The notes beneath the pieces are model-generated. The model ran no database searches and had not been told where the DNA came from. It worked only from the letters and a program-made list of their open reading frames with translations. Below, in pieces: positions 1-48,569 of a DNA stretch of 48,569 bases. The DNA is from a virus. Taxonomy: Duplodnaviria; Heunggongvirae; Uroviricota; Caudoviricetes. Position numbers and translations under genes: made by a program. Location: positions 66,042 to 114,610 of the IMG/VR virus record IMGVR_UViG_3300029305_004380; one strand, 5' to 3'. Positions within the stretch are counted from its first letter, which is position 1. Each line of letters opens with the position of its first letter.

Positions 1-589
1 AATAAATTCGATTATTAACTATTTTCGTAGCATCAACATTGTAATCATAAGCATCATGCCAATTAGCATTGTAATCCGTAGGTTTAACTCCTGATTTTCT
101 AATAGGCGTTATAGGAGTACCTTGTACCAATCGCACTTTATACGCATCTGATGCATAGGTACCGCCTGGAATCGAAATATTATCCAATAATGTATACTTA
201 ATATCTCCATTAGCAGTAGCAAAACTCATAAATTTATTCATATAAATAGGATATGAATTTGCATTAGTTATTGTAAGTTCTACGATAGCACTTCTCCACC
301 AATGCATCTTATATCCTATTAATCTAAATAATTGTCTAGCATTTGATCTCTGTGTAACAGTTCTTGGAAATGCTTCCAACGCTTGTTTATCTTGATTATA
401 AGATAACATATCTCCTAACATAGATATTAATTTTAATAAGACAATTCCAGGATCATTTTCATCTTCAGGAGACCAACTTCTAGTTAATTGAGGAATTGAT
501 TTTAATAATTCATCATATATGCTTTTAAAATCTCTACTAGTATATGAAAGATTAGGGCTTGTCAACATATCATTATTTTCATAATTCAA
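1..589 (-). CDS. Baseplate wedge subunit (T4 gp6 / baseplate J-like), 5' part, runs off the window
   Basis: Not in the ORF track. Hand translation from TTG at 589 (GAAGGGAG RBS at 600-607; alternative ATG at 568) gives ...MLTSPNLSYTSRDFKSIYDELLKSIPQLTRSWSPEDENDPGIVLLKLISMLGDMLSYNQDKQALEAF...ARQLFRLIGYK, a typical gp6-like N-terminus. It follows a gp25-like gene. Confidence 0.75.
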   Translation of the reverse strand, partial: MNYENNDMLTSPNLSYTSRDFKSIYDELLKSIPQLTRSWSPEDENDPGIVLLKLISMLGDMLSYNQDKQALEAFPRTVTQRSNARQLFRLIGYKMHWWRSAIVELTITNANSYPIYMNKFMSFATANGDIKYTLLDNISIPGGTYASDAYKVRLVQGTPITPIRKSGVKPTDYNANWHDAYDYNVDATKIVNNRIY

Positions 590-632
590 GTTTAATCATC
601 TCCCTTCAAATCGTAATTTATATATTTTTATT

Positions 633-1007
633 TTAATCAACAATAGTTTCAAACTCTCCAGTAATTCCAAATTTTTTAATAGTATATGTGATATTAATTT
701 TATAAGCTCCTGTATTCGCATTATCATATATAATTATATCTGATAAATTAACATTGATGGTAGGAACATATGTCTTTATTGTTTCTATGATTATTTCTTT
801 TACTTCACTAAGAGTTTTATTTGTTTTTAATTCAAAAACACTTTTTATTATATTAGTACCATAAGAAGGATCTCCTAATAATTCTCCTTTATTACAATAA
901 AATATACTTTTTAAACTTTGATTTATTGAATCTACATCATAGAGATATTGTGTACTTAATTTACCGTTATTTATATTAAACATTTTTGGAAATGAAATCA
1001 TATTCAT
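633..1007 (-). CDS. Baseplate wedge subunit, gp25/GPW-like (sheath initiator)
   Basis: KGELLGDPSYGTNI...FE motif. Start refined to MNMISF at 1007, with an AAGGTG RBS upstream; the ORF track starts at 1109. Confidence 0.8.
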   Translation of the reverse strand: MNMISFPKMFNINNGKLSTQYLYDVDSINQSLKSIFYCNKGELLGDPSYGTNIIKSVFELKTNKTLSEVKEIIIETIKTYVPTINVNLSDIIIYDNANTGAYKINITYTIKKFGITGEFETIVD

Positions 1008-1030
1008 AATATACAACACCTTCTTTAATC

Positions 1031-1993
1031 TTATAATATAAAATTTGATATCATCACTGCACATTTTCCAACATCTGTAGCCCAGTAAAATTGAATAGAA
1101 CTTGGACAATATGTATCACTCATTTGTGCTAAAGTTTTAAATGGTCCACCTTTACTTTTTATAGTATCACTACCTGGGTCGTAATATTGTTTTAAAAATT
1201 CATCATGAAAAATCTGAAATGCATTTGCAATTCCTCCAGCATTATCAAAATAATGTCCCCAATCTCCTAAACTTGAACTACAACCAAAATTCCAAAGATT
1301 ATATGTAGGAGCACTTTTACTACGCAAATTGCGACCCCAACCGGTTTCAATAGCACATATAGCTAATGAAACTAATACCGAAAGTCCTGTTTGAGTTTGA
1401 ACGTTATATAGTTGTTCTGCTAACTCTGATTTATTAGCTACATTTAGTTTTGAATTTGAATATGTACCAAAATAGCTAGTAGTTAAAATAGTATTTATTT
1501 GTTCTTTTGATAAAAATGCAATAGTTTTAATGTCCGCATGCATAAACTCATAATATGTAAATTTTTTACTTAAATCTACATTAGTATATCCGCCGGGAGG
1601 AACATAACCTATATTAATATTAAAAGAATCAAGATTCATATAGCCCATACCACCGAATGAATCAGCTATATCTAAACCTTTTCCGAGATAACCAATAATA
1701 ACAGGTCTTTTAGCATCTCCATTTTCAAATATTACATGACAAGGTAACACTTCTTTATTAAATAAATCTTTAAGTTGTTTTGATATCCATACAGGTGAAA
1801 CTAAACAATCTTTTACTTTTTCATATACAGCTGTGTTTAATGATTCACCATCTAAATTAACAGGAGATTCTATTATTTCTAAAGAAGGAATATATATTTT
1901 TACAATGTCATCCTTTTTTATAACATATGCTCTATATATTCCTGATAGCGATGAATCATTATTTAATAGATTGTTCATGTAAAAATTTTTCAT
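1031..1993 (-). CDS. Spike/hub paralog A: gp5-like OB-fold plus GH73 glucosaminidase-like domain
   Basis: N-terminal GIYRA...VIFENGDAKRPVIIG matches the gp5/VgrG OB-fold motif. C-terminal AICAIETGWG...YNLWNFG...TYCP...W matches the glucosaminidase family. Confidence 0.75.
   Translation of the reverse strand: MKNFYMNNLLNNDSSLSGIYRAYVIKKDDIVKIYIPSLEIIESPVNLDGESLNTAVYEKVKDCLVSPVWISKQLKDLFNKEVLPCHVIFENGDAKRPVIIGYLGKGLDIADSFGGMGYMNLDSFNINIGYVPPGGYTNVDLSKKFTYYEFMHADIKTIAFLSKEQINTILTTSYFGTYSNSKLNVANKSELAEQLYNVQTQTGLSVLVSLAICAIETGWGRNLRSKSAPTYNLWNFGCSSSLGDWGHYFDNAGGIANAFQIFHDEFLKQYYDPGSDTIKSKGGPFKTLAQMSDTYCPSSIQFYWATDVGKCAVMISNFIL
1701..1732. repeat. 32-bp exact direct repeat, copy 1 (copy 2 at 2855-2886), encoding the IFENGDAKRPV motif
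   Basis: acaggtcttttagcatctccattttcaaatat is identical in both places. A diverged third copy lies near 4176-4205. Confidence 0.9.
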
Positions 1994-2004
1994 AGTTTAA
2001 TTTC
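1933..2004. repeat. 72-bp direct repeat, copy 1 (copy 2 at 3033-3104), covering the start of spike paralogs A and B
   Basis: Offset is exactly 1100 bp with 2 mismatches (1948-1949). Bases 1950-2004 are identical (55 bp). Confidence 0.9.
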
Positions 2005-2016
2005 TCCTTATTATAA

Positions 2017-3093
2017 TCATGCTTTTTGTCTATCTCTTTCTATATCATCCTTTAATAGTCCATCAGATTTTTTTAATTCAGTTTCTGCATTTACTAAATC
2101 ATCATTAGTTATATGATTTGTACTTAATGCTGTTTCTTTATCAACATCATCTATAGTTTCAATTTCAACACTAATTATATTTAAAGTAGAAGTATTGTAT
2201 ATAAACTTTCCTTTAAATTTATGATTATTTAGTGTTTCAGTAAATGTAACTTGTGATTCTGGATTTATAGGACGCGCACATGAACTAAATAAGTATTTAC
2301 TTTTATTTGTTGCAGCAGATTTAACAGTCATACCGTCCATATAATATTTATTTTCATGCACTTTATTATATCCTGAAGCACCACCTGATTGACTATAACC
2401 TTCTATTACTGTAAACGAATCCGTATCTACAGATTTTACAATCCATACGTGGCCTCTACTATTTGCACCACTCATATATTTCATACTCATAATATCTCCT
2501 GGTAAAAACCCGCCGGTGCGAGATCCATTTGCAGTATATGATGTAAATAAATTATTAAAACGAGAAAGAACAGTATTAGCAAAAGTCCATCCATCGCCCA
2601 TACTCATTAATTTACTCTTATCTATTTCAAAAACTTCATTTAAATATCTTTTAGCCATATCTACACATTCTATAGATCCTGATCCATCAAAATCAAATGT
2701 AAGTTCTCCATCAGTAGTATCATTTAACCAATTAATAATATCTTGTGAAACAGTTCCTGACGTAACAAACGATTTAAATCCACTATTATTATCCATATAA
2801 TACCCAATACCGAATACTGCATCCTTGATAGAATCTCCAAAAAATCCTATTATTACAGGTCTTTTAGCATCTCCATTTTCAAATATAACCCATACGTTAT
2901 CTTCATCTTCACAACTTGTAGATAATTTATTCGGTCCACACCAAACAGCTGTTTCTAAATGTACGTCTTCTAAAGTTTTTGCATCACTTAATGCTGGAAT
3001 TCTGACATCTGTTTTATTATATACTTTTGCTTTATATATTCCTGATAATGATGAATCATTATTTAATAGATTGTTCATGTAAAAATTTTTCAT
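2017..3093 (-). CDS. Spike/hub paralog B: gp5-like OB-fold plus CHAP domain
   Basis: First 20 aa identical to paralog A (MKNFYMNNLLNNDSSLSGIY), followed by VWVIFENGDAKRPVIIG. CHAP dyad: ECVD (Cys) and RGHVWIV (His). Confidence 0.78.
   Translation of the reverse strand: MKNFYMNNLLNNDSSLSGIYKAKVYNKTDVRIPALSDAKTLEDVHLETAVWCGPNKLSTSCEDEDNVWVIFENGDAKRPVIIGFFGDSIKDAVFGIGYYMDNNSGFKSFVTSGTVSQDIINWLNDTTDGELTFDFDGSGSIECVDMAKRYLNEVFEIDKSKLMSMGDGWTFANTVLSRFNNLFTSYTANGSRTGGFLPGDIMSMKYMSGANSRGHVWIVKSVDTDSFTVIEGYSQSGGASGYNKVHENKYYMDGMTVKSAATNKSKYLFSSCARPINPESQVTFTETLNNHKFKGKFIYNTSTLNIISVEIETIDDVDKETALSTNHITNDDLVNAETELKKSDGLLKDDIERDRQKA
2855..2886. repeat. 32-bp exact direct repeat, copy 2
   Basis: Identical to 1701-1732. 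Confidence 0.9.
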
Positions 3094-3104
3094 AGTTTAA
3101 TTTC
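3033..3104. repeat. 72-bp direct repeat, copy 2
   Basis: Matches 1933-2004 with 2 mismatches. Confidence 0.9.
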
Positions 3105-3124
3105 CTTTACTATACTCTCAATAA

Positions 3125-4465
3125 TTAGCCTCCTAAATAAGTAAAATGCATAAAATCTTTTAGGTTGTTCCAATTTCCTCCCCATGACCATCCATATTTA
3201 GCAAATATTTCAACTACTTTAGGAGTAACTTTATATTGATTATTACTTGCATACCAGTTATTTATAACGCTTTGATTAGTAGTCATAGGATTATTGGCAG
3301 GATTTACATCAATAGCAGTGCCGTATGAATGATGACTTCTTGCTGTTGAACTTCCTCTAACTAATCTCCAATTATAACCACATGTATCACTACTAATTAA
3401 AAATCCAATATTAAATATTTCTTCAAATATTTTTTCTACATCTCCTGCCAATTTTTTATGAACTGTTATTCTATGTGTAGAAGCTCCAACTGGAGTATTA
3501 CATTTAAATGTTACAGATTTTGTATATTGTGATGAAACAACTGGAGATGTAGGTAATCCTAAACCATCCCATAAAAAAGCGATTTTTTCAGCTTTAGTGC
3601 CTTTATTAGCTACGGTTGTATCGTATTGTTTTTTATCGGTTCCACCTGCTGTTTTAGGTCTAGCAATTCCTGTTAAAACATATGAACCCAAATTCACACC
3701 TGCCAATGTAAGATTTTTTTCATGTAATACGCCTGATAATTCTTTATATTCTCCAGACGAACTATAATATTCTATAATGCTTATAGTATCACCGCTTACA
3801 GATTTTACTATCATTACATGACCTTCAGATCTGCCATTTGGAATATAACCTGATACAATATCACCTGCCATAAGTGTCACTTTGTTATTAGTAACTTCAA
3901 TATAATCAAATTTATCATTATATTTGGTACCTACAGATTTTGAAACATCCTTGCCATCACCTAATGATTCCACATTCGTTATACCAAATACTTCCTTTAA
4001 ATATTTTTTAACTAAATCAACACATTCAATACCATTATCATCTTGATCTACTGCATCAACACCATCTTTTTGAAGAGCTAACCATTCAGCTATGTTATAC
4101 TCTCCACCTAAATTATCATCATTAACAGGTAGCATTACTCCAATTCCACCACTTATTAAGTAATTTGTTACTACTACAGGTCTTTTTGTATCTCCATTTT
4201 CAAACATTACCCATGATACATCTCCATCCGGAATAACGCATGATTGTTTATTAAAAGCACACCACTGAACTACAGGTAATGTATCTTTAAACTCAGTGGT
4301 AGTAAAAGCGTTTGGATCAAAATTTCCAGATTTATCTCTTGAATGATCTATACCTGGAACAAATGCAACAATCTCATCTTTACTATTTTTTAATAATATA
4401 GCTCTGTATATTCCCGCACTATTTGAATCATTATTTAATAAACTATTCATGTAAAAGTCTTTCAT
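3125..4465 (-). CDS. Spike/hub paralog C: gp5-like OB-fold plus CHAP plus M15 zinc peptidase
   Basis: Starts MKDFYMNSLLNNDSNSAGIYRA, then WVMFENGDTKRPVVV. CHAP motifs ECVD and EGHVMIV. M15 motifs SHHSYGTAIDVN, GWSWGGNW and DFMHF. Confidence 0.8.
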   Translation of the reverse strand: MKDFYMNSLLNNDSNSAGIYRAILLKNSKDEIVAFVPGIDHSRDKSGNFDPNAFTTTEFKDTLPVVQWCAFNKQSCVIPDGDVSWVMFENGDTKRPVVVTNYLISGGIGVMLPVNDDNLGGEYNIAEWLALQKDGVDAVDQDDNGIECVDLVKKYLKEVFGITNVESLGDGKDVSKSVGTKYNDKFDYIEVTNNKVTLMAGDIVSGYIPNGRSEGHVMIVKSVSGDTISIIEYYSSSGEYKELSGVLHEKNLTLAGVNLGSYVLTGIARPKTAGGTDKKQYDTTVANKGTKAEKIAFLWDGLGLPTSPVVSSQYTKSVTFKCNTPVGASTHRITVHKKLAGDVEKIFEEIFNIGFLISSDTCGYNWRLVRGSSTARSHHSYGTAIDVNPANNPMTTNQSVINNWYASNNQYKVTPKVVEIFAKYGWSWGGNWNNLKDFMHFTYLGG

Positions 4466-4477
4466 TGTTTTCTCCTA

Positions 4478-7174
4478 TTATTCAAATATAATCCATTCTG
4501 ATTCTCCATTTTCTTTTTTATTCTTATCACTTGTGAACTTATCTGTATTATTGGCAATATCTTTCTCTAAGTGATCAGTAATTTCGCCCCAAGAACTTTT
4601 ATTATATTGATGTAAATCATACTGACCTTTATCTAAACCATCTATCATAATAACATTTATGTCTACAATATTTCCAGCACTATCTTTATGAACATTATAA
4701 ATGACTTCATATTTTTCATTATTTTTCATTATAACAGCGCTCTTAAATTTTGCTCTATCTTTTGAATCTTTATCATAAACATCAAAAGTGCCATCGTTAT
4801 CATCATCTTTATCTTCGCTATCAACTGCACCATCTTTATCCGTATCTTCAAGTAACTTTTTCTTTTTATCTTCTTCAGAAGCTTTATCATATTCCATATT
4901 AAATTTAATATTGTCTACCAAATATGTATTACCTTTTTCTGAAAAATCAGCAGTAACTTTGTCCATTATATCTTTAACTGTAAATGATTTATCATCAACT
5001 GGTTTTATATTTAAATCAGTTATATCATAACGTTTTCCATCAGGTCCAATTATATAATCTACAGCCACTTCGTCTATAGATGCATTATTTGGATCATCAC
5101 CATCGGCCATATATTTAAATGAACCTACTATTCTAAATTTAACACCGTCATATTCATATGTTTCAGAGAATGTATTTCCTAAATTTCCTAAATATGTAGG
5201 CTCAGGATCATATGATATATCAATTTTTGTCAAATTTAAAGTTGTCTCATAACCACTATTATTCATTACATCAAGTTTTTTAGTGATAAAATATGTTCCA
5301 GAACTATGATGTAATTTATTTCCCAATATGGCTTGTACTTTAACTAATCCATTCATAGGAACTTCTGATGGAACACCTTGTATTGTAAGAGTTGCATTGT
5401 ACATATATTGAGTATATGAAGACCATTTAGAATATTCTTGAGCAGTATTTAATGTAGCCCATGTATCAGTATCTTTTACACCTAATCTCGGAGAATTAAC
5501 ACCTTTAATATTTTTTACTTCTCCTGATTCTGTTATTGTAACATATTCATCACCTGTTTTTTGTAAACTGCATGCTAAAGTTAATAACATAGAACCACTA
5601 AAATTAGGTTTCCATACTTTAACAATATGATTAAATCCATTATCAGATTTACCATACCAATTAAAAGTAATATTAGCACTTGCAGGTAATTTATCTTCAT
5701 TACCATTACTTGTATAGGATGAAACAGATGGTACTTTATACACCCAAATTAAATTTTCACATTCTTCATCTCCTATATCATCTACATAAAAATTATATAT
5801 TTGTTTTTGTGTAGGACATATATTTTTATTAGATTTAAAAAAGTCTGCTTCGGTTTGATGAATACAACCTGCTAACACGTCTGTAAATATTTGATATAAA
5901 GTCTTATTATTAACATTGATTAAATCATTATAAGCACCTAAATAATTAGGTCCTGTACCATTTTCATTAACAGCTTGTTTATCAAATCTTATATCAAATA
6001 ATCGTTTATTATTTACAGATATTTTTTCAGAAAATTCAGTTTGAACAAAATTAAATAAAAATTGAAATGGATCCGGATGTTCTTCATCTAACCCCACCAC
6101 ATGTTCTGGTTTTTTTGAAAATTTTGTTTCATTTGCTACATATACATATGCCGTTCCTGTAATAACATATTCTAAAAAATCATGAGCGATAGTATTATCA
6201 TAATCTAAAATCATACCTCTATATGTTTGACTCCTCAATGAAGGTTCATTACCATATCCATACACAAACTCACAATAATTATTCATATTTGAAGTTGTAA
6301 TTAAGTTACCACTTTCATCTGTAAACTTAGTAGCTGCTAATAAAATTTTATCAATTGCATCTATATCCATGAGAGTATTTTCATGAACTCTATATGTTAT
6401 TGTTAAAGTAAATTTATTAGCGACACCTGATCCATTTTGTTCTATTTGAAATTTAGTAAAAATATTCTTATTAAATTCTGGGCTTGTAGTGTCAACTAAT
6501 AATAAACCTTTACATTTGAATACAAGATATAATGAATAAACAGGAATACCATTGTTATATCTGTTAACCAATGTTTGTAACTTATTATTAAAATCTATCA
6601 TTTTAGATTCATTACTAAATGCTTGATATTTAGCTGCTTCAGGTAATTTTGTTTCATCTATGTTGTCTATTTTGTCTTTAATTGATTCTTCAGGTTCTGA
6701 TTTTTCTATTTCATTTTTTTTCGTCAGCAACTGAATATTATTTTGTACATATCCAGATACCCATTTACCCTGAGTTGTTTTATCATCTAAAGTTATAATG
6801 TTATATGATTCACCATCTTTTTTATATTTCAATTTTAAACCAACTGGTGATGGATTGCCACTCATAGATACGTGGTTACTATTAACATTTATAAATACAC
6901 TAAAAGTTGGATGAGATGTAAGTTGGTGTGCACCTACATTTATAGTCCCCTCCAAATTTAGCAAATTATCTTTATATAGATTAAATTCATATGTTGGTAA
7001 AATAGTTTGCATCTGATCTGATAAAGGGTCGTTTTTTGTTAAATATATTTTAGCAATGCCTGCATCATTGCCAGCTGAATCTGTGATATTCAAAGCCATG
7101 AACGGTACGTTTGTAGTATCTAGATTAACACCAAATGTTATTTCTTTTCTAATTTCTCCATTTTCTGTTACCAT
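4478..7174 (-). CDS. Baseplate hub protein (gp27 / phage late control D-like) with N- and C-terminal extensions
   Basis: Hub-like elements ANKFTLTITY, EFVYGY...YRGMILDY and ATLTIQGVP...GTYFITKKLD...YETTLNL. Located between the LysM gene and the spike genes. Confidence 0.65.
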   Translation of the reverse strand: MVTENGEIRKEITFGVNLDTTNVPFMALNITDSAGNDAGIAKIYLTKNDPLSDQMQTILPTYEFNLYKDNLLNLEGTINVGAHQLTSHPTFSVFINVNSNHVSMSGNPSPVGLKLKYKKDGESYNIITLDDKTTQGKWVSGYVQNNIQLLTKKNEIEKSEPEESIKDKIDNIDETKLPEAAKYQAFSNESKMIDFNNKLQTLVNRYNNGIPVYSLYLVFKCKGLLLVDTTSPEFNKNIFTKFQIEQNGSGVANKFTLTITYRVHENTLMDIDAIDKILLAATKFTDESGNLITTSNMNNYCEFVYGYGNEPSLRSQTYRGMILDYDNTIAHDFLEYVITGTAYVYVANETKFSKKPEHVVGLDEEHPDPFQFLFNFVQTEFSEKISVNNKRLFDIRFDKQAVNENGTGPNYLGAYNDLINVNNKTLYQIFTDVLAGCIHQTEADFFKSNKNICPTQKQIYNFYVDDIGDEECENLIWVYKVPSVSSYTSNGNEDKLPASANITFNWYGKSDNGFNHIVKVWKPNFSGSMLLTLACSLQKTGDEYVTITESGEVKNIKGVNSPRLGVKDTDTWATLNTAQEYSKWSSYTQYMYNATLTIQGVPSEVPMNGLVKVQAILGNKLHHSSGTYFITKKLDVMNNSGYETTLNLTKIDISYDPEPTYLGNLGNTFSETYEYDGVKFRIVGSFKYMADGDDPNNASIDEVAVDYIIGPDGKRYDITDLNIKPVDDKSFTVKDIMDKVTADFSEKGNTYLVDNIKFNMEYDKASEEDKKKKLLEDTDKDGAVDSEDKDDDNDGTFDVYDKDSKDRAKFKSAVIMKNNEKYEVIYNVHKDSAGNIVDINVIMIDGLDKGQYDLHQYNKSSWGEITDHLEKDIANNTDKFTSDKNKKENGESEWIIFE

Positions 7175-7186
7175 ATCATTTCTCCA

Positions 7187-7678
7187 TTATATATAATAAT
7201 CTACAATTGATGAAAATGGAGGTATTCTTAATATTCTACCTCTAAACACCTCATTAATAGGATCTATTATCATGTTTGCTTCGGCAATAATCCACCAATA
7301 AGATGCATCTCCATAATATTTTAACGCTAACTTATCTAATCTACCGATATCTGAATTACTAATTGTATGATAAAAATCTCCTGTTGATTTTTTAACTCCA
7401 CTAAATCTATAAAACACATGATAAGATTTACCTAATATTTTTAATGTTTTTACTTTTTTATATCTACTAATATGAAGATAATTAACAGGAGAATATTCAA
7501 CTGGATCTTCATAAATAGTTCTAAAATAATCAGGTTTTCTTTCAGAAGGATAATGATTAATTTTAAAGTGTTTTGAATCTTCATAATTGTATGTTTTATA
7601 AAATTCTTGATCTATTTTACCAGGTGATATTCTTTTTTCTCTTTCTATAGGTTTATGTCTTAATTGCATATATATCAC
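7187..7678 (-). CDS. LysM-like baseplate protein (gp53 / tail X-like)
   Basis: RLDKLALKYYGDASYWWIIAEANMIIDP...GRILRIP. Confidence 0.78.
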   Translation of the reverse strand: MIYMQLRHKPIEREKRISPGKIDQEFYKTYNYEDSKHFKINHYPSERKPDYFRTIYEDPVEYSPVNYLHISRYKKVKTLKILGKSYHVFYRFSGVKKSTGDFYHTISNSDIGRLDKLALKYYGDASYWWIIAEANMIIDPINEVFRGRILRIPPFSSIVDYYI

Positions 7679-9060
7679 CTTCCATTAAATAACCATTTAT
7701 ATAACAAAGCTATCATTGAACCTTTATCAACCTGCATATCAAAAGTAGTCCATGCAGAAGGAGTATTAATAATTCCTCTATCACATAAAGTGTCTAAACA
7801 ATTTCTACCCCAATGATCAGGTACTCTATTAACATATAAAGATGATATTCCACCTGTAGCTTTACACACTAATGCTAATAATAAAGCCTTTGTAAGATTA
7901 TTATTCAATGTAGCAATCCATTGAGCAGGTTCTTGAATAACTCCTTTACCTACTAATGAAATAACATAAGGTTGAGCCCAATGTATTGATGGATTAGTTT
8001 CATATGAAGTCCATGTACCACCTGTAGCTTTATCTATGATTGCTAATGTCATTGCTTTATTAATAGGACTATTTAAATCCACCCATTCTTTTTCAGTTTG
8101 AATTATATTATTATTTTTAAAAAAATCAACATATTGTTTGGCCCAATGATGATTACCTTTATAACAAAATTGTAAATAGTCAAGAGAAACATAAGCATCA
8201 CTTGTATATTTTATTTTTGCCCATTTATTATTTACAGCAATAACTTCAACTTCTTCATTTCTTTTTAATTTGTATTTTATATCATAAGATGTAGAAGGGC
8301 CTTGTCTTACATTCAATGAATCGCAATTAATAACTTTATATATTCCTAAAGACACATTATCTTCTTTCAATCTGGATTTAAATTGAATCCATTCTTGATG
8401 GTTATCTACAAAAGGTTTAGGACAAATTTTCCCAGTAACATCATAATGTCTAATAACATTGTTAGAAGATATATTATATTTATTCATAAGATATTTAACT
8501 AATAATGCACAATTGATTACAGTTTGTTCTTTAAAATAATATGATCCATTTGAATATTTTCTACTACACATTTCTATTCCTATAGAATTAGAATTAGTAC
8601 AAATTTTATAATAACTATGTCCATTGGAACCTTGCAATCCGCCACCACAATGCCAAGAAATATCTTCATCTTTAACACATCTATAAATTACATTTTCATC
8701 AACAAAATAGTGCGCACTCGCACCTCTATACGTAGATTTAAAATAATTTGTATTTCCTTTTGCAGTGTCACCATTATTAGCAGTATAATGAATAACAATA
8801 TATTTAATTGTAGTTCTTGAACTATTGGTAAAATTTTTAGTTGTTAAATTATCATAAATATTAAATGCATTTGCATGACCTACTATTTCTTCTTCATCTG
8901 ATTCATATAATGATTCTTCATCAGAATATGATTCAATACCATCAAAGCCCATTATATCTGGATCTAAACTATTTCTAAATTCAAACCAATCTTTTTCAGT
9001 CATAGTTGATTCATTTTTAGGCACCAATCCTAATTTAAAAGCTTCACTAGACCAAGTCAT
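7675..9060 (-). CDS. N-acetylmuramoyl-L-alanine amidase (Amidase_2) with SH3b and three SLH-like repeats; probable endolysin
   Basis: Amidase motifs IVIHYTAN, SAHYFVD, SIGIEMC and RHYDVTGKICP. SH3b: LNVRQGPSTSY...WAKI. SLH-like: HWAKQYV, HWAQPYV, HWGRNCL. Confidence 0.88.
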   Translation of the reverse strand: MTWSSEAFKLGLVPKNESTMTEKDWFEFRNSLDPDIMGFDGIESYSDEESLYESDEEEIVGHANAFNIYDNLTTKNFTNSSRTTIKYIVIHYTANNGDTAKGNTNYFKSTYRGASAHYFVDENVIYRCVKDEDISWHCGGGLQGSNGHSYYKICTNSNSIGIEMCSRKYSNGSYYFKEQTVINCALLVKYLMNKYNISSNNVIRHYDVTGKICPKPFVDNHQEWIQFKSRLKEDNVSLGIYKVINCDSLNVRQGPSTSYDIKYKLKRNEEVEVIAVNNKWAKIKYTSDAYVSLDYLQFCYKGNHHWAKQYVDFFKNNNIIQTEKEWVDLNSPINKAMTLAIIDKATGGTWTSYETNPSIHWAQPYVISLVGKGVIQEPAQWIATLNNNLTKALLLALVCKATGGISSLYVNRVPDHWGRNCLDTLCDRGIINTPSAWTTFDMQVDKGSMIALLYKWLFNGR

Positions 9061-9077
9061 TTTATCACACTCCTTTA

Positions 9078-9413
9078 TTACATATAGTATGATTCATCAT
9101 TACATCCTTTTTTTCGTGTTTTTGTAGTTGTTTTTATTATTTCCGTGATAGATTCTTCTATTATTTCTTTATCATTTGATTCTTCAATAATTTCGTCATT
9201 TGTGTTCACTATTTCTTCTGTTATTTCTTCAATTTCTATATTTTCTTCTTCATCACTTAACACTTCAGAAACATAATCATTTATTTCGTCTTCTTCATTG
9301 TCACATACTGTTGTTTCAACTGTTTCTGTTAAAACTTCACTTTCTACATTTGCATTTCCATTCGCATTAAATAAATCCTCAGTTAAAATTCTCTTTTTAT
9401 CATTTTTTCCCAT
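9078..9413 (-). CDS. Acidic hypothetical protein
   Basis: 111-aa Glu-rich ORF with an AAGGAG RBS, within the operon. Confidence 0.6.
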   Translation of the reverse strand: MGKNDKKRILTEDLFNANGNANVESEVLTETVETTVCDNEEDEINDYVSEVLSDEEENIEIEEITEEIVNTNDEIIEESNDKEIIEESITEIIKTTTKTRKKGCNDESYYM

Positions 9414-9437
9414 TTTAAAACATCTCCTTTTTATTTT

Positions 9438-9998
9438 TTAAAATCTTTTTTCACCACGTGGATTAGATGAAACAATATCGTTGTAAGATAAAATTTTAGA
9501 TGCGGCATTATTCACACTTATATTAATAGTCACATCCATATATTTACCTTGTATTTTAGGTCCACTCCATGTTGAATTCGCACTTGTTTGTTTTCCTTTA
9601 ATTAAAGTGTCACCAAATCTATAAATAACTATAGGTGTATATGTTCCATTTGACGTATATAATGGATAACAAGCAGATTCAATTAATGATACAATTTTAT
9701 CAACTAAGTTGTTATCACCATTGTCAAATTTCGGATATTGAGTAGTAATTGCTTCTCTATGCATATGCAGCGAAAAATTAGTAGTAATATCGCTTGTATT
9801 TTCATACGCTGAAAAAGTTCCAGTTCTACCTACAATTGATCCACCTCCGTAAGTTGTAGAAATACTATTATTTACTTGTTCTGGATAAACAGGTATTATT
9901 AATTTTTCAGATGAAACATCCGATCCAGGAAAAATAACTTGGACACTCGATTGATTATGATAAGTATTTTCAGTTAACATTCTCCATATATCAGCCAT
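9438..9998 (-). CDS. Tail tube initiator / baseplate-tube junction protein (gp48/gp54-like)
   Basis: IPVYPEQVNNSISTTY...GR...SAY...FSL pattern, plus position upstream of the LysM and hub genes. Confidence 0.55.
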   Translation of the reverse strand: MADIWRMLTENTYHNQSSVQVIFPGSDVSSEKLIIPVYPEQVNNSISTTYGGGSIVGRTGTFSAYENTSDITTNFSLHMHREAITTQYPKFDNGDNNLVDKIVSLIESACYPLYTSNGTYTPIVIYRFGDTLIKGKQTSANSTWSGPKIQGKYMDVTINISVNNAASKILSYNDIVSSNPRGEKRF

Positions 9999-10072
9999 TA
10001 TATCACCTACTTTTTATAAATAAATTTATTTATATTTATATTTTAAACGTTTACGTAAAATGAACAAAATTA

Positions 10073-10218
10073 TACGCGCGCGTTATTTTTATATATTATT
10101 AATTTAATATTATTAATTTAATATTTATCTTTATATATTATATAATAATAATTTACTTAATATATTATTTTAAATTATAAATTATTAATATATTAATTTA
10201 AAAAATAACGCGCGCGTA
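10073..10218. repeat. 18-bp perfect inverted repeat around a 110-bp almost pure-AT spacer
   Basis: tacgcgcgcgttattttt (10073-10090) and aaaaataacgcgcgcgta (10201-10218). The spacer has only 2 C and no G, and contains a tandem 14-mer, tattattaatttaa x2 (10094-10121). Confidence 0.9.
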
Positions 10219-10309
10219 AATAAAAATGTAAAACATTTTGAATTCAAATAATATTTTAATTAAAAAGTTATTATATTTATAAAGAAAAGTATTTAAGGAG
10301 TTTTTCAAA

Positions 10310-12370
10310 ATGATTATTACAGATAAAAATAAAATTTTAAATTTTTTCTTAGAAATTACAGGAAATAATAAAAATGATATAGAATACATTAAAAATTTAA
10401 TTCAGGTTTATCCGAATGTAATAGATTTAATGTTATCAGATATTACTCCTGATTTAAGTGAAGTAAAATATGTAAAATTAAAAAGATACAATGCTCTAAA
10501 AAATAAAGTAATACAAAATGCAAATATTTTGGATTTAAATAATCAATTATACGATGCATTTCCTATACATATTTTAAAACAAATAAGAAATTATTTTAAA
10601 GAGGAAACATATTTTAATAACAATTATTTTTATAATACTCCAGTATTTTTAAGCGATAAAGAAATAAATAGTTATATTGTTAGTAAAATAAAATCAAAAC
10701 CTTATGAATTTTTATGTAATATATATGGATTTAACTTTAATAAAGTAGATAAATTATTATTAGATGCAAATGAATTAACAACAGAATTGTGGGCAAATGA
10801 ATTAAAAAATTCATTAGAAAGATGTATATCATTTATTCAATGGTATCTTTCAAATTGTATGAATGGTAACACTATAATTAGTTTAGAAACTTTAAAAATA
10901 CAAATGCTTAAAAAATTTAATTTAATAGATTGTATAGATAAATTTAATGAAGCAATATCATATAAAAAGTTCACTTTAATAAATAATGGTATAATGTTAA
11001 CTTCAACTTACCTAGAAGAAAAATATATAAGTGATTTTGTAAAAAAATGTAAATATATTAAACAATCATATAATATAAATGTTTCAAACTATGAATATTT
11101 AGACAATTTTAAATTAACAAGTGATCAACTTAAAACATTAGAATTATTAAACGATAATCAATTAGTACTTTTAAATGGATTTGCAGGAACTGGTAAATCA
11201 AGCAGTGTTAAATCATTAATAAATATGTTAGAAGATAATAATAAAACATATATAATAATGGCTCCTACTGCTAAAGCTGCAAAAACTATATCTGCTTATA
11301 CCGAAAAAGTAGCAAATACTATTCATTATGTCTTATGTTCACATTTTAATGCATTTAATACTCACTATTTTGAAGAATCATATTCAAATGATTCACAAGA
11401 AGATATTTTAGATTATGATGTTATAATAATTGATGAAACTTCAATGATATCTGTAAACTTATTTAGCTCATTATTAAGATTTATCGACCCAAATAGAAGC
11501 AAAGTATTATTAATAGGAGATAGTTATCAATTACCATCAATACAAAGTGGTAATCTTTATCAAGATTTATTAAATATAAGTGATATTCCAAAAGTAACTT
11601 TAGAAAAAATATTTAGATATGAAGAAAATGGATTAGTTACAGTTGCAACAAACATGAGATATGGTAAAAAATATTTAAATCAAGGCGTTAAGATTCAATC
11701 TATAGGTGAATCATATACATTTTACAATTGCGATGATATTATGGAAATGATAAATACAGCCTTAAATAAATATATGGATTTATTAAAAGATAATAACATA
11801 GAAGATATTGCAATTTTAACAGCTAAAAACATTGGAAATTCAGGAACAAATCTTATAAATAATTGCATACAAAAAATAATAAATCCTATAAATGAATTCG
11901 ATGATTATATTTCAATTATGATTGATGGACAAAAAATTAAATTTAAAGAAAATGATTTAGTAATGAATACAAAAAATATGTACGGAATTATAGCTGAAGG
12001 TTCGGAAAGTCAAACCTTAATTGCTAATGGACAAATTGGTAAAATTAAATCAGTGAACATTTTTGATAATTCTTTAAGGGTTAAAATAGATGATGAAATA
12101 TATAATTTTACACAAGAAGATATAAAAAATTTAAGATTAGCATATTGCTTTACAATTCACAAATCTCAAGGTTCTCAGTTTAAACATATTATATACTTAA
12201 CTTCATCTGAAGATATGTTTATGACAAATTCCAATTTAATGTATGTTGCAGTTACCAGAGCTCAAGAAAGTTGTCATCATTTTGGTTCAAGATATGTGAT
12301 AAATTACAAAATTAATGAAAAAGAAAATTTAAAAAGAAATACTACATTATTATATCAATATAATAATTAA
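10310..12370 (+). CDS. recD2: RecD2/Dda-like superfamily 1B helicase
   Basis: Walker A LNGFAGTGKS, then IIIDETSMI, LIGDSYQLPSI, AYCFTIHKSQGSQF and YVAVTRA. AAGGAG RBS. Confidence 0.85.
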   Translation: MIITDKNKILNFFLEITGNNKNDIEYIKNLIQVYPNVIDLMLSDITPDLSEVKYVKLKRYNALKNKVIQNANILDLNNQLYDAFPIHILKQIRNYFKEETYFNNNYFYNTPVFLSDKEINSYIVSKIKSKPYEFLCNIYGFNFNKVDKLLLDANELTTELWANELKNSLERCISFIQWYLSNCMNGNTIISLETLKIQMLKKFNLIDCIDKFNEAISYKKFTLINNGIMLTSTYLEEKYISDFVKKCKYIKQSYNINVSNYEYLDNFKLTSDQLKTLELLNDNQLVLLNGFAGTGKSSSVKSLINMLEDNNKTYIIMAPTAKAAKTISAYTEKVANTIHYVLCSHFNAFNTHYFEESYSNDSQEDILDYDVIIIDETSMISVNLFSSLLRFIDPNRSKVLLIGDSYQLPSIQSGNLYQDLLNISDIPKVTLEKIFRYEENGLVTVATNMRYGKKYLNQGVKIQSIGESYTFYNCDDIMEMINTALNKYMDLLKDNNIEDIAILTAKNIGNSGTNLINNCIQKIINPINEFDDYISIMIDGQKIKFKENDLVMNTKNMYGIIAEGSESQTLIANGQIGKIKSVNIFDNSLRVKIDDEIYNFTQEDIKNLRLAYCFTIHKSQGSQFKHIIYLTSSEDMFMTNSNLMYVAVTRAQESCHHFGSRYVINYKINEKENLKRNTTLLYQYNN

Positions 12371-12374
12371 ATAA

Positions 12375-12410
12375 TAAACAGGTGCTTAATATGTGTTAAG
12401 CACCTGTTTA
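12375..12410. terminator. Hairpin between convergent genes, probable intrinsic terminator
   Basis: taaacaggtgcttaa-6 nt-ttaagcacctgttta, a 15-bp perfect stem just after the helicase stop. Confidence 0.75.
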
Positions 12411-12477
12411 CCAAAGGAAAAATAAATTATGATAATTTTTAAAAATCATGAAAAATAAAAATTATAATTATATTTTA

Positions 12478-13989
12478 TTAGTAATTGATTGAAATTATTC
12501 CGTTAAATAGCATGTTTAATCTTTTTTCGGTCAAAGGATTAACATATCCATTTATAAATTTAATTTGTTCTTTTGAATTATTTTTATATATTTTATTACT
12601 TTCTATTTGAAAATGTTTAATAATTTCTCTTAATGAATTTATTGCATTTTCTTTAGTAATAAATCCATTACTTAATACCATTGATCCTGTTTGTTTATCA
12701 TGTAAAATAAATTTTCCATTTTTTATTTGCATCGCTGATTTTTGTAAATCACTTTCTCTAATTAAATGACCATTTAATATGTCATTTGAGTCTAAAATAT
12801 ATCCTGTATAAACATTATTTTTAAAATACTTATATACAGAATTAAGTTTATCCCATGCCAAATATTCATTAAGAATATAGTCTGACGATTCATCATATAC
12901 GCCCGCACTTAATTTAATGTATTTAGGAAAATATTTACTTACATTATTTTGCAACCATTCAATGTCGTTAAAATTAGAATACTTATGAATAGATGATCCA
13001 AGAATATAAGATAAAAATTCTTCATGAATACACCATGGATTTGTATTAAATTCTTTTATAGGTATATTTAATTCATTGTTAGGATTATTATATGTTACAT
13101 CCCCTTGCATTACTAATATTTTATCATGTAATACCTTATGTCTTTTATTGTTTATTTGAATTAATAAAGTCTTGCAATCTGAATCTAAAGGAATATTATA
13201 AACAACATAATTTTCTTTTTTTATTTCTCCTAATGCAGAATTATATAAATGATCCTGTATGTCATTTGCAACACTATCCATATTTTTAATTTCTTCAAAT
13301 GTATGATTAGTATTAGCTATTGCCATTTCACATGTATCATTAAACGCATGTGAAATCGTAAAAACTTCTCCAGGTTTAGCATCAACACATAATATACTAT
13401 AATTATCCGAATCTTGTATAAATCCATGATATGAATGTTGTTCATCTAAAAAACATTTATTATTTAAAAATTGATTTAATGATAAATTTATCATTTTTAT
13501 TATGGCTTTTCCAGGCAATAATTGTTTTCTTGTTGTTTTTTCTATAATAATTTCAGCGCTGGGTACTTCACCCTTCTCAGTATATGTATATGTAGTGTAA
13601 AAAGTAACTTTCCAGCCTCTATATTCACAAAATGATTTTACTGAGTCAATGTGTTCTAAAATAAATTTTAATCCTCCCGTTAAACAATCCTTTATAGGTC
13701 TATTAAAAAATCTTATATAATCAGGCGATATATCAAAATTAAAATTCCATAAGCCACCCCCATCGATTAATTCATGTGGAGGATTTACGTCTCTATATGT
13801 ATAATAAGATAATAATTCATCTTTTAGTTTATAACAATCTAATATTTCATATTCTTTCAAATAATTTATCAATGTTCTATGGGTATTAATATTATATTCA
13901 TCTGTAATTATAAGATCGTAATTATAATTTTCTTTTAAAAAATTCTGAATATATGAAACATATAAATTTTTATCTCCAAATTTTATCAT
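12478..13989 (-). CDS. Hypothetical tail-region protein with degenerate peptidoglycan-binding-like segments
   Basis: 503 aa directly after the tape measure gene. N-terminal FGDKNLYVSYIQNFLK...YNINT and C-terminal IIKHFQ...NGYVNPLTEKRL resemble PG_binding_1 helices. Confidence 0.5.
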   Translation of the reverse strand: MIKFGDKNLYVSYIQNFLKENYNYDLIITDEYNINTHRTLINYLKEYEILDCYKLKDELLSYYTYRDVNPPHELIDGGGLWNFNFDISPDYIRFFNRPIKDCLTGGLKFILEHIDSVKSFCEYRGWKVTFYTTYTYTEKGEVPSAEIIIEKTTRKQLLPGKAIIKMINLSLNQFLNNKCFLDEQHSYHGFIQDSDNYSILCVDAKPGEVFTISHAFNDTCEMAIANTNHTFEEIKNMDSVANDIQDHLYNSALGEIKKENYVVYNIPLDSDCKTLLIQINNKRHKVLHDKILVMQGDVTYNNPNNELNIPIKEFNTNPWCIHEEFLSYILGSSIHKYSNFNDIEWLQNNVSKYFPKYIKLSAGVYDESSDYILNEYLAWDKLNSVYKYFKNNVYTGYILDSNDILNGHLIRESDLQKSAMQIKNGKFILHDKQTGSMVLSNGFITKENAINSLREIIKHFQIESNKIYKNNSKEQIKFINGYVNPLTEKRLNMLFNGIISINY

Positions 13990-14010
13990 TTTAAATATTT
14001 CACCTCTTTA

Positions 14011-17000
14011 TTATACAAATCTAGTATTACCTACATTAGGTAAAACAGTTAATGATGTTCCATCTATGCTATTGGAACTTCTTGTTATTGCAAATATAGC
14101 ATTAACGATTTCTTGAGTTTGATTTTCTATACTTTTTATAATATCTTTAGCTGATAATTTAATAATATCTATAGATTTATTACCACCTATTGATTCTTCT
14201 GTATAAATTTTATTTTGATCAGCAGTTAATACTCTTTCACCTTTATGCAATTGAGCGGTCATGTCTTCCGGAATATATGTAGAACCTAATTTATAACCTT
14301 TTATCGAATTAGGAAAATCAGATAAATCATTTACATCTAAACCATATTCAGTCCACACATCTGATACTTTTTCTTTGTTATTAGCTCCTAAACCTAATAA
14401 ATAATTTTTATAACTATCATATGTTTCTTGATTAAATCCTACAGCGTCAGCTCCTTCTGCGGGTACCGGATTATCTGGATTTCCATATTTTTTATATCTA
14501 CTTAAATAATCTACAGCTTCTACTATTTCTCCCAATCCGCTCATCCATTGTTCTTTAGTAGTAATTCTAGATGCAGAATTAGTATTTTTAGCCATGTATC
14601 TATTTAATGCAGATTCAGATATTTCTCCTGATTCTAATTTTTCTTCTAATGAACCTATTTCGACACCTTTCATTTTAGTATCATTAACTGTTAAAAATTT
14701 CCATAATTCGCCATCGCTCATAGCTCCATTTTTGACATTTTTCATGCCCGCATTTATTTCTTCCTCTGAAAAACCTAACTGTTTTAATAATTTTCTTTGC
14801 TCACCTTCACTTTTTCCTTTAAGGTGACCATAAATTTGGTCTATTACGCCTTTTATTTCATCTTTAGATTGAGCACTATATTTAGCTTCTAATCCACCGA
14901 GTACTTCTTCTTGTTTTTCTCCAGAATCGGAAACTACAATATCCATTTTTTCAATATATTTTTCAAGCATTTCAGTGGTTAATTTAGTTTTATCAGCATT
15001 AGGAATAATACCAGTTTCAATTAATAACTGTCTTTGTTTATTTTCATCACCTAAAAGATAAAATTGTTCTCTAATTGTTTCTATTTCTTGTTGTTTAGCT
15101 TCAGTATTTTGTTTTACATTTTCTTTTAATTTTGTAAATTCGCCAGACAATATATCTACGTCTGTACAAGCATTTTTCATTTTTTCATTATAGTCATAAG
15201 CAGCTTTTCCAGCTAATGCTAGTCCACCAACTGCTAAACCTATCCATCCAACAGGACCTGATGCTAAGCCCAACGCGGCTGCAGCAGCCATTCCACCACC
15301 TGCAACAGCACCTGCTGATGTTGTTATTCCTACAGCTTTGTCAGTGTTTGAACTTTTATCCCAATTTTTTGCAGTTTCTACACCTATACCAATACCTTTA
15401 CCCATCATATAGCCACCAGCGGCTAGTGTACCTGCTCCTACACCAACAGCAGCTCCACCACTTGCAGCACCGCCTGTCATGGCAGCTCCACCTTGAGCGA
15501 GACCTCCTACTAAACCACCGCCTTTAAGACCCATACCTAATGTAGACGTAGCTGAATCCATTCCTACTAAATTAGAACCGTAATTAGCAGCTGTACTAAA
15601 TCCTTGGCCTCCAGTTAATAATTTAGATGCTAAACCGGTTTTGGATGCACCACCGGTTGATGGAGTTCCTCCACCTTTACCAAAAAATTTTTGTCCTAAT
15701 TTATTGGTTAATTTATCCCATCCTTTATCAAGTAAGCCACCTACTAATTCTGCTCCTACATTAGCTATTAACCAAGTTTTTAACTCATTTAACTTTCCAA
15801 CTATATCTTCTAATCTATCCATTCCATGAGCCATTAAAGGAGTATTTATGATTTGCTCTACTGTTTCATTTTGCACTTGATTATCGTGTTCTTGAGTGGC
15901 AGTTACATATTCATCTAATTTACCTGAGGCTTCATTATAAAGATTACGCATTTGAACTTCTGTTAGCTGATTGTTATTCATTTTACTTAATTCTTTATTA
16001 GTAATATTGATTTGATCAAATGATGTTTTTGTACCGGTTTCCATACCCATAGCACCGAGTCCGAGTTCAACACGAGCTACATCATATCCTACTCTATCGT
16101 TAGGATTTAATCCACTTAACATATTTTCAAAAGTATCCCCGGTTGTAGTAACTGCACTTGCTACGTCACCTGTTTGTAAGTAATTATGTGCTAATGTTCT
16201 TTCATAAACACCGCCTGTTGTTAAAGTTTCATATGGTTTATACACTGCATCAAATAATGAGCTTGCATATTCTTTAATCTGTTTTTCTGTCGCGCCCGAA
16301 CCTAATTGAGATTCAGCTATTTTATAAAAATCGCCTAAATCATCTTTACTAGTAGTATTAATATTTATAGATGATAATAGAGGTGCAAATTTATCCATCA
16401 AGGTAGATATAACACCTGTTTGTAATAATCTGTTTCCTTCTTTTGTCGCTTGCAGTTGTAGTTGTTGTCCTTTTACAGCTTTCAATGAATCTTCACTCAT
16501 TGTGAATTGCATATAACTCCATGTTTCAGAGCTAGTGTCCAACCATGGCATTATTTTTTTATCAACCGCGTTAGAAATAGCAACTGCAGTAGCATCTTCA
16601 CCTGTAAATCCTTGTTTAACTGCATTTGCTAATTCAGGAAATACATCTTTATTAATATTTAAACCTTTTTTAAGTGTTTCATCTGCACTTACGGTTAAAG
16701 CTGTAGACCTTATAATTTCATGAGTTTCTTCTCTATTACCTAAACCGGTTCTACCTGCTATTTCAGTAAAATTGGTTTCATAAAAATTATTATATTCGCT
16801 AATTGCACCTTTAATATTATCTGTATAAAATCTATCAATGTCTCTATTAATAAATGAAAATACTTCATCTGTTAATTTTTTTAATACCCCTTTTATTCCA
16901 CCTAATCTTTTTAGACTTTTAGAACCACGTTCTTCATTATTATCATCAAACTCTTGTTCAATCTTACTACGTTCTTGTTGGATTTTTTTCAGTGTTTTTA

Positions 17001-17847
17001 ATTCTTCTTTTGTTAATTCAGCATTATTTTTTAATGCAGTTTCATATATTTCTGCTTCATGTTGTAATAATTCATCATATCTATCATTATCTTGTATTCT
17101 AGATAATTTATATGCATTTTTTAAATCATTTATTTTACCTTGTTGAAATTTCTTTTCTGCTTCATGTTGTAATACACCATTTTGACTTAAATACTTTCTT
17201 ATTTCTCTTTGATATCCAAGTTTCTTTTCACCTAATTGATCTTCAAGTAGAGATAATTCATCATAATTTTCATCATTTAATAGTCTTTGTTCTCTTATAT
17301 GATCACGTTCTATTTTACTTATTTCTTGTTGAATTTCTTTCAATCTGTTTATATCTAAATCATTAGTAGAACCATCAGGATTTAGTACCTTAGTTTGATT
17401 GTATAATTCAATTTCTTGTTGAAGTAATTCATTGTATCTATCATCATCTTGTATTGTTTGTAGTGAATATATAGATTTAGCATTATCTAATTGCTGTGAA
17501 AATAATTCTTTTTCTAAATTTTTTCTTAGATTTCCATCATCTATTGCAATTCTTCCTAATTCTTTTGCATATTCTCTCGAATTAGCTAATCTAATTTCAT
17601 TTATTTCATTTTCAATCTTAGTTGTATCAGCCAAGTATTTATCAAAAGCTTTTTTATCTATTATTTCTTGTTTTACAGAACTTTTTAATTCTTCATCTCC
17701 TGAAAATTGACGCATGTCAGGAGTATCATCAGATTTAAATTTATAATCATTTTCAATCCAACCGTCTGTGATTGCTTCAGATTCTTTGTTAAACATGGCA
17801 GTGTATTGTTCTATTAGATTTAGTGTTATATCATTTGAATCATTCAT
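14011..17847 (-). CDS. Tape measure protein
   Basis: About 1280 aa with a coiled-coil N-terminus, a Gly/Ala-rich hydrophobic stretch and C-terminal YKLGSTYIPEDMTAQLHKGERVL, a typical TMP motif. Start refined to ATG 17847; the track uses GTG 17859. Confidence 0.85.
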   Translation of the reverse strand: MNDSNDITLNLIEQYTAMFNKESEAITDGWIENDYKFKSDDTPDMRQFSGDEELKSSVKQEIIDKKAFDKYLADTTKIENEINEIRLANSREYAKELGRIAIDDGNLRKNLEKELFSQQLDNAKSIYSLQTIQDDDRYNELLQQEIELYNQTKVLNPDGSTNDLDINRLKEIQQEISKIERDHIREQRLLNDENYDELSLLEDQLGEKKLGYQREIRKYLSQNGVLQHEAEKKFQQGKINDLKNAYKLSRIQDNDRYDELLQHEAEIYETALKNNAELTKEELKTLKKIQQERSKIEQEFDDNNEERGSKSLKRLGGIKGVLKKLTDEVFSFINRDIDRFYTDNIKGAISEYNNFYETNFTEIAGRTGLGNREETHEIIRSTALTVSADETLKKGLNINKDVFPELANAVKQGFTGEDATAVAISNAVDKKIMPWLDTSSETWSYMQFTMSEDSLKAVKGQQLQLQATKEGNRLLQTGVISTLMDKFAPLLSSININTTSKDDLGDFYKIAESQLGSGATEKQIKEYASSLFDAVYKPYETLTTGGVYERTLAHNYLQTGDVASAVTTTGDTFENMLSGLNPNDRVGYDVARVELGLGAMGMETGTKTSFDQINITNKELSKMNNNQLTEVQMRNLYNEASGKLDEYVTATQEHDNQVQNETVEQIINTPLMAHGMDRLEDIVGKLNELKTWLIANVGAELVGGLLDKGWDKLTNKLGQKFFGKGGGTPSTGGASKTGLASKLLTGGQGFSTAANYGSNLVGMDSATSTLGMGLKGGGLVGGLAQGGAAMTGGAASGGAAVGVGAGTLAAGGYMMGKGIGIGVETAKNWDKSSNTDKAVGITTSAGAVAGGGMAAAAALGLASGPVGWIGLAVGGLALAGKAAYDYNEKMKNACTDVDILSGEFTKLKENVKQNTEAKQQEIETIREQFYLLGDENKQRQLLIETGIIPNADKTKLTTEMLEKYIEKMDIVVSDSGEKQEEVLGGLEAKYSAQSKDEIKGVIDQIYGHLKGKSEGEQRKLLKQLGFSEEEINAGMKNVKNGAMSDGELWKFLTVNDTKMKGVEIGSLEEKLESGEISESALNRYMAKNTNSASRITTKEQWMSGLGEIVEAVDYLSRYKKYGNPDNPVPAEGADAVGFNQETYDSYKNYLLGLGANNKEKVSDVWTEYGLDVNDLSDFPNSIKGYKLGSTYIPEDMTAQLHKGERVLTADQNKIYTEESIGGNKSIDIIKLSAKDIIKSIENQTQEIVNAIFAITRSSNSIDGTSLTVLPNVGNTRFV

Positions 17848-17976
17848 TATATTCACCACCTTTAATTTACATTAAATAATTATAATTATATTTTATTTAA
17901 TTTGTATAGTTTAAATATAAAAATATAATTATAATATACACATATAACAAAATTTCTTATAATTATAATTAAATAG

Positions 17977-18005
17977 TTTACAATTGTAAAAAATGTGTAT
18001 ATAAT
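17977..18005 (+). promoter_or_regulatory. Sigma70/SigA-type early promoter 1
   Basis: TTTACA (17977-82), 17-nt spacer, TATAAT (18000-05). The -35 box lies within the palindrome tttacaattgtaaa. Confidence 0.75.
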
Positions 18006-18035
18006 ATAACTACAAAATTAAAAGGAGTGAAAATT

Positions 18036-18323
18036 ATGGCAAAAATAGAAAACACATTTGTACCAAATATTCATGGAGACGGATTCGTAAAAGAATTAAC
18101 AACCGATAATGGTGAAGAATATATAATTCAAAATACATTTGTACCAAATATTCATGGAGATGGTTTTGTACAAGAAGTGAAAAAAGTTGAACCTTTCGTT
18201 CCAAATCTAGCTGATAAAATATGTTGGGGCATCATATGCACCTTGAGTATTTCATTAATTGCATTTGGACTTTGGTTTTCTGTAGGTGGTGTTATTAAAC
18301 TATTATTATTGTTAAATTTTTAA
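18036..18323 (+). CDS. Small early protein with an internal 27-aa tandem repeat and a C-terminal membrane helix
   Basis: NTFVPNIHGDGFV occurs twice; C-terminus ICWGIICTLSISLIAFGLWFSVGGVIKLLLLLNF. AAGGAG RBS; start refined to ATG 18036. Confidence 0.7.
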   Translation: MAKIENTFVPNIHGDGFVKELTTDNGEEYIIQNTFVPNIHGDGFVQEVKKVEPFVPNLADKICWGIICTLSISLIAFGLWFSVGGVIKLLLLLNF

Positions 18324-18401
18324 TAGTTATATAATTTTAATAATTTGAATGTATAAATATATACAATGTTAACAAAAATATTTTTAATTAAATAAAAACT
18401 A

Positions 18402-18430
18402 TTTACAATTGTAATTATTTGTGTTATAAT
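18402..18430 (+). promoter_or_regulatory. Sigma70/SigA-type early promoter 2 with extended -10
   Basis: TTTACA (18402-07), 17-nt spacer, TATAAT (18425-30), preceded by TGTGt. Same ttacaattgtaa palindrome as promoter 1. Confidence 0.8.
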
Positions 18431-18467
18431 TAAATCATAAAATAACTACTACAAAGGAGAAATAAAA

Positions 18468-18851
18468 ATGATTACAAAGATTAAGAATGAATTATTGAAA
18501 AGAACAAACGGTGGAACTACAGAATGTACCATTACAATGAAAATTGATGGAACTAAAGTAAGAATAGTTCCTATGGCAAATTATGGTTATGGAGAATATT
18601 GGTTAGCTTATGGTTTTTCAAGAGATGGTTTTGAAACAATAGATGAACTTGCAAATTATATTCTTAATTACGAAGATGAAAAGAAAGCTCATCAAAATGA
18701 AATAGATAAAATCACTAAATATTTTAATGAAGAAATTTCTCAAGGTAAAGGCGATTGGGATTGGTATTCAGATTGGCATAAAGATGTATTTGGTTTTAGA
18801 CCTCACGGTATGGTTTGTGGTCAATATATAAATTCACATGTAGTTGCTTAA
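18468..18851 (+). CDS. Hypothetical early protein
   Basis: 127-aa ORF with an AAGGAG RBS, downstream of promoter 2. Confidence 0.7.
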   Translation: MITKIKNELLKRTNGGTTECTITMKIDGTKVRIVPMANYGYGEYWLAYGFSRDGFETIDELANYILNYEDEKKAHQNEIDKITKYFNEEISQGKGDWDWYSDWHKDVFGFRPHGMVCGQYINSHVVA

Positions 18852-18865
18852 AGGAGGAACATAAG

Positions 18866-19081
18866 ATGAAAGTGATAGATTTATTACAAATAACAAATAT
18901 AGGTCAAAATATTATGATTACAGATGTTAACGGTTATACCTTATTTAGAGGATTTAAAAATCAATGTATTGATAATCCACTTTATACTCATTTAATGAAT
19001 TTAACAGTTTCGCATATTTACACACATGATTCAAACGTATTATTAATAATGACTAAGGAGAGTAAAAATGAAATTATCTGA
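18866..19081 (+). CDS. Hypothetical early protein
   Basis: Start refined to MKVIDLL at 18866, after AAGGAGG. Confidence 0.65.
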   Translation: MKVIDLLQITNIGQNIMITDVNGYTLFRGFKNQCIDNPLYTHLMNLTVSHIYTHDSNVLLIMTKESKNEII

Positions 19082-19220
19082 AGCCTATGCAATTATAAGA
19101 ACATTAACAGATGAGCAAATAGATTCTTTATTTGAATTAATTGAAGAAGGAATTAAGTGGGATAGATGTTGGGAAGATGTATTAATCGAAGCTATAATAG
19201 CTATTAAGGAGGAAAATTAA
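19068..19220 (+). CDS. Small hypothetical early protein (50 aa, not in the ORF track)
   Basis: MKLSEAYAIIRTLTDEQIDSLFELIEEGIKWDRCWEDVLIEAIIAIKEEN*, with an AAGGAG RBS. It fills the gap between its neighbours. Confidence 0.65.
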   Translation: MKLSEAYAIIRTLTDEQIDSLFELIEEGIKWDRCWEDVLIEAIIAIKEEN

Positions 19221-19221
19221 A

Positions 19222-28101: not shown

Positions 28102-29568
28102 TTAATTATCTTCTAAAATGGTTAAACAATTAACTATATATTTTTCTGCATTTTTAACTGCACGTTCAAATGAATCAAATGATTCAGAACCATAGTCTTT
28201 TTCACCATTTTTAATTTTTTCTAAAATTGCTAAAGCATTTCCATATTCGTTTAATGAATTACTATATTCTTTATAAGCTCTTGAACCTTTATTAAAATTA
28301 CGGTCTCTGCCATAATCTTTCACACCAGGTGTTGGAATAATATCATCACTAGCCATGAAATCTTTGAGTTTAGTTCTAACGTCAGATAATACAACGAATA
28401 AATCATTTAATCTATTAGCATATTCTCCATGTTTATTTTGAGCTAAAAGTCTTTTATATTTATTAGGGTCAACAATATATCCAGACTTATCACGCGTATC
28501 ATTGCCCCAATAAGAATATTCATCCGAACCTCTATCAATAGAACCATCTTTAGCAATAGCTCTATCTTGTTGTTTTTGTCTCACATCTATAATAGATTTT
28601 TCATAACCAACAGTATGAGCATATTCTTTAACATATGGAGCTAAAGCTCTTAAACTCATAGAATCAATACGTCTATTTCGTCCATTTATTGTAATTGTTT
28701 CATGATTACCAATATATGCAGATGGGAAATAAACTATATAATCACCATTGTGTTCGTCACCAGATGCATCAATTAATAATGCAATATATTCGTCATCACC
28801 TATATTATCTAATTTACCTTTTTCTGGAAATGGTTCGACGGTCCACTTCATTGTATCAAAAGGCATGGTGTAATTTAAATCTTTATGGTAACCAAAACCC
28901 TTTTTATTATTGTTCATTTTAATAGCTCTCATTAACCAGTTTGGCATACTTGGGTCAAAATCTTCTTTTAAAACTGCATTTTCTAAATCTAAATTATATT
29001 CAGGGCTATCACTTTGTTTTGTTTTTCTTTTACCTGTTAAGTTATAAATAAAGTTTTTAGATAATAAAGCTTGTTCCAAATCAGCTTTAGATGTATTCGC
29101 TATTTCTAAAATAGTTGCTTTAAGATTTTCTAAATCCAGGTCTCCAGGTCTTAAAGAATTATCAGATATTAGGCGTTGTTCATAATTTTTTAAATATCTA
29201 TCTATTTCAAAATAATATCCCACATCATTAAATTTAATTGATTCATCTATAAGATTTACATATACATTATATAAAGGTATTCCTACACCTTCTCGTGTAA
29301 CTTGGTCATTAGTTAAATCACGATTATTACCATATGCACGAAATGCATTTTTAGTTTTTTCAAAACTTCTAAACGCGCCGTATATAGTAAGTCTTAGTTT
29401 ATATTCATTTGTTTCTATTTTACCTGGATGAAGAATAAAATTAGCTTTCATAGAATTATTTTTATTAAGTGCAATTTTAAGTTTATTATATTCTGAAACA
29501 GATAAAACATCTCTTTCATGCAGCATTTTTGTATTAGCTGCATTTTGTAAGTTTTCAAATAAATTCAT
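28102..29568 (-). CDS. Hypothetical protein with MNLFENL leader (putative internal head protein)
   Basis: 488 aa with an AAGGAG RBS; the N-terminus is shared with two other ORFs. Confidence 0.65.
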   Translation of the reverse strand: MNLFENLQNAANTKMLHERDVLSVSEYNKLKIALNKNNSMKANFILHPGKIETNEYKLRLTIYGAFRSFEKTKNAFRAYGNNRDLTNDQVTREGVGIPLYNVYVNLIDESIKFNDVGYYFEIDRYLKNYEQRLISDNSLRPGDLDLENLKATILEIANTSKADLEQALLSKNFIYNLTGKRKTKQSDSPEYNLDLENAVLKEDFDPSMPNWLMRAIKMNNNKKGFGYHKDLNYTMPFDTMKWTVEPFPEKGKLDNIGDDEYIALLIDASGDEHNGDYIVYFPSAYIGNHETITINGRNRRIDSMSLRALAPYVKEYAHTVGYEKSIIDVRQKQQDRAIAKDGSIDRGSDEYSYWGNDTRDKSGYIVDPNKYKRLLAQNKHGEYANRLNDLFVVLSDVRTKLKDFMASDDIIPTPGVKDYGRDRNFNKGSRAYKEYSNSLNEYGNALAILEKIKNGEKDYGSESFDSFERAVKNAEKYIVNCLTILEDN

Positions 29569-29585
29569 TACTATTCACTCCTTTA

Positions 29586-30167
29586 TTATTTTTTAAAATA
29601 AGTAAAATTTTTATTTAATGTTTGAGATAAATCTTTTTCTATATGCTCTTCAAGATTTTCATTTATAGCTTTAATATGGTTTGTTGATTCATCTGGTTGA
29701 TTATCTCCTTCAATATAATTATTATTGGTTTCACTATAATCTAGTTTCTCAGGTTCATTTATAAATATAGGAGCCAATTTACAAGCATATGCATCGGGAT
29801 ATTCAATTGCTTCAGATATTTCAGTTATTTCAAACCATTTACCTTGTTTATTTGAACCTATAGGATTTATTTTTAATCTAGCTTTACTTTGTATATAAGG
29901 AGTATCAATAGGCAAGTATGCAATATATGGTTTATTTTCTGAATCTTCACTTATCCAACCATAATTTTTAAGAGTTTTTATTTTAGGATTTGTTTCAAAC
30001 ATTATATCTAAATCAAAAATAGAAGAAAACTTAGGGAATATTTGACCGTGAATACTTATGTCTTCTATAACAGGATAAATATATTGCACCTTTATTCCTC
30101 TTAATTTTGTCATTTCTTTAAAAAATGTTTGAAACAACATAGAATCTTCATTAGTCAATAATCCCAT
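29586..30167 (-). CDS. Neck / head-closure protein (gp14-like)
   Basis: FQTFFKEMTKLRGIKVQYIYP...LKNYGW pattern, plus position. Confidence 0.55.
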   Translation of the reverse strand: MGLLTNEDSMLFQTFFKEMTKLRGIKVQYIYPVIEDISIHGQIFPKFSSIFDLDIMFETNPKIKTLKNYGWISEDSENKPYIAYLPIDTPYIQSKARLKINPIGSNKQGKWFEITEISEAIEYPDAYACKLAPIFINEPEKLDYSETNNNYIEGDNQPDESTNHIKAINENLEEHIEKDLSQTLNKNFTYFKK

Positions 30168-30200
30168 TTAGCTTTCCTCCTATTATATGATATCATTTTT

Positions 30201-31580
30201 TCAACCTTTCATTCTGGAATTAACATCATCCCATACCATTTGAGCAGCTGATAACAACGTGTCGCCTATATTAGATTTATCCATTTCATCTTTACATGCA
30301 ATTAAATCATTAGCTGATTTTGCAGCTTTAATCTTTTCAACTATTTCATTGAATTTTTTAACTTGATCTGCATTTTCATTCTTTATTTCTACCGATTCAT
30401 TCAATGCGCATTTACCTGTTACTTCAATTGTTTTAGATTCAACCATTGTTTTATATGAATATTTAAATTCTTCAAAAGATAAAACACCTTCTTTTAATGA
30501 GCAGGTAAACATAAACGGATGTTTAATAGATTCCTTAATCACTCCGAATGTATTTGATATATCTTTAAAATCCATCATAAATCGTTTATTTTCTAATTTA
30601 GTTGGATCAAATCCTCTATTTTGTAAAATTATAGTTTCTTTATTTCCAGATAAATCTTCAACATATCCTTTTAAAATAAGTTTTTTATTTTCATATAGAG
30701 CTTTGTTGATAACAACCTTATTTACATTTTTATAATTTTCTCTAACAAATTTAGTAATAAGTTTATTGATAGATCTATCATTAAGATTTATAGATTCACT
30801 AAATCCTCGAGGTGTTTTACCATTAGGAATTTCATATTTATATACCTTAAGTTCATCAGATATTTCTTCAGTATAATTTTTACCAGTCGAATCAATCAAT
30901 TTGTATGAATATTCATTATTTTTTCCTTTAATAGGATTCTTACTAACAATTTTAAATGCTTTTACTTTAGATGATGCAGAAGTTGAAAAATCATTGCGAA
31001 TATAATCTCCTGGTTTTAATGAACTAGCAGAAACTTTATTAGCTTTGGTTTTATCTAAATCAATATTTTTTGAACCAAATTTATCAAAAATTCCTTCATT
31101 CACTGATTTATTATTTTTATATTCTTCATATTTTTTACGAAGAATTTCTCTTTTATTTGCATCACAATCTCCTGTTTCACAATCTTTATTTTCATTAGCT
31201 AATACTCTTTTCTTAATATTGCTCTTTGCAGTTTCAACATCACTTGATTCTTTTTTGAAAGATAAAGATTCTTCTTTACCAGCATCTTGATCATCTTCAG
31301 TTGATTCATCATTACCAGCTGTTGCATCTTCTTCAGTATCTTCTAAATCAGCATCTACATCTGTTTCATCTTCTTCTGAATCATCAAATTTAATACCTTC
31401 AGGTTCATCAGTATTAACGTTCATAACACCTACATTAACATTTACATCTGATGGATCTAAATCTTCAATTTCACCAGGCAATTCAATTGTTAAATTTAAA
31501 AGTGTTTCGTCATTTTCTTGTACTTTTTTTGAATCATTGTAAGTCATTAAATTTTCAAATAAATTCATTACGTTGGACAT
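30201..31580 (-). CDS. Hypothetical protein with (MSNV)MNLFENL leader (putative internal head protein)
   Basis: Acidic N-terminal region and a small SH3/KOW-like segment (SSLKPGDYI). Start refined to 31580. Confidence 0.65.
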   Translation of the reverse strand: MSNVMNLFENLMTYNDSKKVQENDETLLNLTIELPGEIEDLDPSDVNVNVGVMNVNTDEPEGIKFDDSEEDETDVDADLEDTEEDATAGNDESTEDDQDAGKEESLSFKKESSDVETAKSNIKKRVLANENKDCETGDCDANKREILRKKYEEYKNNKSVNEGIFDKFGSKNIDLDKTKANKVSASSLKPGDYIRNDFSTSASSKVKAFKIVSKNPIKGKNNEYSYKLIDSTGKNYTEEISDELKVYKYEIPNGKTPRGFSESINLNDRSINKLITKFVRENYKNVNKVVINKALYENKKLILKGYVEDLSGNKETIILQNRGFDPTKLENKRFMMDFKDISNTFGVIKESIKHPFMFTCSLKEGVLSFEEFKYSYKTMVESKTIEVTGKCALNESVEIKNENADQVKKFNEIVEKIKAAKSANDLIACKDEMDKSNIGDTLLSAAQMVWDDVNSRMKG

Positions 31581-31624
31581 AAGTATGTCTCCTTTCAAAT
31601 TATATTTGTTATATTTATATTTTA

Positions 31625-32323
31625 TTAAGAAATAGTATGCATTATATTTACGTTATTGTTTAATTCATCTCTTATTTGAGCTAATTCAGATTGAGCTTCT
31701 GCTAATAATTTATCTCCATCTAAACTATAAGTTGCAGAATTTAAAGTATATTTACTTCTAATTCTACCTTCTTGTTCTTTAGCATAAGCTACACTTAATC
31801 TTTTTAAATAAGAAATCCAATAAGGTGTATATATTTCTTCTACTTTATCAAAATCAGGAATATAACCTATAGTTATAGAAGATGGAATAGGATTTTGAGC
31901 GTATACATATAATACTTCATTTAATTTATCAAAATGAAAATCTAAATCACTACTGATAGTATTTTTCACTTGACTTATTAATAAGTTATATGTTATCTGA
32001 TCCATAGCTGCATTATTAATTCCATATTGTCCTTGTTGTTGATATATGAAAAGATTAGTGTCCATTCCTGTAATAGTAGTGCTATTATTTACATTTCTTA
32101 ATACATACTTCACATTAGCGACTTTTTTATCTGCTAAATTAATAGATGATGAATATCCTACAGTCATAGTGTGAATAGTTCTAATATAATTTTTTAATTC
32201 TTCAAATGCTATTTTTTCAACAATATATGGCAAATCCTCTTCAATAGATAATTGTAATATAGAACCACCTAATTGCAGTTTAACATATTTTACATAATCT
32301 GCAACCGTCCATCCTGTTTTCAT
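31625..32323 (-). CDS. Neck / head-tail adaptor (gp13-like)
   Basis: DYVKYVKLQLGG...EEDL; WISYLKRLSVAYAKEQEGRIRSKY...LDGDKLLAEA. Start refined to 32323. Confidence 0.78.
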   Translation of the reverse strand: MKTGWTVADYVKYVKLQLGGSILQLSIEEDLPYIVEKIAFEELKNYIRTIHTMTVGYSSSINLADKKVANVKYVLRNVNNSTTITGMDTNLFIYQQQGQYGINNAAMDQITYNLLISQVKNTISSDLDFHFDKLNEVLYVYAQNPIPSSITIGYIPDFDKVEEIYTPYWISYLKRLSVAYAKEQEGRIRSKYTLNSATYSLDGDKLLAEAQSELAQIRDELNNNVNIMHTIS

Positions 32324-32429
32324 ATATTCACCTCCCAAATTATTATCAAAACCACATTCTATTAAAATTTTTGTTTAATTAAATAAAAATATAAATAATT
32401 TATAAAAATAAATTTCTAGCAATATTCTG

Positions 32430-32630
32430 TTAATTCAGAACCATATTTGTTTCAATTACTTCAAAACCTTTAAATAATAATTCATAAATGAAATTATATG
32501 TATTATTATTAAATTCAAGATTATCTACTATTAATTCTAATGTTTCATTTGGTTTTAATGTATATTTTTTATTATTCATATCTTTTATAGATTTTTCTTT
32601 ATTAAACGTATTTATTATTTTTAAATTCAT
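32430..32630 (-). CDS. Small hypothetical protein
   Basis: MNLKIINTF... start at 32630, after GGAG (32641-44). Confidence 0.5.
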   Translation of the reverse strand: MNLKIINTFNKEKSIKDMNNKKYTLKPNETLELIVDNLEFNNNTYNFIYELLFKGFEVIETNMVLN

Positions 32631-32655
32631 ATGATTAAATCTCCATAAAAAATAA

Positions 32656-32704
32656 AAGAGAGTGAGAATGCTAAATACAATTAACATTATATTCTCACTC
32701 TCTT
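32656..32704. terminator. 14-bp inverted repeat with a 21-nt loop, terminator-like
   Basis: aagagagtgagaat (32656-69) and attctcactctctt (32691-704). Confidence 0.5.
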
Positions 32705-32736
32705 AAAGAGTCTAAATTAAAATATATTTAATTTTA

Positions 32737-33204
32737 TTATTCGCCGTAAGTTTCACCAACAACTTTTCCACCAATTTCAACTTTAAGTTCACCCTTGAAA
32801 GCTTCAGCTAATTTTTCATAGAATACAACTTCATCCTTAAAATCAGTTGTAAATGTCATTGAATCACCAATCCAAGCACCATTTTCATCAGCTGCATCAG
32901 CTGCACAAAGTGTAATCTTTTTATTCATTGTTCTATAAGCAGGAACATCTCTGTCTGTAACTTTAGATTTTGTGTATACAGCAACTACATAATCCTTACC
33001 ACCTGCAGTCTTAGTCTTAAATGAACCATCTTCATTAAAAAGATAATCAAATTTAACACAAGGCTTATCTTTAATATCGGCATAAAGCATTTCTACTTTC
33101 TTTACTGGAGAACCAGCGTCACATGCTTTGTAAGCATCTTTATTAATAATATTTGTAATTTTAATTTCAGTAGCATCATTATAAACATAATTTTTTACTG
33201 CCAT
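32737..33204 (-). CDS. Hypothetical protein directly after the major capsid gene (possible decoration protein)
   Basis: Start refined to MAVKNY after GAAAGGA. Codon style resembles the capsid gene. Function is inferred from position only. Confidence 0.55.
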   Translation of the reverse strand: MAVKNYVYNDATEIKITNIINKDAYKACDAGSPVKKVEMLYADIKDKPCVKFDYLFNEDGSFKTKTAGGKDYVVAVYTKSKVTDRDVPAYRTMNKKITLCAADAADENGAWIGDSMTFTTDFKDEVVFYEKLAEAFKGELKVEIGGKVVGETYGE

Positions 33205-33230
33205 TATTATCAATCCTTTCATTATTTAAT

Positions 33231-33262
33231 TTGAAACAGGATAAATTAATATCCTGTTTCAA
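33231..33262 (-). terminator. Terminator after the major capsid gene
   Basis: ttgaaacaggata-6 nt-tatcctgtttcaa, a 13-bp stem. Confidence 0.7.
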
Positions 33263-33274
33263 TATAATCATTTA

Positions 33275-34732
33275 TTATTCAGGGATAATTGTACCCTTCT
33301 GATATAATTTACTATTGATTAAAGTAAATGCATAAGCAGTTGCAAATCCTTCACGATTTCTCATATCGCCTGTTTGAATCATACCCAAACTTGTGATTGG
33401 CATATACGGACAATAGAATGCACCAGCTTCAATAGCATTATTAGACTTAAATCCGAGGAATAAATCATATTCATCAAGTGCGGTTGTTTCATATAACTTA
33501 AGACCTGAAACTTCACCAACTAATCTTGAACCAGGAACCTGATTTGTATTAGCCTGTTTAAAGCCTGTAATGCATTCAATGTCAGCTGAAGCCTGTGTAC
33601 CAGCAACTACATAATTAGCTGAATACTTATTGCTTGCTTGACGAATCTTCTTAGAAGCTTTATTCAATTCAATTCTTAATCCATTGTAATGAGCATCAGG
33701 AGATACACCTACACCTGGAGTTTCTGACCAAGAAATAGGTCTTGATGCATCTGCACCAGCATGCAACTGAGTGATAATCTTATTATCAACTTCTCTCTGT
33801 AATTCGCCAATGATTTGAGTTTGAAGAATGTCTCTCATTGACATTTTTGTTTCTTTCATCAAATCATACTCAGCCATTGTAGACCATGTAGCATTCATTG
33901 GATATACTTCAGCAAATACTGGAATAGCACCAATTTCTACGTCAGCTGTAGGAATATTTGTAAATCCAGCTGATTCAGGATAATAATTTGTACCATCATC
34001 ACGAACAACTTCATTATCATACTTATACTGAGCAACTGCATCTCCTTCAAATTCAGCAGTCATTGTAAGTACACCTGCAGGTGTAATAGTACCAACTACA
34101 TCTGTTGAACCAGGAGCTGTCAATTGGCCGAAGTTATCAGCAATATAAGCCAATTTACCATCAACTAAAATGCTAAAAGTTGATAATTTAATAGGAACCC
34201 ATTTAAATCTATACTGCTTATTAGCATCAAGTGTAATCTTTTCACCATCAACCAAACTTGAAGCATAATGTGGATCATTATTAGGCATATTAAGTGAACT
34301 ATTAAATGTCTGACCAGCTTCTGTCTGACCTTTAGTTCTACCATAGTTGAAGTTGAAGTAACGAACAATGCCGTTTCTACCTTCAAGAGTATGTGTACCA
34401 ACTAATTCAGGAGCAATCAAGTTAGCTGTAACAGCATTAGTAATATCAAGAGCATATCTCTTATAAGCACCGAGTGCCATAGGATTAGTTGCTTCCATAT
34501 ACTTTAATCTGTCATTTGTATTTTCTAAACACTGAGCCAACATAAGTTTACGTTCATGTGAAAAACTAATAGGTGAACGTAATGATTCAAGCTTATTAGC
34601 TTTAATAGCTTTTTCAACTTCATCTTGCCCCATCAAACCACGATTAACAGCTTCTGTTAATTCTGAAATTTTAATTCTTGTAGCATATTTATTTAATAAC
34701 TGTGCTACCTTTTTGTTTTCTGTATAACTCAT
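33275..34732 (-). CDS. Major capsid protein (T4 gp23-like)
   Basis: ANLIAPELVG, ELQREVDNKII, ANYVVA, GAFYCPYMP and GFATAY motifs. Start refined to MSYTE at 34732. Confidence 0.9.
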   Translation of the reverse strand: MSYTENKKVAQLLNKYATRIKISELTEAVNRGLMGQDEVEKAIKANKLESLRSPISFSHERKLMLAQCLENTNDRLKYMEATNPMALGAYKRYALDITNAVTANLIAPELVGTHTLEGRNGIVRYFNFNYGRTKGQTEAGQTFNSSLNMPNNDPHYASSLVDGEKITLDANKQYRFKWVPIKLSTFSILVDGKLAYIADNFGQLTAPGSTDVVGTITPAGVLTMTAEFEGDAVAQYKYDNEVVRDDGTNYYPESAGFTNIPTADVEIGAIPVFAEVYPMNATWSTMAEYDLMKETKMSMRDILQTQIIGELQREVDNKIITQLHAGADASRPISWSETPGVGVSPDAHYNGLRIELNKASKKIRQASNKYSANYVVAGTQASADIECITGFKQANTNQVPGSRLVGEVSGLKLYETTALDEYDLFLGFKSNNAIEAGAFYCPYMPITSLGMIQTGDMRNREGFATAYAFTLINSKLYQKGTIIPE

Positions 34733-34752
34733 ATATAACAGTCCTTTCATAT

Positions 34753-36672
34753 TTAATTTTTATGGGTTAATAACATATTAAATGTTTCTAACTCACTACT
34801 TATATTATTATTAGAATTATTTGTTAATGCAATGTTTTCATTTACAATTTGTCTATTAGGCGTCAAATGAGAAAATGGTAAAGAATTAATTTTAGAATTA
34901 TTTTCAACTAATTCTTTAGCAATTTTATCTATATCATCTGTTGTATAAGATTCACCTAATAATCTTATTAAAGTACTTCTATTAAGATTATATTTCATGC
35001 ATACTGATGATATATACTTATCTAATGATTCGATATATTTTTTATTCAAGTTTTTATTTTTATTATTAAGTTGGCTAATCAATTTTTCTTGAGCAATAAC
35101 TCTTTTTTCATTATCACTTTTTAAATTTTCATTTTGCTGTTTTAATTGAATAACATTTTCATTTAATACTTTAACTTGATTATTTGCATCTTTATAAGTC
35201 TTAATATTTTCTTTTAATTGTTTATTTTCATTAACTAAAGATTTGTAATTTTCTGTAATAGCAATGTTGTTGCGTTTTAAAGTGTTTACACGTTTTTTTA
35301 ATGAATCATTTTCTTGCTTGATAGATAATGTGTTGCTGTTTAATTCTTCAAACATAGATAAGAAATTTTTATTTACTTCTTGTAATTTTTCATATTTAGA
35401 AGTAACTTGAGATAATTGTTCTTTTAATGATTCATTTTCTGAATTAATTTTATCATCCTTATCTTTTTCATTCTTTAACCACTCATGTGATTCTTTTATT
35501 GAATGTAAAGTTTCGGTTTTTACATGATATTTTGCTAATAAATTTCTTATAATAGCATTTTTTTGTTCTAATTGAGTTTTCAATTTATTTATTTTAGAAA
35601 CATTAATTTTATCTGATTCTTGAAGTTCAGCTAATATTTCTAAATTATTATCAGGTTGTCTATCAACTACTTCCGGCGTATCTTCATCAGAATTATCATT
35701 AGGTCCTGATATTTTTATTTTATTATTTTTATCTAATTTATCATTTTCTTCTTTAAGTTTATTAAATAAATTTGCAATATTTTCATTTTTTTTATCTAAC
35801 CAAGCTGATAAAAAGTCACAAAGTTGAATATCTTGAGCAGTTTTATTTTCTCTATTTTTTATTTTATCAACTATAGATGTTGCTAATGTTTTAACATTAT
35901 CATCTTCGTTATTTTCAGATAATTCTTTCTTTTTAATTTCTATTGATTCTCTAATTTCATCTAAATATAAATTAACACCTTTAGACATAGATTCAATAAA
36001 TAATACTTCATCAATAGATTTACATTTTTTAATTTCACCATTGATAGAATTTATAAGCACCTGTTTTTTAGGCGAAGTAGATTCAATTAAATCCATTCTT
36101 GCAGATTTAACAGCTGGAAATGCTACAACATCAAAACAATAAAATTGATAAGTTTCAGGATCTATTATTTTTTCACCGTTTAACATTACTTCTTCACCTA
36201 AACCTCTTGATGAAACCCCTAATTTACAACCTGCATCAAAATAAGTTTTTACAGTTCTACCAGGAATTGTATCTAAAATATCAAATTCGGTATAAACCTG
36301 TCCATTATTTTGAATTTCATACTTAGTTAGAACAACAGCACCTTCAGTTACAGAATAATCTAATCGTTCGGTTGGATGATCAGCTTCACCTATAAGAGTT
36401 CTGTTTTTCATACCTTCAATAAAATATTCTGATTTTTCTACATTTTGCCACAATTGTAAAGGATATCTTCTACCATTTCTTGTAGGTTCATTAGAATCAG
36501 CACCGATACCTCCAATTTTTCCAATAACACCTTTGTGTTTACTATTTTCTTTAATTTCATCAGAAATAGGATTGCCTTTAATAGATTTATCTACATCTTC
36601 TTGTTCTTCAGATATGTAATTTAGATTAGATTCAAAAAATGAATCATAAATATTTACATCTGTCATTTTCAC
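34753..36672 (-). CDS. Prohead protease (gp21-like) fused to a coiled-coil scaffold
   Basis: NEPTRNGRRYP, IGEADHP, LGVSSRGLG and FDVVAFPA motifs, followed by about 400 aa of coiled coil. Confidence 0.85.
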   Translation of the reverse strand: MKMTDVNIYDSFFESNLNYISEEQEDVDKSIKGNPISDEIKENSKHKGVIGKIGGIGADSNEPTRNGRRYPLQLWQNVEKSEYFIEGMKNRTLIGEADHPTERLDYSVTEGAVVLTKYEIQNNGQVYTEFDILDTIPGRTVKTYFDAGCKLGVSSRGLGEEVMLNGEKIIDPETYQFYCFDVVAFPAVKSARMDLIESTSPKKQVLINSINGEIKKCKSIDEVLFIESMSKGVNLYLDEIRESIEIKKKELSENNEDDNVKTLATSIVDKIKNRENKTAQDIQLCDFLSAWLDKKNENIANLFNKLKEENDKLDKNNKIKISGPNDNSDEDTPEVVDRQPDNNLEILAELQESDKINVSKINKLKTQLEQKNAIIRNLLAKYHVKTETLHSIKESHEWLKNEKDKDDKINSENESLKEQLSQVTSKYEKLQEVNKNFLSMFEELNSNTLSIKQENDSLKKRVNTLKRNNIAITENYKSLVNENKQLKENIKTYKDANNQVKVLNENVIQLKQQNENLKSDNEKRVIAQEKLISQLNNKNKNLNKKYIESLDKYISSVCMKYNLNRSTLIRLLGESYTTDDIDKIAKELVENNSKINSLPFSHLTPNRQIVNENIALTNNSNNNISSELETFNMLLTHKN

Positions 36673-36722
36673 TTTTAAATCACCTACTTTATCGTATAAT
36701 TATAATTTTATTTTAATAAAAA

Positions 36723-36754
36723 ATAAAAGCTTCTAAAAAATTAGAAGCTTTTAT
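36723..36754. terminator. Intrinsic terminator
   Basis: ataaaagcttctaa-4 nt-ttagaagcttttat, a 14-bp stem. Confidence 0.7.
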
Positions 36755-36773
36755 AATTATTTAATGAATTCAA

Positions 36774-37613
36774 TTAAACTATTGTAAACCCAAATCTTTC
36801 AAGTTGAGATTCATCAATTTCTTCATCAGCTAATTTTGCAAAGAATTTTGCATCTTTAATAGCTGATTCTTTGTCATTATATCCTTTGAAAGCCCATTGT
36901 GGTGCATCTGCTTCAGGATCGCCGTAATATATAGAAACCGTTGCACTTTCTGTACCAACTTCTTCATCAGATTGGCCTACTAAAATTGTAGCAAATTCTC
37001 CATCTACTATCATAGGTGAACTACCATCCGCAAAATCATGAACTCCACCCCAACCTGCATGATCTCTACTATCAAAAGGTCTCAATGTGGTGCTTTCAAC
37101 AACTTGTTCAATATCTTTTTCATCTTTAAGAATTGCAGATTCTATTTTAGTTTTCTTAAGAACTTCAATTTTATTCATGAGTTGTGGTGCAATTTTAGTA
37201 TATAAATACTTTTCAATTTCAAGTCCTATTTTTTCAACATTTCTTATTTGTTTTATCTTATCGTAATATTCTTTTAATTCATCAGATTCAGGAATATTAC
37301 AATCATCACCTAAACTAATTGTATCTCTTATTAACTTTTGAGGATATCTTTTTATTTCATTGCCGGCAACTTTTAATACTTTTAATGCTTGTTGTTTAGC
37401 ATTTCCATACTCATCGCTTTCATATGCACCGTAGATAATATAATAAATACGACTAGCTATTTTATTAGCTATAGCGGTTGAATTCTCATCAAATACTTTT
37501 TTAATTTCTTTTTCATATTGTTCTTCTTTTTTCTTTTTATTGCCAAATATACCTTCTGTTTTTACATTATTTGATTCTTTTATCATTTGTAAATTTTCAA
37601 ATAAATTCATCAT
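36774..37613 (-). CDS. Hypothetical protein with MNLFENL leader (putative internal head protein)
   Basis: 279 aa beginning MMNLFENLQMIKES; distinct C-terminal domain after VVES. Confidence 0.65.
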   Translation of the reverse strand: MMNLFENLQMIKESNNVKTEGIFGNKKKKEEQYEKEIKKVFDENSTAIANKIASRIYYIIYGAYESDEYGNAKQQALKVLKVAGNEIKRYPQKLIRDTISLGDDCNIPESDELKEYYDKIKQIRNVEKIGLEIEKYLYTKIAPQLMNKIEVLKKTKIESAILKDEKDIEQVVESTTLRPFDSRDHAGWGGVHDFADGSSPMIVDGEFATILVGQSDEEVGTESATVSIYYGDPEADAPQWAFKGYNDKESAIKDAKFFAKLADEEIDESQLERFGFTIV

Positions 37614-37666
37614 TTTAAATCACCTATCCTATAATTTTTATTTATTTAATTTAATATTTATCAATG

Positions 37667-38566
37667 TTAACTTTCATTAATATATACATGAGTAATATTT
37701 TTTGAATCTGTATTATAAACAAATGTCACCCATTTATTTTTAATTTTACCTTCTAATTGAAAATGTCCATTATATTTCCAAGGAATATTTTTATTTTTTA
37801 AGTATTTAATGATATTATCATTTATAGATCCGGTTTGCCATTCAAATGTAAACAATGGAACCTTATTTATTTTTTCTTTAAGATTATTTAAATTTTCTAA
37901 AGATAATTCATCAGATATTAATTCGTGCAATTTTGTATAAAGATTATCTATAGACCCATCATTTCTTAATTCTTTAAAAACTAAATTACCTTTTGAATAA
38001 ATTCCTTCATCCATAAGAGATACTTTTCTTAACATTTTGATTTCATTTATCATTTCTTTAATTTGTTCAGATGAATTAGAATTTAAAGCATTAGATATTT
38101 TAGTTTTATAATGATTTAAAAGTTTTGAATAATCAACATCTTGCGGAGGATTATGTTCAGGAAATTTTATCCATTTATCTTGTAATAAACTATAAATTCC
38201 ATTTGTCATGTTACAAGCATTTATATCTTCAATATATAGTTCTACAGGTATTCCTTTAATAGTAATATCATAATCTGTATTAAATTTTGTTTTTTCATTG
38301 TTATAAAAAATTTGTGTTAATGTGTTATTTATACTTATATTATCAAAATCAGTTATAATATGCAAATCAATATCTGAATAATCAGTGTAATTAAAATCTG
38401 CATTAGACCCCAATAATAATACATCTATAACTTCTAAAGGAATATTATCTTCATGTAATTTAGAAACAAAAGTTTTATATATTTCTAATAACTTAACTTT
38501 TACATCTGACTTTAAAGAATTATTTTCCCAAATCTTAGGATTTAATGTATCATGATATTGTATCAT
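37667..38566 (-). CDS. Pol-beta superfamily nucleotidyltransferase
   Basis: VLLLGSNADFNYTDYSDIDLHII (GS...DxD), with a third acidic residue in VELYIED. Confidence 0.8.
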   Translation of the reverse strand: MIQYHDTLNPKIWENNSLKSDVKVKLLEIYKTFVSKLHEDNIPLEVIDVLLLGSNADFNYTDYSDIDLHIITDFDNISINNTLTQIFYNNEKTKFNTDYDITIKGIPVELYIEDINACNMTNGIYSLLQDKWIKFPEHNPPQDVDYSKLLNHYKTKISNALNSNSSEQIKEMINEIKMLRKVSLMDEGIYSKGNLVFKELRNDGSIDNLYTKLHELISDELSLENLNNLKEKINKVPLFTFEWQTGSINDNIIKYLKNKNIPWKYNGHFQLEGKIKNKWVTFVYNTDSKNITHVYINES

Positions 38567-38581
38567 AATATATTACCTCCT

Positions 38582-40651
38582 TTATACTCGTTCAATGAAA
38601 CATTCATATGTTGATGTTCTGTCAAATAGTGTATCAATAACTCCTGCTACAAATTCTTTTGTTACTTCTTTACCATCTTTATAAAAATTATTAAAAATCA
38701 ATAGTGTGAATTTAAATTTTTCACCAAGAGTAAAATTATCTTCAGCAATAGCATAATATTGATTTTTTGCAGTTTCTGGATTCATAGCTTTAATTGTTTT
38801 TTCTAACAATGACCCTAATTTTATAGTGCAATCTATATCATAATTAACATCAACTTCAATTTCATATTGATCTTGACTCATTGTGCTACTAACACCTGTT
38901 ATATTAGTATCTTCAGTTTTATATTGTTTATTTTCATTTTCTAAATCAGCAATTAAAGCATCTCTACATTCTTTTGGAGATTTACTTCTTTCAAGTTCAA
39001 ATAATTTATCCATTAATTCAGATGCACGAGCTTTATTAGTTTTTGCATAAGCATGAATGTGTAATGCAATTTCATCATAATTTGTATCTGTTTTTAATTC
39101 ATTAACTAATTCATCAATGGAATTAAATGTATCTTCTAATTTAATGCTTTCATTTTTAGAATCCGCAATAGTGACATTTTGAATCATTACTTGCTCTCCA
39201 GAGGTTGTAATAACATTCTTAATAGCATTCATTGCTGAACCGAGGCCATGATACATTCTTCCATCTTCATTATTACCTATAAAATATTCATCTGACATTC
39301 TTATACTTGTTTCTTTAATTGCTAATTTTTCAACTGTTGATGCAATAGATTCTGTAAGTTTACCTTCTTCAGAATTGTCAAAAATTTCATTACCGAAAGT
39401 AGGAAGAGTAAATTCTGCATTAGCTCCATCTACGTTTTGTTTATGATTTGTTAAAAGTTGTTTATATAACATTGTAGTAAATGCAACCATATGATTCTTT
39501 TCTTCTTCAATAATAGCATCAATATTGGCTCTTTCTTCATTAGTAATACCGTTTGCTGAGCGTAGTGCTACATATTCAAGAACAGATGTTTGTTCTGAAC
39601 GAATAGCTTGTGCTAATCTTACAATAAAATCAGAAACTTCCATATGATCTAAATCTACATCAATATTTACAAAACTAGAAGCCATTTGCGGATTACCCAC
39701 AGGGGTAACTATTTTAGATTCTTTTACAATATCAATTTTAGAATATTTATATAATTGAATAGGTGCCATTTTTTGTGGATCTTCATACATATTATCTTCA
39801 GCATTTTCACAATCGGTATTATGTTCTTCTACTTCAATCACTTTAATTTTTTCTAATGGTATTTCTGTTCCATCATCATACACATATGGGTTATATTCTT
39901 TTAAATCTTCTGCACATTCAGGACATCTAAACACTATTAAATCATATCCATCTGATTTTAAAGAATCTACATCTATTTCATATTTATCAATTAAGTCTTG
40001 AGTAGATTCGGTTATAGATTCTACCGTTAAATCATCTCCATGAGCCATACTTATAGCATATAACAATAAACTTCTTTCTAATTCAGTCACTTCATTACTT
40101 GGCAATTCTTTAACAAATTCAGCAAATTGTTTAAGTTCTGTTTTTGTAAATTTTTTAAATTCTTCAGGTCTGCCATCAGCCATGACATTAAAAAATCTAT
40201 CTTGAAGAATTTCCGGAATATCGTCAATATCTTCTTTTATAAATTTTTCCTTATTTAACTCTAATTTCATTTTTTCACCTTCTTTACCTTCTAAAGCCGT
40301 AGCTGCACTTGTGTATGTTTTTACTCCTTTTTTAGGGAGTGGGTCTCTTGATATACCTTTAGGATAATCTCCTTCAGTAATTTCATCTTTAGATAAAATC
40401 AATTTACCTTTATTTTTAATATATCCATATTCTTCTTTAGCACCTGTTGGCATATTGTCCCACTGAATCCCAGTTAATGCATATACTTCATCAATAGTAT
40501 TATTATTTTTAAATATTTGAGTAGCTAATTCTTTTTGTTTTTTTATTGATTTGAAATAACATGGAATATTCGTACTGGAACCGGCTAATGTTTTACCTTT
40601 ACTAGCCCCAATAAGCCAATATGGAGAATTAGATTCTTTTAATACTAACAA
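38582..40651 (-). CDS. Multi-segment head-region protein containing a ferritin-like segment
   Basis: 689 aa; AIRSEQTSVLEY...IIEEEKNH; repeated xxE-S/G/D motifs. Confidence 0.6.
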   Translation of the reverse strand: MLVLKESNSPYWLIGASKGKTLAGSSTNIPCYFKSIKKQKELATQIFKNNNTIDEVYALTGIQWDNMPTGAKEEYGYIKNKGKLILSKDEITEGDYPKGISRDPLPKKGVKTYTSAATALEGKEGEKMKLELNKEKFIKEDIDDIPEILQDRFFNVMADGRPEEFKKFTKTELKQFAEFVKELPSNEVTELERSLLLYAISMAHGDDLTVESITESTQDLIDKYEIDVDSLKSDGYDLIVFRCPECAEDLKEYNPYVYDDGTEIPLEKIKVIEVEEHNTDCENAEDNMYEDPQKMAPIQLYKYSKIDIVKESKIVTPVGNPQMASSFVNIDVDLDHMEVSDFIVRLAQAIRSEQTSVLEYVALRSANGITNEERANIDAIIEEEKNHMVAFTTMLYKQLLTNHKQNVDGANAEFTLPTFGNEIFDNSEEGKLTESIASTVEKLAIKETSIRMSDEYFIGNNEDGRMYHGLGSAMNAIKNVITTSGEQVMIQNVTIADSKNESIKLEDTFNSIDELVNELKTDTNYDEIALHIHAYAKTNKARASELMDKLFELERSKSPKECRDALIADLENENKQYKTEDTNITGVSSTMSQDQYEIEVDVNYDIDCTIKLGSLLEKTIKAMNPETAKNQYYAIAEDNFTLGEKFKFTLLIFNNFYKDGKEVTKEFVAGVIDTLFDRTSTYECFIERV

Positions 40652-40666
40652 TTGTTTTCACCTACC

Positions 40667-41260
40667 TTATTTATTTGAATTCATAGTTCCTTTAATAATA
40701 CCTTTTAATTCATCTCTTGATTCAGACCCATTAGTTTTAACTCCTGATTTATTTAATATCTCTTTCATAGATGAATCATCTAATTTATCCAGAATGTTAT
40801 CTGTATTATCTTCTAATTTTATGTTTGTATTTTTATATTCTAAAAATAAAACATTATCTGTGATTAAATTTGGTTCAAATTCATCATTATATTTTTTACT
40901 TATTTCCAATAATGAATTTTTATCAGCTTTAATAATAATAGAATTTTCAGTAGAATCCCATTCTATCTTATCTGTTTTGTATTGAGTTTTAATCTCATTA
41001 ATAATATTGTCTATATTATCCTCAGAAGAATTTTCTAATATAGATTCTATTTTAACAGCTACTGTATCATTAGCTGTATTACTAATAAATAAATCATAAT
41101 CTTCTATTGTATCAAAATAGGAATATTTGTTATGATTAATTCCTGAAACAACATTGATTTTACCATACATTGGTGTTATAATATAGTTATCAGTTTTAAT
41201 TAAATCACTTGTTTCATTTAATTTATTACCTACAGTTTGTTTACTAATTGTTATAGACAT
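40667..41260 (-). CDS. Hypothetical protein with a possible C-terminal HeH/LEM-like segment
   Basis: C-terminal LDKLDDSSMKEILNKSGVKTNGSESRDELKGII. Confidence 0.55.
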   Translation of the reverse strand: MSITISKQTVGNKLNETSDLIKTDNYIITPMYGKINVVSGINHNKYSYFDTIEDYDLFISNTANDTVAVKIESILENSSEDNIDNIINEIKTQYKTDKIEWDSTENSIIIKADKNSLLEISKKYNDEFEPNLITDNVLFLEYKNTNIKLEDNTDNILDKLDDSSMKEILNKSGVKTNGSESRDELKGIIKGTMNSNK

Positions 41261-41263
41261 TTA

Positions 41264-41719
41264 TTATTCACCATCCTTAATATATAAATATTTAAAAATA
41301 TCTGAAAACTCAGTGTATACGATATTTATTTTATTAAATGACCCTGTATTTACAAAGTCATTAATAGCATTCATTATTGAATTTATTCCTATTATTTGCG
41401 AATGTTTAACTACATCATCTTTGGTAGTTTTTATATAACAAAGCATTTGAGTTAATAAACTACCTAAACAAACCACTTGTTCATAATCATCTATTTGTCT
41501 TTTAGTAAAATTATTAAACAATGGAGTTTTATGTCTTTTAGAATAAATAAGATTAAACACTCCTAAATCTTTTAGAGGAATATGTAAGTTTATAAATTTT
41601 AAAGCTTTCATAGGAATATCGTTATCAAGTATATCGTCTACATATGTATCTATATTTGTGTCTTTTATGTCTTTAATTTTATTTAACATGAATAACATTT
41701 CTTTTTTTGTAAAAGTCAT
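41264..41719 (-). CDS. Hypothetical protein
   Basis: 151 aa directly downstream of the portal gene, with a GAGG RBS. Confidence 0.6.
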   Translation of the reverse strand: MTFTKKEMLFMLNKIKDIKDTNIDTYVDDILDNDIPMKALKFINLHIPLKDLGVFNLIYSKRHKTPLFNNFTKRQIDDYEQVVCLGSLLTQMLCYIKTTKDDVVKHSQIIGINSIMNAINDFVNTGSFNKINIVYTEFSDIFKYLYIKDGE

Positions 41720-41733
41720 TGTATTAACCTCGT

Positions 41734-43305
41734 TTATTGTATATCTACGTCTGTATCTGTATCTGCGTCTATGTTTACTTCTTCAATTAGTTCTTCTTGT
41801 AAAATATCAAATAAATGATTATCTTGTAACATGTTTTGAACTAAATAATTTAATAATTTACGTTTGGTATCTGAAGAATAAGATTCTTCTTGACCATTTA
41901 TAACATCCATTAAATCACGAATAATTTCCATATGTGATTTTAATTTTTCATCTCTTTCATTATCTTCAACTGCAGATGGAGATACCATTTTAATTGTAAA
42001 ATTGTTAATGTAGTCAGTAACTCCTCTTCTATATGCGAATACATTTATTAAGTCGGTAATTCCATTTATATATGCATTTTGATATCTTTTTAATGTTCTA
42101 CCATATCTAGCATCAAATTTTGTAAGAGATGTACCTGCTGATAATCCTCCACCATCATCATTTTTTTGTTTAACATATGCAACTGGAATGGGAAAGCCCA
42201 TTGCAAATTTTTCTAAAAAGTGATCAATGTCTGCAAGTGCTTTAACATCCACATCTCCGCCCATAGTGCTATGAGTTATTGCTCCATTGCCTTTATGAGT
42301 AGCATGATAAATTATATTTTCTAACGGACCGGGATTTACTTGATTTTTATATTCTCCTGTAGATTTATCTAAATATCTATTTCTAGAAATTTTATCTCTT
42401 AATGTTTTTAATATTTCTTGTACATCATTGTCATCTGTATTTCCAACTTCTATCTGAATTAATCTAATAATTGCCGATTTAGACAATCTATTTAATAAAA
42501 CTGAATCTTCTAATAAATTTAATTCGCTCCATGTTTTAAAAACATTTGCTAAAATAGAATTTCCTTCTTTAACGTCATATTCTTCTTCTACTTCGGTTTC
42601 CTTATTAGTTAATACATATTTGTTAGGAAATCTATTATATGCATCATTTATAGAAATGTGAATAAATTTATCAGCTGGTAATATCTTATCTGTTTTTTGA
42701 GCTACATACCCAATGTTAGATAATCTATTATTAATTTGATCATCTGTGTTCATTTGAATATAATATGCTGTTTTTCCATCTTTTATTAGATCAAACAGGC
42801 TTGCCGGATTTTTAACCATTTCTATTCTTTCTAATAAAGTTGATGCAGAAATATTTAAATCTGTTTGAGAATTTTCATCTACAATATCATAAAATAATTC
42901 CAAATATAAATCTCCATACTTACATAAAGAATATATATGATTCCAAGCGTGTTTATTTAATTGTAAATTTTTAATTATTCTATTAACAAATTCTGAACAA
43001 TTTTCATCACTTGATTCAGCCCATATAACTTGAGAAGACTGATTATATTGAGTACAATCATCTGCATACATGTTCAATATTGATGCAACTCTTGAATCCT
43101 GACTCATTATATCAAATGAAGCAAATTTTTCATTTCTTTCAGATTTTAATAATCTAAAGTTATTTATTTCATTACAATTTAAAATATCTCCTATTTCATT
43201 ATAAAACGATTCAGCAGATATTGGATCATAATATAGACTATTTTCATCGTTTTTATTATTAGTAACTCTCACTGATTCCTTTTTATTTCTATTAAAAATT
43301 CCCAT
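41734..43305 (-). CDS. Portal protein (T4 gp20-like)
   Basis: DSRVASILNMYADD, YSLCKYGDLY, LNLLEDSVLLNRL...IQIEVGN and DIDHF motifs. Confidence 0.88.
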   Translation of the reverse strand: MGIFNRNKKESVRVTNNKNDENSLYYDPISAESFYNEIGDILNCNEINNFRLLKSERNEKFASFDIMSQDSRVASILNMYADDCTQYNQSSQVIWAESSDENCSEFVNRIIKNLQLNKHAWNHIYSLCKYGDLYLELFYDIVDENSQTDLNISASTLLERIEMVKNPASLFDLIKDGKTAYYIQMNTDDQINNRLSNIGYVAQKTDKILPADKFIHISINDAYNRFPNKYVLTNKETEVEEEYDVKEGNSILANVFKTWSELNLLEDSVLLNRLSKSAIIRLIQIEVGNTDDNDVQEILKTLRDKISRNRYLDKSTGEYKNQVNPGPLENIIYHATHKGNGAITHSTMGGDVDVKALADIDHFLEKFAMGFPIPVAYVKQKNDDGGGLSAGTSLTKFDARYGRTLKRYQNAYINGITDLINVFAYRRGVTDYINNFTIKMVSPSAVEDNERDEKLKSHMEIIRDLMDVINGQEESYSSDTKRKLLNYLVQNMLQDNHLFDILQEELIEEVNIDADTDTDVDIQ

Positions 43306-43332
43306 AATTGTAATATTATCTCCTTTATATTT

Positions 43333-43764
43333 TTATGGAATAACTATGCATTGGTTATCTTCATTACAAACGTTTTGTGATAAATTTATAAACATAAAAT
43401 CTTTATTTGCGTTAAGTAATGAATCAAAAATTTCTTTATTTACATTCATATATAATTTTTTTGTTCCATCTGTGAATTGTATAGCCAATGCTCCTATAAT
43501 AGTATTTGTTTCTGTATCTTCACTTGTTTTACAAAATCCAAAAGATTTTATCTTTGATGGTAATACTTCGTGCATAGGTATGTTATAAAAATTTACACAT
43601 GAATTTATACAATTACCTATTTCTGAATCAGTATTGGTAGGATACCCATTGCAACATTTGTTATTTGTCCAACTACATTCTGAACAATTTGCGTGATCAC
43701 AAGTAAAAAGAGAATAAAATCTATCAATTGCATTTCCGCCACAAGCACAATTTTCAATAGGCAT
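43333..43764 (-). CDS. Cys-rich protein with a KTSC-like C-terminal domain
   Basis: SKIKSFGF...LAIQFTDGTKKLYMNVNKEIFDSLLNA resembles KTSC; the N-terminus is Cys-rich. Confidence 0.55.
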   Translation of the reverse strand: MPIENCACGGNAIDRFYSLFTCDHANCSECSWTNNKCCNGYPTNTDSEIGNCINSCVNFYNIPMHEVLPSKIKSFGFCKTSEDTETNTIIGALAIQFTDGTKKLYMNVNKEIFDSLLNANKDFMFINLSQNVCNEDNQCIVIP

Positions 43765-43813
43765 TATTTATATCTCTCCTTTTATAATTTAATATATATT
43801 TTTATTTTAATTA

Positions 43814-43855
43814 AAATAAAAATGTCTTAGAAATATTTCTAAGACATTTTTATTT
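43814..43855. terminator. 42-bp perfect palindrome, probable terminator after the helicase
   Basis: aaataaaaatgtcttagaaatatttctaagacatttttattt. Confidence 0.7.
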
Positions 43856-43869
43856 ATATCATTTTGATA

Positions 43870-45246
43870 TTATTGTTCTCTAAGAACTGCTTCTCTTTTT
43901 TGTCTTTCATATTCATCTTCTGAAATAGGATATACCTTTTGTTTTCCACCATCTATATATAAATGTATTTTTCTGTTAGCTATTCCATTTCTATTTTTAG
44001 GAATAAACATTGTGGCAACCGGAGCCCCAGTTGATCCAGGTTTACCCATTGTTATCATTAAATCTATAATGTGTTGTTTCATTGAACTTTCTGATGCAGC
44101 ATCCAATGTGAGTACTTCTTGATTAAAAAATGCTATTTTAGGTTGTGAAGCAATTAACATAACTGATTTATTTTTTACACCGAAAGATCGAATATGATTA
44201 TAAATGGCTCCAGCATTATCATACATGCTGTCTGTAGATGGTTTTATATTTGCATCATAATCTATTATTATTTGGTCAAAATGCACATTATGAGTTAATT
44301 GTATTTTTTGTATTTCATTTGTTAATTGTTCTACAGTTATTAATCCTGAAGTTAAAGGTAATATCCAATTTTTATTAACAGGTGAATCCGGTTGATTCTT
44401 TAACACATTAATTAATTCTAATTGTTGCTCTAAAGACATATCTATTATTTCTCTTAATGGTTTTTCACTATAATTTGCTAAATATCTCAAACTTGCATCA
44501 TAATGATTTAAATCTCCCAAAAATATATGTAAATTAGTAAAACCATCTTTTGTAGCACTCACACCTTGATTAACTAATGTTAATGTTTTTCCAACTCCAG
44601 GAGATGCAGACACCATGGTTAATGTGCCTGGAGTTAATGCTCCGTGATTTAAAGTTTTATTTATTTCATCTAAAAAAAATCTTATTTTTCTAGTTGTTTT
44701 TTCATCTCCAACAGCTGCTTCTCTTACTTTAGAAAAAGTATCAACATTTCCCATATTAAATGGTTGAGTTTGAACAATTGTAAAATTAATATATTTTCCT
44801 AATTTATTAGCTTCATTTAACCATTCAACCGTTTTTTCTGATTTAACCAAATTTATAACATTTGAAAATGTATGTTCTACACCATTTCTTTTTATAAACT
44901 CTTCGAAATAAGTTCTTTTAACAGTATCTTCTTTATCAATATATTCTTCTATATAATCACTGTTTAATTGTTTTAATAAAGATTTTATTCTTGATAAATC
45001 ATTTGCATTTGTTATCAATAATGAGACTTGTATCATCATATCTTTTAATGTTGGATTTGCATTATTTATTTTATGAAATTCCACTAATGCATTATATAAA
45101 GTTTTATAATCATCTCCATAAAAGAAATTTTCTGACATTACAGCTTTTGTTGCATCATACATTTCATTATCAAAAATCAACATGGATAAAACTATATCTT
45201 GTAATTCTGATGAAATGCCTTTAACCATTATTCCTCTTTGACTCAT
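43870..45246 (-). CDS. DnaB-like replicative helicase (T4 gp41-like)
   Basis: Walker A SASPGVGKT, Walker B IIIDY, then IASQ and KNRNG. Confidence 0.85.
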   Translation of the reverse strand: MSQRGIMVKGISSELQDIVLSMLIFDNEMYDATKAVMSENFFYGDDYKTLYNALVEFHKINNANPTLKDMMIQVSLLITNANDLSRIKSLLKQLNSDYIEEYIDKEDTVKRTYFEEFIKRNGVEHTFSNVINLVKSEKTVEWLNEANKLGKYINFTIVQTQPFNMGNVDTFSKVREAAVGDEKTTRKIRFFLDEINKTLNHGALTPGTLTMVSASPGVGKTLTLVNQGVSATKDGFTNLHIFLGDLNHYDASLRYLANYSEKPLREIIDMSLEQQLELINVLKNQPDSPVNKNWILPLTSGLITVEQLTNEIQKIQLTHNVHFDQIIIDYDANIKPSTDSMYDNAGAIYNHIRSFGVKNKSVMLIASQPKIAFFNQEVLTLDAASESSMKQHIIDLMITMGKPGSTGAPVATMFIPKNRNGIANRKIHLYIDGGKQKVYPISEDEYERQKREAVLREQ

Positions 45247-45268
45247 AATTTATTATGTACCTCTTTCC

Positions 45269-46555
45269 TTATGATAAATTCATAGATTTTAATTGCTTTA
45301 ATATGTCTAATATTTGATTTGAAATATATTTAATTGTTATATTTCTTTCTATCAATGCCACATCTTCGGTGGTTAATAAAATTTTACAATCTTTTGTTAA
45401 TTCTTTAGTTTTAATAATATTTATACATCTATTATTAAAACTTATTAATTCTTGTTTTGTAATTTTATTTAACTGTTCATTAATTTTTATATCGCGATAA
45501 TTTTTATTTAAATATTCTAAAATATCATCTTTAGATGGATTATTTATTTCTTCATGTAGCATTAAATTAATTATAATTCTTATCAATAAATTATGAAATT
45601 GTTTTTTAGAGTATATTATTTCTACTGACGGTTTATTTATTTCAATAATATTTGTGTTTATTTTTTTATTATTAGCTTTAATATTTTTTAAAGTTTCATA
45701 AGCTTTAATTTCTGCCAAATTTAAGTCTTCATCTAAAAAATCATTAAAATTTATAGGTTTATAATGTTTATTTAAAATAGACAAAGGAATTAAGTGAATA
45801 GGTATTTTATATTTTTTAATTAATGTTATTTCATTAATTGGAATAATTTTTAATAAATTACAAGCAGTGATATAATCATGTGTAACTATTAAATATGTAA
45901 TTATATTACACTTAATTTGAGTTTGTAATCTACTTATGTGACATTGTGATACATTAAATTTGGAAGCAATTTGTTCCTGAGTATAACCTTGAATTAAATA
46001 GTCTATAAGTTTTTTATCTCTATCATCACGAGATACATTATTTATATAATCTGAAACTATTAAATCATCTATCACGTGTTGTTCATAATGTGGAAGTACA
46101 TCTATTAAATCTACCTCTCCTTCTTTTACTGAAACATTTCTATCTATAGAATCTGTTCCGAATATATAGTTTGTAAGTCCTAATTTATCATCAGAGGTTA
46201 AATCTAATGAATTAAATTTAACATTTAAATCCTCAAGTGTTAAGTCACCGGTGTTCAATTCTTTTTTAATTTGATTACCTAAATCTATAAGTCTTCTTGT
46301 ATATCTTATAGAATTGTTATCTCTTAAGTATTTTTGAATGTTGCCCCAAATGCTAGATACTGCATAAGTACTAAACTTATATCCGGTTGTTTCATCAAAA
46401 TTATACGCTGCTTTTATTAAACCTTCTGTTCCTACAGAACTTAATTCTTCTTTTAGTTCTAAATCATGATATGCAAATTTAAAATATTTTTTCATAACAT
46501 AATAAACCAAAGATTGATTTTTTATGATTATTTCATCGGCTTTTTCTTTTGTCAT
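45269..46555 (-). CDS. Sigma70-family factor (SigF/G/B-like) with a long C-terminal extension
   Basis: EELSSVGTEGLIKAAYNFDETTGYKFSTYA...YLRD; region 4 GYTQEQIASKFNVSQCHISR. Confidence 0.85.
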   Translation of the reverse strand: MTKEKADEIIIKNQSLVYYVMKKYFKFAYHDLELKEELSSVGTEGLIKAAYNFDETTGYKFSTYAVSSIWGNIQKYLRDNNSIRYTRRLIDLGNQIKKELNTGDLTLEDLNVKFNSLDLTSDDKLGLTNYIFGTDSIDRNVSVKEGEVDLIDVLPHYEQHVIDDLIVSDYINNVSRDDRDKKLIDYLIQGYTQEQIASKFNVSQCHISRLQTQIKCNIITYLIVTHDYITACNLLKIIPINEITLIKKYKIPIHLIPLSILNKHYKPINFNDFLDEDLNLAEIKAYETLKNIKANNKKINTNIIEINKPSVEIIYSKKQFHNLLIRIIINLMLHEEINNPSKDDILEYLNKNYRDIKINEQLNKITKQELISFNNRCINIIKTKELTKDCKILLTTEDVALIERNITIKYISNQILDILKQLKSMNLS

Positions 46556-46628
46556 AGTTATTTCTTTCCTTTATTATAATTTAATATGAAATTTAATTTG
46601 ATTTATAAATTTCAATAATGAAAAATAG

Positions 46629-46670
46629 TATATGCACTTACAATTATATAATAAAAAATAAGTGCATATA
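46629..46670. promoter_or_regulatory. 12-bp inverted repeat with an 18-nt spacer between the two sigma genes
   Basis: tatatgcactta (46629-40) and taagtgcatata (46659-70). Confidence 0.45.
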
Positions 46671-46725
46671 AAATTCTTTCTATTAATATATAATAAAAAT
46701 TAATTTAGTTTTTTATTTAAATTTT

Positions 46726-48569: not shown

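Follow-up and report, generated by a model that had tools for sequence, protein, structure and literature searches.

In bacteriophage T4, the central spike gp5 docks on the gp27 hub through an N-terminal OB domain, which is followed in the same chain by a wall hydrolase; gp5 is encoded in the baseplate core module. This single gene gives a homotrimer with a T4-type lysozyme, a long triple β-helix needle and the gp5.4 tip. Just how contractile phages breach the thick wall of Gram-positive bacteria is still under study. In the solved Gram-positive cases, enzymes either sit on the hub, as in diffocin and phage 812, or are lacking, as in phiCD508 (PMC11948020). Diffocin, a contractile device directed against Gram-positive cells, has a short OB spike without β-helix (CD1369, a homotrimer of 108-residue chains tipped by an iron-binding hairpin), and its glycan cutter and peptide cutter are both fused by flexible linkers to the hub, the hub-hydrolase CD1368 (PMC11329794). 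Structures of diffocin and phiCD508 show the N-terminal helices of the spike enclosed by the hub and in contact with the tape measure (PMC11329794, PMC11948020). Staphylococcus phage 812 (Kayvirus), a myophage of Gram-positive bacteria, carries an enzyme, a GlpQ-like phosphodiesterase, on an OB-containing spike, and its three-fold symmetric core includes several wall-active or CHAP-fold modules (PMC13433997). Its CHAP "cleaver" is nevertheless on the hub, the CHAP fold of its weld protein is catalytically dead and it has no tandem OB paralogs. In type VI secretion, several VgrG paralogs can share one trimeric spike, heterotrimers included, and in specialised ("evolved") VgrG proteins the gp5/gp27-type carrier is conserved while the C-terminal effectors, some of them peptidoglycan hydrolases, vary by paralog (PMC10433429). 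VgrG proteins combine hub and spike in one chain with a β-helix and a PAAR tip, and belong to a bacterial weapon rather than to a virion.

The locus described here shares traits with each of these systems. As in T4, a predicted hub-docking OB domain precedes a wall hydrolase in a protein encoded in the baseplate core module, next to a hub that is gp27-like in fold; unlike gp5, it is represented by three paralogous genes without β-helix, with flexible linkers and with GH73-like, CHAP and M15 domains. The enzymes are attached to three different spike-type carriers, and not to the hub as in diffocin, and the paralogs are adjacent, whereas those of VgrG are usually scattered in the genome. The carrier lineage would thereby offer a third solution to the Gram-positive wall: enzymes on the OB anchor of the spike, multiplied into a conserved trio. 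New here are the definition of the carrier family, the conservation of the trio in a crown group, and ancient carrier classes between which cargo is swapped.

Organization of the locus

The window, the whole stretch of 48,569 nucleotides that was analysed, belongs to a large uncultured phage whose hosts are bacteria of the Gram-positive type. Its baseplate genes are as follows.

2..589, minus strand: gp6 / baseplate-J-like wedge protein, N-terminal part, running off the window (phrog_219, baseplate wedge subunit)
633..1007, minus strand: gp25-like sheath initiator / wedge protein (PF04965, GPW_gp25, 31.6 bits against a cut-off of 27.2; phrog_261, phrog_43)
1031..1993, minus strand: paralog A, 320 aa, with an OB carrier of the gamma class and a GH73-like glucosaminidase domain
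2017..3093, minus strand: paralog B, 358 aa, with an OB carrier of the delta class, a CHAP domain and an orphan C-terminal tail
3125..4465, minus strand: paralog C, 446 aa, with an OB carrier of the beta class, a CHAP domain and an M15_4 peptidase domain
4478..7174, minus strand: baseplate hub, 898 aa, with a gp27/gpD/Mu gp44-like core at about aa 190-660
7187..7678, minus strand: small baseplate protein, encoded immediately upstream of the hub (matches the baseplate wedge subunit phrog_7145 at E 4.6e-14 and, weakly, gp53)

The three carrier genes C, B and A are co-oriented between the hub and gp25 genes, where the earlier note had placed them. Adjacent genes are separated by 12-31 nt without an intergenic terminator, and each is preceded by a ribosome-binding site (RBS) of its own, those of the three carrier genes being similar. 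The ATG at 1007, preceded by an RBS and located 23 nt past the stop of A, is the true start of gp25, which therefore does not overlap A.

The 898-aa hub has no match in Pfam or PHROG. Its structure falls with the Phage_GPD, GpP-like and VgrG clusters of the Atlas (TM by row 0.66-0.74), and an AF2 model of the core gave 56 Foldseek matches in the PDB at E<=1e-3 (best E 1.1e-9). Every one of the 50 listed is a hub, VgrG or tail-tip protein, and they include Mu gp44 (1wru), diffocin (8v3w_H), T4 gp27 (1k28_D) and phi812 (9euf_E). The model thus points to the four-domain gp27/gpD/Mu gp44 fold, with a domain packing that is uncertain because its pLDDT is only 61 and the TM scores are low. Extensions of about 190 aa (N-terminal) and 240 aa (C-terminal) flank this core. 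The hub is 33% identical across 482 aa to that of the related locus L005.

The window and all related loci reaching that far show the order hub, carriers, gp25 and gp6-like gene; in all relatives the gp6-like homologues (926-972 aa) lie 3' of gp25. The small phrog_7145 gene also keeps its position in L005, L008 and L035, a position that we take to be equivalent to that of XkdP in PBSX.

The carrier domain

A homologous N-terminal domain of about 100 residues starts all three proteins.

4145..4465, minus strand: OB carrier of C, aa 1-107 (carrier HMM E 1.4e-29; beta clade, support 98/93)
2818..3093, minus strand: OB carrier of B, aa 1-92 (AF2 model with central-spike OB matches)
1664..1993, minus strand: OB carrier of A, aa 1-110 (carrier HMM E 5.4e-35)

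The start MKxFYMNxLLNNDS..GIY and the motif FENGDxKRPV, from which the relationship was originally noticed, are indeed common to A, B and C, and against a profile of the domain they reach E values from 1e-23 to 5e-35, which indicates homology and not chance. The AF2 model of the B carrier (pLDDT 80) has five strands, at residues 20-25, 29-31, 46-48, 66-71 and 79-84. Its top eight Foldseek matches are OB domains of CIS or phage central spikes (E 2e-4 to 6e-3). Spike OB domains also occupy the top six places in VIA-align (Z 9.1-7.8), IF1-type generic OB folds reaching 6.8 or less. The best spike matches are P1 Gp5 (38% identity and rmsd 2.5 over 69 residues in VIA-align), PVC, AFP and AlgoCIS; 9euf_B of phi812 and the phiCD508 needle are also present. 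The proposal that these domains are OB folds is therefore supported by the models, which place them with the central-spike OB folds of the gp5/VgrG type.

In sequence searches, the window proteins stay below the gathering thresholds of the Pfam OB models, at 17.5 bits against 23.8 for Phage_base_V (PF04717) and 20.4 against 27.6 for DUF6484 (PF20093), both matches overlying the FENGD..RP motif. At E<=0.001, DUF6484 is matched by 23 of 129 family members (best E 1.4e-13) and Phage_base_V by 8 (best E 5.3e-60). The link to the Pfam OB families is thus transitive. Conservation within the domain is uneven: the 17-residue N-peptide is identical in A and B (17/17) and shared with C at 12 of 17 positions, whereas the remainder of the OB domain is just 28-39% identical among the three. 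For orthologs in other genomes this pattern is reversed.

The enzyme cargo

Linkers of 15-40 residues, rich in Gly, Ser and Asn, separate the OB domain from the enzyme domains.

3767..4051, minus strand: CHAP domain of C, aa 139-233 (Pfam 26.9 bits against a cut-off of 26; phrog_8781, endolysin)
3137..3355, minus strand: Peptidase_M15_4 domain of C, aa 371-443 (PF13539, VanY-like, 75.6 bits against 25, E 4.7e-21)
2398..2670, minus strand: CHAP domain of B, aa 142-232 (Pfam 31.4 bits against 26)
2020..2331, minus strand: C-terminal tail of B, aa 255-358, about 100 residues (orphan)
1034..1609, minus strand: GH73-like glucosaminidase domain of A, aa 129-320 (Atlas features and structure; sub-threshold in Pfam)

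The earlier note had assigned CHAP to B, CHAP and M15 to C, and a GH73-like domain to A. The first two assignments exceed the Pfam thresholds. The ECVD, GHV and IEY motifs of C provide Cys148, His216 and Glu232, and the ECVD, GHV and IE(G/Y) motifs of B provide Cys143, His215 and Glu231; from knowledge of CHAP lysins, we take these residues to be the catalytic triads. The M15 domain contains HHSYGTAID (378-386) and MHF (439-441), with His378, Asp385 (in AIDV) and His440 (in MHF) presumably acting as zinc ligands, as in the family generally. The GH73 assignment is supported on other grounds: A scores 14.9 bits against the Pfam cut-off of 30.2 (PF01832), with Atlas features at 0.96, PF01832 in 82 of the 100 nearest clusters and a structural TM of 0.70 to PF01832 clusters. 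The domain carries ETGWG at 216 (E216) and YWATD at 303, and recurs in the homologs P0066, P0093 and others. Judged from these residues, the catalytic motifs of A, B and C are intact.

The tail of B has no local homologs and no usable Atlas feature match, and its structure rows are weak, heterogeneous and free of β-helix-like matches. The impression that the three proteins lack a β-helix is borne out: neither a β-helix nor a β-prism was found in A, B or C, and a coiled coil is absent as well, leaving them without any of these trimerising elements.

Diversity and history of the carrier family

The carrier family comprises at least 176 clusters, all uncultured, and its wall-hydrolase cargo is of at least 15 kinds. 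NlpC/P60, M23, Phage_lysozyme2, Amidase_5, CHAP, ELLD, Amidase_2/3, GH73, M15_4 and others occur in 129 members, and all members seen in genomic context lie within baseplate modules. The notion that a conserved carrier at the spike position receives exchangeable cargo, already put forward for the three genes, is thus well supported. The family represents an annotation gap because it matches no cultured-phage record, PHROG or NCBIfam model, and in Pfam reaches the gp5/VgrG OB models only below threshold.

Three carrier genes lie between hub and gp25 in all four complete crown-group arrays (the window, L008, L024 and L035), and at least three are present in L010, L011, L034 and L036. The more basal relatives have one (L020, L037) or two (L005, L006). 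The earlier argument of three genes for a three-fold axis is therefore no rule for the family as a whole, the basal relatives showing that the architecture does not require three genes.

In the carrier phylogeny (148 rows in the larger tree), the beta clade (support 98/93), to which C belongs, receives exactly one gene from each of nine arrays out of nine, and it is distinct in sequence where the OB domain ends. Several genomes are also represented in each of the alpha (98/96), gamma (89/84) and delta clades. An AU test rejects within-genome monophyly of the carriers (window, p=0.018; L008, 1.3e-4; L010, 5e-7; L024, 6e-8), with p-values that are optimistic because the clades were partly named after the first tree had been seen. 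On this phylogenetic evidence, the three copies are ancient and their classes older than the divergence of the phages. The rule of one carrier from each class is not absolute, since closely related carriers fill two slots in L035 and L036. Across arrays cargo is not tied to carrier class, the enzymes having been swapped freely.

A proposed multi-enzyme spike

We consider it likely that A, B and C are OB-docked wall hydrolases of the virion, each tethered through its short, flexible linker to an OB domain of the gp5/VgrG type that would serve as docking module for the central position beneath the hub trimer. The OB domains and N-peptides would plug the hub channel, as do the spikes gp5, gpV and those of diffocin and phiCD508, and contraction would push this plug into the wall. 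The tethered enzymes may then cut, GH73 of A acting on glycan strands, and CHAP of B and C with M15 of C on peptide stems or cross-bridges. The presence in virions, the hub docking, the stoichiometry and the order of action in this scheme are all inferred. On this reading, the carriers are ancient paralogs with non-interchangeable identities, onto which recombination swaps enzymes.

The arrangement that we tentatively favour, at somewhat less than even chances, is a mixed trimer with one copy each of A, B and C in three equivalent hub sites. The crown-group pattern of three ancient, non-interchangeable carrier types and the shared N-peptide lend indirect support to such a heterotrimeric spike. 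For this clade of large myophages, an obligate form, in which one beta and two alpha, gamma or delta carriers build an asymmetric multi-enzyme plug on a C3 hub, can be advanced with more hesitation. Co-assembly of the trio would break the three-fold symmetry that phage spikes are assumed to have, and would be the first case in phages comparable to the heterotrimeric VgrG spikes, duplication having turned a homotrimer into a heterotrimer with the carriers as fixed slots and the enzyme modules freely exchanged; a phrase search of the literature for a heterotrimeric phage spike found none. The trio would also constitute a natural plug-in scaffold in which about 100 residues and a linker bring an enzyme of any one of 15 or more hydrolase families to the tip of the tail, of interest for lysin modularity and for the engineering of tailocins or phage tails in the laboratory.

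Alternative arrangements

Each paralog could instead form its own homotrimer, a virion containing one kind or a random, unordered mix of subunits. The phage population would then be enzymatically heterogeneous, like the "à la carte" use of VgrG in type VI secretion. Such spikes would conform to those of phages and tailocins, which to our knowledge are all homotrimers, and to the existence of relatives with one or two carrier genes. The independence of cargo from carrier class is expected of interchangeable carriers, and the paired near relatives in L035 and L036 agree with it. Interchangeable carriers should, however, drift, homogenise, or be lost and duplicated randomly, while the beta-type carrier has been kept exactly once per array and the classes predate the phages' divergence. 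Moreover, the three genes are co-transcribed with similar RBSs and all three subunits would therefore meet at assembly. We regard such alternative spikes, separate or randomly mixed, as unlikely.

Different sites for the three classes seem doubtful too. One class, probably beta, would form a homotrimeric plug and the other two would be three-copy sets elsewhere on the baseplate core, comparable to the weld protein of phage 812, giving nine carrier proteins per virion. Complex Gram-positive baseplate cores do hold several three-copy proteins, such as spike, hub and weld in phi812 (PMC13433997), and the always single, distinctive beta class and the large terminal extensions of the window's hub would suit this arrangement. 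Against it, the core motifs common to all classes and the near-identical N-peptides of the window suggest one common partner surface, and no second OB-docking module was found. Hub length also varies without relation to copy number (679 aa with at least three genes, 644 aa with two), which argues weakly against additional docking domains on the hub.

That the proteins are soluble lysis or auxiliary enzymes, placed in the tail module by chance and with an N-domain of other function such as wall binding, is very improbable: their C-terminal domains match endolysin PHROGs and OB folds can bind oligosaccharides, but spike OB domains outrank generic ones among the structural matches, every relative keeps the genes between hub and gp25, all family members with context lie in baseplate modules, and the role of endolysin could fall to a separate Amidase_2+SH3 gene (7675-9060).

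Genomic context of the three carrier genes

The window (48.6 kb) is the right-hand end of an IMG/VR virus contig of 114.6 kb, which has a GC content of 27% and is ~54% complete according to CheckV. An earlier note had placed three tandem paralogs (A, B and C), each a shared N-terminal OB domain (the carrier) with a different hydrolase cargo, between hub and gp25. This arrangement is confirmed in the window, with the three genes co-oriented:

7675-9060, minus strand: Amidase_2+SH3 gene, two genes upstream of the hub
7187-7678, minus strand: small baseplate protein (phrog_7145, weak gp53 match)
4478-7174, minus strand: hub, 898 aa, without a Pfam match, core fold hub-like
3125-4465, minus strand: paralog C, 446 aa (OB carrier, CHAP, M15_4)
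2017-3093, minus strand: paralog B, 358 aa (OB carrier, CHAP, C-terminal tail)
1031-1993, minus strand: paralog A, 320 aa (OB carrier, GH73-like)
633-1007, minus strand: gp25, above the Pfam threshold
2-589, minus strand: gp6-like gene

Genes of the baseplate operon are separated by 12-31 nt, each is individually preceded by a Shine-Dalgarno sequence, and a promoter and terminator scan of the intergenic gaps gave nothing above shuffled controls. Co-transcription of A, B and C with the hub and wedge genes is therefore the simplest interpretation. Since gp25 starts at ATG 1007, it does not overlap A. The hub core (~aa 190-660) matches Phage_GPD, Mu gp44-like and VgrG clusters of the Atlas. Its model (pLDDT 61) has 56 Foldseek matches at E<=1e-3, among them Mu gp44, the diffocin hub-hydrolase, T4 gp27 and the phi812 hub; the 50 listed are hub, VgrG or tail-tip proteins throughout. 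With a hub-type protein upstream and gp25 downstream, A, B and C fill the canonical spike slot.

The C-terminal extension of the hub includes an Asp-rich stretch (aa ~770-830; window ~4685-4870, minus strand) of DxDxDG-like repeats, which recall calcium-binding (thrombospondin type 3-like) motifs. The hubs of relatives range from 523 to 1206 aa and their extensions differ. An Amidase_2 gene also lies two genes upstream of the hub in three related loci from other phages (L005, 2099-2953; L008, 1113-2270; L035, 3847-5031). In the window (7675-9060, minus strand) its product has an SH3 domain and a C-terminal region of ~160 residues, and could be either the endolysin, parked in the tail module, or a fourth lysin associated with the tail. 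A few small genes further upstream, on the opposite strand, is an ExoV/Dda-like helicase gene (window 10310-12370, plus strand; L035 316-2403, minus strand), and its recurrence beside the Amidase_2 gene in both loci shows that this junction of replication and tail modules is conserved in the lineage.

Fold of the carrier domain

The ~100 N-terminal residues common to A, B and C had been proposed to be a gp5-type OB domain. This stands at the level of the fold, although the Pfam thresholds were missed: the FENGD..RP motif scored 17.5 bits (threshold 23.8) for Phage_base_V and 20.4 (threshold 27.6) for DUF6484. A carrier-profile sequence search of the PDB recovered only P1 Gp5, non-significantly (E 0.23-0.92), so that a fold search was needed. 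The AlphaFold2 model, built from an alignment of 60 family members, is a five-stranded barrel (pLDDT 80). Its top eight Foldseek matches in the PDB (E 2e-4 to 6e-3) are all central-spike or baseplate-core chains: PVC 9qgm, phage P1 Gp5 (9vzk_q), AlgoCIS 7aef_q, Anabaena CIS, Streptomyces CIS, PVC 6j0m, AFP 6rbk_C and cyanophage A-1(L). VIA-align, which is independent of Foldseek, placed the same spike set on top (Z 9.1-7.8; rmsd 2.5 over 69 residues and 38% identity to P1 Gp5), followed by generic OB folds (Z<=6.8), with more spikes, namely VgrG1, Mu, the R2 pyocin spike, phiCD508, phiKZ and phi812, at Z 5.6-6.5.

A large carrier family with swappable cargo

A search of 1.84 billion representative proteins with the carrier profile recovered 176 clusters at E<=1e-3 (95 at E<=1e-10). 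The proteins are 106-574 aa long and in nearly all clusters the carrier domain is at the very N-terminus. A Pfam census of 129 members revealed NlpC/P60 (33 members), M23 (26), Phage_lysozyme2 (25), Amidase_5 (19), CHAP (16), ELLD (13), Amidase_2 (9), Glucosaminidase (7), Amidase_3 (5) and M15_4 (3) domains, together with a few each of 3D, C92, T4 lysozyme, beta-lactamase-type and GDSL lipase domains. This variety indicates that a conserved carrier with swappable cargo, as the earlier note had read the three window genes, is a trait of a large family; that reading is supported, and it now covers a family that is large, unannotated and has a conserved array of three genes.

No family member turned up among 50,697 cultured-phage records, in PHROGs or in NCBIfam, and the hub likewise had no NCBIfam match. 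Neither blastn of window positions 600-7200 against phages nor tblastn of three OB domains (C and the family proteins P0009 and P0019) against cultured phages gave a match. The hub search against phages gave a single match, of 75 residues, in an unannotated faecal phage contig, and IMG/VR scans with three profiles returned only two related contigs.

Number and age of the carrier paralogs

Sixteen related loci were fetched and scanned with the carrier HMM, an array being considered complete when both hub and gp25 were present. Relatives proved to vary in both paralog number and cargo. Complete arrays have three carrier genes in the window, L008, L024 and L035, two in L005 and L006, and one in L020 and L037. 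Among arrays that end at contig ends, L010, L011, L034 and L036 have at least three and L019 and L025 at least two.

In maximum-likelihood trees of the OB domain (38 and 148 rows), copies do not group by genome; the classes span genomes. Class beta (support 98/93) is represented once, and only once, in each of nine arrays, C being the window member. Alpha (98/96) comprises genes of L010, L011, L024 and L025, and gamma (89/84) includes A together with single genes of L008, L010, L011, L019, L024 and L034. Delta (85/79) is a smaller group with B, the family protein P0001 and the first carrier gene of L008 (g1). The 148-row tree has similar numbers of clusters per class (40 beta, 31 gamma, ~34 alpha plus delta-like). 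Recent tandem duplication is rejected by AU tests against within-genome grouping of copies (window p=0.018, L008 1.3e-4, L010 5e-7, L024 6e-8), p-values that are optimistic because the groups were picked after a first look.

The orthologous beta carriers hold different enzymes: CHAP+M15 in the window, Phage_lysozyme2 in L008 and L035, M23 in L010, and NlpC/P60 in L011, L024 and L025. The carriers are old and have been retained, whereas the enzymes have been exchanged. On these sequence comparisons, a trio of ancient carrier classes is conserved and its cargo is freely exchanged. Two arrays depart from the "one of each" pattern. In L036 (1156-3528) a truncated third carrier precedes two sister gamma carriers, whose cargo is Phage_lysozyme2 and M23; in L035 (7995-10768) two delta-like carriers (placement unresolved in the 38-row tree), both with M23, flank the beta carrier.

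The one-carrier relative L037 holds an IS605 OrfB/TnpB (Cas12f-like) gene (4602-5852) inside its tail/baseplate module, between the tail genes and the hub. The L011 array is on a 7.9 kb contig (DJSP01000018.1) binned with a Bacillales MAG (UBA6331) and that of L024 on a 226 kb contig (JAEIGA010000013.1), which would be in keeping with a clade of jumbo-size genomes and Bacillota-type hosts.

The N-terminal peptide

The 17 residues preceding the GIY motif are identical in A and B (17/17), and either shares 12/17 with C, whereas the rest of the OB domain is only 28-39% identical among the three. Orthologs across genomes have the reverse pattern: their barrels are 47-59% identical and their N-peptides less so. 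A and B also share an identical 55-nt stretch of DNA that begins 12 nt before the ATG and runs to the end of codon 14 (leaders at 1993-2005 and 3093-3105). The near-identical DNA blocks of A and B were rejected as evidence of recent gene conversion, since they mostly reflect identical residues and strong codon bias; the N-peptide signal therefore lies at the protein level. Identical codons number 10 against 8.7 expected in the motif block and 19 against 13.8 expected in the first 22 codons (rough binomial p ~0.01). The 5' leader that A and B have in common points to either a small gene-conversion tract or conservation of the translation-initiation region.

In this phage, the N-peptides of A, B and C seem to follow a single shared partner. 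Structures of diffocin and phiCD508 have the N-terminal helices of the spike enclosed by the hub and in contact with the tape measure (PMC11329794, PMC11948020). By analogy, the common partner would be the corresponding hub/tape-measure site.

Cargo domains and linkers

CHAP in B, and both CHAP and M15_4 in C, exceed their Pfam thresholds. The GH73 region of A is below the cut-off; the assignment is supported by Atlas features (0.96; PF01832 in 82/100 neighbours), a structural match (TM 0.70) and homologs with the same domain within the carrier family. The ETGWG and YWATD motifs of A, the Cys/His/Glu positions of both CHAP domains and the His/Asp/His positions of the M15 domain are all present, and we take their catalytic roles from knowledge of these families. 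In every family member the OB domain is followed by a Gly/Ser/Asn-rich linker of 15-40 residues. Judged from such motifs, A, B and C carry intact wall hydrolases on flexible tethers. As the earlier note had observed, nothing resembling a beta-helix, or a beta-prism, follows their OB domains.

The C-terminal ~100 residues of B (aa 255-358; window 2020-2331, minus strand) have no relatives among 150 family members and the fetched loci, no assignable fold and no Atlas assignment. They could serve to bind the wall or a partner.

Possible arrangements of the spike

The OB domains and N-peptides would plug the hub trimer, and contraction would drive this plug into the wall, where tethered GH73 (glycan) and CHAP/M15 (peptide) activities would clear a way through the peptidoglycan for the tube that follows. 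A mixed trimer with one subunit per hub site, already raised in the earlier note, is tentatively favoured. Three equivalent sites are available at the canonical position, A, B and C are produced together and their N-peptides appear to have a partner in common. Paralogs of homomers commonly keep the capacity for cross-assembly, which also favours a mixed trimer. The phylogeny somewhat strengthens this plausible heterotrimer, each array retaining one beta carrier and no more, as if this class were structurally non-equivalent. A complex prediction of the C, B and A OB domains (60-row alignment each, run without controls) scored 0.19 against a mark of 0.32, a score that speaks neither in favour of binding between them nor against it.

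That each paralog instead forms its own homotrimer, the three serving as alternative spikes, seems rather unlikely beside the retention of a single beta. It is unlikely, too, that the carriers sit in three copies each at distinct places on a complex core, as the phage 812 weld protein does: hub size does not grow as copy number rises (679 aa where at least three genes are present, 644 aa where there are two), which again favours the mixed trimer. A non-structural role for genes in the spike slot is very improbable.

Comparison with known systems

What is new here is a large unannotated carrier family with a conserved three-gene array at the spike position; the combination of OB domain and hydrolase on one chain docked on the hub (a docking predicted for A, B and C) is known from T4 gp5, which differs in having one gene and a beta-helix. 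A phrase search for a phage heterotrimeric spike, outside whose coverage most subscription journals lie, returned only animal-virus and T6SS papers. Diffocin shares the short OB spike without a beta-helix and the tethered glycan and peptide "scissors", but places the latter on the hub. In phage 812, unlike here, CHAP is on the hub and a long homotrimeric spike ends in a phosphodiesterase. The carrier, cargo and paralog logic is shared with specialised VgrGs, although these belong to a bacterial weapon, fuse hub to spike and have a beta-helix; they have been drawn as forming heterotrimers (PMC10433429).
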